Source: Planctomycetota bacterium (lineage in GTDB: Bacteria > Planctomycetota > UBA1135 > UBA2386). From it: 64,000 nt of DNA. Where the stretch lies: the NCBI GenBank assembly GCA_044230075.1, contig JBGARS010000016.1, forward strand, positions 533 through 64,532. The letters are read 5' to 3'. Shown piece after piece: positions 1 through 64,000 of the stretch (positions are counted from its first letter, which is position 1; the number at the start of each line of letters is the position of its first letter). The notes beneath the pieces are model-generated. The model ran no database searches. It was not told the DNA's origin and saw nothing but the letters and a program-made list of their open reading frames with translations. The position numbers and the translations under genes are program-made.

Positions 1-150
1 ACCCAACAGGTCCCCTTCACGATCCCGGGCTTCACGACCCCCGGCTTCCTGTTCTACTCGCAGGCGGCAGCGCTGATCTGCCCGGCGGCGCCGAACAACG
101 CCGGCATCATCCTCAGCAACGGTCTGCGTAGCTACTGCAACACGTTCTGA
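1..150 (+). CDS. 3' end of a probably secreted protein carrying the shared C-terminal domain (partial)
   Basis: Frame 1 reads TQQVPFTIPGFTTPGFLFYSQAAALICPAAPNNAGIILSNGLRSYCNTF* with stop at 148-150. The ...F.Q......SNG... ending resembles the C-termini at 23664, 25214 and 27430. Confidence 0.7.
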   Translation, partial: TQQVPFTIPGFTTPGFLFYSQAAALICPAAPNNAGIILSNGLRSYCNTF

Positions 151-161
151 CCGCGGGGGTC

Positions 162-229
162 GCCGGTCGCCATGCGACCGGCAGCCCGACAACGAGCCCG
201 ACGACCCTGATGGATCGCCGGGCTCGTTG
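162..229 (+). terminator. Two tandem hairpins, probable intrinsic terminator
   Basis: GCCGGTCGC-cat-GCGACCGGC (162-182) and CAACGAGCCCG...CGGGCTCGTTG (190-200/219-229) followed by cgtttc, immediately after the stop at 150. Confidence 0.55.
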
Positions 230-491
230 CGTTTCGGGCCGGGTATCGTGCGCCCCTACGCCCTCGGCCATGTCGACCCCGCTTGCTGCCATGCCGACGC
301 GCGGATCCCGACGCCGCGGCCGCTGACCCCAGTCGCGCCTTGCACGCGCACCCACGTAACGGTCGGAAATCTCAGTGGCAGCGGGGGATCCGCGTTCGGC
401 CGCCTCGATTCCGCAGCCGCTTTCTGCAACACTGCCAACGCGGGAATCGTTGCTTCGGCTCGAACCACTTACTCCAACAAGGACAACGACA

Positions 492-980
492 ATGGCCTCC
501 ACCATCTTCTGCAAGATCGACGGTATCAAGGGCGAGAGCACCGACGCCAACCACAAGGACGAGATCGAACTGCTCTCCTACAGCCACGGCGTGAGCCAGC
601 CTCGCTCCGCCACCGCCAGCACCGCCGGCGGCGGCACGACCGGGCGCTGCAACCACACCGACTTCTCCGTCGTCAAGACGATGGACAGCTCGAGCCCGGT
701 GCTGAACCAGCAGTGCTGCACCGGCAAGCACATCAAGGAGATCGTCATCACGCTGCGACGCGCCGACGGCGACAAGAGCGTGCCCTACATGATCTACAAG
801 ATGAGCGACGTCGTGATCTCGAGCGTCAGCATCGGCGGCTCGTCGGACAGCGTGCCGACCGAGAGCGTGACCTTCAACTACGCCAAGATCGAGTGGGAGT
901 ACACCAAGCAGAGCCGCGCGGGCGGTGCTGGTTCCGGCAAGACGAACGGCAGCTGGGACCTGGCCAAGAACAGCACGTGA
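492..980 (+). CDS. hcp: Hcp1-family type VI secretion tube protein
   Basis: MASTIFCKIDGIKGESTDANHKDEIELLSYSHGV...DSSSPVL...ESVTFNYAKIEWEY...SWDL are typical Hcp motifs. SD AAGGA at 479-483, ATG at 492. Confidence 0.93.
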   Translation: MASTIFCKIDGIKGESTDANHKDEIELLSYSHGVSQPRSATASTAGGGTTGRCNHTDFSVVKTMDSSSPVLNQQCCTGKHIKEIVITLRRADGDKSVPYMIYKMSDVVISSVSIGGSSDSVPTESVTFNYAKIEWEYTKQSRAGGAGSGKTNGSWDLAKNST

Positions 981-1095
981 GCGGGCTGTAGCCTGGTGCA
1001 CCGCCGCGGCGGCCGGCCTTCACGAGAAGGTGGCCGCCGCGGTTGCGTACCCGCCCTGCGGTTGCGCCGTGCGCCCGGTGCGGCATAGTCGCGGC

Positions 1096-1575
1096 ATGCG
1101 CGCCAGCACCGACGACCTGAGCCCCGCCGAACAGAAGCTGCTCGCCGACGTCGACGCGTCGGGTGTGCACGTCGTGCACGTGCCGGCGAACGACTCCCTG
1201 CCCGCGCACTCGTGTTCGGTCGGCATGTGGGACAGCTTCGAGCAGCCCGAGGTCGTGGTGTTCGGTCTGCCCGCCGAGGTCGCCGGGGAACTCATCGAAC
1301 TGATCGCCGACGAGGCGGACGAAGGCCACCGCTTCCTCGACGGCTCGCGCCACGAAGGGCTGCTGCAGGAGTATCCGGTGCGGTTCGTCGAGGTGCCGAA
1401 ATCGCGCTACGCCGAGACCCTGGCTGCCGCCTGCTGGGCCTACCAAGGCGACGACTTCCCCGCCGTGCAGCTCGTGTGGCCCGACAAGCAGGGGCGCTGG
1501 CCGTGGGACCCCGAGGCGCGCGAGGGCTTTCGTGCGAGCCAACCGGTGCTCGGTCGGACCGGGCCGGCCACGTGA
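1096..1575 (+). CDS. DUF4262-like protein
   Basis: SVG.W..FEQPEVVVFGL and C-terminal VQLVWPDKQGRWPWD motifs. Confidence 0.75.
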   Translation: MRASTDDLSPAEQKLLADVDASGVHVVHVPANDSLPAHSCSVGMWDSFEQPEVVVFGLPAEVAGELIELIADEADEGHRFLDGSRHEGLLQEYPVRFVEVPKSRYAETLAAACWAYQGDDFPAVQLVWPDKQGRWPWDPEAREGFRASQPVLGRTGPAT

Positions 1576-1751
1576 CCGAAGGGTCGCCGAAACCGCAGCG
1601 CATCGCCGCCACGTGGTACCTCGGCGCGGTGTTCGCGGTGTTGCTGCTGCTCGTCGTGTTGCGCGGCGCCGGCCGGCCGCTGCTGCTCGCCGGCCTGGTC
1701 GTCTTCGCCGTGGTCAAGATCGTGCGCGCCGTGCTGCGGCCGCTGCCGTGA
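1572..1751 (+). CDS. Small two-helix membrane protein
   Basis: GTGA overlap with the upstream stop; 59 aa with two hydrophobic stretches. Confidence 0.5.
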   Translation: MTEGSPKPQRIAATWYLGAVFAVLLLLVVLRGAGRPLLLAGLVVFAVVKIVRAVLRPLP

Positions 1752-1766
1752 CGGCCGGCGGCGGAG

Positions 1767-2672
1767 TCACGGATACAGCGCCGTGACTGCGCTGGTATGA
1801 GCGAAGCCGTCGACCGCCATCGGGTCGAACACGCCCCACTGGAACGACAGCGGAAAGCCCTGCCAGATCGGGTCGTTCGGAATGAACAGCGTGTGGGTGG
1901 CGCCGCCGACGAACGGACTCGTGTGGGACTTGGTGACGACCGGCAGCAGGATCTCCGGCGTGACCCATACGTCGGCCCAACCGATCGATACGCCGCCTGG
2001 GATGGGCACGCCGAGCACGAGCACGGCGAGCACGTTGCGAGCCGCATCGTCGAGCCAGACGTCGATCGGACTCTGGACCGCTGGCCAGCCGGTGACGCCG
2101 ATCGTCGGCACGCCATACTGCCCCGGCTTGCCGGTGCCGTAGTTGGTGATCGTGCCGGCCGCGAACGGTGCGAACAGCCGGTACTTGCCGGGCACCATGC
2201 CCATCGCGTGCCAGGTGTTGCCGTCGGAGTAACGCGTCTCGATCAGCACGTTCGCCGGGTCGTTGTCGGCACTGACCGAGTGCTGCGGGAACATGCCCTG
2301 CACGCGCCACACCAGGAAGTAGTCCTGGCCCGCCTGCACGGGGGCCACCTGCGCGAACGTCGCGCCTTGCCAGCAGCGCGCGTGCGTCGTCGTCCAGTTG
2401 CCGGCCTGACCGACCAACATGTCCGGCAGGCCGGTCGCCGCATTGCGGGTCCGGATCTCCACCGAGTGCAGCGCCGGCGGCTGGTTGCCGGTGAACACCT
2501 GCGCCGCGGCCAGCGACGTGGTCGCCGATGCCGTGAAACGGAAGGCGATCACGCTGCTGGGCCAGCCGACGGCGTAGCTGCCGTAGGAGAGGTTGTCGTT
2601 CGCGGCGTCGAGAAGCTGTTGGGCAGGCAGGCAGCCAGCCGCGCACAGCACCAGTGGCAGGAGAGGGCGCAT
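1767..2672 (-). CDS. Secreted protein with beta-sandwich-like domain and shared C-terminal domain
   Basis: Signal peptide MRPLLPLVLCAAGCLPA|QQ; C-terminal region starts YGTGKPGQYGVP and ends FQWGVFDP...HTSAV. Confidence 0.75.
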   Translation of the reverse strand: MRPLLPLVLCAAGCLPAQQLLDAANDNLSYGSYAVGWPSSVIAFRFTASATTSLAAAQVFTGNQPPALHSVEIRTRNAATGLPDMLVGQAGNWTTTHARCWQGATFAQVAPVQAGQDYFLVWRVQGMFPQHSVSADNDPANVLIETRYSDGNTWHAMGMVPGKYRLFAPFAAGTITNYGTGKPGQYGVPTIGVTGWPAVQSPIDVWLDDAARNVLAVLVLGVPIPGGVSIGWADVWVTPEILLPVVTKSHTSPFVGGATHTLFIPNDPIWQGFPLSFQWGVFDPMAVDGFAHTSAVTALYP

Positions 2673-2729
2673 GCCCAGCAGTCTGGCCGCGGACCGTGTC
2701 GGCGGGCAAGGGGGTGGTGCGCCGAACCG

Positions 2730-3593
2730 TCACGCGATCGCCGTGCGGCGGTGCGACAGCACGCTCGCGGCGACGACGCTGCCGATGATCGAGGCGCCGC
2801 CGGCGACGGCCAGCGGGTGCGGTGTCTCGCCGAGCACGACGAAGGTGATCACCGGATTCAGCGCCGGCTCGATCATCAGCAGCAGCGAGGTGCGCACCGC
2901 GGCCACGTGTCGGATCGCCGAGGCCAGCACGACGTAGGCGATGCCGACCTGGAACACGCCCAGCACGCCGATGACGATCCAGTCGTGTGCGGTGCCGAGC
3001 ACCGGCGTCTGCCCGGCGAATGGCATCAGCAGAAACGCCAGCGGCATCGCGAACGTGTTGCTCCAGGCCAGCGCGGCACTGGTCTCGTCGGGACCACTCC
3101 GGGTGAGCCACCGCATGCCCATCAGCAGCAGCGCGAAGCTGATGCCCGAGGCGAGCGCGAACAGATCGCCCGTGCGCGGATCCGGCGCCGTGCGCTGCAC
3201 GGTCGTCGGCGCCAGGAAGCACAGCGACATGCCTGCGGCGACACCGGCGAACACCAACAGGTCGCGGCGTGTCGCGCGTTCGCGGAGCAGCAGAGGTGCG
3301 AACACCAGCACCCACATCGGCGCCGTCGACTGCAGGAAGATGGCGTTCGCGGAGGTGGTCAGTGTGTTGGCGATCACGAACAGCACCGTGGCGCCGAAGT
3401 ACGGCAGCACGAGCCGGAGGATGCGCAGGTTCGGCCATCGCCGCGCCGTTGGCAGCAGCACGAACAGCGTCACCGCGGCGATGCCGGTACGCAGGCCCGC
3501 ACGCTGCAGGGACGGGAAGTCGCAGCTCTTCAACAGCGCCCCGCCGGAGGCGAACAGGGCGCCGGCGAGCAGTACGCGCAGGGTCGGCGGCAC
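2730..3593 (-). CDS. EamA/DMT family transporter
   Basis: About ten hydrophobic segments; ANAIFLQSTAPMW and SLLLMIEPALNPV motifs; GTG start at 3593 chosen. Confidence 0.88.
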   Translation of the reverse strand: MPPTLRVLLAGALFASGGALLKSCDFPSLQRAGLRTGIAAVTLFVLLPTARRWPNLRILRLVLPYFGATVLFVIANTLTTSANAIFLQSTAPMWVLVFAPLLLRERATRRDLLVFAGVAAGMSLCFLAPTTVQRTAPDPRTGDLFALASGISFALLLMGMRWLTRSGPDETSAALAWSNTFAMPLAFLLMPFAGQTPVLGTAHDWIVIGVLGVFQVGIAYVVLASAIRHVAAVRTSLLLMIEPALNPVITFVVLGETPHPLAVAGGASIIGSVVAASVLSHRRTAIA

Positions 3594-3692
3594 GCGCGGC
3601 GTTCTCCCACAACCGCGTCCCGGAGTCCATCGGGGTGGCGCACCGGCCTGGACTGGAATCGGACTCCGCTCCCGGCCACCCTGGCGCTCGCC

Positions 3693-4478
3693 ATGAGCCA
3701 CTACCAGACTCTCGAGGTCGCGCAGGCAGGTCCGGTCCTGCACGTCCGGTTGAACCGGCCCGACGTGCGCAACGCCTTCAACGGGACCGTCGTCGACGAG
3801 CTGCAGGCGGCGTTCGCGGCCGCGGACGGCAACCAGGCGGCGCGTGTCGTCGTGCTCAGCGGCAACGGCAAGAGCTTCTCGGCCGGCGCCGATCTGGCGT
3901 GGATGCAGGAGCAGGCCGATCTGCCGCTGGCCGAGAACGAGCGCAGCGCGGCGAGCATGGCGCGCATGTTCCTCGCCATCGCCAGGTGCAAGAAGCCGGT
4001 GGTCGGCCGCATCCACGGCCACGCGCTCGGCGGTGGCACCGGCCTCACGGCGGCGGTGGACGTCGCGATCTGCACCGAGACGTGCCTGTTCGGCCTCACC
4101 GAGGCCAAGCTCGGCATCGTGCCGGCGGTGATCTCACCGTTCGTGCTGCAGAAGATCGGTGTCGGTCGCGCGCGCACACTGTTCCTCACCGGCGAACGGT
4201 TCGACGGCAACGAGGCGGAGCGCATCGGCCTCGTGCACCGCGCGGTCGACGAGCAGCACCTCGACGCGGCCGTGCAGCAGGTCACCGGCGAACTGCTGTC
4301 CTCCGGCCCGGCGGCGGTGGCCAGCGCCAAGGAGTTGATCCGCAGCGTCGGCCACCTGTCGCTCGAGGATGCGATCCCGGTGACGTCGAAGTGGATCGCC
4401 GCGCTGCGCGCGACGCCCGAGGCGCGCGAGGGCTTCGCGGCGTTCCTCGGCAAGAAGAAGCCGAACTGGATCGTCTGA
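3693..4478 (+). CDS. Enoyl-CoA hydratase/isomerase (methylglutaconyl-CoA hydratase-like)
   Basis: LNRPDVRNAF, SFSAGADL, ALGGGTGL, EAKLGIVPAVISP crotonase motifs. Confidence 0.9.
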   Translation: MSHYQTLEVAQAGPVLHVRLNRPDVRNAFNGTVVDELQAAFAAADGNQAARVVVLSGNGKSFSAGADLAWMQEQADLPLAENERSAASMARMFLAIARCKKPVVGRIHGHALGGGTGLTAAVDVAICTETCLFGLTEAKLGIVPAVISPFVLQKIGVGRARTLFLTGERFDGNEAERIGLVHRAVDEQHLDAAVQQVTGELLSSGPAAVASAKELIRSVGHLSLEDAIPVTSKWIAALRATPEAREGFAAFLGKKKPNWIV

Positions 4479-4498
4479 GCGTCGTCCCGGCGCGGCGA

Positions 4499-5815
4499 TC
4501 AGCGCCCGCCACGCAGCCGCAGCAGCGCCGCTTCCAGCACCGGATCCCGTTCGTCGAAGTCACCGGGTTTGGCCGCCACGTAGATGTGCGGCGTGATCCC
4601 CTCGCCTTCGAAGCAACTGCCGTCGGGGCGCAGCGCCTGCCAGCTCGGCAGCAGCACCGCGAGTCCCGGCAGCAGCGTGTGTGCCTGTGGGTTGCCGGAA
4701 CTGCCGTACGTCGTGGCGCCGACCAGCAGCGCGCGCGGCGACTGCTTCATCATCAACAGGAACGCCTCGCTGCTCGACATGTTCAGCGGCCCCGTCAGCA
4801 CGGCGACCTGGCCCTGGAACACATCCGGTGGCCCGTTGCCACGCAGACGCCGATCCTGCCGTTCGCCGAAGCCGTCGGCCGCCTTCGGATCGCACGAACG
4901 GTGCGCGGCGTAGACGACCTCGCCCTCGACGAAGAACCCCGCCAGCCGCTGCGCCAGCTGTTCGTCGCCGCCGGTGTTGCCGCGCAGGTCGAGCACCATG
5001 GCCTTGCAGGTCATCAGGCTGCGCAGCGCCTCGAGCAGGCGATCGAACTCGTCGCGCTGTTCGCGCGCAAACGTGCCGACGAACAGGTAGCCGATCTCGT
5101 CGTCGGTACGCGCCAGGAGGCCGACGCGGCCGATCTGCTGCAGCTTCGGCAACGCGCGCTGCAGCGCGCGTGCGTCGAAGTTCGCGACCACCTCGCGGCG
5201 CGCGGTCGGCAGCGTGGCGCCTTGCCACTGCACCGCGACGTGTACGTCCTGGGCGGTCGCCAGCAGCTCGCTGATGTGCAGCGCGAGCGAAGCGCCGCTG
5301 CGCGAGGCCTCCAGTCGTTCCCGGTGCGTGCGGTCGAGTTCGCTCCAGTCGATGCCGAGGCGATCGCGGTAGGCATACTGATCGTGCAGGGCGACGAACA
5401 GGCGGTCCACGGCGGCCCGCGCGGCGCCTTCGGCCAGTGCCGCGCCCTTGGTCGCGATGCGCCAGGGCGTCGCCGCCAGTCGTCGACCGCCCGCGCTGCG
5501 GAAGCCGGCTGACTCGGCGCAGGCGAGGTCCATCGCGTAGACGTGATCGGGCTCCAAGGTGGCGTCGAGCAGGAACGTGCGATCGTTCTCCCAGCTCGGC
5601 GTGCCGGCGTTCGGGAAGCTCGGGCCGCCGCCGCACAGGCCGTAGACTCCCGGATCCATCGCCTGATCGAACTGCACCAGCAGCTGTCGCACGATCGTGG
5701 CATCGACTTCCGCGGCGAGGTGGGGTGGGTCGAGTCGCACCACGGCTGGTGGTGCCTGCGCGACCGCGAACGAGGCGGCGAGGGCCACACTGACCACGGT
5801 CGGGAAGTGGTTCAT
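4499..5815 (-). CDS. Secreted S41-family peptidase with N-terminal Ig-like (Big_5/SbsA-like) domain
   Basis: Signal peptide ...SFAVA|QAP; DLRGNTGG, MSSSE (catalytic Ser), TYGSSGNP, FEGEGITP. ATG overlaps the tgpA stop at 5812-5815. Confidence 0.85.
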   Translation of the reverse strand: MNHFPTVVSVALAASFAVAQAPPAVVRLDPPHLAAEVDATIVRQLLVQFDQAMDPGVYGLCGGGPSFPNAGTPSWENDRTFLLDATLEPDHVYAMDLACAESAGFRSAGGRRLAATPWRIATKGAALAEGAARAAVDRLFVALHDQYAYRDRLGIDWSELDRTHRERLEASRSGASLALHISELLATAQDVHVAVQWQGATLPTARREVVANFDARALQRALPKLQQIGRVGLLARTDDEIGYLFVGTFAREQRDEFDRLLEALRSLMTCKAMVLDLRGNTGGDEQLAQRLAGFFVEGEVVYAAHRSCDPKAADGFGERQDRRLRGNGPPDVFQGQVAVLTGPLNMSSSEAFLLMMKQSPRALLVGATTYGSSGNPQAHTLLPGLAVLLPSWQALRPDGSCFEGEGITPHIYVAAKPGDFDERDPVLEAALLRLRGGR

Positions 5816-7776
5816 GTTCTCCGCGTTCCTTGGCCGGGTCGGGTGGCGACCGGGCCGTAGCGCAGGCGTTCGTGGTCGTGCGCGGCCTGCTGGAGGCTCG
5901 CGAGCGGGGCCGGATCGACGCTGGCCGCCTCTGCTCGGAGCAGCAGTTCGCGCGGCGTCTCGCCAGCCTGCAACGAGAGCCCGGCAGCACGGACCGCGCG
6001 TTCGAGGTCGGCGATCGCCGGCTCGTCCTGCCGCCGCCGCCGCCGACGGTAGGCGACCAGCACGCCGACCGCCAGGATCGCAAGCGTCGCGAACGGATTG
6101 GCCAGCGCCGCGCGGGCCAGTGCGCCGGGAAGTTCGACGACGCGCTGCAGCCACGCCGCCCGGCGGCTGCCGTTGAAGCCGACGACCTCGCTCCAGAGCC
6201 CCTCGAGCTGGCGCCAGCAGGCGGCCGACCACGAAGTCGCCTCCCCGCGCGTCGCCATGACGTCGGCCGGCGGCGTCGCGTCCAGGGTCAGCCAGCGGCC
6301 GTCCCGGGCGAGTGCTTCGACCCAGGCGTGCGCGTGCCGCGACCGCACCACCACGCTGGCACTCGCCGGATCCCACTCGTGGGCCAGGTAGCCGCCGACG
6401 ACCCGGCACGGCACGCCCTGCAGGCGCAGCAGCATCGCCAGCGCGGTGGCGAAGTACTCGCAGTGGCCGGCGCCGGCGCCGATCAGGAACTCGCCGAGAT
6501 TGCGGGCGAAGCCCGGCTCACCGGGCAACTGGTAGCGGCGGTGGTCGCGCAACCAGTCGCAGCTGGCGGTGGCGATCGTCGTTCTGTCGGCATCTGGCGG
6601 CAGCTGGCGCTGCACCTGCGCGGCGAGGTCGTGCAGCACGCGCGGCAGGTTCTGCGCCGGCAGGTTCGTCAGCTCTGCCAGCTGGCGGCGCGAGGGCGTC
6701 ACGCGTCCGGAATGCGCGGCGATCTCCACCACGTACTCGAGCGCGCGCGAAGGCGCGTCGTCGAGCCGATCGGCACGGATCGCGCCGCTCGCCTCGTCGT
6801 GCAGCAGCAGCCCCGGACCGTGCGTCAGCCGCAGCGCGCGCGCGGTGAGCGGGTGCGGCAGGCGCACGTCACCGGTCTCCGGCAGCTGCACGTGCACGAG
6901 GGCGACCGCTGGGCCGATGTCGCGCCGCCACCAACCATCGGCGGCACGGTCCCAGCCGACGTCGAGCGTCGGCCGATCGTCGCCGCGGGAAGTCGTCGGC
7001 GACCACTGCAGGCCGTCGAAGTCCGCGAAGGTGATCGACCGCCAGTGGCTCGGCACGTCGGTCTCGTGACCGCCAGCGGGGGACAGCCGCATCACGACCG
7101 CATCGCTGAGGTGCGTCGGCATCTCGTCGTCGATGCGGATCCGGTCGGCGACGCCGGACTCGGCACCCTGTTGCTGGGCGATCGCCTCGCCGAGCCAGCC
7201 CGGGCGCGCGAAGTCGCGCGGCAAGGTCACGAACAGCAGCGCCGTGACGGCACCGATCACGACCGAGTGCACGCACGCGTGCCGGACCACGCCACGCACT
7301 GGCGTTGCCTCGACCGGCGTGCCGCGGCGCACGAGCACGTTCACCTGCAGTGCCGCGATCAGCACGACCGCGTGCCCGACGAACAGCAGCGACCAGCCCA
7401 GATCCGGCGCGAAGAAGCTGGTGACGAACGCGACCAGCAGCGAGTTGAAGAACACCAGGTCCGGCCGCTGCCGCTCGCCGATGTTGTTCAGCAGGTGCAC
7501 CTGGCACAACACGGCCAGCACGAGGCCGTCTTCGAGCATGTGCAGCAGGCCGGTCGTCGTCGCGTGCCGCACCAGCAGCGCGAACACCAGCAGCACACCC
7601 ACGTTCCAGGTGACGCGGCAGGCGAGGTGCCGCTGCAGGCGCCGCAGCCACGGCGCCGCGATCGTCAGCAGCCACAGCGGCAGCAGGCCTTGGCCGCCGA
7701 CGATGCCGGTCGCCTGCACGAACGCGAGGTCGAGCAGCGTCAGCAGCAACAGGAACGGCAGCAGCCGGTCACGCAC
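5812..7776 (-). CDS. TgpA-like transglutaminase (DUF3488 membrane domain + transglutaminase core)
   Basis: N-terminal TM helices; GHCEYFATA (Cys), HAHAWVE (His), LDATP (Asp). Confidence 0.9.
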   Translation of the reverse strand: MRDRLLPFLLLLTLLDLAFVQATGIVGGQGLLPLWLLTIAAPWLRRLQRHLACRVTWNVGVLLVFALLVRHATTTGLLHMLEDGLVLAVLCQVHLLNNIGERQRPDLVFFNSLLVAFVTSFFAPDLGWSLLFVGHAVVLIAALQVNVLVRRGTPVEATPVRGVVRHACVHSVVIGAVTALLFVTLPRDFARPGWLGEAIAQQQGAESGVADRIRIDDEMPTHLSDAVVMRLSPAGGHETDVPSHWRSITFADFDGLQWSPTTSRGDDRPTLDVGWDRAADGWWRRDIGPAVALVHVQLPETGDVRLPHPLTARALRLTHGPGLLLHDEASGAIRADRLDDAPSRALEYVVEIAAHSGRVTPSRRQLAELTNLPAQNLPRVLHDLAAQVQRQLPPDADRTTIATASCDWLRDHRRYQLPGEPGFARNLGEFLIGAGAGHCEYFATALAMLLRLQGVPCRVVGGYLAHEWDPASASVVVRSRHAHAWVEALARDGRWLTLDATPPADVMATRGEATSWSAACWRQLEGLWSEVVGFNGSRRAAWLQRVVELPGALARAALANPFATLAILAVGVLVAYRRRRRRQDEPAIADLERAVRAAGLSLQAGETPRELLLRAEAASVDPAPLASLQQAAHDHERLRYGPVATRPGQGTRRT

Positions 7777-8698
7777 GGCTCGGCTCCCGGCCGCGTCGGC
7801 GCGGCAGTTCGGGGGCGGCTGCGTCGGCGGGCAGCACGTCGGCCTGCGCCAGCCAGCGCAACACAGCTCGCGGCGGCGGCTGGCTACCCGGCACGAGCAC
7901 GGTGTAGCCCTGGCTGACGAGCTGAACGCCGTGCAGCGAAGTGGCGGCAGCCAACACCGCGCCGGTCGCGACGGCGAGGGCCTGTTCGAGATCGGCGGGC
8001 GAACACCGGCGGTCGACGACGATGGTGCGCGCGTCGCCGACCTCACCGTCGCGTTCCTTGACGATGGGCACGCCGCGGCGCGCCGTCGCCTTCCAGTGCA
8101 CGTCGCGCACCGCGTCGCCGGTGCGGAACGGACGCAGGCCGCTGACCGTCGCCGGTTGTGCGCTGGCGCCGTCGTGCTGCCCCGCCGGGCGCCGCAACGC
8201 GCTCGCCGGCGGCGCGCTCGCCGGCAGCGGATGGGTGACGACCTCGAGCTGCAGCGGCCGCCGCACGGTCAGTTCGAACAGGCCGAACGGGAAACGCGAC
8301 GCGATGCGCAGCCGGTGGATGTCGTGCACGCCGCGCGGCAGGGCGGGCAGCGACGACGGCGGCGGAGCCCGACCGTCGAGCATGGCGAGCGGTGACAGCG
8401 GGATGCCGGGCCCAGCGTCTTCCAGCGTCAGCACGACGTCGAACACGCGCCGTGCGGCGGCGATGCCGAGGTGCACCGGCCGCGTCGTGTCGGCGGGACC
8501 TGGTGGCACGTCCAGGCCGAGCACGCGCACGGCGCGCAGGTTGCGGATGCCCGTGACGAGCCCGACGCCGCCGAGCACACAGCAGAACACGATCAGCAGG
8601 AAGAAGAGGTTGCTGTAGCTCGTGGCCAGGAACGCCAGCTCGAGCGTTGCCAGCAACAGCAGGCCCTTCAGGCCGAGTTCCGTTGGGCGGATGCGCAT
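7769..8698 (-). CDS. DUF58 domain protein
   Basis: SRFPFGLF and LRPFRTGDAVRDVHWKATARRG motifs. Confidence 0.9.
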   Translation of the reverse strand: MRIRPTELGLKGLLLLATLELAFLATSYSNLFFLLIVFCCVLGGVGLVTGIRNLRAVRVLGLDVPPGPADTTRPVHLGIAAARRVFDVVLTLEDAGPGIPLSPLAMLDGRAPPPSSLPALPRGVHDIHRLRIASRFPFGLFELTVRRPLQLEVVTHPLPASAPPASALRRPAGQHDGASAQPATVSGLRPFRTGDAVRDVHWKATARRGVPIVKERDGEVGDARTIVVDRRCSPADLEQALAVATGAVLAAATSLHGVQLVSQGYTVLVPGSQPPPRAVLRWLAQADVLPADAAAPELPRRRGREPSRA

Positions 8699-8708
8699 GA
8701 TGGCGCCG

Positions 8709-9665
8709 TCAGAGCGGCACCTCGGTCGAGCGCACGGCGTCCGCGACCAGCTCGACCGACGGCTGCGCGTCGCGCCGGAACACGCGGTGGGCGAGCGCTG
8801 GTCCTGCGAGTGCCTTCAGGTCGTCAGGCAGCACGTAGGTGCGTCCGTCGAACGCCGCCCGTGCCTTCGCCGCGCGCAGCCAGGCCAGCGCGGCGCGCGG
8901 GCTGGCGCCCAGTTGCACGTCGGGATGCAGACGCGTCGCCTGCACCACGCGGTAGACGTACTCGGCGACCGCCGGCCGCACCTGCACCTCGTCGACCGCC
9001 GCGCGCAGCAGCAGCAACTGTTCGCAGTCGACGACCGGCTGGATGTCGGCCAGGCGCGCTTCGCAGTCGCGGCCGCTGTAGAGCGCCAGCTCGAACTCCG
9101 CCGCCGGGTACTCGAGTTCGACGCGCACGAGGAAACGATCCAGCGCCGCCTCGGGCACCGGGAAGGTGCCGTGGAACTCGACCGGGTTGCGCGTCGCCAG
9201 CACCAGGAACGGCCGGCCGAGGTCCAGCGTGCGCCCGTCGATCGACACGCGGCCGCTCTCCATCGCCTCGAGCAGGCACGACAGCGTGCGCGGGCTGGTG
9301 CGGTTGATCTCGTCGGCCAGCACGACGTTGGCGAACAGGGGACCGCGCACGAACGTGAAGCGGCCGAGGTCGGCGCGCCACACGGCGCTGCCGGTCACGT
9401 CGCTCGGCATCACGTCGTTGGTGAACTGGATGCGGCGAAACTCGCCGGCGATGCTCTGCGCGATCGTGCGCGCCAGCAGGGTCTTGCCGATGCCGGGAAT
9501 GCCCTCCAGCAGCACGTGACCGCCGGCGATCAACGCGCACAGGATCGGTTCGACGGCAGTGGCCGGTACGGCGACGACCGCGGTGAGGTTGCGTTGCAGT
9601 TCGGCGCGCACGGTGCGCACGTCGACGGTGGGGCTGTTGGCGGGCAAGGTGCGGTCTCCGACCAC
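8709..9665 (-). CDS. moxR: MoxR-family AAA+ ATPase
   Basis: HVLLEGIPGIGKT, RIQFTNDVMPSD, LADEINRTSPRT, PEAALDRF, GASPRA. Confidence 0.93.
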   Translation of the reverse strand: MVGDRTLPANSPTVDVRTVRAELQRNLTAVVAVPATAVEPILCALIAGGHVLLEGIPGIGKTLLARTIAQSIAGEFRRIQFTNDVMPSDVTGSAVWRADLGRFTFVRGPLFANVVLADEINRTSPRTLSCLLEAMESGRVSIDGRTLDLGRPFLVLATRNPVEFHGTFPVPEAALDRFLVRVELEYPAAEFELALYSGRDCEARLADIQPVVDCEQLLLLRAAVDEVQVRPAVAEYVYRVVQATRLHPDVQLGASPRAALAWLRAAKARAAFDGRTYVLPDDLKALAGPALAHRVFRRDAQPSVELVADAVRSTEVPL

Positions 9666-9750
9666 CTTTTCGACCGCTGGCTCCGGCCTGGTGAGCGTTC
9701 GCCGCGGCGCTCGATGGCATCGACGGATCCGCCGATCCCAGGCGACCCGT

Positions 9751-10290
9751 CTACTCGTCGCCGTCGCCGTCGTGCGCGCCGGGCTGCAGGCGCAGCAGCG
9801 CCCGGAAGCGCGGGTCCTTGCGCAGGGCGTCGAGGTCGGGTTCGTCGCGCGCGAAGTCGCGGAACTCGGCGTTCATGCCGCAGGCGATCGTCACTTCGTC
9901 GACCGCGCGGTCGAGTTCGCCGGCGAGCGCGAGGTAGCAGCCGAGGTTGAAGTGACCGATGTCGGAGCGCGGCGTGCGCGCCAGCAGCTGCTCCATGCAG
10001 CGGACCGCGCCGCGCAGGTCGCCGGTGCGCTTGCGGCACCAGGCCTCCGTCAGATCGACCCAATCGTCCGGCTGGTGGCCGAGCCGCAGTTCGCCGAGGT
10101 CCGCCAGGGCATCGCCGTAGCTACCGAGCCGCACATGGGCGCGCACGCGCAGGCAGAGCCCGGCTGCGCGCCCCTCCGGATCGGCCAGCAGCGGTGGCAG
10201 CAGGTCGAGGGCGCGTTCGGGGCAGCGCAGGTCCAGCCAGCCATCGATCTGGTCGGCGAGGCGCTGCAGGGAGGTAGGCACGGGGAACAC
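9751..10290 (-). CDS. Tetratricopeptide-repeat protein
   Basis: Helical repeats ending in FNLGCYLAL...ARDEPDLDALRKDPRF. Confidence 0.75.
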   Translation of the reverse strand: MFPVPTSLQRLADQIDGWLDLRCPERALDLLPPLLADPEGRAAGLCLRVRAHVRLGSYGDALADLGELRLGHQPDDWVDLTEAWCRKRTGDLRGAVRCMEQLLARTPRSDIGHFNLGCYLALAGELDRAVDEVTIACGMNAEFRDFARDEPDLDALRKDPRFRALLRLQPGAHDGDGDE

Positions 10291-10339
10291 GGGCGGGGCA
10301 GTCTCACCCAGTCACAGCGCTGCCGCAACGGCGTGGGAT

Positions 10340-11044
10340 TCAGTTCGCCGCGATCAGGTTGTCGAGGCGCGGCCAGACCTCGGCCGCCACGGTGTTGAGG
10401 CGGTGGTCGCCGTCGGGCACCAGCCAGAGTTCCTTCGCCGCATGCGGGATGGCGCGGAAGAAGCGCTCGCTGTTCTGCTGCGACACGACCGTGTCGGCGG
10501 TGCCGTGCACGAGCAGGACGGGCATCGACAACTGCTCGGGCAGGTGGCGCTCTTCGAGCCGCCGGGCGTCGGCGAGCACGCGCGCCGAGACCCGGAAGCC
10601 GATGCCGTTGCTGGTCCACAGCTTGCCATCGGCGTCGAGGTGGCGTTCGAGGTCGGTCAGGAAGCCGAGTGCCGGCGCCATCAGGCACAGGCCTGCCACC
10701 AGTTCCGGACGAGCTGCCGCCGCGAACGCCGCCACCAGGCCGCCCAGGCTGGAGCCGACGATCCGCCGCGGTCCCGTGCGCTCGAGCACGCGCTGCAGGT
10801 CGGTGATCAGCTCGCCGATCGTGACCTCCCCGATCTGGCCAGTCGATGCGCCGTGGCCGCGCTGGTCGACGCGCAGGAATGCGCGACCGCAGGTCCGGGC
10901 ATGGACGAGCAGGGAGTTGCTCTTCTCACCTTGCCGCACCGAGCCGAGGCCGTGCAGGTACAGGTAGCCGGGTTCGTCGCCGGCCAGCGCGTCGCCGCGC
11001 ACGGTGTCGCCGTCACCGACCGGGAGTTCGAACGGCGTCGTCAC
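10340..11044 (-). CDS. Alpha/beta hydrolase
   Basis: YLHGLGS, GSSLGG nucleophile elbow, VHGTADTVV, DGDHRL. Confidence 0.88.
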   Translation of the reverse strand: MTTPFELPVGDGDTVRGDALAGDEPGYLYLHGLGSVRQGEKSNSLLVHARTCGRAFLRVDQRGHGASTGQIGEVTIGELITDLQRVLERTGPRRIVGSSLGGLVAAFAAAARPELVAGLCLMAPALGFLTDLERHLDADGKLWTSNGIGFRVSARVLADARRLEERHLPEQLSMPVLLVHGTADTVVSQQNSERFFRAIPHAAKELWLVPDGDHRLNTVAAEVWPRLDNLIAAN

Positions 11045-11068
11045 CGCGCGGCAGGATCGCACACGAGA

Positions 11069-13246
11069 TCAGACGATGCGCTCGATGACGTCGACGCGAA
11101 CGCGGATCGGCCCCGTCGGCGAAGGCATCTCGCCGAACTCACCGACTGCCTTGCCGAGCAGCCCCTGCGCCATCGGCGCCAGGTAGTTGATCGTGTGGTC
11201 GTCGGTGATGTCCCACGGACCGAGCACCCGGTAGGTGTGCTTGCGGCCGGAGGTTTCCTCGGTCAGCGTGATCTTCGTGCCGGGGGCGACGCGATCGTCG
11301 GGCACGTCCTGCTCTTCGATCAGCCGCACGCTGCGCAGCTGTTGGTCCATCGTCTGCGCGCGACCGGTGAGGTTGCGCTGCTCTTCCATCGCCGACTCCC
11401 ACTCGCTGTTCTCGCTGAGGTCGCCGAGTGAGGCTGCGGCACCGATGGCCTTGCTGTTGGCGGGGATCTTCTCCTCGACCAGGTCGCGGTAGTCGTCGCG
11501 CAGCCGCCGCAGACCCTCGCGCGTGGTGAAGATCTGGTCGCGTTCCCAGAACGGCACGTCGGGCTTGGCGTGGATGTCCGGGTAGTGGTCCGCGACGGTC
11601 CGGTCGATCATGTCGACGATCTCGAGCGGGAAGTCCTCGCCGGCGCGCACGCAGATGCCGACGTACTGCGTGAGGTCGTCGCGCGAGATGCCGTCGAGCG
11701 AGAGGTTCAGCAGACCGCGTTTGCCGGTCAGCAGGCTGGTCAGGCGCCCGAGCAGGCGGCTGTGCAGCTGGTTCTTCTTGCGGTCGGCGTTCAGCACGCG
11801 GCCGAGGTGCAGCAGCACGCGGCCGACGGCGACCGGGTTCGGCCGCAGCTCGGCGCCCTCGAAGACGCCGTCGCAGTACAGCTTGCCGAGCAGGTAGATC
11901 AGCATCGGGAAGCGGTTCGGGTAGGGCGCAACCCGATCCCACATCGGCAGGCACAGCATGCCGTTGCCGGTCGACGTCAGCTTGTCGACGATGTTCTCGA
12001 CCACCGAGTTGGGCCACTCGGTGAGCATGACCGCGCACTGGTCGGCCCAGTTGTCGCCGAGCGACTTCGGCAGCAGTTCGACCGCGTGCACGCGCGAAGC
12101 CTGCGTCGCCAGCCGGTCGATCGCGACCGGGACCAGCGTGCCGTCTTCCTTCAACAGCAGCTGCTTCAGCTCGTCCGCGGCTGCGATCGAGGCGCGGCGA
12201 CCGTTCTCTTCGAGGAACAGGATGCCGTCGAGGATGTGCGCGTGCGTGGCCTTCTTCTCCTCGATCGCCTGCTCGACGACCTTGGTCGCGAGTCCGAGGA
12301 TCTGCGTGCGGACCTCCTCGTCCTGGCCGCGCGCGAGGTAGTCGCGCAGCACGCCGATGCGCTGGCCGAGGTCGTTCTGGTGCCGCAGCGTGTTGGTGGC
12401 CTCTTCGACCAGGCCGACCGGCTTGTCGCGCAGCAGGAACACGGGGCGCGTCGTCGAACCCTCGACCTTCAGCCACGGATCCTTCGCCGCGGCTGCCTTG
12501 GCGCGCTTCCAGAACGCTGGCCAGGCCTTCTCTTCGATGATCGTTCCGCACAGCTCGGTCTTCACCTGGGCACTCGTGATGGTGCCGCGGTAGAGCGTCG
12601 CGGTGCGCCGGATCAGGCCGCTCGGGTCCTGCGCCGCTTCGACCCGCAGCGCGTCCATGTGCTGCAGCTTCATCGCCCGCAGGTCTTCGGCGTCGAGCGC
12701 CTTGAAGCGCGTGAGCAGCGTGTCGAGCGGGAAGTGCTCACGCCGGCCCGTGGCGAAGCGCACCGTCGTGTCCTCGGTCTCGGCCGAGAAGCCCTCGACC
12801 TGGCCTTCGCCCCAGCCGGCGCCGTGGTAGACGACGTGGCCCTTGGTGTAGCGGCGCAGGCGGTCGAACTCGAGGATCGCCTGCACGCTTGCCGACTGCA
12901 GGCCGGCGCGCGTCTTCAGCACCGAGAACCACGGCTCCTCGCCGTAGCTCTTCTCGATCAGTCCGGCGACCGTGATCGTCAGCGCTTCGTTGTGCGCGCT
13001 GCGGCGCATGACGCGGAAGCCGAGCTCCATCGCGGCGTCGGTGTGACCCTTCGCCGCGAGCGCATCGATCATCGTGCTGGCAAGGCCCAGGGCGCGGCTC
13101 GCCATGTCCTGGTCGCACAGAAGGTCGATCGCCTTGGCGTAGAGACCGGTGTCCTCGGCCCGGGGGGCCTTCGCAGCCTGCCCCCAAGCGGTGTCGAGGT
13201 CGTCGAATTGGAGGGAACGGGCGAGCTGGACGAGGTCGTTCGTCAC
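11069..13246 (-). CDS. greA: Extended GreA/GreB transcription elongation factor (~725 aa)
   Basis: C-terminal GDLSENSEW, VAPGTKI, INYLAPMAQGLLGK; about 570-aa helical N-terminal extension; GTG start at 13246 chosen. Confidence 0.88.
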   Translation of the reverse strand: MTNDLVQLARSLQFDDLDTAWGQAAKAPRAEDTGLYAKAIDLLCDQDMASRALGLASTMIDALAAKGHTDAAMELGFRVMRRSAHNEALTITVAGLIEKSYGEEPWFSVLKTRAGLQSASVQAILEFDRLRRYTKGHVVYHGAGWGEGQVEGFSAETEDTTVRFATGRREHFPLDTLLTRFKALDAEDLRAMKLQHMDALRVEAAQDPSGLIRRTATLYRGTITSAQVKTELCGTIIEEKAWPAFWKRAKAAAAKDPWLKVEGSTTRPVFLLRDKPVGLVEEATNTLRHQNDLGQRIGVLRDYLARGQDEEVRTQILGLATKVVEQAIEEKKATHAHILDGILFLEENGRRASIAAADELKQLLLKEDGTLVPVAIDRLATQASRVHAVELLPKSLGDNWADQCAVMLTEWPNSVVENIVDKLTSTGNGMLCLPMWDRVAPYPNRFPMLIYLLGKLYCDGVFEGAELRPNPVAVGRVLLHLGRVLNADRKKNQLHSRLLGRLTSLLTGKRGLLNLSLDGISRDDLTQYVGICVRAGEDFPLEIVDMIDRTVADHYPDIHAKPDVPFWERDQIFTTREGLRRLRDDYRDLVEEKIPANSKAIGAAASLGDLSENSEWESAMEEQRNLTGRAQTMDQQLRSVRLIEEQDVPDDRVAPGTKITLTEETSGRKHTYRVLGPWDITDDHTINYLAPMAQGLLGKAVGEFGEMPSPTGPIRVRVDVIERIV

Positions 13247-13462
13247 GTGGCCAGGTGCAGTTTGAAGGTGCGAGGAAATGGGCGGGAGACGATACCTGTC
13301 GCGTCCGCGCATGGCCAGTCTCAACCGAGGCTCCTGCCAAGGTCACAGGAAATGCTCCCCCGCGGCGGCTTCGGCGGTGGCCGGCGGCGCTCCCTGGGCG
13401 CGTTCCGCGCGCATGCGCCCGGTTTCCCGGGGTCGTGGCCGGCCGACCCCGCCTGCGGGCCG

Positions 13463-14191
13463 CTATTCCGCGAGCCGCGCGATCAGCGTGTTCACGTTCG
13501 TTGCCGAGCAGGACTCGTCGAACGACGCCAGCGGCACCTCGTCGAGCACCTCGTCTTCGGCGACCATGATCACGTAGAACTCCTGCCCATACTGGCCGCG
13601 GAACGCGACGATCTTGCGCAGGATCGGCGTCTTGGCGTCCTCGACGCCTTCGATGACCACGCTCTTGCCTTCGCGGCCGCGGCCGCGCAGCACGATCATC
13701 GGTGCGTAGGCGGCCACCAGGCCTTCGCTGTAGCGCACTTCGTAGTGGCGGGGGCTGTGGCTGTGCACCACGCCGGCGATGCCGAGCCGGTTGCAGAGCT
13801 GCTGTTCGAGGCGATTCGACAGCAAGCGGCCGCCACAGCGGCCGTAGCCGGCGCCGCCGCCACCGTGTGCCATCAGGACGTCGTCGTCGTCCAGGTTCGC
13901 CACCGCACGCGGCACGAACGCCGGCCGTGCCGCCGCGGCACGGGCGCCGGCCTTGGGCTGGCGCAGCGCGGCGGGGCCGCTCCGAGCCTTGCGGGTGCCG
14001 TTGCCACCGGTTGCCGGCGGGGTCTTGCTGGCTTCGGACTTGCCACCGGCAGGCCTGGGCGTGCGCGACTTCGCGCTCGGAGTCTTCGTGCTCGGGGACT
14101 TTGCGACGCCGAGGGCGCCGTCGGCCTTCGCGGGCTTCGGGCTGGGTTTGCTGGCCTTCGTTGGGGACTTGCTGGGTGCTCTCGTCGGCAT
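13463..14191 (-). CDS. Hypothetical protein: Lys/Ala/Pro/Ser-rich basic N-terminus plus degenerate PD-(D/E)XK-like C-terminal domain
   Basis: ATG at 14191; low-complexity basic first ~95 aa, then SNRLEQQLCNRL...YAPMIVL...VVIEGV. Confidence 0.7.
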   Translation of the reverse strand: MPTRAPSKSPTKASKPSPKPAKADGALGVAKSPSTKTPSAKSRTPRPAGGKSEASKTPPATGGNGTRKARSGPAALRQPKAGARAAAARPAFVPRAVANLDDDDVLMAHGGGGAGYGRCGGRLLSNRLEQQLCNRLGIAGVVHSHSPRHYEVRYSEGLVAAYAPMIVLRGRGREGKSVVIEGVEDAKTPILRKIVAFRGQYGQEFYVIMVAEDEVLDEVPLASFDESCSATNVNTLIARLAE

Positions 14192-14435
14192 GGAGGTGTG
14201 TGTGGTGTGTGTGTCGGTGCCGGTCGGTCCTCGCCGGCGATGCGCCATGCCGCAACCAAACAGTGTGGCTTGGGCGGCTGGGAGGCGAGGATCCGGCGGC
14301 GGTCCCGAGGCAGGTGCGTCGGCGAGCAGCGTAGCAGAATCGAACCCACCGGGAAGCCCCGACGCAGCGTGCGTAGGCTCACCGCCGGTGCCATCGGCAG
14401 TGGTTTCCGCCGCGTTCTGCCCGCACACTGCGCGC

Positions 14436-14984
14436 ATGACGAAGGCCACCGGCCCGACTTCGGAGCCGACCCCGGCCCCGCGGCAACGCGTGCTGACGCT
14501 GCCGCTGGTGGTGTTCCTGGTCGGCGTGCTGCTGGTGCTCGGTTACGCGGCGCGGCTGGCGCTGGTGCCGCCGACGGCGGCGCAGGCGATCGTGCTGTTG
14601 GCGGACGGCGACGCCGACGCCGAGGAGCGGCAGCGGTTGCTGCGCATCCTGGTGCAGCAGGGGCAGGTGAGTCCTTCGATCGGTGAGCGTTGGGCAGGCG
14701 CAGTGGCCGCGGTCGCGCTCGAAGACCGCGACGGACTGGCCGCAGTGCGGCATGGATTGGGTGACGGCGATGTTCTCAAACCGTTGCCAGCAAGCCAGGA
14801 ACGAGAGTTCCTCCACCTGGGTGACCCGCTGCTCGGCAACCTCGCCGCCGCCTGGCTCGCCGAGGCTGCCGGTGACCGCGAAGCAGCGCTCGTGCACTGG
14901 CGCCAGCTGGCGGCCCAGTGCCGGTTCGTGCCCCACCCGTTGGCCGCCGAACTCGCCGCCGCCGGGGTCCAGCGGACCGGCTGA
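14436..14984 (+). CDS. Hypothetical single-pass membrane protein
   Basis: One TM helix LPLVVFLVGVLLVLGYAA followed by a helical domain; CACACT-N6-ATG start context. Confidence 0.65.
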   Translation: MTKATGPTSEPTPAPRQRVLTLPLVVFLVGVLLVLGYAARLALVPPTAAQAIVLLADGDADAEERQRLLRILVQQGQVSPSIGERWAGAVAAVALEDRDGLAAVRHGLGDGDVLKPLPASQEREFLHLGDPLLGNLAAAWLAEAAGDREAALVHWRQLAAQCRFVPHPLAAELAAAGVQRTG

Positions 14985-15076
14985 AGCCCGGCCGACACGG
15001 CCGGTGACCAGCCCCGGTCGCCCTCAAGGCCGATGTGCCGCAACGCCGATGCTGTCGGACGGAGGCACGCTGGCGC

Positions 15077-16369
15077 ATGGAAGACATCAGGTTGGGAGCA
15101 ATCCTGCTGGAGGGCGGGGTCGTCGACGAAGCCGGGCTCGAGCGGTGCCTGGCCATCCAGTCCCTGACCGGCGGGGCGCGTCCGCTCGGTCAGGTGCTGG
15201 TCGAACAGGGCCTGATCGGGACCGAGGACCTGCAGCGCATCCTCGATTTGCAGCGCACGCGGGTCGCGCGGCGGGCGGCCGAGGTGCAGGACACCGACGT
15301 CGGCTGTGGCGCCCTGCTGCAGGCGGCGGGTTGCCAGCGCGCGACCGAGATCGTCGTCAGCGAAGGGCGCCCCGTGCGCATGCGCGTCGCCTGTGAATGG
15401 CGCCAGCTGACCAACGAGTCGCTGCGTGGCCCCGAGGTGTGGGAGTTCGTGCGCGAGCTGATGGGCACCGAGGTGCTCGAGATGCTCGCCGAGCGGCACT
15501 TCGTCGTGCACGCGTGGGATCGCGGTGACATCGGCCGCGGCTCCGCGACCGCGTTCCGCCAGTTCGACGGCGTCGCCGTGCGCGTGACCTTCGCCGCCGC
15601 CGAGGCCCCGACCGCCGAAGCCGCCAGCCTGCCCGCGAGCCTCGTGCAGATCGTGCAGGGCGGCAAGGGCCTCGTGCTGATCACTGGCGAACGTGGCATC
15701 GGCCGCGCTGATGCGCTGGCGCCGATGGTGCAGCTCGCGGCGCGCCAGAACGACCACTACGTCGTCGTGATCGACGACGAGCCGCTGCCGCTGCCGACCA
15801 CCGGGGCGCTGGTCGTGCGCCGGCGCTTCGGCATCTCGCCGGCCGAACGCGCGGCGACGCTGCGCAATGTCGTGCGCGAGGATCCGGACACCCTGGTCAT
15901 CGCCGACGTCGGCAGTCCCGAGACGTTCGAGCTGGCGCTGCGTGCGGCCGAAGGCGGCCGGCTCGTGATCGCCTACATGGACGCCTGCACGGCGCCCGCC
16001 GCGCTCGTGCGCGCACTGAACTTCTACCCGACCTACGACCTGCCGCGCGTGCGTTCGACGCTGGCTGCCGTGCTGCGCGCCGTGCTGGTGCGACAGATGC
16101 TGCCCGACGTGGCGCACGAGGGCACCGTCGCCGCCACCGAGTTCCTGCTGGTCGACGACGCGGTGCGCGAGGTCGTTCGCAGCGGCGAACTGATGGACCT
16201 CGGTCTGCTGATCCGCGCCGAGGGCAGCCGCTGTGGCCACTCGCTGGATCGTTGCATGCTCGAACTGCTCGTCGCCGGCCGCGTGCGCATGGAAGACGTC
16301 TTCGCGCGGGCCGAGGAGAAGGCCTGGCTGCTCGAGCGCACCAAGGACCTGCAAGCCAACACCAGGTGA
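15077..16369 (+). CDS. MshEN-domain PilT-family protein with degenerate ATPase motifs
   Basis: Tandem RLGAILLEGGVVDEAGLERCLAIQ / PLGQVLVEQGLIGTEDLQRILDLQ. PilT-like body with GERGIGRAD in place of Walker A. SD GGAGG at 15061-15065. Confidence 0.85.
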   Translation: MEDIRLGAILLEGGVVDEAGLERCLAIQSLTGGARPLGQVLVEQGLIGTEDLQRILDLQRTRVARRAAEVQDTDVGCGALLQAAGCQRATEIVVSEGRPVRMRVACEWRQLTNESLRGPEVWEFVRELMGTEVLEMLAERHFVVHAWDRGDIGRGSATAFRQFDGVAVRVTFAAAEAPTAEAASLPASLVQIVQGGKGLVLITGERGIGRADALAPMVQLAARQNDHYVVVIDDEPLPLPTTGALVVRRRFGISPAERAATLRNVVREDPDTLVIADVGSPETFELALRAAEGGRLVIAYMDACTAPAALVRALNFYPTYDLPRVRSTLAAVLRAVLVRQMLPDVAHEGTVAATEFLLVDDAVREVVRSGELMDLGLLIRAEGSRCGHSLDRCMLELLVAGRVRMEDVFARAEEKAWLLERTKDLQANTR

Positions 16370-16372
16370 CCC

Positions 16373-17452
16373 GTGGACACGCAACGACTCGAAACCCTGC
16401 TCGCAGCCATGACCCGTGTCGGCGCCTCGGCGCTGCACCTCGTGCCCGGCCGTTCGCCGGCCTTGCGCGTCCAGCGCCGCTTCGTCGCCGGTGACGAGAT
16501 GCCGGTGCAGGCGACCGACATCGACGAGCTGACGCGGGACATGCTGTTCTCCGATCACCGCGACCGACTGGAACACAGCGGTCACGTCGAAGTGCTCTAC
16601 GTCGCGCGCAGCGGCAAGCGGTACCGGGCGACGGTCGCCGACATCGGTGGCGCGGGTTCGCTGGTGCTGCGGCCGCTGCCCGAGGGCACGCCGAAACTGG
16701 ACAACCTCGAACTGCCGGAGCAGGTCGGCTCGTTCGCACGCGGCCGCAGTGGCTTCGTGCCGGTCGCCGGCTTCTTCGGCTCCGGCAAGAGCACGACGCT
16801 CGCGGCGCTGGTCGGCGTGCTGAACCAGGACCCGACGCGGCACATCGTGACGATCGAGGACACGATCGAGTTCGTGCACGAGAACGGCGCCGCACTGCTG
16901 CACCAACGCGAGGTGGGCACGCACGTCGCGACCGCGGCAGCAGGCATCCAGCAGGCCGTGGCCACGGGCGTCGATGCGATCGTCGTCGGCGAGATCCGTG
17001 ACGGCGAGACGCTCGACGCAGCGATCACGGCCGCCGAGTCGGGCTGCCTCGTCTTCGGCGGCGTCGAGGCCGGCTCGATCGTCGGCGCGCTCACCGAACT
17101 GTCCCTGATGGTGCCCGTCGAGGAGCGGCCGCGGTTGCGCGTTCGCCTGTCGCGCGTGCTGCGCGGCGCCCTGGCGCAGAGCCTGCTGCAGCGTTCCCAC
17201 CGTGCCGGGCGCGTCGCGGTCGTCGAGATCCTGGTCGCCAACCCCGCCGCGCGCGCCGCGATCCGCAATGGCAACCTGCAGGACCTGCACGCGATCATGC
17301 AGCGCTGCCGTGGCCTCGGCATGCAGACGTCGGACATCGCCCTGCGCGCGCTGCTGGCGCGGCACCTGGTCACGCAGGAAGAGGCGCTGCTGCACGCGAC
17401 CGACCGCGACGAAGTGCTCGCCCGCGGTCCGATGTCGGCCCCCGGTCGCTGA
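16373..17452 (+). CDS. pilT: PilT/PilU-family ATPase
   Basis: ASALHLVPG.SP, Walker A GFFGSGKST, TIEDTIEF, QREVG, Walker B IVVGEIRD, AAESG. Confidence 0.85.
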   Translation: MDTQRLETLLAAMTRVGASALHLVPGRSPALRVQRRFVAGDEMPVQATDIDELTRDMLFSDHRDRLEHSGHVEVLYVARSGKRYRATVADIGGAGSLVLRPLPEGTPKLDNLELPEQVGSFARGRSGFVPVAGFFGSGKSTTLAALVGVLNQDPTRHIVTIEDTIEFVHENGAALLHQREVGTHVATAAAGIQQAVATGVDAIVVGEIRDGETLDAAITAAESGCLVFGGVEAGSIVGALTELSLMVPVEERPRLRVRLSRVLRGALAQSLLQRSHRAGRVAVVEILVANPAARAAIRNGNLQDLHAIMQRCRGLGMQTSDIALRALLARHLVTQEEALLHATDRDEVLARGPMSAPGR

Positions 17453-17625
17453 ACCGCACCCGGTGCGGGCTGCGTGCCGCCGGCGGCCATCCGGTCGATG
17501 GCATCGGTCTCACGGCGCCAACGCTCCCGGCCGACGAGTGTCGTCGATCCCGACGGTGTGGATGCGCCGCCGGTGACATGGGGTTCTCCCGCATGCCGCG
17601 AGCGACGATTCTCGGCGATCGACTC

Positions 17626-17652
17626 TCAAGCGGTGGCTCGGAAGGCCGAACA
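17626..17652 (+). promoter_or_regulatory. Sigma28 (FliA/SigD)-type promoter of flagellin
   Basis: TCAA (17626-17629)-N15-GCCGAACA (17645-17652) versus consensus TAAA-N15-GCCGATAA, 65 nt before the flagellin ATG. Confidence 0.75.
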
Positions 17653-17717
17653 TCCCATGGAGCCGGGGAATCGAAGCCCTGGTTCGACAGTCGGCGAACA
17701 CGGAGAGGCAAAGGAAC

Positions 17718-18548
17718 ATGGGACTCAGGGTCAACACGAACATCGCATCGATCAATGCGCAGCGGAACACGGCGCAGGTGACGACGCGACTTGCACGCAA
17801 CTACCAGCGGCTGTCCACCGGCCTGCGCATCTCGACCGCCGCGGACGACGCGGCCGGTCTCGCGATCTCCGAACGGCTGCGGGCGCAGGTCCGTTCGTTG
17901 GGACAGGCGTCGCGCAACGCCAACGACGGCATCTCCCTCGTGCAGGTGGGCGAAGGCGCGCTCAACGAGGTCAGCAACATCCTGGTGCGGTTGCGCGAGC
18001 TGTCCATCCAGTCGGCGAACGGATCGTCCTCGAACCAGGATCGCAACACGATCAAGGAGGAGTTCGACAGCCTCGTCGGCGAGATCAACCGCATCGCGCA
18101 GTCGACCGAATTCAACGGCGTCAAGCTGCTGGACGGGTCGTCGAGCACGGTCACCTTCCAGGTCGGCATCAACTCGATCGCCGGCATCGACACGCTCAAC
18201 GTGTCGCTGGCGCCGTCGCTCAGCACCTCGCTCGGCCTGTCGACGCTCGACATCGGCTCGGGCGGCAACACGTCGTTCGCGATCGCACAGATCGACAACG
18301 CCGTCAACTCGGTGTCCGGTCTGCGCGGCAAGTTCGGTTCGCTGCAGAACCGCCTGCAGTCGACGATCGCCAACCTAGGTGTCGCCGCCGAGTCGCTGTC
18401 GGCCGCCGAGAGCCGCATCCGCGACGTCGACGTCGCCTACGAGACCGCGGAACTGACGCGCAACAACATCCTGCAGCAGGCATCGATCTCGATCTTGTCA
18501 CAGGCCAACGCGCAGCCGCAGGCCGCCCTGCAGCTGCTGCAGCGCTAG
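17718..18548 (+). CDS. fliC: Flagellin, minimal (276 aa)
   Basis: MGLRVNTNIASINAQR, QRLSTGLRISTAADDAAGLAISE, NANDGISLVQ, SRIRDVDVAYE, ILQQA...QANAQP. Confidence 0.97.
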   Translation: MGLRVNTNIASINAQRNTAQVTTRLARNYQRLSTGLRISTAADDAAGLAISERLRAQVRSLGQASRNANDGISLVQVGEGALNEVSNILVRLRELSIQSANGSSSNQDRNTIKEEFDSLVGEINRIAQSTEFNGVKLLDGSSSTVTFQVGINSIAGIDTLNVSLAPSLSTSLGLSTLDIGSGGNTSFAIAQIDNAVNSVSGLRGKFGSLQNRLQSTIANLGVAAESLSAAESRIRDVDVAYETAELTRNNILQQASISILSQANAQPQAALQLLQR

Positions 18549-18560
18549 TCACCTGAGCCC

Positions 18561-18591
18561 GCCCGGTAGCGACGCTGTCGTCGCGCCGGGC
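18561..18591 (+). terminator. Hairpin downstream of fliC
   Basis: GCCCGG-ta-GCGACG-ctgt-CGTCGC-g-CCGGGC; no clear U tract. Confidence 0.45.
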
Positions 18592-18637
18592 GCCGATCGC
18601 TTGCGCCGATCGCCCGCGCGTCGTCTGCTTCGCCGGC

Positions 18638-19153
18638 GTGCGACGACCCGACCCGAACGATCACCCGCCGTCCTTCCAGCCGTACATCGATCGTGTGCCC
18701 GACGGCGACCTGCTGCAGCATCTCGAGCGGCAGGGTCTGGCGACGGTGGCGCTGCTGGGGACCGTCGACGAGGCCCGCGGCGCGTCAACCTACGCGCCCG
18801 GCAAGTGGAGCATCAAGCGCGTGCTGCAGCACGTCACCGACGGCGAACGCATGTTCTGCTACCGCGCGCTGTGCATCGCGCGCGGCGAACAGGGCAACCT
18901 GCCGCCGTTCGACGAGGATCGCTACGCCGCCCTGGACGGCAGCGACGGCCGCACGCTGACGGACATCACAGCCGAGTTCGCCAGCGTGCGGCGCGCGACG
19001 CTGCTGTTGTTCGCGGGCTTCGACGCAGCCGCGTGGCAGCGCCGCGGCACCGCGAACGGCAAGCCGGTCGCCGCGCGCAGCCTGCCGTGGATCGTCGCTG
19101 GCCACGAGCTGCACCACCTGACGGTGCTGCGCGAGCGCTACGGCGTCGGCTGA
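18638..19153 (+). CDS. DinB-family protein
   Basis: YAPGKWSIK.VLQHVTDGER and AGHELHH motifs. Confidence 0.88.
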   Translation: MRRPDPNDHPPSFQPYIDRVPDGDLLQHLERQGLATVALLGTVDEARGASTYAPGKWSIKRVLQHVTDGERMFCYRALCIARGEQGNLPPFDEDRYAALDGSDGRTLTDITAEFASVRRATLLLFAGFDAAAWQRRGTANGKPVAARSLPWIVAGHELHHLTVLRERYGVG

Positions 19154-19184
19154 CGGTCGGAACGGGCCGCTGGCCCGCAGTTCG

Positions 19185-19973
19185 TCAATCCAGCTCGAGC
19201 CCGCGCTCTTCCTCTTCGGTGATGCCTTCGCCGAACGAGCTGCCGAGGTAGACGCGGCGCACCTGTTCGTCGTTGACGATCGTCTGCGCGTCGCCGTCGG
19301 CGATCACCTTGCCCTGGTTGATGATGTAGGCGCGGTGGGTGATGCGCAGCGTGGCGATCACGTTGTGCTCGGTGATCAGGATCGCGATGCCGGTACGCGC
19401 CAGCGCGGCGAGGATCTGCTGGATCTCCTCGACCGTGATCGGATCGACGCCGGCGAATGGTTCGTCGAGCAGCAGCAGCGCCGGCTCGGTGGCCAGCGCG
19501 CGGGCGATCTCCAGCCGCCGCTTCTCGCCACCCGACATCGTCTCCGCGATCGAGCCGGCGACGTGCGTCAGCTGCAGGTCGTGCAGCAGCGCGCGGGCGC
19601 GTTCCTCGCGTGGCTTCTTGCGCATGCCGCGCGCCTCGAGCACGCAGCGGATGTTGTCGAGCGCCGACATCTTCTTGAACACCGACTCCTGCTGCGCGAG
19701 GTAGCCGAGGCCCCGGCGCGCGCGGCGGTACATCGGCTGCTTCGTCACGTCCTGGCCACCGAGCATCACCGTGCCGGCGTTGGGTGTGACCATGCCGACG
19801 ACCATGCGGAAGGTGGTCGTCTTGCCGGCGCCGTTCGGGCCGAGCAGGCCGACGATCTCGCCCTCGTTGACGCAGATGCTGACCTGGTCGACGACGCGGC
19901 GGCCGCCGTAGGACTTGACCAGCGCGTTGGTGCGCAGGATCTCGTCGCCGGGAGCGGCGTCGCGATCGCTCAT
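19185..19973 (-). CDS. lptB: LPS export ABC transporter ATP-binding protein
   Basis: LVKSYGGRRVV, GLLGPNGAGKTTTF, GLGYLAQ, SGGEKRRLEIARAL, LDEPFAGVDPI, ITEHNV. Confidence 0.92.
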   Translation of the reverse strand: MSDRDAAPGDEILRTNALVKSYGGRRVVDQVSICVNEGEIVGLLGPNGAGKTTTFRMVVGMVTPNAGTVMLGGQDVTKQPMYRRARRGLGYLAQQESVFKKMSALDNIRCVLEARGMRKKPREERARALLHDLQLTHVAGSIAETMSGGEKRRLEIARALATEPALLLLDEPFAGVDPITVEEIQQILAALARTGIAILITEHNVIATLRITHRAYIINQGKVIADGDAQTIVNDEQVRRVYLGSSFGEGITEEEERGLELD

Positions 19974-21631
19974 CGCACGAACCCGAAGCGGTCCGGCCAG
20001 TTGCTGCCGAGCAGCCAGGACAGTGGCCGCGAGGGGTAGAACACGAGGATCGCGCGGCCCTGGATGTCGTCGCGCGGCACGAACGGCACCTTGGTCTCGG
20101 GCGGCGTCCAATCCCCGTCCTGCGAGCCGGGCTTGACGAAGCTGATGCGCTGGCCCCAGTCCGGGCCGACCTCGGCCTGGAGGCGCAGCAGTTCGCCGAA
20201 CTCGTCGATCATGACGATGCAGTGCCGGCTCGGGATGCCGATCGGCGTCTCGTCGCGGTCGGGCTGCCGATCCAGTGGCATCGCGCGCTTGTTGCCGCGC
20301 ACGATGCGCGCGCCCGGCGTGTCCGGCGGCACGACCTGGTCGTCGGCGTCGACGCCGATCGTGACCGCGGTCCAGTCGCGCGAGTCGATCGACTGCAGCG
20401 TGTTGTCGCCCATCATGAAGTAGTGCCCGTCGGGCACCTCGATGACCTCGGGCGAGCCGGCGCGCGTGTAGTGCTGGTCGCGATCGAGCCGCAGGTCGTC
20501 GAGGCGGACCTTGCCCTTGCCCTTCATCGCGATCTGCGGCACGACGCAGTGTTCGGGCTTGGCGGCGCCGGGCACGCCGAGTTCGCAACCTTCGCGGCAG
20601 GCCCACTGCGCCGTGTCGAAGCGCTGCACCTCGGCGCCGTCGCGCCAGGCGATCAACTGGTCGTCGACGTGGGCGAAACCGAGTTCGGCGCCGCTGTCCG
20701 GCGCCACGTCACAGGCGAACTCGGATGACTCACCGAGCACCTGCGTATCCTTGGCGCGCACCTGCAGGCGCCCCTTGCCGGCGCGCACGACCAGCGCGAA
20801 GGTCAGCTTGTCCTTGCCCGGGCGGCGCACCTCGATCTCGAGCGCCAGTTCGTCCAACTGCTGCTCCGGCACCACGCGCACCTGCAGCCGCGCGTCGGGC
20901 ACGATCTCCTGGGGCCGTTCGCTCGGGTTCTTGTCGCGGATCTGGCGGGCCGTCGCCTCCGGGTAGCCGTCCCAGACGCGGTCGACGAAGCCGCCGTCGT
21001 CCTCGTCGCGGAAGAACAGGCGCGCGGTGCCGTCGAGCGCGACCGCGAAGCCGGCGTCGTCCTCGCTGAACGCGCGTGACGGCGAACCCGCGAACGAGTT
21101 GCCGAGCGCCCTGCTCTCGGCACGCACGATCCGTCGCGCGGGATAGACGTTCTTCCACATCACCGCCTGCACGTCGTCGGGCTTGCGCAGGATGGTGTAG
21201 CTGCGCTCGCCGCCCTGGTCGGCGACCTGGTAGACGTTGCCACCGGCGATGTGCAGGTGATCGTTCGGCATGCCGACCATGCGCTTGACGTAGAGCTGGT
21301 TCTTCTGCAGCGGGTACTGGAACACCGTGATGTCCCAGCGCTTCGGCTCGCGGATCGTCGGCAGGAACTTGTCGACCAGGATGCGATCGAACACCTGCGC
21401 CTCGCTGCTGCCCATCAGCGTCGGCTGCATCGACGAGGTCGGGATCTGGTAGGCCTCGATGCAGAACCACTTCAGCAGCACGGCGGCGAGGATCGCGACG
21501 CCGAATGCCTCGAGGTTGGTGCGGATCGGCCCCATCGTCGGCGCCTTCTTCTGCTTGCCGCCGGTGGCGGCGACGGCGACTGCTGCCTCCGCCACCGCGA
21601 GGCTCACCGCTTCGCTGTCTGGTCCTGCCAT
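19970..21631 (-). CDS. lepB: Signal peptidase I, enlarged (553 aa)
   Basis: IPTSSMQPTL (Ser), YVKRMVG (Lys), YFMMGDNT..S.DSRDW, IQGRA; large insertion between the catalytic boxes. Confidence 0.9.
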   Translation of the reverse strand: MAGPDSEAVSLAVAEAAVAVAATGGKQKKAPTMGPIRTNLEAFGVAILAAVLLKWFCIEAYQIPTSSMQPTLMGSSEAQVFDRILVDKFLPTIREPKRWDITVFQYPLQKNQLYVKRMVGMPNDHLHIAGGNVYQVADQGGERSYTILRKPDDVQAVMWKNVYPARRIVRAESRALGNSFAGSPSRAFSEDDAGFAVALDGTARLFFRDEDDGGFVDRVWDGYPEATARQIRDKNPSERPQEIVPDARLQVRVVPEQQLDELALEIEVRRPGKDKLTFALVVRAGKGRLQVRAKDTQVLGESSEFACDVAPDSGAELGFAHVDDQLIAWRDGAEVQRFDTAQWACREGCELGVPGAAKPEHCVVPQIAMKGKGKVRLDDLRLDRDQHYTRAGSPEVIEVPDGHYFMMGDNTLQSIDSRDWTAVTIGVDADDQVVPPDTPGARIVRGNKRAMPLDRQPDRDETPIGIPSRHCIVMIDEFGELLRLQAEVGPDWGQRISFVKPGSQDGDWTPPETKVPFVPRDDIQGRAILVFYPSRPLSWLLGSNWPDRFGFVR

Positions 21632-21634
21632 GCG

Positions 21635-23446
<1,812 letters not shown>

Positions 23447-23663
23447 GTCAGGTGGCGGCGGGGAAGCGGCAGTGTCGGCGGCGGTCGCGTCCGGTGCCAG
23501 CCGGAACGGCGGGCCTGGACCACGAGGGCGTAGCAGGATAGCGAGTGGGGCAGCCCGGAGCAGGGGCGAGGTGGGTGGTTTTGACGGCTGCCGCGCGGCG
23601 TCGCGCACGGCTGTGCCGCGGCGGCAGCGCCCGCGAGCCGGCGACTGGCGGCGCGCCGGTCGA

Positions 23664-25214
23664 TCAGAAGCTGCCGGCGGTCAGCAGCAGCGCGTTCGTC
23701 GCGGTGATCGCGACCCAGCCGCCGAGAGCGTCGATCTCGATAGGCACCATCTGATGGTGGAAGCTCACGCCGACCAGCGGCGGCGTGCCGGGAAGGAACA
23801 GTGTCGACTGCGCCATGCCCGTCGAGGTCGAGAGTAGTTGGACGATGTCGGGGGCGACCAGTACGTCACAGCCGGCTACGCCCTCGGCGAACAGTGAGGA
23901 CAGCGGCGCGCTGCCTTGCGGGATCGCAGTCACGCTGGTCAGCGCGACGACGAGCGCGATCGTCGGCAGGCCGCTGCCCGTCGCGCGAAACGTCGTGTCG
24001 ACCCACGGCAGCGTCGCCGCCGCCAACGTGTTGTCGCCGCCGCTGCCGGGGCAGCCGAAGCCACCGACCGTGGCGGTGGCCGGACATGTGGTCGTCAGCC
24101 GAGCGAGTTCACAGCTGGTGGTCGCGGCGTAGTTGCCGCTCCCGACCAGGTCGCCGTTCGGCAGCACCGTCAGCGCGCTGACGGTGAACTGCCAGCCGGT
24201 CCCGAGCGCACTCCACGTGCCGGTGCCGGCGTTCCAGCGGGCGATGCTCATGGCCGGCACTCCGCCGGCGCTCGTGAACGTGCCGGCGACGGCGAGGTCG
24301 CCGCCGGCCAGCGTGGTCAGCGCGCTGACGCTGGCGGCCAGCGGAAAGCCCTGTTCGACGCCTAGCCCCAGCGGTGCCCAGGTCGAGCCGCTCCATCGCG
24401 CGATGCGGCGCGCGGTGGCGCCACCTGCGGTCGTGAACGTGCCACCGACGACGATGTCGCCGTTCGCGAGGCTGGCCAGTGCGTTGGCCTGGGCGAGGGT
24501 GCCGGCCGGAAAGACGCCGAGGCCGGTGCCGAGCGGCGCCCACGTCGCGCCGTTCCAGCTCGCGATGTGGTTCATCGTGACGCTGCCGGAGTTCGTGAAG
24601 CTGCCGGCCACGATCACCTCGCCGGTCGATCGCGCCGTGATCGCCCGGACCCAGCCATAGGTGTTGATGCCGCCGCCGAGCGGGCTCCACGAGCTGCCGT
24701 CCCAGCGCGCGACGTTGGCGGCCAGAAAGCCGCCTGCCTGGCTGAAGTGGCCACCGGCGATCAGGTCGCCGTTCGGCAGCACGTGCAGCGCCAACACTTC
24801 TCCGTTCATGCCGACACTCATCGGCGCCCACGCGGAACCGTCCCAGCGCGCGACATGGTTGGACCGCAGGCCGCCGGCGTGTTCGAAGTAGCCGCCGGCG
24901 ACGACGTCGCCATTCGGCAGCACCGCGAGCGCGGCGACGATGTCGTCCATGCCGCTGCCCATCGGGGTCCAGTTCGCGCCGTCCCAGCGGGCGACGTACG
25001 CGGCGGCGACGCCACCGAACGTGGTGAAGGTGCCGCCGGCCACGATGTCGCCGTTCGGCAGCGCGGCGAGTACCAATGGTGCCGAGCCTGGGCACTGTGG
25101 CCACTCGGACCATTGCGTCGCGCACTGGGCATGCACGTCGGCGGCGAGCGACAACACGGCGGCCAGCAGCGGGACGGACGAGCGACGGATGGACGGGATC
25201 ATGGGCGAGATCAT
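23664..25214 (-). CDS. Secreted beta-propeller-like repeat protein (W..G.G.N..V.AL..LPNGD.VAGG.F repeats) with shared C-terminal domain
   Basis: Signal peptide ...ADVHA|QC; about seven ~48-aa repeats; C-terminal region starts GFGCPGSGG. TGATG overlap with the upstream stop. Confidence 0.85.
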   Translation of the reverse strand: MISPMIPSIRRSSVPLLAAVLSLAADVHAQCATQWSEWPQCPGSAPLVLAALPNGDIVAGGTFTTFGGVAAAYVARWDGANWTPMGSGMDDIVAALAVLPNGDVVAGGYFEHAGGLRSNHVARWDGSAWAPMSVGMNGEVLALHVLPNGDLIAGGHFSQAGGFLAANVARWDGSSWSPLGGGINTYGWVRAITARSTGEVIVAGSFTNSGSVTMNHIASWNGATWAPLGTGLGVFPAGTLAQANALASLANGDIVVGGTFTTAGGATARRIARWSGSTWAPLGLGVEQGFPLAASVSALTTLAGGDLAVAGTFTSAGGVPAMSIARWNAGTGTWSALGTGWQFTVSALTVLPNGDLVGSGNYAATTSCELARLTTTCPATATVGGFGCPGSGGDNTLAAATLPWVDTTFRATGSGLPTIALVVALTSVTAIPQGSAPLSSLFAEGVAGCDVLVAPDIVQLLSTSTGMAQSTLFLPGTPPLVGVSFHHQMVPIEIDALGGWVAITATNALLLTAGSF

Positions 25215-27433
25215 CAGCGCACGCCGATCGTGCCGGTTAGCAGGTTGCCAGTGGCGATGCGCGGCTGCGCGAAGTCCCAGCTGAAACCCTGCAGGAACAG
25301 CCGGTCGCCGACGAAGCCAGGTTCTTCGGGCAGGTCGAGCGACACGGTCGCGGCGCCGCCGCCGGTCGCCTGCATGTAGAGCGGAACGATCGGCTGGGTC
25401 CGCAGCGCGCAGTCCGGCGAGCCGAGCACGTCGAGCAACAACGGCAACGGCACCCCGTCCCATTGCTGGTCGTCGAAACCGACCCAGGCGATCGGCAGCA
25501 CGAAGAACGTGTCCGGCAGGTTGGTCAACTCGAGGCGCGTCACCGTGCCGATCGCCAGCGGGTCGAGCGCCGTCAGCGTCAGCGACCCGTTGCCGCTGTT
25601 ACAGCCCGGACCTGTGCTCGTCCAGCTGCCGAGCGTCGTGTCGCGCAGCCGCCACATCTCACCGCGCGCGACCGAGCCGCCGAACAGCACCACCTCGCGC
25701 CGCACGGGGTCGTAGGCGGCGGTGGCGTCCGATCCGGCGTCGGGGTGGTGCGCGGTGGACAGCAGCGTCCAGTCGAGGCCGTCCCACAGCCACGTGTCGT
25801 GCAGCTGCGTTCCATTGGTGCCGCCGTAGACGATCGTGCGCTGCAGATGGCTGTCGTAGACCTGCACGTGGCCCGATCGCGCCGGCGGCGACGTCATGGG
25901 TGTGATCGGCAGCCATTGCACGCCGTCGAATTCCCACGTATCGCCGAACGTCGCGCCGACGCCGTTCGTGCCGCCGAACAGCACCACGCGGTCGCGCGCC
26001 GCGTCGTAGCTCATGCCCGCGTCCCGGCGCGGCGCCGGTCCGGTCGCCGGGGTCAGCTCCGACCACGTCAGGCCGTTCCAAGCCCAGAGATCCGCGACCG
26101 CCGGCTGCAGGGCCTGACCGCCGAAGATCAGCATCCTGGCGCGCAGGCGGTCGTAGACAGCCGAGTGATTGCGGCGCCCCTGCGGCGCGAACGAAGGCGT
26201 CGCGTAGTTCCAGGTGCCGTTGCCGTTCCACTCCAGGACGTAGCTCGCGTACTGCGATTCGCCGCCGAGCAGCACGGTGACCGCGCGGCTCTCGTCGTAC
26301 ACCATCGTGTGGCCGGCGCGGCCGGTGCCGCCACTGCCGCTGCTGCCGAGGAACCACTGGCGGTCCGCCAGCTCCCATGTCTCGTAGAGGTCCGAGTTGG
26401 CGCGTCCGCCGTAAAGCACCATGCGCTGCCGTGCAACGTCGTAGGCCATCGCGGCGTTGGCCCGACCCATCGGCGGCCCCAGCGCGACCAGCTTCCAGGC
26501 CATGGCCTCGAGTTCCCATGTGTTCGTGAGCTGCCGGGTCGCCGAGAACGACAGGACGTCGAGCGCGACGACGCGTTGGCGTGCGACGTCGTAGACGCGC
26601 AGCTGCGAAGCGAGCGGCGTGATCGGCGTGCCGACCAGCGTCCAGCCGTTGCCTGCCCACGCGTAGACCGTCGCCTCCTCGTTGAACCCGACCCGGGGGT
26701 GCGGCAACAGGACACGCTGCGAGCCGGCGTCGTAGATCGGCTGTCCCGACGCGCCGGCCGGCAGACCGCTGTTGTCGCGGCTCTGCCAGGAGATGCCGTC
26801 CCACGCGCGCAGGCCCGTGCCGTTCGAGCTGAGCAGCTCGCCGCGGGCTTCGTCGTAGACGAGCCGACCGAACGACGATGGCTCGGACCCCGGTACCGAG
26901 AGAGTCCACGTCGCCCCGTCGAACTCCCACATCGTCACCGAGGAGCCGCCACTGGCGGACACGGAGCCTCCGATCAGGACGACACGATCGCGCCCGGGGT
27001 CGTAGGCCATGGCGTGACCTGCCGTCGGCGGCGGCGACGCCGTCGGCGCGAGCTGGGTCCAGCCGTTTGCGTCGAACGCCCAGGTGTCGTTGCGCAGACC
27101 CGAGGCATCGTTGCCGCCGAACAGCACCAACCGTTGCCGCATCGAATCGTAGGCTGTCGCGTGGCTGCTGCGCGGCGACGGAGATACGTCGAGGTCGAGG
27201 CGGCGCCATCCACCGTCGTAGAGCCAGGTGTCGCCGTATGGTTCCTGTTGGCTGCCGCCGAACAGCACCGTCGTCGCCATCGCCGCATCGTACGTGAACG
27301 TGGCTCCCGTTCGCCCGGGGGGCGATTCATCGAGCTGCCAGTCGATATCGGCGAACGACTGCGCTGACAGTGCGCCTGCGAACATCACGAACGCGGCGAG
27401 GCACAGTGCGGACAGGTTGGAGTTCGTCATCAC
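25214..27433 (-). CDS. Secreted kelch-like repeat protein with shared C-terminal domain
   Basis: Signal peptide ...ALSA|QS; repeats of PP.R..HAMAYD..R.RVVLFGG...DTW.FDG..W; C-terminal region starts GPGCNSGNG. Confidence 0.87.
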   Translation of the reverse strand: MMTNSNLSALCLAAFVMFAGALSAQSFADIDWQLDESPPGRTGATFTYDAAMATTVLFGGSQQEPYGDTWLYDGGWRRLDLDVSPSPRSSHATAYDSMRQRLVLFGGNDASGLRNDTWAFDANGWTQLAPTASPPPTAGHAMAYDPGRDRVVLIGGSVSASGGSSVTMWEFDGATWTLSVPGSEPSSFGRLVYDEARGELLSSNGTGLRAWDGISWQSRDNSGLPAGASGQPIYDAGSQRVLLPHPRVGFNEEATVYAWAGNGWTLVGTPITPLASQLRVYDVARQRVVALDVLSFSATRQLTNTWELEAMAWKLVALGPPMGRANAAMAYDVARQRMVLYGGRANSDLYETWELADRQWFLGSSGSGGTGRAGHTMVYDESRAVTVLLGGESQYASYVLEWNGNGTWNYATPSFAPQGRRNHSAVYDRLRARMLIFGGQALQPAVADLWAWNGLTWSELTPATGPAPRRDAGMSYDAARDRVVLFGGTNGVGATFGDTWEFDGVQWLPITPMTSPPARSGHVQVYDSHLQRTIVYGGTNGTQLHDTWLWDGLDWTLLSTAHHPDAGSDATAAYDPVRREVVLFGGSVARGEMWRLRDTTLGSWTSTGPGCNSGNGSLTLTALDPLAIGTVTRLELTNLPDTFFVLPIAWVGFDDQQWDGVPLPLLLDVLGSPDCALRTQPIVPLYMQATGGGAATVSLDLPEEPGFVGDRLFLQGFSWDFAQPRIATGNLLTGTIGVR

Positions 27434-29685
27434 CGGGCTCCGAATGTCAGCGTGACACCGTTGCTCGTGGTCAGCTCACCTGTCAGCGGCTCGAACACGA
27501 AGCCCTGGCAGTGGATTGCCGTGCCGAGGAACGAAGGCTCGTAAGGGATCGCGATGTCGGCGATCGCCCCGCCGTGTCCGTCGTTGACGGCCGGCAGCGG
27601 CGCATCGAGCGAGATCAGGACCGAACGGCCTGGCCAGCCGAGCCAGCCGAGGTCGACCGTCGGCTGCAATCGGGCCGCGCCGAACCACAGGCCGGGCAGT
27701 GGCAGGCCCGGTAACGGACCGTAGGCGAGACGGCAGGTCTCGCCGAGCCACGGTTGCGCGCCGGTGCCGTGCAGCACCAGCGGACCGAGCGGGCTGACCG
27801 ATGCCTCGCCGAACGACTCGAGGTCGGCCACGAATGGCGTGCGCAGCAACCACTCGGTGGCGTTCAGCGCCGGACTGCCGACGAATCCGGGCAGCGTGCC
27901 GCCCAGCAGGTGGATGCCGTCCGGAGCGCCGACGAGCACGGGCTGGTTCGCCTGCGGCGTCGTGATCACGGCGATCTGCGTCCACGCGATTCCATCCCAT
28001 TGCCACACCTGCTGTGGCTGGTTGTACACGTAGAGATGCGCGACGACGGCCTGCCGCGCGAGGTCGTAGGCCATCGAAACCACTGTGCTCCCCGGCAGCG
28101 CGCCGCCCGAGAACACCTGCCAGTTCTGACCATCGAACTCCCAGGTGTCGTTCGTGGCGCCCCCGGACTGCTGTCCACCGAGCAGCACGATGCGGTCTCG
28201 CCGAGCATCGTATGCCATGCCCGGGGCCGCGCGCGGATGCGGCCGGAAGGTCGGGTGCAGTTCGGTCCAGGCGGTTCCGTCCCATGCCCACATGTCGTCG
28301 AGCTTCGAAGACGGCGACGACGCGGCGACGCCACCGAACATCACGACCCGCTCGCGCTGTCGGTCGTAGACGACGCCGACATCGTGACGCCCCGTGGGAC
28401 CGGCCGCGGTGATCTTCTGCCATTGGCTGCCATTCGCGCGCCACAGCTCGAACACGCTGTCGGCGCCGCCGACCAGCAACACGGCGTCACGCGCTTCGTC
28501 GTAGACGAGCCGGTTGCCGGACGACGTCGACGGATGTTGCCCGGGCAGCGTGAACGAGGGCTTCGGGATGCGCAGATCCCAACGCCCCTCTTCGCGCACC
28601 CAGAGGTCGGTCAGTGAGCCGTTCAAGCCGCCGAACACGAACGTGCGATCGTGCACGGTGTCGGTTGCGGCCGTATGGCCGTACCGCGCACCGGGTGGGG
28701 CCCAACTGCGCCGTTGCCACTGCACGCCGTCCCACTCCCACACGCTGGAGTCCAGCGACGTCCCGGGTCGGCTGGCACCCACGAACACGAGGCGAGCACG
28801 CGCCGTGTCGAACACGACGATCGGCTGAAAGGAATACGGCCCGTCCGCGGTCAATGGCTGCCACGAGAAATCGCTCGCCTGCCACGCGTAGACGGTCGGA
28901 GGCGCAGCGGAGCCGAAGCTCTGCCCCGCCACCAAGAGCAGCCGTTGCTGGGCCGCGTCGAATGCCAGCCGGTATCCCGACAACGACGAGAACGACGGGC
29001 CGACTTGCTGGGTCCAGCTCGTGCCGTTCCAGCGCCACAAGCCGCCGTTGCTGCCAGGACCACGGAACAGCGCCGTCGTCGCCGTGCTCGGGTCGTAGAC
29101 CATTGCCAGTGGCGTCACCCACTGCGGCCAGTTCGGTCCCTGGGTCGGCACCTGTGCCCAGTCTGTACCGTCGAATTCCCAAACCTGCCCGTAGCTGCCG
29201 CCGCTGGTGCCACCCCACAGCATGACGCGATCGCGCGCCGCGTCGTACACCATGGCCGAGTCGAGCAGTGATCCCGGCGCGTGCGCGGTGACGATCTCGG
29301 TCCAGTCGGCGCCGTCCCACGCCCAGGTGTCGAAGGTCGTGTGGGCCTGCGACGAGGGCGGCGGGTTCGGCGTCTCCCCGCCGAACAGCACGACCCGCTG
29401 TCGCAAGGAGTCGTAGGCCATCACATGACGGCGGCGCGCGCTCGGTCGGTGCGCGGGCGACAGCTCCGTCCACGTGGATCCGTCCCAGACCCAGCAGTCG
29501 TCGCGCGGCACACCGTCGTCACCCCCGAACAGGATCGTGTATCCATGCGCCTGGTCGTAGACCGCGTCGCTCTGACTGCGACTGGTCAGATCGTGACGCT
29601 GACTCCATTGCGCCTGCGCAGCGATGCTCGCGCACGCCACGAACTGCAGAAAGGCAGTGATTCCGACTCTCCACAGCGGATTCAT
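27430..29685 (-). CDS. Secreted kelch-like repeat protein with shared C-terminal domain
   Basis: Signal peptide ...AAQA|QW; same repeat type; ends HCQGFVFEP...TSNGVTLTFGAR. ATGA overlap with the downstream gene. Confidence 0.87.
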   Translation of the reverse strand: MNPLWRVGITAFLQFVACASIAAQAQWSQRHDLTSRSQSDAVYDQAHGYTILFGGDDGVPRDDCWVWDGSTWTELSPAHRPSARRRHVMAYDSLRQRVVLFGGETPNPPPSSQAHTTFDTWAWDGADWTEIVTAHAPGSLLDSAMVYDAARDRVMLWGGTSGGSYGQVWEFDGTDWAQVPTQGPNWPQWVTPLAMVYDPSTATTALFRGPGSNGGLWRWNGTSWTQQVGPSFSSLSGYRLAFDAAQQRLLLVAGQSFGSAAPPTVYAWQASDFSWQPLTADGPYSFQPIVVFDTARARLVFVGASRPGTSLDSSVWEWDGVQWQRRSWAPPGARYGHTAATDTVHDRTFVFGGLNGSLTDLWVREEGRWDLRIPKPSFTLPGQHPSTSSGNRLVYDEARDAVLLVGGADSVFELWRANGSQWQKITAAGPTGRHDVGVVYDRQRERVVMFGGVAASSPSSKLDDMWAWDGTAWTELHPTFRPHPRAAPGMAYDARRDRIVLLGGQQSGGATNDTWEFDGQNWQVFSGGALPGSTVVSMAYDLARQAVVAHLYVYNQPQQVWQWDGIAWTQIAVITTPQANQPVLVGAPDGIHLLGGTLPGFVGSPALNATEWLLRTPFVADLESFGEASVSPLGPLVLHGTGAQPWLGETCRLAYGPLPGLPLPGLWFGAARLQPTVDLGWLGWPGRSVLISLDAPLPAVNDGHGGAIADIAIPYEPSFLGTAIHCQGFVFEPLTGELTTSNGVTLTFGAR

Positions 29686-29805
29686 GGTCGCGGATCATGG
29701 CGAGGTCTGCGATGCCGATCAATCCGCTGCGCACGTGTCGGTCGGGGCATCGGCCCGACTTGCGTAGGCCCGCATGTGCATGGCCCGATTCTGCGCCGCG
29801 TTCCC

Positions 29806-30180
29806 TCATCGGGCGCGATGTTCGTTGCCGAGCGGGCGCGGCGGCACCGGCAGCGGCTCGGACGCGCACCACGAGCGTTGCGTCGTCGCGCGTTCCAGCT
29901 CGAAGCAGTAGGTAACGGCCGGGTCGAACCGGCCCCGATCGGCGGCGTCGAACAGCACCACGACGAGCGCGTGGTCGTGCTTCCACCACTGCCAGCGGCT
30001 GTCGAGAGCGACGTCGAGTGGCGGCTTGCCGGACCGACATCGCGGGGCTGGGACGGCATGACGCGCGGCCCATGCGCGGCAGACGAACCGCATCGGATCG
30101 ACGCGATCCATGGGCGGATCCTGGGCGGCCATCGACGTCGTGATCGCGACGAGAACGAGGGTGCCGAGCGGGCGCAGTGT
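29806..30180 (-). pseudogene. Remnant paralog of the 30871-32505 gene (signal-peptide-like start plus C-terminal segment)
   Basis: Reads LRPLGTLVLVAITTSMAA|QDPP...PPLDVALDSRWQWWKHDHALVVVLFDAADR...SEPLPVPPRP. The catalytic core is absent and there is no ATG/GTG at the signal peptide. Confidence 0.6.
29832..30030. repeat. 199-bp imperfect direct repeat, copy A
   Basis: Collinear with 30876-31074 (offset 1044, no indels). 29832-29861 identical, 29934-30018 84/85 identical. Confidence 0.92.
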
Positions 30181-30257
30181 GGCTTCTTCGGCCGTGGCTC
30201 CTGCGCCGGGTCCGCGCCGTGGCGATTCGGTCGCCGGGGTAGGCAGCGCGTGCGTGC

Positions 30258-30569
30258 CTACGGTCGCTCTTCGATCTCTCGCCGCACGACGCCCGGATCC
30301 CGGGCGCCATGCAGCACGCGAACTACCTCGAGCGGGTCGGCCTCGGCGCGGTAGACGACGAGATACCGGTGTACGACCCAGAATCGCACGCCGCGGTCGG
30401 CCAGGTCCATGCTCACGTGCCCGATCCTCGGCCACTGGGACAGGCGTACGATCGCTGCGAGGATGTCGTCGAGGACCTTGCTCGCACGCTCGGGGCCGGC
30501 TGCGCTGCAGAGGTAGTCGACGATCTCCTCGAGGTCCCGCTCGGCCAGCGAGGTGATCCGAAACCGCAT
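30258..30569 (-). CDS. parE: ParE/RelE-family toxin
   Basis: AERDLEEIVDY...P.IGH...YLVVYR...VVRVLHGARD; TGATG overlap with the antitoxin. Confidence 0.88.
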   Translation of the reverse strand: MRFRITSLAERDLEEIVDYLCSAAGPERASKVLDDILAAIVRLSQWPRIGHVSMDLADRGVRFWVVHRYLVVYRAEADPLEVVRVLHGARDPGVVRREIEERP

Positions 30570-30820
30570 CAATCGCCCGGGCGATGCGAGTCGATGCGCG
30601 CGCGCAACCGTTCGAACGCGCGTTCACCATGCACGAGCTTTCCGGCTTTGGCCTCGGCGACTCCGTCGCTGATCTTGCATCGGACTTCTTCACGCCAGCG
30701 ACGCTCCTCCAGCAGCAGCCGAAGGCCCTCGCGGATCACCTCGCTGGCGGAGGCGTACTGACCGGAGGCCACCTCGTCCTCGACGAGCTTCTTGAGCTCG
30801 GGGGTCAGATGCACGTTCAT
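30569..30820 (-). CDS. parD: ParD-family ribbon-helix-helix antitoxin
   Basis: MNVHLTPELKKLVEDEVASGQYASASEVIREGLRLL. Confidence 0.9.
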   Translation of the reverse strand: MNVHLTPELKKLVEDEVASGQYASASEVIREGLRLLLEERRWREEVRCKISDGVAEAKAGKLVHGERAFERLRARIDSHRPGD

Positions 30821-30826
30821 GTGCCC

Positions 30827-30832
30827 AGGCTA
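30827..30832 (-). promoter_or_regulatory. -10 hexamer TAGCCT, 6 nt before the parD ATG (leaderless type)
   Basis: Minus strand reads TAGCCT-gggcac-ATG with no SD. Confidence 0.55.
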
Positions 30833-30870
30833 GCTCGTATGGCCAGATGTGTCCAGATCGGACATCCAGC

Positions 30871-32505
30871 TCAGCGCGGGCGCGGCGGCACCGGCAGCGG
30901 CTCGGCCTCGACCCACGAGCGTTTCGTCGCGTCGGGTCCCGGCTCGAAGCCGTAGCTGGCCGCCGGGTCGAACGCGGCCCGATCGGCGGCGTCGAACAGC
31001 ACCACGACGAGCGCGTGGTCGTCCTTCCACCACTGCCAGCGGCTGTCGAGAGCGACGTCGAGCGGCGGGTTCCCGTCGGCGGTCAGTCGCCCGCTGCGGT
31101 CGGTGTCGGCCAGGAAGCGCGTCACCGCATCGAGGTCGGGCAGGCCCTCGACGCGCGCCACCAGGCCGAATGCCCGGTTGCGGCGGAACCACTGGTGCAC
31201 GTCCTCCGGCACGTCGGGGCCGTCGCCCCAGTGCACCGCGGTGAGCCGCGCCCCCGGCGGCGGCAGCGGCGGATTCGCCTGCGTGCAGTGCGGCCCGAAC
31301 GCGTCGCGCAGCGTCAGCGTCGAGTACGGGTTTCTGCCGCCGAAGTGATCGTCGTAGCGGCGCAGCGTCTGGCGGCGACCGATTGTGTCGGCCATGCGCG
31401 CATCGGCCCAGTCGGAGAACGTCGCCACGTGCGTGATGAGCCCGAACAGTTGCGGGTCGGCGATGTCCTGGCCGAGGTGGTCGGAGTTCAGCCGGCGCCA
31501 GCGGCCACCGACGAACACCTCGTTGAACGAATGCGACGACCACGCCCCGATCTGCTTGGCGATCGCGGCGGTGACACTGGCGTGCAGGGCGTGATGTGTG
31601 ATGCCGCGAGCGAGCATGGCGCGTTGCCGTGCGTCGTTGGCGTCGACGACCGGGATGCACAGCACGGTGCGTGTCGGCACGCCGAGCGCGCGCAGGCAGC
31701 CGTTCAGGTAGATCGACGTCGACGAGCAGCTGCCGCGCCGGCGCTGCTCGAACATGCCGCGCGCCGAGATGTCGTGCTGCCACTGCTGCGCCATCTCTGC
31801 CGGATCGCTCGGCAGCGCCGCGGCGAGTTCGGCCGGCACGAATGGCTTGCCCGCGGCGTCGAACGCGGTCGCGAACGCCAGGAAGCAGTCGTTCGGTCGC
31901 GTGCGCTGACACAGCCAGCGCGAGACTCGTTCGACCAGCGTGCGGTCGTCGAGCTGTGCCACGTCGATGCCGTCCGCGGCCAGCGCGGCGACCAGCGCGT
32001 CGCGCATCGCCGGCGTCCAGTCCGCGGTCGGACCGGGGCGCGTCCATTCGGTCATGCCGGCCGCCGTGCGGCGCCAGTTCGCGTCGGCGGGAATCGACCC
32101 GGCGACGGTGGTGAACGGGTAGTGGATCACCTCCAGCTCGACGTAGTCGTCGGTCTCGTCGAGCACGCGCGCGTCCTGGTGATCGTCGCACAGGTAGTCG
32201 ATCGTCACCGGCCGCATCACCTGCACGACGCTGCGCACCATGTACTGGTACTCGCGCCGTTCGCGCCAGTCCCCGTCGGGCACGCCGTCGCCGTCGCTGT
32301 CGGCCTTGGCCGGGTCTGTCCGGTACTTGTGGACCTCGGCGAAGTCCGAGAGCCCGTCGCCGTCGCTGTCACGATCGGCATTGCCTTGTGCCACCACCGC
32401 GCTGGCCAGCGCGAACACCACCACCGCGCTGACCAGCGCGCTCACCGTCACCGCGCTGGCCAGCGCGAACACCACCAACGCGGCACAGCTTGTCGTGGCA
32501 CTCAT
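30871..32505 (-). CDS. Secreted transglutaminase-like protein with DxDxDG Ca-binding repeats
   Basis: Signal peptide ...SAVVA|QG; DRDSDGDGLSD and ADSDGDGVPD; GSCSSTS...LRALGVPTR; HSFNEVFVGGRWRRLN. Confidence 0.8.
   Translation of the reverse strand: MSATTSCAALVVFALASAVTVSALVSAVVVFALASAVVAQGNADRDSDGDGLSDFAEVHKYRTDPAKADSDGDGVPDGDWRERREYQYMVRSVVQVMRPVTIDYLCDDHQDARVLDETDDYVELEVIHYPFTTVAGSIPADANWRRTAAGMTEWTRPGPTADWTPAMRDALVAALAADGIDVAQLDDRTLVERVSRWLCQRTRPNDCFLAFATAFDAAGKPFVPAELAAALPSDPAEMAQQWQHDISARGMFEQRRRGSCSSTSIYLNGCLRALGVPTRTVLCIPVVDANDARQRAMLARGITHHALHASVTAAIAKQIGAWSSHSFNEVFVGGRWRRLNSDHLGQDIADPQLFGLITHVATFSDWADARMADTIGRRQTLRRYDDHFGGRNPYSTLTLRDAFGPHCTQANPPLPPPGARLTAVHWGDGPDVPEDVHQWFRRNRAFGLVARVEGLPDLDAVTRFLADTDRSGRLTADGNPPLDVALDSRWQWWKDDHALVVVLFDAADRAAFDPAASYGFEPGPDATKRSWVEAEPLPVPPRPR
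30876..31074. repeat. 199-bp imperfect direct repeat, copy B (3' end of the transglutaminase-like gene)
   Basis: See copy A. Confidence 0.92.
32395..32475. repeat. 3 x 27-nt tandem repeat within the signal-peptide coding sequence
   Basis: caccgcgctggccagcgcgaacaccac / caccgcgctgaccagcgcgctcaccgt / caccgcgctggccagcgcgaacaccac. Confidence 0.9.
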
Positions 32506-32590
32506 CGCCGCATTGTCGCCGTTGCCACGCTGCGTCGGGAAGGTGGTGTGACCGCTGGTCGGCGATATGTTGCGCCGGGCAGCGACCGCC

Positions 32591-34543
32591 ATGGGAACCA
32601 ACCGCCGTCTGATGGACCTACACGCTGCCAGCTGGCGCCGCGCCTTCGTCGGGATCGCTGTGGTCGCCTTCGCAGCCGTCGCGGTGCGCCTCGCGTGGGT
32701 CGGTGACGATGCCTACATCACGCTGCGTTGCGTCGAGAACTGGGTGACCGGCAACGGCCTGCGCTGGAACGTCGACGACCGTGTGCAGACCTACACGCAT
32801 CCGCTGTGGATGCTGCTGCTGGCGCTGGGCCGCGTGCTCAGCGGCGAGGTGTTCCACACCACGATCTGGATCGGCGTGACCCTCTCGGTCACGACCGTGG
32901 CGTGGTTGCTGCTGCGGTGCCGCGGACTCCTCGGCGCCGTGATGGTCGGGCTGTGCGTGCTCTTGGCGCAGACGTTCGGCGACTACGCGACGTCGGGCTT
33001 GGAGACATCGCTGACCTACCTGCTGCTGGTCGCGTTCGCCTTGGTCGTCACCGGCGAACCGTCGCCGCGCCGCTACTTCGTCTCGGTGCTGCTGGCGTCG
33101 TTGCTGGCGACCAACCGCATGGACCTCGCCCTGCTGTGCGCGCCGGCGGTGGTGGCGGCGATGCGCTCGCTGTCGTGGCGCACGATCGTCGGCCGCGGGC
33201 TGCTCGGCGCGCTGCCGTTCGCGGGTTGGCTCGTGTTCGCGACGATCTACTACGGCACGCCGCTGCCGGTGACGGCACTGGCGAAGGCGTTCGGCCTCGG
33301 CATCCCCGCCGGCGACCTCGCGATGCAGGGCTTGCGCTACCTGTGGGACGCGGTCGTACGCGACCCGGTGCTGGTGGCGGTGATCGTGCTCGGGTTCGTG
33401 CTCGCGGCGCGCGACCGCGCCTGGCGCTGGCTCGCGCTCGGCATGCTGCTCTACCTCGGCTACGTGGTGAAGGTCGGCGGCGACTTCATGGCGGGGCGAT
33501 TCCTGCTGCCGCCGTTCGTGCTGGCGGTGGCGCGGCTCGCGGATGTATCGCGCGTGCCGGCCGCGCTGCTGGCGGTGCCGCTGCTCGGGGCGCTGCTGGC
33601 GCCGCCCGGATGGCTGCGCCCTCCCGCCGACGATCCGGTGCAGTTCAAGCCGGCGGACATCATCGCCGCCCACGGCATCGTCGACGAACGGCGCGCCTAC
33701 TACGGCACGCAGGGACTGCTGAGTCCGCAGCGCACTGGTTCGATCGAGTGGGGCGCGATGAACCGCTTCCCGATCGTCTGGCCCGAGCCGCGCACCTCGC
33801 GCTGGATCGCGATCGGCGGCGCGACCGGCGTCTTCGGTTTCGGCGCCGGCGACCTCGGTCACCTGGTCGACCCGCTGCTCTGCGATCCGCTGCTGGCGCG
33901 CCTGCCGGCCGCCGATCCCGGCAATTGGCGCATCGGCCACGTGCTGCGCCGCATCCCCGAGGGCTACCTCGAGAGCATCGCGTTCGGCGGCAACCGGATC
34001 CGGCATCCGGGCCTGCACCGCTACTACGACGCGCTGGCAACGGTGCTGACCGCGCCGGTGTTCGCGAGCGAACGGTGGCGCGCGATCTGGTCGCTGTGGC
34101 GCGGCGACCACGACGCCGACCTGCGCGCGTTCGTCGCCGAACAGTACCGCACGCCGCCGCGGCTGCCGGTCACCGCTGCCGCAGTGGCGGCCGCACTGCC
34201 GAACGGCAACTACTGGTTCGACGAACCCCGGGTGCACCTCGTCTACGACGGCGGCCTCGAGATCGCATTCCCGTCGCCGGTCACCTGCGGGTCGCTGCAC
34301 GCGCAGATCAGCGGCCTCTACCGGTTCCGCTTCACGTTCCGTCGCGATGGCGCCGAGGTCGGCCAGAGCGAGGTGACGCCGTCGGGCCACGCGCTGGAGA
34401 TGCAGCGCCTGCAGTCGGTGGTGGTGCCGGTGCCGCCCTCGGCCGGCGCGTTCGACCAGGTCTGGATCGACCTCGTCACCGTCGATGGCTCCGAACTCGC
34501 GGTCACGCGGCCGGCGCTGGGTTCGCTGCAGCCGGCTCCCTGA
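32591..34543 (+). CDS. GT-C fold membrane glycosyltransferase (AftB-like)
   Basis: WVGDDAYITLR..EN..GNGLRWN..DRVQTYTHPLW, SGLET, GGDFMAGRF; many TM helices. Start uncertain (32591 or 32612). Confidence 0.75.
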   Translation: MGTNRRLMDLHAASWRRAFVGIAVVAFAAVAVRLAWVGDDAYITLRCVENWVTGNGLRWNVDDRVQTYTHPLWMLLLALGRVLSGEVFHTTIWIGVTLSVTTVAWLLLRCRGLLGAVMVGLCVLLAQTFGDYATSGLETSLTYLLLVAFALVVTGEPSPRRYFVSVLLASLLATNRMDLALLCAPAVVAAMRSLSWRTIVGRGLLGALPFAGWLVFATIYYGTPLPVTALAKAFGLGIPAGDLAMQGLRYLWDAVVRDPVLVAVIVLGFVLAARDRAWRWLALGMLLYLGYVVKVGGDFMAGRFLLPPFVLAVARLADVSRVPAALLAVPLLGALLAPPGWLRPPADDPVQFKPADIIAAHGIVDERRAYYGTQGLLSPQRTGSIEWGAMNRFPIVWPEPRTSRWIAIGGATGVFGFGAGDLGHLVDPLLCDPLLARLPAADPGNWRIGHVLRRIPEGYLESIAFGGNRIRHPGLHRYYDALATVLTAPVFASERWRAIWSLWRGDHDADLRAFVAEQYRTPPRLPVTAAAVAAALPNGNYWFDEPRVHLVYDGGLEIAFPSPVTCGSLHAQISGLYRFRFTFRRDGAEVGQSEVTPSGHALEMQRLQSVVVPVPPSAGAFDQVWIDLVTVDGSELAVTRPALGSLQPAP

Positions 34544-34549
34544 CCGGCG

Positions 34550-36298
34550 TCAGTGCGTCGGCGGCGCGCGGCGGATGCGCAGCGGTGCGCTGGTGGGCAT
34601 CCACTCGCGGCGCTCGCCGTCGGCCCAGTTGGGCACGCAGCGCAGTTCGAAGAACACGTCGCGGTCGGTCGGCAGGAAGGCCCAGGCGCCGTCGGGCACG
34701 GTCGTGCTGTTGCCGACGATCTCGAAGTGCCATTCGTGCGATGCGAGCCAGATGCGGCCGCGTTCGTCGTAGGCGTAGAGCGAATAGTGCTCGCTGTGGC
34801 TGGCGTCGGGATCGCGCCAGTGCAGCGTCGGTGGCGCGGTGAGCGGCGCCGTCGGCGGTGGCGATTCCCAGGTGATGCCGGGCTCCGTGTCCTCGCTGAG
34901 GATGCCGCCGACGAGCGTCGCGTAGTACGGGTCGCCCTGCGCGTTGGCGGCGCGGAACTCGGGCGCGAACCAGCCGAACAGCACCACCGTCGCCACCGCC
35001 GGCGGCACGATGCAGAGCCAGCGCGCCGCCGGCGGCAGGCGCAGCAGCGTGCCGATGTGCACGAGGCCGGCGGCGAACAGCACGGCCGCGGGACCGATCG
35101 CCGGGAACAGCAGTCGTCCTTGCGGCTGCGGCGCCGACAGGTTGAACCACGCGGCGCCGGCGAACACGAGCACGCACGCGGTGAGCAACAGCCACAGCGG
35201 TTGCGGCAGCACTTCGCGGCGGCGGGCGACACGATGCGCGACGAGGCCTGCACAGGCGATGCCGGCGAGTGCCGCACCGAACCAGGCCAGGGCGGGAGCC
35301 GGCTCGAGCGAGAACCAGCCGAAGCGGCCGAGCAGCGACGAGAACACCTGCGGCAGGAAGCTGCCCCACATCCAGCTCGACACGTATTCCGGCGGGATGC
35401 GGGCGAACGTCGCGTCGTGCGCGTGCAGCGCCAGCGGATCGCCGTAGAGCGACCAGTTGCGCAGCATCACCGGCGCGAACATCGCCGTTGCGACCAGCAG
35501 CGAGACGATGGCCGGTACGAGCGCGCTGCGCTGCCGTCGGATGACCTTCACGAACACCAGCAGCGCCAGCGGCACGAGGAACAACGTCGTCGCCTTCGTC
35601 AGCATCGCGAGGCCCAGCAGGATGCCGAGCAGGATGCCGCGCAACAGCGACAGGCCGCCGCGCTTCGCCACGCGGGCGAGCACGACCAGGGTCGCCGTGC
35701 ACACGAGGGTGGCGAGGTTGTCGCTGTTCAGCACCGCGTGCTGGAACGACCACATCGGCAGGCATGCGACCAGCAGCGCTGCCAGGTCGGCGATGCGCGG
35801 GCGATCCGGGCACGTGACCTGTGCGAGCCGGTGCACGGCCAGCACCGACAGCAGCCCGAGCAACACCGAGACGAAGCGCAGCATCGACAGCACGAACTGG
35901 TCGATCGAGCGCGGCGGCAGTTCGTCGCCGCCGTGCAGCCAGTACAGATGGCTGCCCGGCACAGTCGCGTTGTCGTCGCCGTCCCGCTTGCCGAAGTTCG
36001 GGTTCGCGAGGGTGCTGAACACGGTGTCGGTGGTGTCCGTCGCCAGCATGATCGCCGCCAGGAACGCGTAGTACAGCGGCGGGTGGTGCGCGAGCACCGC
36101 TTCGTCGAGCACCGGGTGCCCGTGCTGGACCGCGAACCCGCTCGCCAGCGGCAGCTCGCCGGTGTTGGCCATGTGCCACGCGTACTGGTAGTGCGCGACC
36201 TCGTCGGGGCCTTCGAAGCTGGGCGTCAGCAGCAGGTAGCCCGTGGCGAAGAACAGGTGGCACGCGAGGGCGAGCCAGAGCAGCGGGTGACGCGTCAC
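34550..36298 (-). CDS. ArnT/PMT-like (GT-C) glycosyltransferase
   Basis: PSFEGPDEVAHYQY, HHPPLYY, LNSDNLA, LTKAT, PQGRLLFP; many TM helices. Confidence 0.8.
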   Translation of the reverse strand: MTRHPLLWLALACHLFFATGYLLLTPSFEGPDEVAHYQYAWHMANTGELPLASGFAVQHGHPVLDEAVLAHHPPLYYAFLAAIMLATDTTDTVFSTLANPNFGKRDGDDNATVPGSHLYWLHGGDELPPRSIDQFVLSMLRFVSVLLGLLSVLAVHRLAQVTCPDRPRIADLAALLVACLPMWSFQHAVLNSDNLATLVCTATLVVLARVAKRGGLSLLRGILLGILLGLAMLTKATTLFLVPLALLVFVKVIRRQRSALVPAIVSLLVATAMFAPVMLRNWSLYGDPLALHAHDATFARIPPEYVSSWMWGSFLPQVFSSLLGRFGWFSLEPAPALAWFGAALAGIACAGLVAHRVARRREVLPQPLWLLLTACVLVFAGAAWFNLSAPQPQGRLLFPAIGPAAVLFAAGLVHIGTLLRLPPAARWLCIVPPAVATVVLFGWFAPEFRAANAQGDPYYATLVGGILSEDTEPGITWESPPPTAPLTAPPTLHWRDPDASHSEHYSLYAYDERGRIWLASHEWHFEIVGNSTTVPDGAWAFLPTDRDVFFELRCVPNWADGERREWMPTSAPLRIRRAPPTH

Positions 36299-36485
36299 GG
36301 CGCGCACTCTACGCGCTCAGCGTGCCAGCACGCAGTGCGCACTGCCGATGGCGTGTGCGGCCGGTGGCACCGTAGGGTCGTGCGTGGTGAACGAACGGCA
36401 TGCTCGCCGTCGCTCCGATGCCGGTCGGTTGCGTCGGCTTGACCGTTGGCTCGGGGCTGCGTAGGGTCCGCGCGCGGCCGTCGCC

Positions 36486-37748
36486 ATGCCCTCGAACACC
36501 CGCGAACTCCTGCTGCGTGGCCTTTGGGCAGGCCTGCTCGCGATCGGCGTCGGCCTCGTCGCGTACCTGGTGTCATGCCTCGTCGTTCCGCCCGACCAGG
36601 TGGCCAAGGGCTTCGGCATCGACTGGCAGCAGATGGCGCAGGATCCGTTCGCCCTCTCGGGTCGGTTGCCGAACCGGATCCTGACGCCGCTGCTGGCCTG
36701 GGCGCTCGGGTTCGGTAGCGAGCACTACGTGCTGTTCGTCCGCGGGCTGTCGGTGCTGCTGCTGGCGACCGTGTTCGTGTTCGGCCGCCGCCGCGGTCTC
36801 GGCGTGCCGGATGCCGCACTGATCACGCTGACGGTCGCGCTGATCTCGCCGGTGCAGATGTACAAGCTCAACTGGGTCGGCTACTGCGATGCGCTGACCT
36901 ACACGCTGTTCTTCTGGATGCTGCTGGCGGCAGGTTCGCCGTGGGTGTTCTGGAGCCTGTTCTTCTGCAACCTGCTGAATCACGAACTGGCGGGCTTCCT
37001 CCTGCCGTGGCTCTGGTTCGTGCGGCGCGAGGCGGACGACCGGTGGCGCGCCGACGTCGTCGGTGCGGGCGCGGCGGTCGTGCTGTATGCGGCCTACTAC
37101 TTCGCCGTGAAGGCGGCGGCGCCGACGCAGCTGTATTCGAACGACTACTTCCTCTCGCACCCGCTGTTCCCCGGCGGCGCGTTCGCGGTCGGCGTCACGG
37201 CGATCGTGCACTGGGTGGTCGCGTTCGGGCCGATCCTGGCCGTGCTCGCCTGGCACCAGCACGCGCCGACCCGCGGGCGCGAGCGCTGGCACCTATGGCT
37301 CGTGCTGCTCGGCATCGCCGTGATCTTCTGCATCGCGTTCGACTGGAGCCGGCACAGCAACCTGCTCGTGCTGCCGTTGGTGATCGCGTCGGTGCGCTTC
37401 CTGCAGCCGGGTCCACTGCAAGTGGGGCACCGCCTCGCGTTCGTCGGGCTGACCGCGCTCGGCGCCGCGCTGATGGTGGTCTGGCCGCCGTGGCCGTCGG
37501 TCTCCTGGCCGACCGTAGCGTTCACCGAGCCGCAGCTGCTGGTCGACACCCACGTGGTCGTATCCGGTCCCAACAACGAGCCGGGCTTCGGCACGCTGTC
37601 GGCGGCAACCAACGAGTGGCTGCCGCGCGTCTGGCCGACGTTGTGGCCGATCCTCTGCGTCGTCGTCGCGATCTGGTGCGGCGGCGCGCTGCTGGCCCGG
37701 TGGCGGCCAGCCGACGAACCCCTACAGCAATCCGCGCCGCTTCAGTAG
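36486..37748 (+). CDS. Multi-pass membrane protein, possibly GT-C-like
   Basis: About ten TM helices; early loop motif NRILTPLLA; flanks the other GT-C genes. Confidence 0.65.
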   Translation: MPSNTRELLLRGLWAGLLAIGVGLVAYLVSCLVVPPDQVAKGFGIDWQQMAQDPFALSGRLPNRILTPLLAWALGFGSEHYVLFVRGLSVLLLATVFVFGRRRGLGVPDAALITLTVALISPVQMYKLNWVGYCDALTYTLFFWMLLAAGSPWVFWSLFFCNLLNHELAGFLLPWLWFVRREADDRWRADVVGAGAAVVLYAAYYFAVKAAAPTQLYSNDYFLSHPLFPGGAFAVGVTAIVHWVVAFGPILAVLAWHQHAPTRGRERWHLWLVLLGIAVIFCIAFDWSRHSNLLVLPLVIASVRFLQPGPLQVGHRLAFVGLTALGAALMVVWPPWPSVSWPTVAFTEPQLLVDTHVVVSGPNNEPGFGTLSAATNEWLPRVWPTLWPILCVVVAIWCGGALLARWRPADEPLQQSAPLQ

Positions 37749-39884
37749 CGCCGTCGTGTCCAGCGGCCGGCCGCGGAACGCCGCGAACATCGCCATCGGG
37801 TCGCGCGTCAGGCCGCGCGACAGGATCGCGTCGCGGAACTGCGCACCGTTCTTGCCGGTCATGCCGCCGCGTTCCATCACCGCGGCGAACGCGTCCGCCG
37901 CCAGCGCTTCGCTCCACAGGTAGGCGTAGTAGCCGGCCGAGTAGCCGCCCGGCCAGACGTGCGAGAAGTAGGTGGTGCGGTAGCGCGGCGGCACCAGCGC
38001 GTTGGCGACGCCGGCCTTGGCCAGGGCCTCCTTCTCGAACGTCTCGACGTCCTTGACGACCGTGCCCGCCGGCAGCATGTGCCAGGCCATGTCGAGCAGC
38101 GCGGCCTCGATGTACTCGAGCGACGCGAAGCCCTGGCCGAACGTGCGCGCGCGGTGGATCTTCTCGATCAGCTCCTTTTGCATCGGCGCGCCGGTCTGCC
38201 AGTGCTTGGCACAGCGGTTGAGCACGGCAGGGTCGAAGGCGAAGTCCTCGTGGAACTGCGACGGGAACTCGACGAAGTCGCGCGGCACCGAGGTGCCCGA
38301 GATCATCGGGTAGCGCACCTTGCTGAACAGCCCGTGCACGCCGTGGCCGAACTCGTGGAACAGCGTCGTCACCTCGTCGAACGTGACCAGCGTCGGCTGG
38401 CCCGCGCTCGGCTTGCCGATGCTCAGCACGTTGACGACCACCGGCTTCGTTCCCAGCAGCCCGCTCTGGTCGACGAAGTTGTCCATCCAGGCGCCGCCGC
38501 GCTTCGCGGGCCGTGCGTAGTAGTCGGCGTAGAACAGGCCGATCGAGCTGCCGTCCCCATTCCCGGTGGCGCCGTCGAACACCTCGAACACGCGCACGTC
38601 GGGGTGGTAGACCGGCAGGTCCTTCCGCTCGCGCAGCTCGATGCCGTACATCTGCTTCGCCATGAAGAACAGGCCGTTCTTCAGCACCGAGTCGAGCTCG
38701 AAGTACTGCTTGACCTCGTTCTCGTCGAAGTCGTAGCGCTGCTTGCGCACCTGCTCGGCGACATACGACCAGTCCCACGGCGCCAGCTTGGTGCCCGGCT
38801 GCGTCTGGTCGAGATACGCCTGCAGTTCGGCGGCTTCGTCGTTGGCCTTCTTGACGATCGCCGGCGTCATGCTGGCGAGCATCTTCATCACGGCTTCGGG
38901 CGTCCCGGCCATCTGGTCGGCGAGCACGTAGGCAGCGTGGTTCGGGAAGCCGAGCAGCTGCGCACGCTCGGCGCGCAGCTCGGCGAGCCGCAGCACCGCG
39001 GCCTTGGTGTCGTTGTCGTTGCCGCGGCTGCAGCGTGCCAGCGACGCCTCGTAGACGCGCTGCCTCGTGCCGCGGTCCTGCAGCGACGACAGCACGCCCT
39101 GCGAACTGGGCAGCTGCAGCGGCAGCAGGAACATGCCCGGCTTGCCGGCCGCCTTGGCAGCGTCGGCGGCGGCGGAGATCGCACTGTCGTCGAGCCCGGC
39201 CAGCAGTTCCTTCGACTCGACCAGGACCGCGAGCGCTTTGGTGTCGGCGAGCAGCTGCTCCTGGAACTTCGTCGTCAGCTTCGACTGCTCCTCGTTGATC
39301 TTGCGCAGGCGCTGTTGGTCGGCGGCGCCGAGCAGCGCGCCGTTGCGCACGAAGCTGGTCTGGTAGCGCTCGACCAGGCGCTGCGTCTCGGGTGCGGTCA
39401 GCTCGGTGCGTGCGTCGTAGACGGCCTTGATGCGCGCGAACAACGGCGCGTCGAGGAAGATCGTGTCCTGGTGCGCCGCGAGCAGCGGTGCGACCTTGGC
39501 CTGGATCGCCTGGATCGTCGGGTTGGTGTTCGACTCGGTGAGGTTGAAGAACACCTTCGACACACGCGTCAGCAAGGCACCGCTCTTCTCGAGCGCCTCG
39601 ATCGTATTGGCGAACGTCGGTGGCTCCTTCTGGTCGGCGATCGCGCGCACCTCGGCCAGGTGCTGGCGCATGCCCTCTTCGAACGCGGGCAGGTAGTGCT
39701 CGTCGCGGATCCGGTCGAAGGGTGGCGTCTGGTAGGCGAGCGCACTCGGCGCGAAGAATGGATTGTCGGCCAGCGTGGCGGCCGCGGAGGCGTTGGCGTT
39801 CGGCATGGAGTTCGGTTCGCCGGTCGAGGTGGAACAGGCCGCGAGGGCCGCGGCGACGACAACGGCAGTGGATATCGGTCGCAT
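37722..39884 (-). CDS. dcp: M3-family peptidyl-dipeptidase Dcp, lipoprotein
   Basis: Lipobox LAAC; KRGGAWM, TLFHEFGHGVH, PRDFVEFPSQ, PPRYRTTYFSH, YSAGYYAYLWSE. Confidence 0.93.
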   Translation of the reverse strand: MRPISTAVVVAAALAACSTSTGEPNSMPNANASAAATLADNPFFAPSALAYQTPPFDRIRDEHYLPAFEEGMRQHLAEVRAIADQKEPPTFANTIEALEKSGALLTRVSKVFFNLTESNTNPTIQAIQAKVAPLLAAHQDTIFLDAPLFARIKAVYDARTELTAPETQRLVERYQTSFVRNGALLGAADQQRLRKINEEQSKLTTKFQEQLLADTKALAVLVESKELLAGLDDSAISAAADAAKAAGKPGMFLLPLQLPSSQGVLSSLQDRGTRQRVYEASLARCSRGNDNDTKAAVLRLAELRAERAQLLGFPNHAAYVLADQMAGTPEAVMKMLASMTPAIVKKANDEAAELQAYLDQTQPGTKLAPWDWSYVAEQVRKQRYDFDENEVKQYFELDSVLKNGLFFMAKQMYGIELRERKDLPVYHPDVRVFEVFDGATGNGDGSSIGLFYADYYARPAKRGGAWMDNFVDQSGLLGTKPVVVNVLSIGKPSAGQPTLVTFDEVTTLFHEFGHGVHGLFSKVRYPMISGTSVPRDFVEFPSQFHEDFAFDPAVLNRCAKHWQTGAPMQKELIEKIHRARTFGQGFASLEYIEAALLDMAWHMLPAGTVVKDVETFEKEALAKAGVANALVPPRYRTTYFSHVWPGGYSAGYYAYLWSEALAADAFAAVMERGGMTGKNGAQFRDAILSRGLTRDPMAMFAAFRGRPLDTTALLKRRGLL

Positions 39885-40029
39885 GCGGGCAGTCTACGGA
39901 GCGCGGCCCGAGAACGATGGTGTGTGGGGCAGGTTCGTGCGATCGCGCAGCAGAACCTGGATCGCGCTTGCACAGCCGAGATGTGCGCGTCCAATGCCCG
40001 CGCACCTCACCACTCTCGGAGGCTCTCAG

Positions 40030-40500
40030 ATGTCGGAAGGGAAACGCCCAGGCGGGCTCACGGCGCTCGCGGTCCTCAACTTCGTCGGTGGTGGCTTCCT
40101 GACCCTCGCAGTGCTGGCCAATGTCGGCATGCTGCTGGGCCACCCGGCTCTCCTGAAACAGGCACAGGAGCGAGGTGACGAGAAGGCGGTCGAGGCGCTG
40201 CAAGCATTTGCCGATCTGGACAAGACGCCCTTCGTCGTCACGATCGTGCTGTTGACGCTGGCAGTCGCGCTGTTGATCGTGTCCGGGGTCGGCTACCTCA
40301 AGCAGCGGCGATTCCTCGGGCGGATCCTCGGCAGCGCGTGGGCCGGGCTCGCAATCCTCGCGACCGTCTACTCCTTGTTGAGCATCAAGGAGGGGGCTGG
40401 TGGCGGCGGCGTGACGCTGGGGGTCATCCTCATGCTCATCTATCCGGTGCTGACCTTGATCCTGCTCAACGGCACGTTCAAGGAAGACTTCACGCGCTGA
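40030..40500 (+). CDS. Hypothetical four-TM membrane protein
   Basis: SD GGAGG, ATG at 40030; RPGGLTALAVLNF start and four hydrophobic helices. Confidence 0.75.
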   Translation: MSEGKRPGGLTALAVLNFVGGGFLTLAVLANVGMLLGHPALLKQAQERGDEKAVEALQAFADLDKTPFVVTIVLLTLAVALLIVSGVGYLKQRRFLGRILGSAWAGLAILATVYSLLSIKEGAGGGGVTLGVILMLIYPVLTLILLNGTFKEDFTR

Positions 40501-40518
40501 TCGCACGCACACCTCGCC

Positions 40519-41442
40519 GTGAAGACCCGCCACGTCCTGCTGATCGCGAAGTACTCCGCGCGCTATTCGGTGCGCGGCGGCATCGGCCTCGTGTTCCTGC
40601 TGCTGTCGTTGTCGTTCGGCCTCCTGGTCGCGCAGGCGATGCTGCAGCCGGTCGAACTCGGGGCGAGCCAGTTCGCGAAGCGCTCGCGCAGCGGCGACCA
40701 GCAGGAGGCGCGGCAGTACGTGCTGGAGCAGCTGACCGAACGCAGCAAGCCAGTGATCGCGTGGATGCTGAAGCCGAGCAGCGCCGAGCCGGATGCGGCG
40801 GCGGACCGCGCCGCCGACGACTGGACCGATTACCTGCTCGACGACCGGCCGGGCATGTTGTCCGCGATCTTCCTGATCCTGCTGTTCGGCTGGCCGCTGG
40901 TGGTGGCGTTCGGTGCGTTCGACCTCTACTCCGGTGACATCGGCTCGCGGCAGCTGCGCTACCAGCTGCTGCGCACGGACCGCAGCAGCATCTACTTCGG
41001 CCGGTTGCTCGGCATGCTGGCGACGTTCGTGATCGTGCTGGTGCTGCTGGGCACGACGGTGACCGCCTACATGGGGCTGAAGTTGGGGCTGTACCCGTGG
41101 CCGGCGCTGCTGGGCTGGGGCGCCTACTGCACGCTGGCGATGGTCGTCGTGTCGGTGCCCTACATCGCGTTGTGCGCGTGGATCTCGACCGGCTTCGGCT
41201 CGTCGTTCGCGTCGCTGACGATCGCCTCGCTGGTGGTCAGTGGCGTGCCGTTGTTCGCCCTGCTCGGCCAGCGGCTGCACGAATCCGCCGCCTACGTGAA
41301 CTACGTGCTGCCGTGGGGCTTCCAGATGCGCCTGTTCCACCACGATCCGGTGCAGGTGGCGCTGGCCGTCAGCGGCTGCGTGCTGCAGACGGCGCTGTTC
41401 CTGTGGCTCGGCTACCGCAAGTTCACCCGGCGCGATCTCTGA
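40519..41442 (+). CDS. ABC-2 type transporter permease
   Basis: FDLYSGDIGSRQLRYQLLRTDRSSIYFGRLLG motif; about six TM helices. Confidence 0.8.
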   Translation: MKTRHVLLIAKYSARYSVRGGIGLVFLLLSLSFGLLVAQAMLQPVELGASQFAKRSRSGDQQEARQYVLEQLTERSKPVIAWMLKPSSAEPDAAADRAADDWTDYLLDDRPGMLSAIFLILLFGWPLVVAFGAFDLYSGDIGSRQLRYQLLRTDRSSIYFGRLLGMLATFVIVLVLLGTTVTAYMGLKLGLYPWPALLGWGAYCTLAMVVVSVPYIALCAWISTGFGSSFASLTIASLVVSGVPLFALLGQRLHESAAYVNYVLPWGFQMRLFHHDPVQVALAVSGCVLQTALFLWLGYRKFTRRDL

Positions 41443-41452
41443 CCCGTTCGCC

Positions 41453-42391
41453 ATGACCGAACCCGCCCTCTGCATCCGCGACCTGAGCAAGCGCTTCGAC
41501 CAGACGAAGGCGCTCGATGCGGTCAGCTTCGACGTGCCGCAGGGATCGATCTTCGGCCTGCTTGGGCCCAACGGGGCCGGCAAGACGACCCTGTTCTCGA
41601 TTGCCGCGGGCTTCCTGAGCGCCGACGCCGGCAGCCTGCGCGTGCTCGGCGTCGACATCGCCCACGTCGCCGAGCTGCAGGGGCGCATGACGATCCTGCC
41701 GCAGGATGCGTCGTTCCAGAAGAACGTGCCGATCCTCGAACAGCTCGCATTCCTGCGCCAGCTCGACGGCAGTGACCGCAAGACCGCCGAACGCGAGGTC
41801 ACCGAGGCGCTCGAGCTGGTCGGCATCGCCGAATACAAGAAGCGCGGCATCCACGCGCTGTCGCACGGCATGCTGAAGCGCATGGGCATCGCGCAGGCGT
41901 TCCTCGGCCAGCCCGAGGTGATCCTGCTCGACGAGCCGACGTCGGGCCTCGATCCGAAGAACGCGCGGCAGATCCGCGACCTGGTGCGCGAGCTGCAGCA
42001 GCGGCGCCAGGTGACGACCGTGATCAGCTCGCACAACCTGGCCGAGATCCAGGAACTGTGCGACCACGTCGCGATCCTCGACCACGGCCGCGTGATGGCG
42101 GCCGGCGCGGTCGACGAGATCACGCGCGCCGGGCGGCGGCTCGACCTCGAGCTGCCGCGCGAACTGACCGCGGACGAACGCGCGCGGCTCGGTGCGCTTG
42201 CCGGCGTGCAGGCGATCGAGGCCAAGGCGGCGCGGCGCTACCGGCTCTTGTTGGCCGACGGCGACGACCAGGTCGTGATCGCAGCGTTGCGGCTGCTGCT
42301 CGACGCCGGCATCGCGCCACGCAACGTCACCACGGCGAACAGCCTCGAAGAGTTCTTCCTGTCGGTGACCGGCGGCGACGAAGCGGCGTGA
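41453..42391 (+). CDS. ABC transporter ATP-binding protein
   Basis: GLLGPNGAGKTT, LSHGMLKRMGIA, LDEPTSGLDP, SSHNL. Confidence 0.92.
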   Translation: MTEPALCIRDLSKRFDQTKALDAVSFDVPQGSIFGLLGPNGAGKTTLFSIAAGFLSADAGSLRVLGVDIAHVAELQGRMTILPQDASFQKNVPILEQLAFLRQLDGSDRKTAEREVTEALELVGIAEYKKRGIHALSHGMLKRMGIAQAFLGQPEVILLDEPTSGLDPKNARQIRDLVRELQQRRQVTTVISSHNLAEIQELCDHVAILDHGRVMAAGAVDEITRAGRRLDLELPRELTADERARLGALAGVQAIEAKAARRYRLLLADGDDQVVIAALRLLLDAGIAPRNVTTANSLEEFFLSVTGGDEAA

Positions 42392-42398
42392 GGCGTTC

Positions 42399-43802
42399 TC
42401 AGCGGCCGAGCACCAGCGCCCGGCGTACGGCGGCGAGTGGCGCCTCGTCGTCGAACTGCACGTGCCCACCTTCGAGCCGCACGCCGAGGTCGCGCCACAG
42501 CGACTGCAGGTCGTGCGGTCCGGGTGAGCTGCGCATCGCCGCGTAGAGATCGGTCAGCACCGTCGTGCCGGTGGCGTCGTCGGCCAGGCGCAGCACTTCT
42601 TCGATCGGCCACATCGTGGTGATGTTGCCGCCGGCGGCGACGATCTTGCGCATCGCGTCCTGCAGCGAGCGGCGGTTGTCGGTCAGGCGGCGGATCTCGA
42701 CGTCGGCGCGCAGGCAGAAGATCGCGCCGCCGTAGTAGGTGCGGCCCCAGCTGTGGTCGTCGTCGAGCCCAGAAGCCCCTGCTGCCGCCAGCCCCTGGTC
42801 GTAGTCCTCGAGCATCGCTTGCCACACCTGCTGCTCGGTGACGCGGCCGGCACGCGCCTGCAGCAGCGGTTCGATGTAGGTCGCGCTGCCTTCTTCGAGC
42901 CAGTGGTGCTGCGGCGCCAGCGACGGCAACGCCAGGTGCACCATCTCGTGGAACAGCACCCAGTCGCCGCGGAAGTCGTCGGCAGAGAACCGCAGCGGCA
43001 CGTCGACGAAGATGCGCGCGCCGCCGCCGATGCCGCGCGCGGAGCCACCGGTGATCGTGCGCCGATGGCCGGGCGTCACCATCAGCAGCAGGCGTGGCAC
43101 CGGGAAGGTGCCGCAGTAGTCGCGGATCGAGGCGGCGGCGTCGGCGACCCAGGCGTCCAGCGCGCGAGCGTTCGCTTCGCGGCGTGGACCGAGTTCGGCG
43201 ACCTCGATCGCGACGTCGCCGGACTTCACGGTGCGAGGCGCGAACGTGCCGAAGGTGCAGGGCGGCAGCATGCCCAGATCCTGCAGCGACCCGGCCCAGC
43301 CGGTCGTTGTCCGCGGCGAGGCACACAGGAACGTCTGCGCGCCGGCGTCGACCTGCAGCGTGAACTGCGTGTCGTCGGTGCCGTCCGCCGGCCGCAGCAG
43401 GAACGCGCCGAGCGAGCCTGTGAACTGGCCGCCACGCCGCGCTGCCACCTCGATGTCGTCGATGGCCGCAGAGGCCTCGCGGGCACGGAAGCGCCAGTGC
43501 AGCTCGCGCGGCAGCGCCGCGGTGGGAACGGCGAACGCGCCGTCGACCGGTTGCAGCCGCTGCGAGCCACCGTTGCCGATCGCTTCGACGTCGGCGAGGA
43601 ACGGTCGCGCTGCTGGCGCCACGGTGACGCGCAGCGACGGACCCGCCGGCAGCGTCAGCCGCACACCGAGGACCGCACCGTCCTCGGGCAGCGTGACGCG
43701 GTAGGCCCAGCCATCGCTGGGCGTGCTCGGCGCTGGGGCCGAGCAGGCGCTCCCGAGCAGCAGCGCGCAGGCGGCGGCGCGGAAGCGCGGGGTGGCGGAC
43801 AC
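42399..43802 (-). CDS. M61-like zinc metallopeptidase, probable lipoprotein
   Basis: LLGSAC lipobox-like; HEMVH...WLEEGSATY gluzincin motif; YYGGA..CL..D..IR. GTG start 7 nt after the upstream stop. Confidence 0.78.
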   Translation of the reverse strand: MSATPRFRAAACALLLGSACSAPAPSTPSDGWAYRVTLPEDGAVLGVRLTLPAGPSLRVTVAPAARPFLADVEAIGNGGSQRLQPVDGAFAVPTAALPRELHWRFRAREASAAIDDIEVAARRGGQFTGSLGAFLLRPADGTDDTQFTLQVDAGAQTFLCASPRTTTGWAGSLQDLGMLPPCTFGTFAPRTVKSGDVAIEVAELGPRREANARALDAWVADAAASIRDYCGTFPVPRLLLMVTPGHRRTITGGSARGIGGGARIFVDVPLRFSADDFRGDWVLFHEMVHLALPSLAPQHHWLEEGSATYIEPLLQARAGRVTEQQVWQAMLEDYDQGLAAAGASGLDDDHSWGRTYYGGAIFCLRADVEIRRLTDNRRSLQDAMRKIVAAGGNITTMWPIEEVLRLADDATGTTVLTDLYAAMRSSPGPHDLQSLWRDLGVRLEGGHVQFDDEAPLAAVRRALVLGR

Positions 43803-43809
43803 GGACCGA

Positions 43810-44226
43810 TCAGTGCTTGACCGGGACCGCGCAGCCGCCCTTGCCCTTGCACGAGTTCTTGCCGGCGCAGCCTGCGTCACCGGCCTTGCAGCCGCCCTGG
43901 CCCTTGCACGAGTTGGTGCCCTTGCAGCTGTGGTGCGCGGCGGTCGCGCAGCCACCCTTGCCCTTGCAGCTGTTCTTGCCGGCGCAACCGGCGTCGCCGG
44001 TCTTGCAGCCGCCCGTGCCCTTGCACGAGTTCAAGCCCTTGCAGGCGTTCTTGTCGGTGGTGGCGGCCGGCGTGGGGTTGGCGGCCGGCGTCGGCGCGGC
44101 GTGCGGGGCGGGCGTCGTGGTCGGCGCCGCTTCCTTCTTGCTGCAGGAGGTCAGCGACGTGGCGGCGCCGCCGAGCAGCAGGCCCGAGACGGCGGCGGAG
44201 AGGAGGACGGACTTGGTGGTCTTCAT
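43810..44226 (-). CDS. Cys-rich lipoprotein resembling BufA2-type bufferin precursors
   Basis: MKTTKS...SLTS|C lipobox; Pro/Ala/Thr linker; four C[KA]GxNSCKGxGGC units (12 Cys); HH and terminal H. Confidence 0.85.
   Translation of the reverse strand: MKTTKSVLLSAAVSGLLLGGAATSLTSCSKKEAAPTTTPAPHAAPTPAANPTPAATTDKNACKGLNSCKGTGGCKTGDAGCAGKNSCKGKGGCATAAHHSCKGTNSCKGQGGCKAGDAGCAGKNSCKGKGGCAVPVKH
43830..44043. repeat. 117-nt (39-aa) internal tandem duplication in the Cys-rich gene
   Basis: gcagccgcccttgcccttgcacgagttcttgccggcgca at 43830 recurs as gcagccacccttgcccttgcagctgttcttgccggcgca at 43947. Confidence 0.85.
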
Positions 44227-44258
44227 GTGAGTAGTGGTTGCGAGAGAGATGCGCACAT

Positions 44259-44390
44259 CGTCGGATGGACGAAGGGGCGCGAGTTACGACCGGTTTCCCG
44301 ACTCGGTCCCGGCGGCGCGGCAATATTCGGCGCGGGACAGGTCGCCGTCCAGCGGAGAGTCGTAACACCGGCCCGCTTCTCTCCACGTCG
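44259..44390. promoter_or_regulatory. Twin divergent motif GTCGTAAC-N19-CG(A/T)CG, possibly ECF-sigma promoters
   Basis: Minus strand: GTCGTAAC 44290-44283, CGACG 44263-44259. Plus strand: GTCGTAAC 44359-44366, CGTCG 44386-44390. Confidence 0.55.
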
Positions 44391-44404
44391 TCCCGCTCGC
44401 CGCC

Positions 44405-46099
44405 ATGAATCGTTTCCTTCGTCGTGCGCTGCTCGGCGCTCTGTCCGGTCTCGTCGCCAGCCCGATCCTGGGTCTGACCGTCGGTCGAGACACGGGGTCT
44501 TGGGTGGCGTTCCTCCTGGCGATCGTGGTCGCCAGCGCCCTGGCGCTGCCGCGGCGCCCGGCCGGCCGGCCGCGGCCCGAACTGCTGATGGAGGTCGCCG
44601 CGCTCGGTGTGCCGCTGTGGGCGCTGGTGGACGTGGTGCTGGTGCCGCTGCTGGCCGGCGATGCGCCGCGCTGGACCGCCGCGGCGATGCGAGACGTGTT
44701 CCCGGCGCTGGCCGGCTGGATGCTGTTCCAGGCGGCGGTCGGCCTCGTGCTGCATCTCGTCGATGGCCTCGCCGAGCGTTGGCTCGGCGCCGAGTTCGTG
44801 CCGGCGCCGCCGGTCGCTGGGGCGCCGCAGCGCATCCTCATTCTCGGCGGCGGCTTCGCCGGCGTGTCGACGGCCGAACACCTCGAACACCGGTTCGGCG
44901 CCAGCGCCGAGGTCGAACTGACCCTGGTCAGCGAGACCAACGCGATGTTGTTCACGCCGATGCTGGCCGAAGTCGCCGCCAGCAGCCTCGAGGCGGCGCA
45001 CATCACCAGCCCGCTGCGCACGGGGCTGCGGCGCACCGAGGTCGTGCGCGGCCGCGTCGTCGGCGTCGACCTCGAGCAGAAGGTCGCGCGCGTGCAGCTG
45101 GCGGTCGGTGACGAACGCGAACTCGCCTACGACCACGTCGTGTTCGCACTCGGCGCGGTGTCGAACTACCTCGGCATGGCCGGTGTCGAGGCGCACGCGT
45201 TCGACTTCAAGTCGATCGCCGACGCGATGGCGATCCGCAACCACGTCATCGACTGCTTCGAGCGCGCCGACGGCGAACAGGATCCGGTCGAGCGGCGGCG
45301 GCTGGTCACGTTCGTGGTCGCCGGCGGCGGCTTCGCCGGCGCCGAGCTGGCCGGCGGCCTCAACGACTTCACGCGCGGCATGCTGGCGTTCTATCCGCGC
45401 GTGCCGCGCGAGGAGCTGCAGGTCGTGCTGGTGCATGGCCGCGACCGCATCCTCAACGAACTCAGCGAACCGCTGGCGCTGCACGCGCAGCAGCGCATGA
45501 CCGAGCGCGGCGTCACGTTCCGGCTGGGCACGCGCCTGAAGGACGCGGATGCCGAGCGGGTCGTGCTGTCCGATGGCGAGGTCGCGTCGCGCACGCTGGT
45601 GTGGACCGCGGGCACGGCGCCGAATCCGCTGCTGCGCGCGCTCGGCGTCGAGGTCGACAAGCGCGGTGCCGTGCTGACCGACGCGATGATGCGGGTGAAG
45701 GGCCGCAGCGACGCGTGGGCGGTCGGTGATGCGGCATCGATCCCGAACGCCGCCACCGGCACGTCGTGTCCGCCGACGGCGCAGTTCGCGATCCGGCAGG
45801 CGGCGCAACTGGCGCAGAACCTGCAGGCGACGGTGCGCGGCCGCGCGCTGCGCCCGTTCCGCTTCGCGCCGCTCGGTGCTTTGTGCGTGGTCGGCCACCA
45901 CACCGCGTGTGCGGAGATCAAGGGCCTGCGCTTCTCGGGCCTGCTCGCGTGGGTGATGTGGCGTGGCATCTACCTCAGCAAGCTGCCGAGCATCGAACGC
46001 AAGGTGCGCGTCGTCGTCGACTGGACCATCGAGCTGTTCTTCCCGCGCGACATCGTGCAGACGATCGACCTGGCGCCGCGCACCGGGAGCAGCCGATGA
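44405..46099 (+). CDS. ndh: Type II NAD(P)H dehydrogenase-like flavoprotein with N-terminal membrane domain
   Basis: ILILGGGFAG, LFTPMLAEVA, YDHVVFALGA, VVAGGGFAGAELAG, WAVGDAA, PPTAQFA; about 125-aa hydrophobic N-terminus. Confidence 0.85.
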   Translation: MNRFLRRALLGALSGLVASPILGLTVGRDTGSWVAFLLAIVVASALALPRRPAGRPRPELLMEVAALGVPLWALVDVVLVPLLAGDAPRWTAAAMRDVFPALAGWMLFQAAVGLVLHLVDGLAERWLGAEFVPAPPVAGAPQRILILGGGFAGVSTAEHLEHRFGASAEVELTLVSETNAMLFTPMLAEVAASSLEAAHITSPLRTGLRRTEVVRGRVVGVDLEQKVARVQLAVGDERELAYDHVVFALGAVSNYLGMAGVEAHAFDFKSIADAMAIRNHVIDCFERADGEQDPVERRRLVTFVVAGGGFAGAELAGGLNDFTRGMLAFYPRVPREELQVVLVHGRDRILNELSEPLALHAQQRMTERGVTFRLGTRLKDADAERVVLSDGEVASRTLVWTAGTAPNPLLRALGVEVDKRGAVLTDAMMRVKGRSDAWAVGDAASIPNAATGTSCPPTAQFAIRQAAQLAQNLQATVRGRALRPFRFAPLGALCVVGHHTACAEIKGLRFSGLLAWVMWRGIYLSKLPSIERKVRVVVDWTIELFFPRDIVQTIDLAPRTGSSR

Positions 46100-47487
46100 A
46101 CGCCCATCCCTCCCTGTTGCTGCAACTGGGCGTTGCGACGCTGATCGGCTGCCTCGGCGGCGGTGCCTGCCTCGCGCTCGGCTACGCCGACGCGGTCTCC
46201 GGTCCGATCGCCGGCGCCGGCGGTGGACTCGTGTTCGCGTGGCTGCTGCAGGGTCGCGCGATCGACGCTGGCGAAGGGCTGATCTGGGGCCTCGCGTTCG
46301 CGTTCTTGTGGTGGCTCGCGCTGCCGGCCGGCCTGCTCGCCGCCGCGTCGGCCGGCGAGGCCGCCTGCCAGCTGTCGACCGTGCGCACGCAGGTGCCGAT
46401 GCTGATCGGCTACCTCGTGTGCCTCGGCGCACCGCTCGGACTGGGCATGGGGCTGTGGGCGTCCTGGCGGGGGAGTTCGGGGCGCAGCGTTTTCCGCGTC
46501 TCGCGCGCGCTGGTCGTCGGCGGCCTCGCCGGCCTCGTCGGCAGCCGCGTGTTCGCGTCGGTCGGCGACTCGATGCTGTCGCCGCTGCCCGGCGGCGATG
46601 CCAGCCGCGTGCTGCAGCACTTCGCTACCGCGATCGCGATCGGTGCCGTCTACGGGCTGCTGTTCCAACGCGCCGTGCGCGGGCTCGGCTCCTGCATGGG
46701 TTGGGGCATGGCCTACGGCATGTTGTGGTGGTGCCTCGGCCCGATGACGGCGAGCCCGCTGCTGCGCGGCGAAGCCATCGACTGGAGCGTGGATCGCGCG
46801 GCGTCGGCGTACGGGCTGTTCGTCGCGCATGTGTTCTTCGGCCTGCTGCTCGGGCTGCTCTACGAGGCGGTCGACAAGGTCTGGCAGGCGCTGTTCGTCG
46901 AGTCGGACCCGCTGCACCGCGAACCGGAAGGCATCGGCACGCGCTTCACGCTGGCACTGCTGTGGGGCGCGGTCGCGGGGCTGGCCGGCGGCCTCGTGTT
47001 CAGCCTGCCGATGCTCGACACCGGCATCCTGCCGTACGTCGCGAGCCTCGCCGGCGGCACCAGCGAATGGCTCGGCTTCGGCCTGCACCTGTCGATCAGC
47101 GTGCTGATCGGCATGCTCTACGGCGCGCTGTTCGCACGGCAGACGCCGGACCTCGGCATCGCCTTCGGCTGGGGCCTGCTGTACGGCTTGATCTGGTGGT
47201 ACCTGGGGCAGCTGACCCTGTTTCCGCACCTGCTCGGCGAAGCGTTCGACTGGTCGATCCTCGGCGCCAGCACCGCGCTGCCGTCGCTGGTGGGGCATCT
47301 CGCGTATGGCGCGACCACGGCGGGCGTGTTCGTCGCGTTCGAGTTGTGGTACGGCCGACGCCGCGCCGTCGATCCGCGGTATCGGGCCCGGGTGGCGCGC
47401 GCGCGGCGTGGTGGCGGCAGTCCCGCGGCGGCGCTGTGGGTGTTCGCGCTGGGACTTGGCGTGCTGCTGCCTATCGTGCTGGGCTGA
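46096..47487 (+). CDS. Polytopic membrane protein with three internal repeats and TM His pairs
   Basis: WG..(Y/F)(G/A)..WW repeated three times; His in QHF/AHV (repeat 2) and LHL/GHL (repeat 3). ATGA coupling to ndh. Confidence 0.8.
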   Translation: MNAHPSLLLQLGVATLIGCLGGGACLALGYADAVSGPIAGAGGGLVFAWLLQGRAIDAGEGLIWGLAFAFLWWLALPAGLLAAASAGEAACQLSTVRTQVPMLIGYLVCLGAPLGLGMGLWASWRGSSGRSVFRVSRALVVGGLAGLVGSRVFASVGDSMLSPLPGGDASRVLQHFATAIAIGAVYGLLFQRAVRGLGSCMGWGMAYGMLWWCLGPMTASPLLRGEAIDWSVDRAASAYGLFVAHVFFGLLLGLLYEAVDKVWQALFVESDPLHREPEGIGTRFTLALLWGAVAGLAGGLVFSLPMLDTGILPYVASLAGGTSEWLGFGLHLSISVLIGMLYGALFARQTPDLGIAFGWGLLYGLIWWYLGQLTLFPHLLGEAFDWSILGASTALPSLVGHLAYGATTAGVFVAFELWYGRRRAVDPRYRARVARARRGGGSPAAALWVFALGLGVLLPIVLG

Positions 47488-47495
47488 CGGGCGGC

Positions 47496-47520
47496 GGAAC
47501 GGTTGTTCTGCGGGCCCGTA
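47496..47520 (+). promoter_or_regulatory. ECF-type promoter candidate upstream of doxX
   Basis: GGAAC (47496-47500)-N16-CGTA (47517-47520). Confidence 0.45.
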
Positions 47521-47558
47521 TCAGCCGCGCCTCCACTCTCCAACCCTCGGTTCGTCGC

Positions 47559-48035
47559 ATGAGTTCTTCGCAAGGTCGTCTGCAGTCTGTCTACCGCCTG
47601 ATGGATTCGGTGTGCACGCCACTGGGCCAGCTGGTCGCGCGCATCGTGTTCGGCCAGGCCTTCCTGATCACCGGCTGGGGCAAGCTGCACAACCTCGACG
47701 GGGTCGTGAAGTTCTTCACCGACCTCGGCATCCCGGCCGCCAACGTGCAGGCGCCGTTCGTCGCCGGCGTCGAGTTCGTCGGCGGCATCTTCCTGCTGCT
47801 GGGACTCGGCACCCGCATCTCGGCGCTGTTCCTGGCCAGCACGATGGTGGTCGCGCTGTTGACTGCGCATCGCGCCGACTTCGAACCGGCACTGCTGTTC
47901 GACAAGAGCTTCGCCGACATCACGCCGTTGCCGTTCCTCGTCGCTCTGCTCTGGCTGATGGCGAAGGGTGGCGGGACGGTGAGCGTGGACCGACTGTTCG
48001 CATCGCGCTCGGGCGGCGGCTCGGGCGGGAAGTAA
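47559..48035 (+). CDS. DoxX-family membrane protein
   Basis: VARIVFGQAF...GWGKL, F..LGIP, VEFVGG.FLLLGLGTR, G.G.VSVD. Confidence 0.9.
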   Translation: MSSSQGRLQSVYRLMDSVCTPLGQLVARIVFGQAFLITGWGKLHNLDGVVKFFTDLGIPAANVQAPFVAGVEFVGGIFLLLGLGTRISALFLASTMVVALLTAHRADFEPALLFDKSFADITPLPFLVALLWLMAKGGGTVSVDRLFASRSGGGSGGK

Positions 48036-48038
48036 CGC

Positions 48039-49301
48039 CTACTTGCTGCCGCGGGCGTCGGGCGGCGTCGGCAACGTCGCGGCAGCCGGTGTTTCGCCGG
48101 CCGGCCGAGGCAGCGTGAGCGTCGAGCGCGCTGCGGTCACCGCACCGACCTCCGGCACCAGGAAGCCACCGTTCTGCAGGTAGAAGCGCTCGCCGCGCAC
48201 CCCCGCCGAACGATCGAGCCGCTGCGCGTCGCCGTGGCCGTCGTGCGTGAAGCGCGCCGTCGTCAGCGGCAGCCATTCGCCGGCCGTCGTGCGCGCCCAG
48301 GCGTTGCCGAACTCGCAGTCGCGCAGCAGATCGCCGTTGCTGCCGGAGAAGTTCTCGTTGAACGAGTAGAGCCCGCGCAGCAGCTTGCCGTCCTTCGGCG
48401 CGCGGAAGCTCGCGATCAGTCCCCAACGCTGTTCGGCATCGAACCAGAACCAGCCGGTGTACGTCGTGTGCGTGCCGTCGGCGGCCGCGTGCAGCAGGAA
48501 GCGGAACGTTCTGCCGAGCTGCCAATCGTGCACCAGGTGGCTGTGCCCGCCGGTGCCTTCGTGGCCGAAGCCGCTCGCGACCACGTCCTCGCCCTTCGCG
48601 ACCAGCGTGACCCGGTCGTCGGCCGCGACCTTGTCCCGATCCACGCCTTCGTTGCCGGCGTCCCACACGCTGAAGATCAGCCGCCGTTCGGTCGGACTGT
48701 TGACCTGCATGCCGAAGTAGCCGCGCTGCCAGCCCGCCGCCATGTAGTACGTGTAGAGCGGGTCCGTGCGCGGCGTGACCTCGCAGTAGAACCACTCGAT
48801 GTCCTGCTGGTGTTCCTTCGGCAGCGGGTAGCCGAGGTGCACCGACGCCGCGTTGCGCCGTTCGACGTCGCTCACGTGCGCGTTCGCGACCGCGGGGCCG
48901 GCCAGGTGGAGGCGCGCCAGCGAAGCGATGGGCGAGCCGTCCTTCGTGCGCACCGTCAGGCAGTGGTAGCCGGTGGTCGTGATCGCGAACGCCCGCTCAT
49001 CGTCGTCCGCGGTTGCGCACGCTGTGCCAGCTGGATGCGCCGCGCACGTGACCACCAGGCCCGCGGCCGCCACCTGGCTGGCGGTCCGGAGTTCGACCTG
49101 CAGCGCGCCGGTCTGCCGCAACAGCACGTAGAACCGCAGTTCTCCCTGGCAGTTCGCGACCGTGCCGTCGTCGTGCCGTTCCACCGCGTTGGCATCCGGG
49201 TGCGCGAACCCCGTGAACGCTGGCAGCGTCAGTTCCTGCGCGCGCGGCGCCGCGAGAGCCAGGGTCGGAAGCAGGCAGAGGAGCGCGGCAGACGGCCTCA
49301 T
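48039..49301 (-). CDS. Secreted DUF3472/DUF5077-like protein
   Basis: Signal peptide ...APRA|QE; ASVHL.Y, WFYCEV, TYYMA.GW..GYFGMQVNSPTERR.IFSVWD, SF.ENF. Confidence 0.82.
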   Translation of the reverse strand: MRPSAALLCLLPTLALAAPRAQELTLPAFTGFAHPDANAVERHDDGTVANCQGELRFYVLLRQTGALQVELRTASQVAAAGLVVTCAAHPAGTACATADDDERAFAITTTGYHCLTVRTKDGSPIASLARLHLAGPAVANAHVSDVERRNAASVHLGYPLPKEHQQDIEWFYCEVTPRTDPLYTYYMAAGWQRGYFGMQVNSPTERRLIFSVWDAGNEGVDRDKVAADDRVTLVAKGEDVVASGFGHEGTGGHSHLVHDWQLGRTFRFLLHAAADGTHTTYTGWFWFDAEQRWGLIASFRAPKDGKLLRGLYSFNENFSGSNGDLLRDCEFGNAWARTTAGEWLPLTTARFTHDGHGDAQRLDRSAGVRGERFYLQNGGFLVPEVGAVTAARSTLTLPRPAGETPAAATLPTPPDARGSK

Positions 49302-49323
49302 GCACGAGACACTACGCCGACGC

Positions 49324-49351
49324 TTGTTCGATCCGAGGCACCTGCTACCAT
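49324..49351 (+). promoter_or_regulatory. Sigma70-like promoter of tRNA-Pro
   Basis: TTGTTC-N16-TACCAT, 45 nt upstream of the tRNA. Confidence 0.5.
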
Positions 49352-49396
49352 TCCCGACCCCCTGAGCCCGCAAGGGCTCGAACGTCGGTCTTGGGT

Positions 49397-49473
49397 CGGA
49401 GCGTAGCGCAGCCTGGTAGCGCACCTGCATGGGGTGCAGGGGGTCGGAAGTTCAAATCTTCTCGCTCCGACCA
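49397..49473 (+). tRNA. tRNA-Pro(GGG)
   Basis: CGGAGCG acceptor stem pairing with CGCTCCG-A-CCA; anticodon arm CCTGC-ATGGGGT-GCAGG; T loop TTCAAAT; CCA encoded. Confidence 0.97.
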
Positions 49474-49669
49474 TTTTCGCGCCGCTGCCGCGCGGCTCTC
49501 GCCTCCACGGGCAATATCCCCGCACCGGATCCTTGATCCGAGCGATCGCGCGACGCGAAAGCCGATGCGGTTGCTACCGGTGTGCGGGCCACCAGCGTCG
49601 CGCGCGGCGGCGCGACCGGAGCATTCGACCGTGACCCCCGCATCCGATCCGATGATCTCCACCGCAGCG

Positions 49670-50287
49670 ATGCACCACCTCCCGTGCCGTGTCCGGCTGC
49701 GCGCCAGCGTGATCCTGCTGCATGGCTATGCGGCCAGGGCCGATACCCAGCTCGGTGATGGCGCGGCGTTCGTCGGCGACGGCATCGAGGTCGTGCTGCC
49801 CGATGCGCCCGGCCACGGTGGCCGCGAGGACGGACGCCTCGCGCGCATCGCCGCGCTGCCCGAGCAGCAGCGCATGGCGGCGATCCTCGACATCGCACGC
49901 GAATGGGTTGCGGAGCTGCCGGCGCTGGCGGCGCGATGTCGCGAACGCGGTGCCGAGCGGGTCGGGCTTGTGGGCGTTTCCATGGGCGGCTTCGCGGCGC
50001 TGGGTGCCTTGGCCGAGCCGTGTGTGTTCGACGCGGTCGCCGCGGTGCTTGCGGCGCCGGCGCTGGTCGACGCGGCGCGCCTGCTGGACGGGCGTCCGCC
50101 GCTGCTGCTCGGGTTGGCGGGACGGGATGTCGCGGTGCCGCCCGAGGCAGGGCGTCGCTTCGCGCGCGACTACGGCGCCGACTTGCACGAGTACCCGGAG
50201 TCCGGGCACTTCTTGCGCGGCGAAGACTGGTGTGACCTGTGGGATCGCACCGGCGCTTTCCTGCGCCGGCATCTCGTTGGTGGCTGA
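49670..50287 (+). CDS. Alpha/beta hydrolase
   Basis: LLHGY, PDAPGHGGR, GVSMGG, DVAVP, GHF. Start may be 49652. Confidence 0.75.
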   Translation: MHHLPCRVRLRASVILLHGYAARADTQLGDGAAFVGDGIEVVLPDAPGHGGREDGRLARIAALPEQQRMAAILDIAREWVAELPALAARCRERGAERVGLVGVSMGGFAALGALAEPCVFDAVAAVLAAPALVDAARLLDGRPPLLLGLAGRDVAVPPEAGRRFARDYGADLHEYPESGHFLRGEDWCDLWDRTGAFLRRHLVGG

Positions 50288-50410
50288 CGCGCGCGCCCGT
50301 GGACTGACCTGGGGTCATCCAGTCGCGGAGGGCACGATCGCTTCACCGGTGCAAGACACCGGGTGAGAGCGCTTGGCACCCGCGGTGAATGACGGTAAGG
50401 AGCACGACCC

Positions 50411-50590
50411 ATGAAGGAACGTTTCGAACGGCATCGCCAGGCTTGGACCGACAGCGAGATCCAGAAGCTCCGCTTCTTGGTCGAGAAAGGCATGAGCCTG
50501 AAGGCGATCAGCAAGTCGCTCACGCGCAGCGAGGAGTCCATCCTCGTCCGAGCCAAGCTCGACAAGTTGGTGATCGCGAAGAAGCGCTGA
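50411..50590 (+). CDS. Small basic protein with Myb/HTH-like WT.SE..KL motif
   Basis: SD TAAGGAG; 59 aa, WTDSEIQKLRFLVEKGMSLKAISKSLTRSEESI. Confidence 0.7.
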   Translation: MKERFERHRQAWTDSEIQKLRFLVEKGMSLKAISKSLTRSEESILVRAKLDKLVIAKKR

Positions 50591-50621
50591 CAACCGGCCC
50601 CGGCACAGCGCGCGTGTGAAC

Positions 50622-51491
50622 TCAGCCGCCCGCGGCCAGCCGGATCAGTGCACGCAACCGTTCGGGCGCCGTCGCCGTGGTCTTGCACACGAAGCCGCTC
50701 TTGTGCGCGAAGTGCACATCCGGCTCCGCTTCGACGCGCGAGAAGTCGAGGCGCGGGTCGTCCTCGTAGCGGCTGATGCCGTAGCCGGGGCCGCGGCGGT
50801 CCGGGTAGACGGTGGCGCCGATCTCGTTCTCGATGCCGGTGGCGCGCACGAAGCGCGCGACCGATCCGGACGGTTCGTCGGGCATGACATCGCCGCGCGG
50901 CAGGAACACGGTCCCGATCGCGTCGGCGCCCACGGCGACCGACCAGCGTTCGCAGCGTTCGGCGATCTCGTCGATGCTGCTGCGCACCTCGCGCAGGAAG
51001 TCGAGCAGGTCTTGGCCGACGAGGCGCATGTACTCGTAGAGCACCTCGCCGGGCACGTGCTCCGGTTGCTGGGCGAAGCGCCGCAGCAGGGTGGCGTCGA
51101 TCGGGGAGTGGAGTTGGGACACCGCGCGCCGCGGCACGCCGAGCCATTCGGCGGTCGCCTTGGGCCCGCGCGAATCGAACCACTCGGCGGGTTCGAGCCA
51201 ATCGCAGAAGGTGAGAGCGTCCTGGTAGACACCGAACGCATCCAGTACGAGGCTCAGCGAGCAGGTCGGCGCATGTTTGCGCGGGAAGTGGTGGTGGTCG
51301 TAGTTGTGCAGCGCCGGGTCGTGCGAGCCGCCGATGTCGACCAGTGCCACCGAGGGGTCGAGCCGTTCGGCCTCGGTCGGATCGCGCCGCACGACCGGGC
51401 AGCCGTGCTTCGCGATCAGCACGCAGCAGGCGAGCAGGTCGTCTTTGTGGGCGCCGCCGGGGTGGGTGACGATTCTCTGGAGCTCTGGCAT
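50622..51491 (-). CDS. MYG1/UPF0160-family (DHH-like) protein
   Basis: THPGGAHKDDLLAC, VDIGG.HDP..NYDHHH motifs. Confidence 0.8.
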   Translation of the reverse strand: MPELQRIVTHPGGAHKDDLLACCVLIAKHGCPVVRRDPTEAERLDPSVALVDIGGSHDPALHNYDHHHFPRKHAPTCSLSLVLDAFGVYQDALTFCDWLEPAEWFDSRGPKATAEWLGVPRRAVSQLHSPIDATLLRRFAQQPEHVPGEVLYEYMRLVGQDLLDFLREVRSSIDEIAERCERWSVAVGADAIGTVFLPRGDVMPDEPSGSVARFVRATGIENEIGATVYPDRRGPGYGISRYEDDPRLDFSRVEAEPDVHFAHKSGFVCKTTATAPERLRALIRLAAGG

Positions 51492-51697
51492 CGGCTGTGG
51501 GGGCTGGTTCTCGGGCGGGGGCTTCGGCGGCGATCAGACAGGGTGCCGGCGCGCACCTCCACTGCCGCTCGCCGGAGTTGCCGGGCCACCGGCACGCGAG
51601 CGCGACCCGCCGATGCGAACGGCAAGACGGCCGCAACGGGCCCTGCAGCGACAAGCATCTGCCCACAAGCTCCCTGCGTTCTGCGCCAAACAGATAC

Positions 51698-51726
51698 TTG
51701 ACTTAGTCCAGAATCAGAGTAAATCT
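51698..51726 (+). promoter_or_regulatory. fur promoter and probable FurA operator
   Basis: TTGACT (51698-51703)-N17-AAATCT, 7 nt before GTG. TTGACTTAGTCCAGAA resembles the mycobacterial furA operator as recalled. Confidence 0.6.
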
Positions 51727-51733
51727 TGGTCCC

Positions 51734-52177
51734 GTGGACGACCCTGTCTCTCGCCTGCGCGCCCACGGGCTGCAAGTCACCGCCCAGCGCATCGCCGTGC
51801 TGCGGGCTGTGGCAGTTCGCCCGCACTGCACGGCGGATGCGATCGCCGACGAAGTCCGCAGCGAGATCGGCGCGATCTCGCGCCAGGCGGTCTACGACTC
51901 GCTGCGGGTGCTGACCGAGAAGGGGCTGATCCGGCGCATCCAGCCCGCCGGCTCGCCCGGTCTCTACGACCCGCGGGTCGGCGACAACCACCACCACGTC
52001 ATCTGCCGCACCTGCGGCAAGACCGTCGACGTCGACTGCACCGTCGGCGTCGCGCCCTGCCTGACCGCCGACCAGTCCGATTTCCGGATCGACGAGGCGG
52101 AAGTGATCTTCTGGGGCACCTGTTCGGGATGTCTGGCGGCCGGAGATCCGGCGCCGACCTCCGACGCGGGTGCCTAG
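51734..52177 (+). CDS. furA: Fur-family regulator, FurA/PerR type
   Basis: [48 protein letters not shown]. Confidence 0.9.
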
Positions 52178-52234
52178 CAAAGGACCGTGAGACCGAACCA
52201 CACCGTCGCCTTTCCAGGCAACCACGAGGAGTAG

Positions 52235-54673
<2,439 letters not shown>

Positions 54674-54681
54674 CGCGCGCC

Positions 54682-54708
54682 GTGGAGCCTCGCCTGCGGG
54701 GGCTCCAC
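54682..54708. terminator. Hairpin between convergent katG and arsG
   Basis: GTGGAGCC...GGCTCCAC stem. Confidence 0.55.
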
Positions 54709-54735
54709 GTTCGCCAGCATGCGCCGCGGCGCGCG

Positions 54736-55431
54736 TCAGCCCGGCAGCACGCCGAGCGTGTCGCGCGCGACCAGATACAGGCCGAGCAACAGCAGGACCG
54801 TGCCGGTGACGACGCGAATGCGCGGTTGCCAACGCACGATGCCGGCGCCGAAGCGACTCGCGAAGCCGGCGCCGATGGCGACGGCCACCGCGAAGACCCC
54901 GATCGGGATCGCCGTGCCGATGCCGTAGGCGATGACGGACGGGACCGCGGTCGGGCCGGCCAACGCCTGCGGCAGCAGGCTGCCGAAGAACAACGCCGCC
55001 GAGGTGGGGCAGAACGTCAGTGCGAACAGGCAGCCGAGCGTGAACTCGCCGAGCACGCCGAAGCGCGCCAGCCGTTCGGCGGTGCCCTGGCTCATGCCCT
55101 TGCCGCCCCACGGCAGCGGCAGCAGTTCGAGCAACACCATCGCCGTCAGCACCAGCAAGGGGCCGACGAACGGTGGCAGCCACTCCTGCAGCGAACGCGA
55201 CACCGTCGGTGCTCCCAGCGCGCCGAGGGCCAGGATGGCGGCGATCGCGCCGTAGGCGACGACGCGGCCGGCGGTGTAGGCCAGCGCGCCGAGCAGTGCG
55301 CGGCGCCGCGAAGCCGCATGGCGGGACAGCCACACGGTGGCCGCGAGATTGGTCGCCAACGGACACGGGCTCACGGCCGTGATCAGGCCGAGTACGAGAC
55401 CGCTGCCGGTGGTTGCCAGGATGCCGTGCAA
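54736..55431 (-). CDS. arsG: ArsG/CcdA-like membrane protein
   Basis: GLITAVSPCPLATN and ALTFCPTSAALFFG TM Cys motifs. Confidence 0.75.
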   Translation of the reverse strand: MHGILATTGSGLVLGLITAVSPCPLATNLAATVWLSRHAASRRRALLGALAYTAGRVVAYGAIAAILALGALGAPTVSRSLQEWLPPFVGPLLVLTAMVLLELLPLPWGGKGMSQGTAERLARFGVLGEFTLGCLFALTFCPTSAALFFGSLLPQALAGPTAVPSVIAYGIGTAIPIGVFAVAVAIGAGFASRFGAGIVRWQPRIRVVTGTVLLLLGLYLVARDTLGVLPG

Positions 55432-55435
55432 CCGG

Positions 55436-55903
55436 TCAGTTCCTGCCCAGGTAGTGCTCTACGGGTTCGCGCACGTAGGCGAAGAACTCGTCCGGCTCGT
55501 CGAGCAGCAGCCAGACGTCCTGCTGATTCGTCCACTCCGTCTCCGTGCCGTTCTCGTGGTGCGAGACGATCACCGTCTTGTTGGCGATCTCGTAGTCGTC
55601 GACGAAGTGCCGATTCTCGGGGCGATCGGTGTTCAGTACCCGGAACACGACGGCGCCGCTGGCGACCTCGTCCGGGAAGCCCGCCTCGATTGCCTGGCGA
55701 CTCAGCCTCTCGATCGTGCGGCACGAGTCGCAGCGCACATCGGTCGTGAAGTAGGTGACGACCACCGTCGCCGCCGTGTTCTCGGCATCGGATCCCGTGG
55801 CCGGCAGGGTGTCGCGCGGCTGTGCCTTCTGCAGCGCGTAGACACCGAGGCTGCCGAACACGATCCCCAGCAGCACCCAGCGCAGCACGGACTTGGCGGG
55901 CAT
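55436..55903 (-). CDS. arsF: ArsF-like thioredoxin-fold protein
   Basis: N-terminal TM helix; VVTYF...RCDSCRTIE CxxC. Confidence 0.75.
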   Translation of the reverse strand: MPAKSVLRWVLLGIVFGSLGVYALQKAQPRDTLPATGSDAENTAATVVVTYFTTDVRCDSCRTIERLSRQAIEAGFPDEVASGAVVFRVLNTDRPENRHFVDDYEIANKTVIVSHHENGTETEWTNQQDVWLLLDEPDEFFAYVREPVEHYLGRN

Positions 55904-55911
55904 CGGGGCCT

Positions 55912-56151
55912 TCAGCTCTTGGGCAGCAGTGCGAGCAATTCGTCGTGCTTGGGGACCTTGCCGGCGACGACGACCTTGCCGTCGACGACGAGGGCCGGAG
56001 TGACCATCACGCCGAAGTCGGCGAACTTCAGGAAGTCGGTGACCTTCTCGAGTTCGTAGGGAATGCCCAACTCGTCGGCGGCGGCCGTCGCCGCCTTGGT
56101 CAGGTTGACGCACTTGGTGCAGCCGGTGCCCAGGATCTGGAGTTTGTGCAT
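55912..56151 (-). CDS. arsE: MTH895/ArsE-family small thioredoxin-like protein
   Basis: ILGTGCTKC, YELEKVTD, GVMVTPALVVDG..V.AGKVP. Confidence 0.88.
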   Translation of the reverse strand: MHKLQILGTGCTKCVNLTKAATAAADELGIPYELEKVTDFLKFADFGVMVTPALVVDGKVVVAGKVPKHDELLALLPKS

Positions 56152-56160
56152 GATCGATTC

Positions 56161-57471
56161 TCAGGGGTTGGCCACGAGTCCGAATGCCCAGCCGGTGGCG
56201 GTGGCCAACAGGACCACGAGCAGGGCGAACGTGAGGGTCTTCTTCCAACCCAGGATGGAGGACAGCACCAGCATGCTCGGCAGGCTGAGTGCGGGGCCGG
56301 CGAGCAGCAGTGCCAACGCCGGGCCCTTGCCCATGCCGCTGCCGAGCAGACCCTGCAGGATCGGGATCTCGGTGAGCGTCGCGAAGTACATCAGCGCGCC
56401 GCACAGCGAGGCGAGGAACGTCGCGAGCAGCGAGTTGCCGCCGACCGCCACAGCGATCCAATCGCTCGGGATCAGTGCCTCGTGCCCCGGGCGTCCCAGC
56501 AGAAAACCAGCGACGAGCACGCCACCGATCAGCAGCGGGAAGATCAGCTTGGCGTAGCTCCAGGTCTGGTCGAACCACTCGCCGGCTTCGCCATCCTGGC
56601 CGCACGTGCTGACGGCCAGGCCGCCGACGGCGACCAGCATCGCGAGTTCGGGATGATCGGGAACGGCGATCGCCACCAGGGCGACGGCGGCGATCGACAG
56701 CAACAGGCGCTTGCCCGGCAACCCGATCCAGCGCCACGCCATGCCGGCGAAGGCGAGCCCCGCGACCGCCGTCAGCGGCCACTTCACCGCGAACACGGCG
56801 GCGAAGAAGCCCTCCGGCTGCCGCGGGTTGGCCCAGTTCGCGAACACCAGCACGGCGACCATCGACGCGAAGAACAGCGCCGTCTGCCAGAGCGGTCGGG
56901 ACGCTGGCGGCACCGGCAGCGCCGCCATCTCGGCGGTGCGTTGCTGCTGTTCGCCGCGGAACAAGCGTGCCATCAAGAGGCCGATCACGACGCTGAACAG
57001 CACGGCAGTGACCGCGCGCGCGAATCCCAGTTCGAAGCCGAGGATCTTCGCCGTCAGCACGATCGCGAGCACGTTGATCGCCGGTCCGGAGTAGAGGAAG
57101 GTGCTCGCCGGGCCGAGGCCGGCTCCCATGCGGTAGATGCCGGCGAACAGCGGCAGGACCGTGCAGGAGCAGACGGCGAGGATCGTGCCCGAGACGGATG
57201 CGACACCGTAGGCCAGCGTGCGGTTGGCCTTCGGGCCGAGGTAGCGGATCACCGAGGACTGCGACACGAAGGCGGCGATCGCGCCCGCGATCCAGAACGC
57301 CGGCAGCAGGCACAGCACGACGTGTTCGCGCGCGTAGTCGTGCGCGAGGTGCAGCGACTCGGCGACGGCGCCGTCGAAGCGCGCGGTGCCGATCGGCAGG
57401 AAGTACAGCCCGGCGAAGATCGCGGCGTAGAGCAGCAGGCGCAGCCATTCCCGGCGGGTCTCGGGGCTCAT
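56161..57471 (-). CDS. arsP: ArsP/DUF318-family permease
   Basis: AVCSCTVLPLF, FLYSGPAIN, MYFATLTEIPI, LLLAGPALSLP. Confidence 0.85.
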   Translation of the reverse strand: MSPETRREWLRLLLYAAIFAGLYFLPIGTARFDGAVAESLHLAHDYAREHVVLCLLPAFWIAGAIAAFVSQSSVIRYLGPKANRTLAYGVASVSGTILAVCSCTVLPLFAGIYRMGAGLGPASTFLYSGPAINVLAIVLTAKILGFELGFARAVTAVLFSVVIGLLMARLFRGEQQQRTAEMAALPVPPASRPLWQTALFFASMVAVLVFANWANPRQPEGFFAAVFAVKWPLTAVAGLAFAGMAWRWIGLPGKRLLLSIAAVALVAIAVPDHPELAMLVAVGGLAVSTCGQDGEAGEWFDQTWSYAKLIFPLLIGGVLVAGFLLGRPGHEALIPSDWIAVAVGGNSLLATFLASLCGALMYFATLTEIPILQGLLGSGMGKGPALALLLAGPALSLPSMLVLSSILGWKKTLTFALLVVLLATATGWAFGLVANP

Positions 57472-57487
57472 CGCGTCGCTCCGTTCG

Positions 57488-57802
57488 TCAGCTGCAACAC
57501 GTGCGCACCTCGACCTGCCGGCCCCTGGCCGCAGCCAGAAGGCAATTCGCGAAGGTCGCCACGCATGGCAGCGCCAGACGGTAGACGACCCGGTTGCCCT
57601 GCTTCGTGCTGGCGACGATGCCGGCGTCACGCAGCACGGCGAGATGCTCGGAGACGGTGCTCCACGACGATCCCACCAGTTCGCGCAGCTCGTGGACGCA
57701 GGCGTCGCTGTGGGCCAGTGCCTGTGCGATCTGCAGGCGCGCGTCGTGCCCGAGGGCGCGGAACACGCGCACGGGATCGATGGTGAGACCGCTCGAAGTC
57801 AC
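57488..57802 (-). CDS. arsR: ArsR/SmtB-family repressor
   Basis: FRALGH.ARL, CVHEL, STVSEHLAVLRDAGIV, VVYRL; C-terminal CCS. Confidence 0.9.
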   Translation of the reverse strand: MTSSGLTIDPVRVFRALGHDARLQIAQALAHSDACVHELRELVGSSWSTVSEHLAVLRDAGIVASTKQGNRVVYRLALPCVATFANCLLAAARGRQVEVRTCCS

Positions 57803-57887
57803 GCCGGGATCGTGCGCCGTTTCGCCAGATGACGAAATGCGGACTAGAGCCCCTTCGCGCGGTGACTTGGGAGCAGCCGCACCGGGA

Positions 57888-59204
57888 TCAGCCCTGCGGC
57901 TGGATCATGTGCACGTCGCGCTGCGGGAACGGGATCGAGATCCCCTCCTTGTCGAAGCGCTGCTTGACGGCCTTGTGGAACTCCCAGTGCAGCGCCCAGT
58001 AGTCGCTCGTCTTGACCCACGGCCGGGCGACGAAGTTCACCGACGAGTCGCCCAACTCGTGCACCTCGACGACCGGTGCCGGGTCCTTCAGCACCTTCGG
58101 GTGCGTGGTGAAGATCTCGGTCAGCACGGCCTTCACCTTGTCGAGGTCGTCGCCGTAGCTGACGCCGAATTTCAGGTCGAGGCGGCGCGTCGGGTTGGCG
58201 GTGACGTTGGTGATGACGCCGCCCCAGATCGAGCCGTTCGGCACGACGATCAGCTGGTTGTCGGGCGTCTTGATCGACGTCGACACCAGGTTCATCGACG
58301 CGACGGTGCCCGACACGCCGGCCGCGGTGACGTAGTCGCCGATGTCGTACGGGCGGTAGATCAGCACCATGATGCCGGCGGCGAAGTTCTGCAGCGTGCC
58401 CTGCAGCGCGAAGCCGATGATGAAGCCGGCGGCGCCGATCGCGGCGACCAGCGGCGCGATGTTGACGCCGATGTAGGACAGCGCGATCACGATGCCGACG
58501 AACGACACCAGCTTGCGCGTCGCGTTGACGCAGAAGTCGCGCAGCAGATCGGAGGTCTTCTTCAGCCGCCGCACGGCACGATCGAGCAGCCCGGCGAGGA
58601 TCGCCGCGAGGATGCGGAACGCAATCAGCACGCCGAGGAACTGACCGATGCTGATCAACAGGCGCAGGCCGCCGTCGACGGAGAACAGCCAGGCCTTGGC
58701 CTCGGACCACGCGGACTGCAGGCCGGTCACCTCGAGCTGCACGCCGCCGCTGATCGAGTCGACGTACTTCCGGGCCTCCTCGGTGTCGACGCCCTTGTCC
58801 TTCGCAGTCTCGATCACCGCGCGGACCCGCTCGACGATGGCGTCGCGCTCGGCGCGCAGTGCGACGAGTTGCTGGCTCAGGCGATCGATGTCGGCGTTGT
58901 TGCCAGCGGCCTCCGTCGTGCGGCGCCCGATCTCGGTCGCGGCGAGTTCCATGGCCTTGGCCTGCAACGTGCCGAGCCACGCTTCGAGCCGCTGCTCGAT
59001 CTCGGCCTTGCGCATCGGCCGCAGCTCCGACCGGAGGTTCGCGGGGTCGACCTTCGGATCCTGGACGATCGCCGGCACCGACGCGGCGGGCTTCGCTTCG
59101 GGCGGCGGCTGTTGCGGTGCGGCCTGCGCGCCGGCGGGCAGGGCGAAACAAGCCAGGGCGAACGCCGTGGCGACGGCGACGCTCACGCGACGGGGGCTGG
59201 GCAT
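57888..59204 (-). CDS. mscS: MscS-family mechanosensitive channel with exported N-terminal domain
   Basis: Signal peptide ...PAGA|QA; GFIIGFALQGTLQNFAAG, RPYDIGD, VPNGSIW, FDKEGISIPFPQRDVH. Confidence 0.9.
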   Translation of the reverse strand: MPSPRRVSVAVATAFALACFALPAGAQAAPQQPPPEAKPAASVPAIVQDPKVDPANLRSELRPMRKAEIEQRLEAWLGTLQAKAMELAATEIGRRTTEAAGNNADIDRLSQQLVALRAERDAIVERVRAVIETAKDKGVDTEEARKYVDSISGGVQLEVTGLQSAWSEAKAWLFSVDGGLRLLISIGQFLGVLIAFRILAAILAGLLDRAVRRLKKTSDLLRDFCVNATRKLVSFVGIVIALSYIGVNIAPLVAAIGAAGFIIGFALQGTLQNFAAGIMVLIYRPYDIGDYVTAAGVSGTVASMNLVSTSIKTPDNQLIVVPNGSIWGGVITNVTANPTRRLDLKFGVSYGDDLDKVKAVLTEIFTTHPKVLKDPAPVVEVHELGDSSVNFVARPWVKTSDYWALHWEFHKAVKQRFDKEGISIPFPQRDVHMIQPQG

Positions 59205-59350
59205 GTGGGTTCCTGGTCGAGAATCGGGGGGTTGTGGCATGGCGGTCCGTGACGGCGGGCGGCGCCGCGAGGGCCGGACATCCTCTGTTTGCGGTCGGCG
59301 AGGGCAAGGTCGAAATCGCCGGGCGCACGATCCGACGCCGGCGGCAGCGA

Positions 59351-60931
59351 CTACCAGACGCGCTTCGGCATGCCGAGTCGCTCGCGTGCGTCGTCGATCA
59401 ACGCGCGCAGCCATTCGGCGACGTACTTCCAGTCGGCACAGAGTTCTTCCGCGCGCTGCAGGTTGGTGCGCGCGGCCGCCGCGTCGGTGGCGGCGAGCAG
59501 ACCGGCAAGCCGTGCGGGATACTCCGGCGACTGGCTGTGGGCGGCGGCGAACGCGAGCACGACGATCGCCTGTTCCGGTTGCGTCGTCGACCAGTGGTAG
59601 CCGAATGCGCCGATGGACGTAAGGCTGCCGCCGCTCAGCATCGCCGCGACCGAGGCCGCTGCGGGACTCTCGTAGCTGCGTCCGTCCGCCGCGCGGATCA
59701 GCAGGACCTGGCCGACGTACAGCCCGAGTGCCAGGGTGCCGAACAGCAGTGCCTGGCCGACCCTGCGCTGCGGCGGCAGCGGGCGTTCGTAGTCGGGCGT
59801 GACGCCGGCGGCCAGCATGCGGTCGTAGAGGTGTGGGTGCGCGCGCCGCTTGCCCGGCATCACGGCCGGCACGAGGTTGAGTTCGTAGAGGCGTTCGAGA
59901 CTGCGCGCGTAGAGGCCGCCTTCGTGCTCCGTCTCGTGCTCGAGGGCGTGTTCGTCGGCCTGGGCCTCGAGGCGCCTGGCAGCTCGCGCGGCGAGCAATG
60001 CGCTGAGGAAGACGGCCAGCAGCAGGCCCGCCGACCCGACCGGACCGAGCACATCGACGAGCGGTCGTGCCAGACCGAGCATGGCGAAGAAGCCGACGGC
60101 GATCGCGCGTTTCCACCCGTCGCGGCGGGTCTCCTTCAGGTGTCCGAATTCGTGGAGCAGGATCGCCACAAGCTCGGCGTCCGTCATCACCGCGAGGGCG
60201 CGGGTCGTCACCAACACCTCGTTCGAACGCGGCAGGGCCGCCGCATTCGCCATCGGCGTGCGCACGATCCACGCGCGCCGGACGGTGTGGGCGCTGCGGC
60301 GTCCTGCCTCGTCGACGATCGCCTGCAGGCGCCGATCCGCCGGTGTCGCCATGCCGATTCCGCGCGCGAGCACGAGGCCGCCGCCACGCAGCAGCCAGGC
60401 CATCAGCGCCAGGCCGCCGCCGTAGACCAGCATGAACCGCCACTCGTTGCCGGGAAACGTCGAGGGGCCGCCGAGCAGCATCAGCAATGCCACCACGGGG
60501 ATCGGCAGGAAGATCACCAGCAGGAACAGCTGGCCGTGCACGTAGTCGCCCACGCTCAGCCACGGCATTACGCGGCGAGCGCGATGGTGGGCGATCACGC
60601 GACTGCCCAGCCAGACCAGCAGGCCGGCGAGTTCGGGCCGCAGGTGCGACGGGTCCGGGGTCAAGACGCCCGTCGCCAGTCCGGCTGTCAGCACTCCGGC
60701 CAGCATCGATTGCGTGAAGACCTGCGCCTGGAACAGCCGGTTGGCGGCGAAGTGCAGCCGGGCGACTTCGGTCCAGTGACGACCGGTGAGCGGCACGCGG
60801 TTGCAGCGCGCGCACAGCCAGATCGAGAGCCAGCCGATCGTGCAGGCCAGCAGCGGTGTGGCGATCCAGGCGCCGAGGTCGACCCACCACGGCAGCAGCG
60901 CACGGACGGCAGCGAGATCCGGGGTCGGCAA
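59351..60931 (-). CDS. M48-family membrane metalloprotease
   Basis: ANAAAL, ELVAILLHEFGHL, EAQAD, HP.LYDR; several TM helices. Confidence 0.85.
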   Translation of the reverse strand: MPTPDLAAVRALLPWWVDLGAWIATPLLACTIGWLSIWLCARCNRVPLTGRHWTEVARLHFAANRLFQAQVFTQSMLAGVLTAGLATGVLTPDPSHLRPELAGLLVWLGSRVIAHHRARRVMPWLSVGDYVHGQLFLLVIFLPIPVVALLMLLGGPSTFPGNEWRFMLVYGGGLALMAWLLRGGGLVLARGIGMATPADRRLQAIVDEAGRRSAHTVRRAWIVRTPMANAAALPRSNEVLVTTRALAVMTDAELVAILLHEFGHLKETRRDGWKRAIAVGFFAMLGLARPLVDVLGPVGSAGLLLAVFLSALLAARAARRLEAQADEHALEHETEHEGGLYARSLERLYELNLVPAVMPGKRRAHPHLYDRMLAAGVTPDYERPLPPQRRVGQALLFGTLALGLYVGQVLLIRAADGRSYESPAAASVAAMLSGGSLTSIGAFGYHWSTTQPEQAIVVLAFAAAHSQSPEYPARLAGLLAATDAAAARTNLQRAEELCADWKYVAEWLRALIDDARERLGMPKRVW

Positions 60932-60941
60932 CGGCAGCCCT

Positions 60942-61685
60942 CTATCGTCCCGCGAGAAAACCGAAGCGTTGGAACACGAACTCGGGCAGCGTGCGCACGA
61001 TCGCCATCACGATGGCCCACGAGCGCGGCAGGTAGACGACATGCCAGCGTCGTTCCATGGCGTCCACGATGCCGCGCGCGACGCGCCGTTTCTCGCCCCA
61101 GAGGAAGTTCTGCGGGTGACCGGCGGTCATCGGCGTCTCGACGGGGCCGAGCTTGATGTTGTGCACGCGTACGCCCTTGCCGTACAGGCGGCTGCGCAGG
61201 CCCTCGAGGTAGCAGCTCAGCGCGCGCTTCGATGCGCCGTAGGTGTAGTTGCGCGGGCGGCCGCGTTCGCCGGCGACCGAGGTGATCGCGGCGAGGTGCC
61301 CGCTGCCCTGGGACTCGAAGTGGTCGGCCAGCGGCAGCAGCAGGGCGACGGCGCTGACGAAGTTGGTGTCGACGAGTTCGCGCGCGTAGGCGACGTCGTG
61401 TTCGCTGCGAGCCTGGTCGCCGAGATCGCCGTGCGCGATCAGCGCGCGATCGAGACCACCGAGCGCGGCGATCGCTCGCTGCATCCGCGCACCCGCCTGG
61501 TCGAATGCGTTGAGATCGGCGCTCTCGTGCCCCACGACTGCGTCACCGAGGGAATCGAGCAACTGTCGCAGCTTGCGTGCATCGCGCCCGACGAGGTACA
61601 GGCGGTCGCCGCGGGCCGCGCAGATGGCTGCGACTTCCGCGGCGATCGCCGAGGTGGCGCCGAGGATCAGGGTTCTGCGTTGCAC
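60942..61685 (-). CDS. Short-chain dehydrogenase, DprE2-like
   Basis: ILGATSAIA, SVAGERGR..NYTYGASK, GPVETPMT. Confidence 0.85.
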   Translation of the reverse strand: MQRRTLILGATSAIAAEVAAICAARGDRLYLVGRDARKLRQLLDSLGDAVVGHESADLNAFDQAGARMQRAIAALGGLDRALIAHGDLGDQARSEHDVAYARELVDTNFVSAVALLLPLADHFESQGSGHLAAITSVAGERGRPRNYTYGASKRALSCYLEGLRSRLYGKGVRVHNIKLGPVETPMTAGHPQNFLWGEKRRVARGIVDAMERRWHVVYLPRSWAIVMAIVRTLPEFVFQRFGFLAGR

Positions 61686-61836
61686 GGGTGGTGAGGGGAA
61701 AGCGAGCGGTTGGTGATGGTCGGCGGCCGCAGGCGTCGCCGTGGCTGCAGGGGGAGGCTACCCTTCGCGGTCGCTGCCGCGCCGCCGGCGCCGAGCATTC
61801 CTCCTGGCGGGGCCGTTGCGCCGATACCCGATTGCC

Positions 61837-63915
61837 ATGCAGACACCTCGCTCGCCCACGCCCGCAACCAACGCGGTGAACACGGATGTCCTGGTGCTGG
61901 GCGGCGGCTTCGCCGGCACGCGCTGCGCGCAGCGGCTCGAACGGCTGCTGCCACGCGACTGCACGATCAAGCTGGTCAGCAGCGAGAACTACTTCGTGTT
62001 CCAGCCGCTGCTGCCCGAGGTCGTCGGCGCCAGCCTGGACCCGGCGCACGTGATCAGCCCGCTGCGCCACATGCTGCGGCGCACGCAGGTCGTGCGCGGT
62101 GAAGTCAGCCAGATCGAGCTGGCGCCGGCCGGGGCGGAGCACGCCGGCACCGTGACCGTGCGGGCCGATGGCGTCGCGCACCCGGTCGTGCTGACGGCTC
62201 GGCACATCGTGCTGGCGCTGGGCTCGGTCGTCGATGTCAGCCGCATTCCGGGCATGGCGGAGCAGGCGTTGATGATGAAGAACGTCGCCGATGCGCTGGC
62301 CCTGCGGCACGCGATCATCCATCGACTCGAGTGCGCCGTGCTCGAACCCGACCCGGCGGAACGGCAGGCGTTGTTGACGTTCGTCGTGGTCGGCGGCGGC
62401 TTCTCCGGCATCGAGACCGCGGCGGAGATGCACGACCTGGTGCACGGCGCGATGAAGTTCTTCCCGACGTTGGCGGCGGAGGCGAAGCGGGTCGTCTGCG
62501 TGCACTCCCGCGAGCGCATCCTGCCGGAGCTGGACGCGCGGCTCGGTGACTACGCCTTGCGGCTGCTGCAGAAGCGCGGCATCGAGTTCCGCCTCGAAGA
62601 GCGCACGCGTGCCGCATCCCGCGACGGGGTCTATCTCGGCAACGGCGACTTCATCGCCGCACGCACGATCGTCTGCACGATCGGCAACGCGCCGCACCCG
62701 ATCCTCGAGGGCGTCGCCGCGGCAGTGGAGGGCCGCCTGCCCACGACCGAGCATCTGCGACTGCAGGGCCATGAGAACGTGTGGGCGATCGGCGACTGTG
62801 CGCGGATCGCGGATGGCCGCGGCGGCACCTGCCCGCCGACCGCGCAGTTCGCGACGCGCCAGGGCGACGTCGTCGGGCGCAACATCGCCGCGAGCCTGCG
62901 CGGTGCGCCGCTGCAGAAGTTCCGGCACAAGAGCCTCGGCCAGCTGGCGACGCTCGGTCACCAGAACGCCGTCGCCTCGATCGGCAGGCTGCGGCTCTCC
63001 GGGTTCCTGGCCTGGTGGCTGTGGCGCACGATCTACCTGATGAAGCTGCCGCGCTTCGACCGCAAGTTGCGGGTGATGATCGACTGGACGCTCAACCTGT
63101 TCTTCCCGCGCGACCTCAACGCGCTCGATCTCGCGCCGACGAACCGGCACGCGACGATCCACCTCGAAGCCGGCGAGACCTTGTTCCACCAGGGCGATCC
63201 GAGCGCGGCGTTCTACGTGGTGCAGTCGGGCCGCATGGAGTTGATCCGCTGCGACGAAGCCGGCTGTGTGCTCGGCAACGACCAGCTCGGCCCGGGGGAG
63301 CACTTCGGCGAAGGCTCGCTGCTGCGCGGCGGCGTGCGTTCGACGACCGCGATCGCGGTGGAGTCGACGACGGTGTTGTCGTTCCCGGCGCGGGAGTTCC
63401 GGACGCTGACCGACAACTTCCTCGGGCTGCGGCGCCTGCTCGAAGCCACGTCGCGGCGCTTCCAGCCGGCGGCGAGCATCATTCCGGCCTGGGTGCCGAA
63501 GGCGCGCCTGCAGGTGCCGGTCGGCGAGGTGATGAGCAGTCCGGTCGTGACGATGCCGCAGAACGCGACGCTCGAGCTGTGCCTTGCCGAGTTCGTCGCG
63601 CGCAAGTTCAACTGCTTCCCGCTGGTCGGCACCGGCGGCCGGTTGATCGGGGTGGTGACCAGCACCGACCTGTTCGGCGCGTTGCGGCGCGACGTCGATC
63701 TCGCGCAACCCCTGCAGGCGATCGCCACCGCCGACGTGCAGTGCCTGCGCGTCACCGACCCGATCGAACGCGCCGTCGAGGTCATGCGCCGCCGCAACGT
63801 GAAGCACGTGATCGTCACCGACGCGGAGCAGCGCGTGGTCGGGCTGGTGTCGATGACGGACATCCTGCGATTGATCCTCGCTTCACCGAGGCCGGCGCAC
63901 GCCGGTCGCGCCTGA
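61837..63915 (+). CDS. Type II NAD(P)H dehydrogenase-like flavoprotein fused to cNMP-binding and tandem CBS domains
   Basis: VLGGGFAG, FQPLLPEV, VVVGGGFSGIETA, WAIGDCA; LFHQGD..FYVVQSG..FGEGSLL..RST; two CBS repeats. Confidence 0.88.
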   Translation: MQTPRSPTPATNAVNTDVLVLGGGFAGTRCAQRLERLLPRDCTIKLVSSENYFVFQPLLPEVVGASLDPAHVISPLRHMLRRTQVVRGEVSQIELAPAGAEHAGTVTVRADGVAHPVVLTARHIVLALGSVVDVSRIPGMAEQALMMKNVADALALRHAIIHRLECAVLEPDPAERQALLTFVVVGGGFSGIETAAEMHDLVHGAMKFFPTLAAEAKRVVCVHSRERILPELDARLGDYALRLLQKRGIEFRLEERTRAASRDGVYLGNGDFIAARTIVCTIGNAPHPILEGVAAAVEGRLPTTEHLRLQGHENVWAIGDCARIADGRGGTCPPTAQFATRQGDVVGRNIAASLRGAPLQKFRHKSLGQLATLGHQNAVASIGRLRLSGFLAWWLWRTIYLMKLPRFDRKLRVMIDWTLNLFFPRDLNALDLAPTNRHATIHLEAGETLFHQGDPSAAFYVVQSGRMELIRCDEAGCVLGNDQLGPGEHFGEGSLLRGGVRSTTAIAVESTTVLSFPAREFRTLTDNFLGLRRLLEATSRRFQPAASIIPAWVPKARLQVPVGEVMSSPVVTMPQNATLELCLAEFVARKFNCFPLVGTGGRLIGVVTSTDLFGALRRDVDLAQPLQAIATADVQCLRVTDPIERAVEVMRRRNVKHVIVTDAEQRVVGLVSMTDILRLILASPRPAHAGRA

Positions 63916-63923
63916 GCTCAGTC

Positions 63924-64000
63924 TCAGGCCGGCAGGCAGCCGGTGAACGAATGCCCGAGCGCCTCGAGCGCGCTGCGCGCGGCAGCAAGGTGCGCGGCCT
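63924..64000 (-). CDS. Probable 3' end of a convergent gene (partial)
   Basis: Reads AAHLAAARSALEALGHSFTGCLPA*; too short to assign. Confidence 0.3.
   Translation of the reverse strand, partial: AAHLAAARSALEALGHSFTGCLPA

What the first reader, a model, noticed from the sequence alone, without database searches (positions are those of the whole stretch)
44259..44390. Identical promoter-like motif on both strands of a divergent intergenic region
Seen: GTCGTAAC-N19-CG(A/T)CG points toward the Cys-rich gene on the minus strand and toward ndh on the plus strand, with the same spacing. Established: GTAAC...CG(T/A) pairs resemble ECF-sigma promoters, and Caulobacter bufferin genes are ECF (SigF)-controlled. 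The spacer here is about 2 nt longer than typical. Inference: one factor co-induces both arms, linking them as a single system.
Basis: partly seen in the sequence, partly recalled or inferred. Interest (0 to 1): 0.68.

Follow-up and report, generated by a model that had tools for sequence, protein, structure and literature searches.

The report
Bufferin-gene promoter box, misread as -35
The repeated GTCGTAAC box is real and conserved, but it is most likely the -10 (not the -35) of an ECF-sigma-type promoter that drives copper-binding "bufferin" precursor genes and a DoxX gene in this planctomycete family. The copy facing the NADH dehydrogenase gene lacks a correctly spaced -35, so co-induction of that gene is not shown.

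Summary
GTCGTAAC-N19-CG(A/T)CG occurs twice in the window and nowhere else in the 5.3 Mb genome.

The reading needs correcting. In 49 upstream regions of BufA2-like genes from this planctomycete order, the TCGTAA box lies 61-93 nt before the ATG. In 19 of the 49 it is preceded at 16 (±1) nt by GGA(C/T)C (0 antisense; shuffles mean 0.55). The promoter is therefore GGA(A/C/T)C-N16-CGTA(A/T)C, a classical ECF-type geometry.

- **Minus arm:** GGGACC at 44310-44305, CGTAAC at 44288-44283.
- **Genome scan:** a matrix trained only on other genomes was run over this genome. The four best hits outside genes, and the only ones among them with an identifiable target, were three bufferin promoters and a site just upstream of doxX, at 47496-47525.
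- **Relatives:** three genomes carry bufA2 and doxX divergently, with back-to-back promoters of this type.
- **Plus arm (before ndh):** the -10-like box is excellent and conserved, but the only -35-like pentamer is 5 nt too far away. Its function is unresolved.

"One system" is supported by gene order, because Acidobacteria have bufA2-bufB-bufC-doxX-ndh-partner in one row. The sigma factor is unidentified, NrsF is absent, and no transcript data could be reached.

The parts
44305..44310 (-). -35 element GGGACC of the promoter of the bufA2-like gene (core GGACC = 44309-44305)
   Evidence: It lies 16 nt upstream of CGTAAC. G(G/A)TCCC is conserved in all four orthologous loci (A3). The same GGA(C/T)C-N16-CGTA arrangement is found in 19 of 49 bufA2 upstream regions. 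-35 PWM score 8.2 at N16, against -1.5 or lower at the other spacings tested from N13 to N23.
44283..44290 (-). GTCGTAAC box of the minus arm, the -10 element (CGTAAC = 44288-44283).
   Evidence: Invariant in four orthologues. The TCGTAA box sits 61-93 nt before the ATG in 15 homologous upstream regions. PWM hit of 16.7, among the top intergenic hits in the genome.
44259..44263 (-). In the revised model it lies in the 5' leader.
   Evidence: It is 19 nt downstream of GTAAC, outside the 14-17 bp ECF spacer range. It is only loosely conserved.
43810..44229 (-). 12-Cys BufA2-like bufferin precursor (lipoprotein signal peptide). A stand-alone copy.
   Evidence: NF050166 Cu_RiPP_BufA2, 53.2 bits in two stretches, below the cut-off of 60. 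A paralogue with bufB and bufC lies on contig C144.
44322..44327 (.). Conserved AT-rich centre (AATATT) of the intergenic region, at the symmetry centre of the two boxes.
   Evidence: Alignment A3 and coordinates. Role unknown. One possibility is the -10 of a weak sigma70-like minus-directed promoter paired with TGGACG (44352-44347). The consensus scan does not call it.
44347..44352 (.). Conserved GTCCAG island, 6-7 nt upstream of the plus-arm box.
   Evidence: Invariant in four orthologues. Function unknown.
44359..44366 (+). GTCGTAAC box of the plus arm, 38 nt before the ndh ATG. It is a -10-like element without a correctly spaced -35.
   Evidence: -10 PWM score 14.9, above the 99.999th percentile of the genome. 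The best -35 score at N15-17 is -3.3, and GGGACA (44334-44339) sits at N21. The box is GTCGTAAC in G001 and GTCGTAGC in the 72% orthologues.
44386..44390 (+).
   Evidence: Not conserved. G001 has CGTGA at N18, and L059 and L060 have no CGW at that place.
44405..46099 (+). NDH-2 (type II NAD(P)H dehydrogenase) with an N-terminal membrane extension.
   Evidence: Pyr_redox_2 7.6e-46 and NDH2_C. Full-length orthologues occur in Planctomycetota, Acidobacteriota, Chloroflexota and Verrucomicrobiota; partial matches (about residues 171-553) in Actinomycetota.
46096..47487 (+). 463-aa membrane partner protein (weak DUF1440 match).
   Evidence: It follows ndh in the loci of all phyla that were long enough to show it.
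47496..47525 (+). Second full promoter of the same type, GGAAC (47496-47500)-N16-CGTATCAGC (47517-47525), in the 71-nt gap before doxX.
   Evidence: PWM 18.7, the second best site in the genome. Sequence. Identical layout in G001 (A4). GGAAC-N16-CGTATCAG occurs exactly once per genome in 5 genomes of 3 genera, each time before doxX, with 0 control hits.
47559..48035 (+). DoxX / HvfX-like gene (BufD-like).
   Evidence: PF07681 2.1e-22. NF050144 HvfX family, 69.8 bits, below the cut-off of 80. ATG at 47559.

Best explanation
The intergenic region carries an ECF-sigma-type promoter for the stand-alone bufferin precursor gene. It is GGGACC (44310-44305), then 16 nt, then CGTAAC (44288-44283), with a predicted start near 44276 and a leader of about 47 nt. 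This promoter type, GGA(A/C/T)C-N16-CGTA(A/T)C, marks a small dedicated regulon in this planctomycete family. The regulon comprises bufA2-type precursor genes (three promoters in this genome) and the DoxX/HvfX-like gene, which has its own copy at 47496-47525. By analogy with sigmaF in Caulobacter, an unidentified ECF sigma factor, presumably released under copper or thiol stress, would switch these promoters on (inferred, not shown). The layout seen in relatives, and possibly the older one, is bufA2 <- P P -> doxX. In this window the NDH-2 gene and its membrane partner lie between the divergent region and doxX. The plus-arm GTCGTAAC box before ndh is a conserved, very good -10-like element. 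Its only -35-like pentamer is displaced by about 5 nt, so it is not a canonical copy of the promoter. It may be an activator-dependent or weak promoter, an operator, or a decaying duplicate.
For: Shown by sequence comparison:
- Both boxes are unique in the genome and conserved in orthologues.
- In 49 bufA2 upstream regions, GTAAC occurs 14 times in sense against 4 antisense, with about 0.5-1 expected. TCGTAA sits at a fixed -61 to -93 from the ATG.
- GGA[CT][CG]-N15-17-CGTA occurs in 19 of 49 regions in sense and 0 antisense. Shuffles give a mean of 0.55 and a maximum of 3. The spacer is exactly 16 in 16 of the 19.
- The paralogous bufA2-bufB-bufC operon of this genome has GGGACC-N16-CGTATC.
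- A PWM was trained on 16 promoters of other genomes only. Its best hits outside genes in this genome are the C33 contig end by the bufA2BC neighbourhood (20.2), doxX (18.7), C125:32967 (16.8, no gene called downstream, not followed up), this minus arm (16.7) and bufA2BC (16.3). An ECF sigma gene follows at 15.9. Seven other sites scoring 16.7-18.4 all fall inside called genes.
- Back-to-back promoters of this type flank divergent bufA2/doxX pairs in G189, G018 and G003.
- The geometry and letters match ECF rules: AAC-type -35, CGT(A) -10, spacer 14-17 (PMC5758882).
- Bufferin operons are ECF-controlled in Caulobacter.
Against: - There are no transcript or TSS data.
- The sigma factor is not identified. 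None of the 64 sigma-70-family genes has a matching promoter upstream.
- The -35 of most bufA2 promoters is GGACC or GGATC rather than the canonical GGAAC.
- The 8-10 nt after the -10 are also conserved (nnGCGCCC, CAGCCGCGCC). That could equally mark an operator overlapping the start site.
- The PWM is built from few sequences and also scores some intragenic sites highly.
- The plus-arm box is conserved, yet the promoter model does not explain it.
Confidence: 0.7

Rival explanations
1. One reading: GTCGTAAC is the -35 and CG(A/T)CG, 19 nt downstream, is the -10 of two identical divergent promoters. Both are read by one sigmaF-like ECF sigma, which co-induces the bufferin gene and ndh.
For: GTAAC(C) is the -35 of Caulobacter sigmaF promoters, which control bufferin operons. 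Both arms share box and spacing exactly. CGWC is kept at the same distance on the minus arm in G001.
Against: - The spacer is 2 nt beyond the sigmaF spacing and outside the 14-17 bp ECF range.
- The '-10' is not conserved on the plus arm and only loosely on the minus arm.
- A much better conserved partner, GGA(C/T)C, lies 16 nt upstream of the box in 19 homologous promoters.
- Many homologous promoters have CGTATC, CGTAAG or CGTAGA, which still work as a -10 but destroy 'GTAAC' as a -35.
- There is no NrsF in the genome.
Confidence: 0.08
2. The two 16-nt arms (GTCGTAAC-nn-sCGsCCC) are operators for a DNA-binding regulator, either a repressor or an activator. It binds both sides of the intergenic region, possibly with looping over about 76 bp, and so couples the two arms. 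On the minus arm the operator overlaps the -10 and start site of the ECF-type promoter.
For: The inverted repeat is 16 nt at 81%, symmetric about a conserved AT-rich centre (coordinates). Conservation extends 8 nt beyond the -10 on both arms in four genomes. The plus-arm box is conserved without a -35. The flanking GT of GTCGTAAC is kept in this locus on both arms but not in bufA2 promoters of other genera.
Against: Each arm has no internal dyad or direct repeat, as one-component regulators usually need. The extended motif GTCGTAACNNGCGCCC is not enriched elsewhere in 339 genomes (21 hits against 14 for the reversed control), apart from the orthologous loci. No regulator gene lies next to the locus.
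Confidence: 0.15
3. The plus-arm box is an evolutionary leftover of an inverted duplication of the bufA2 promoter, or of the former doxX promoter of a bufA2<>doxX layout. It was inactivated by a roughly 5-nt change in spacer length, and ndh is transcribed from another, unrecognised promoter.
For: The plus arm reads GGGACAGGTCG...GTCGTAAC and the minus arm GGGACCGAGTCG...GTCGTAAC, so the ends are similar but the plus spacer is 5 nt longer. Relatives have bufA2<>doxX with two full promoters, and doxX here kept its own promoter.
Against: The box and its flanks are among the best conserved islands between genomes whose intergenic regions are otherwise about 50% identical. That argues for present function. 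CGTAG variants occur in apparently functional -10 elements.
Confidence: 0.25

Closest known systems
Caulobacter vibrioides sigmaF (ECF) regulon controlling the buf1 and buf2 bufferin operons (PMC3511200, PMC11626156)
   Same: A dedicated ECF-type promoter precedes bufferin precursor operons and DoxX-type genes. The regulon is small. A GTAAC pentamer is present in the promoter.
   Different: The consensus here is GGA(A/C/T)C-N16-CGTA(A/T)C, against GTAACC-N16-CGAA in Caulobacter. The GTAAC letters lie in the -10, not the -35. No NrsF anti-sigma is present in the genome. No sigma gene lies next to the cluster. The phylum differs (Planctomycetota).
Bacillus subtilis sigmaW-type ECF promoters (TGAAAC-N16-CGTA; PMC5758882)
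   Same: Same geometry (16-nt spacer) and the same CGTA -10. The doxX copy has a GGAAC -35 with the canonical AAC.
   Different: Most bufA2 copies have GGACC or GGATC (GAC/GAT instead of AAC). The organism and target genes are unrelated. No membership in a defined ECF group can be claimed without the sigma factor.
Buf2 (BUF_6/12Cys) bufferin gene clusters as surveyed in PMC12452194
   Same: A 12-Cys precursor with a signal peptide. The MNIO and DUF2063 genes lie elsewhere in the genome. DoxX is the accessory gene. Stand-alone precursor genes are common.
   Different: That survey found no sigma or anti-sigma genes in Buf2 clusters and 'additional conserved genes in extremely low proportions'. 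Here a promoter consensus defines the regulon instead. An NDH-2 plus membrane-partner pair is attached, and it also lies in line with bufA2BC-doxX in Acidobacteria.

Membership tests
ECF (group 4 sigma-70) dependent promoter | -35 element with a GGAAC/AAC-type motif | tested here: met
   GGAAC before doxX (47496-47500). GGGACC before the bufA2-like gene. GGA(A/C/T)C in 19-22 homologous promoters. The GAC/GAT variants depart from the strict AAC.
ECF (group 4 sigma-70) dependent promoter | -10 element of the CGT type | tested here: met
   CGTAAC (minus arm), CGTATCAGC (doxX, bufA2BC) and CGTA in all 19 promoters. CGTA is the sigmaW-type -10.
ECF (group 4 sigma-70) dependent promoter | Spacer within the narrow ECF range (14-17 bp), constant across members | tested here: met
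The spacer is 16 nt in 16 of 19 and 17 nt in 3 of 19. Minus arm and doxX: 16.
ECF (group 4 sigma-70) dependent promoter | Transcription start about 10 nt downstream of the -10, and dependence on an ECF sigma factor | not testable with these tools
The organism is an uncultured MAG.
ECF (group 4 sigma-70) dependent promoter | The cognate sigma gene usually carries the same promoter (autoregulation) | tested here: not met
   No matching motif lies upstream of any of the 64 sigma-70-family genes. GGAAC-N16-CGTATCAG occurs only before doxX in 20 genomes. The nearest is ECF C175 with GGAAC-N16-CGAATC.
Caulobacter-type sigmaF/NrsF (bufferin) regulon | Promoter GTAACC-N16-CGAA | tested here: not met
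   GTAAC is followed by CGWC only at N19. The conserved partner lies upstream, so GTAAC is part of the -10.
Caulobacter-type sigmaF/NrsF (bufferin) regulon | NrsF (DUF1109) anti-sigma factor present | tested here: not met
   PF06532: 0 matches in the genome (93% complete). The control run did detect it in Caulobacter.
Caulobacter-type sigmaF/NrsF (bufferin) regulon | Targets are bufferin precursor operons and DoxX | tested here: met
   The four best-scoring hits outside genes that have an identifiable target are three bufA2 promoters and doxX.
Buf2 (BUF_6/12Cys) bufferin cluster | Precursor with signal peptide and 6 or 12 conserved Cys | tested here: met
   139 aa with a lipoprotein-type signal and two CKG-repeat halves. 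NF050166 at 53.2 bits in two stretches, below the single-model cut-off of 60.
Buf2 (BUF_6/12Cys) bufferin cluster | Adjacent MNIO (DUF692) and DUF2063 genes | tested here: not met
   They are not in the window. They are present with a paralogous precursor on contig C144.

The most novel reading that the evidence does not exclude
A lineage-specific ECF regulon of an uncultured planctomycete family, defined here only by its promoter (GGAAC/GGACC-N16-CGTAwC), controls Buf2 bufferin precursors and DoxX. Through the conserved -10-only box it also controls the membrane-tethered NDH-2 module in a second, factor-dependent way, for example an activator or a second sigma that bridges the 5-nt-displaced -35. 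Periplasmic copper buffering and a dedicated quinone-reducing module would then be induced together.
Probability: 0.2. Interest if true: 0.55.

Novelty: new member of a known kind. Interest (0 to 1): 0.4.

Why it matters
Outside Caulobacter, how Buf2 bufferin genes are regulated is unknown. The published survey found no sigma or anti-sigma genes in Buf2 clusters. A sharply defined promoter consensus hits essentially only bufferin precursor genes and doxX in a genome. That gives a practical handle for three things:
- listing the regulon in uncultured Planctomycetota;
- searching for the cognate sigma factor by co-occurrence;
- testing whether the widespread NDH-2 plus membrane-partner module belongs to the copper-stress response.

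It also corrects the expected transcription starts by about 22 nt, which matters for any reporter or RACE design.

Tried and rejected
- **Other TCGTAAC clusters in the genome.** C100:17440-17560 is a palindrome, GTTACGAAACGT...ACGTTTCGTAAC, at the start of a 198-aa gene. It is a different, operator-like feature.
- **Genome-wide GTAAC sites upstream of genes.** There is no family of GTAAC-N16-20-CGWC promoters.
- **Extended motif GTCGTAACNNGCGCCC in 339 genomes of the order.** 21 hits against 14 for the reversed control. Only the orthologous loci are meaningful.
- **Autoregulated sigma gene.** None was found. Two candidates were seen only by neighbourhood: C96 (its orthologue lies next to bufA2BC in G154) and C33:79136 (3 kb upstream of bufA2BC by synteny with G003). 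C175 has GGAAC-N16-CGAATC. None can be assigned.
- **A -35 for the plus arm.** No conserved pentamer lies at N15-17 in any of four orthologues. Readings as sigma54 or as a MerR-type long spacer were considered by eye and do not fit.
- **A sigma70-type promoter.** The consensus scan found none. TGGAC(G/A)-N16-18-AA(T/G)ATT on the minus strand is conserved but weak (8 of 12).
- **Rfam.** No RNA family matches in 44100-44520.
- **Metagenome scan for more orthologous loci.** It returned only an identical contig and Acidobacteria-like loci.

Full report
**1. The observation**

The window carries GTCGTAAC-N19-CG(A/T)CG at 44259-44290 (-) and at 44359-44390 (+). Shuffles of the window give 0.00 matches. 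The whole 5.3 Mb, 70% G+C assembly contains no third copy. GTAAC itself is rare, with 503 sites on both strands.

The boxes lie in the 175-nt gap between two divergent genes:
- A 12-Cys BufA2-like bufferin precursor at 43810-44229 (-). It matches NF050166 at 53 bits, below the cut-off of 60.
- An NDH-2 with an N-terminal membrane extension at 44405-46099 (+). It is followed by a 463-aa membrane protein and a DoxX/HvfX-like gene.

The genome is an uncultured Planctomycetota MAG. The two boxes are the core of a 16-nt, 81% inverted repeat, centred on a conserved AATATT.

**2. Conservation in orthologous loci**

The same divergent gene pair exists in a congeneric MAG (NDH-2 89% identical) and in two MAGs at 72%. 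An alignment of the four intergenic regions (A3) shows these conserved islands:
- GGGGCGCrrGTTACGAC, the minus box plus 9 nt.
- G(G/A)TCCC.
- An AT-rich centre.
- GTCCAG.
- GTCGTA(A/G)CA(C/G)CG, the plus box. It has A to G in the 72% pair.

**3. What the box is**

BufA2-like genes are common in this order: 41 of 201 genomes. I took 49 of their upstream regions.
- GTAAC occurs 14 times in sense and 4 times antisense. Two of the antisense copies are the ndh-facing arms. About 0.5-1 would be expected.
- The core TCGTAA lies at a fixed -61 to -93 from the ATG in 15 regions.
- Anchoring on it revealed no conserved partner downstream. It did reveal a conserved GGGACC/CGGACC/GGATC/GGAACG 16 nt upstream.
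- The pattern GGA[CT][CG]-N15-17-CGTA is found in 19 of 49 regions in sense and 0 antisense. Dinucleotide shuffles give a mean of 0.55 and a maximum of 3.
- The spacer is 16 nt in 16 cases and 17 nt in 3. The -10 ends 41-86 nt before the ATG.
- Variants of the -10 are CGTAAC, CGTATC, CGTAAG and CGTAGA. These keep CGTA but not GTAAC.

This is the geometry and lettering of ECF promoters: an AAC-type -35, a CGT(A) -10 and a 14-17 bp spacer (PMC5758882). In the window the promoter is therefore GGGACC (44310-44305), then N16, then CGTAAC (44288-44283).

The genome's canonical bufA2-bufB(MNIO)-bufC operon on contig C144 has GGGACC-N16-CGTATC.

**4. The regulon**

I trained a two-block weight matrix on 16 promoters from other genomes. 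This locus, its orthologues and this genome's paralogue were excluded. I then scored all 10.6 million positions of the genome. The best hits that lie outside genes were:

| Site | Score | What follows |
|---|---|---|
| C33:82891, 39 nt from a contig end | 20.2 | By synteny with G003 this is the bufA2BC neighbourhood |
| Window 47517 | 18.7 | doxX |
| C125:32967 | 16.8 | No gene called downstream; not followed up |
| Window 44288, the minus arm | 16.7 | bufA2-like gene |
| C144:30558 | 16.3 | bufA2BC |
| C175 | 15.9 | An ECF sigma gene, with GGAAC-N16-CGAATC |

Seven sites inside called genes score in the same range (16.7-18.4), so the matrix alone is not fully specific.

The doxX site reads GGAAC (47496-47500)-N16-CGTATCAGC (47517-47525). 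It lies entirely in the 71-nt gap after the membrane-protein gene, 33 nt before the ATG at 47559. It is identical in layout in the congener but absent from the 72% orthologue, where doxX abuts the preceding gene (A4).

GGAAC-N16-CGTATCAG occurs exactly once per genome in 5 of 20 related genomes, always before doxX. The reversed control gives no hit.

In G189, G018 and G003 a bufA2-like gene and doxX are directly divergent. Their short intergenic regions hold two back-to-back promoters of this type. In G003 the doxX copy has AGTATC in place of CGTATC. In this window, ndh and its partner lie between the divergent region and doxX, and doxX has the promoter directly in front of it.

**5. The plus arm**

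The box before ndh scores 14.9 as a -10, above the 99.999th percentile. The best -35 score at N15-17 is -3.3. The only -35-like pentamer, GGGACA at 44334-44339, sits at N21. In G001 a TGAAAC sits at N20. The 72% orthologues have nothing.

ECF sigma factors tolerate little spacer variation, so this is not a canonical copy. Because the box and the GTCCAG island 6-7 nt upstream are conserved across genomes whose intergenic regions are otherwise diverged, some function is likely. I cannot decide between three options:
- an activator-dependent or otherwise non-canonical promoter for ndh;
- an operator, given the 16-nt inverted repeat;
- a decaying duplicate.

**6. One system?**

Independently of promoters, gene order links the arms. 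The NDH-2 and its membrane partner travel together in five phyla. In Acidobacteria (L063, L065 and six of the 15 Acidobacteria-like metagenome contigs) the order is bufA2-bufB-bufC-doxX-ndh-partner on one strand. The published survey of MNIO clusters reports no sigma or NrsF genes in Buf2 clusters and hardly any additional conserved genes.

**7. What is not known**

- **The sigma factor.** NrsF is absent. None of the 64 sigma-70-family genes has the motif upstream. Candidates by neighbourhood only are the C96 operon (small secreted Cys-rich protein, ECF, Cys-rich anti-sigma), whose orthologue lies beside bufA2BC in G154, and C33:79136.
- **The inducing signal.** Copper or thiol stress is inferred from Caulobacter.
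- **Other explanations.** Rfam and the sigma70/terminator scans give nothing in the region.

**8. Verdict**

Three corrections apply:
- The -35 and -10 are re-assigned.
- The predicted starts shift by about 22 nt.
- The second true promoter of the plus side sits before doxX, not before ndh.

This is a new member of a known kind: an ECF-type bufferin regulon with a different consensus, in a different phylum, and without NrsF. Interest is moderate.

Noticed in passing
genome contig C96:30306-31717 (not in the window); orthologue in L120 (G154) 1487-2860: An operon of a roughly 90-aa secreted, extremely Cys-rich protein (CC..C.C..C..GGC..C..C..C..C motifs), an ECF sigma factor, and a membrane anti-sigma with CC/CxC motifs. 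In G154 the orthologous trio lies immediately downstream of bufA2-bufB-bufC. It may be a metal-sensing regulatory module and is a candidate regulator of the bufferin promoters.
   Followed up: partly
genome contig C33:82863-82899 (39 nt from the contig end): The best genome-wide match to the bufferin promoter matrix is GGAGGACCGC-N16-AGGCGTATCAGC, at the very end of a contig. By synteny with G003 this contig leads into the bufA2BC neighbourhood. Contig C144 starts with a second, different promoter copy. A further precursor copy may have been lost in an assembly break at the repeated bufA2 genes.
   Followed up: partly
genome contig C100:17440-17570 (L001 5940-6070): A perfect 12-nt inverted repeat, GTTACGAAACGT...ACGTTTCGTAAC, with 22 nt between the arms. 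It lies at the start of a 198-aa minus-strand gene, with a third TCGTAAC 70 nt further on. It looks like the operator of a local regulator and is unrelated to the bufferin promoter.
   Followed up: no
L063 and L065 (Acidobacteria); L123, L124, L126-L128, L135 (metagenome contigs): bufA2-bufB-bufC-doxX-ndh-membrane partner all on one strand. The tethered NDH-2 pair is an accessory of Buf2 bufferin clusters in Acidobacteria. This is not mentioned in the published surveys that were read.
   Followed up: partly
window 42399-43800 (-): A 467-aa protein with an HEMVH zinc-peptidase-like motif and no Pfam or NCBIfam match lies directly downstream of the bufA2-like gene. It is also found at the orthologous loci L058 and L060, and it would be co-transcribed from the promoter described here.
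   Followed up: no
genome contig C182:81399 (-), about 270 nt upstream of an MsrA-like gene; C133:13540 (+), 55 nt before a 177-aa secreted protein; C22:14325 (+), before a 766-aa secreted protein: Weaker matches (14.3-15.5) to the promoter matrix. MsrA is of interest because methionine sulfoxide reductases belong to the Caulobacter sigmaF regulon (from my own knowledge, not checked in the papers read). These were not verified in relatives.
   Followed up: no
window 61855-63141 (+): A second NDH-2 paralogue (44% identical to the first) lies in the same window. It has no GTAAC or CGTA-type promoter match nearby in the scans made.
   Followed up: no
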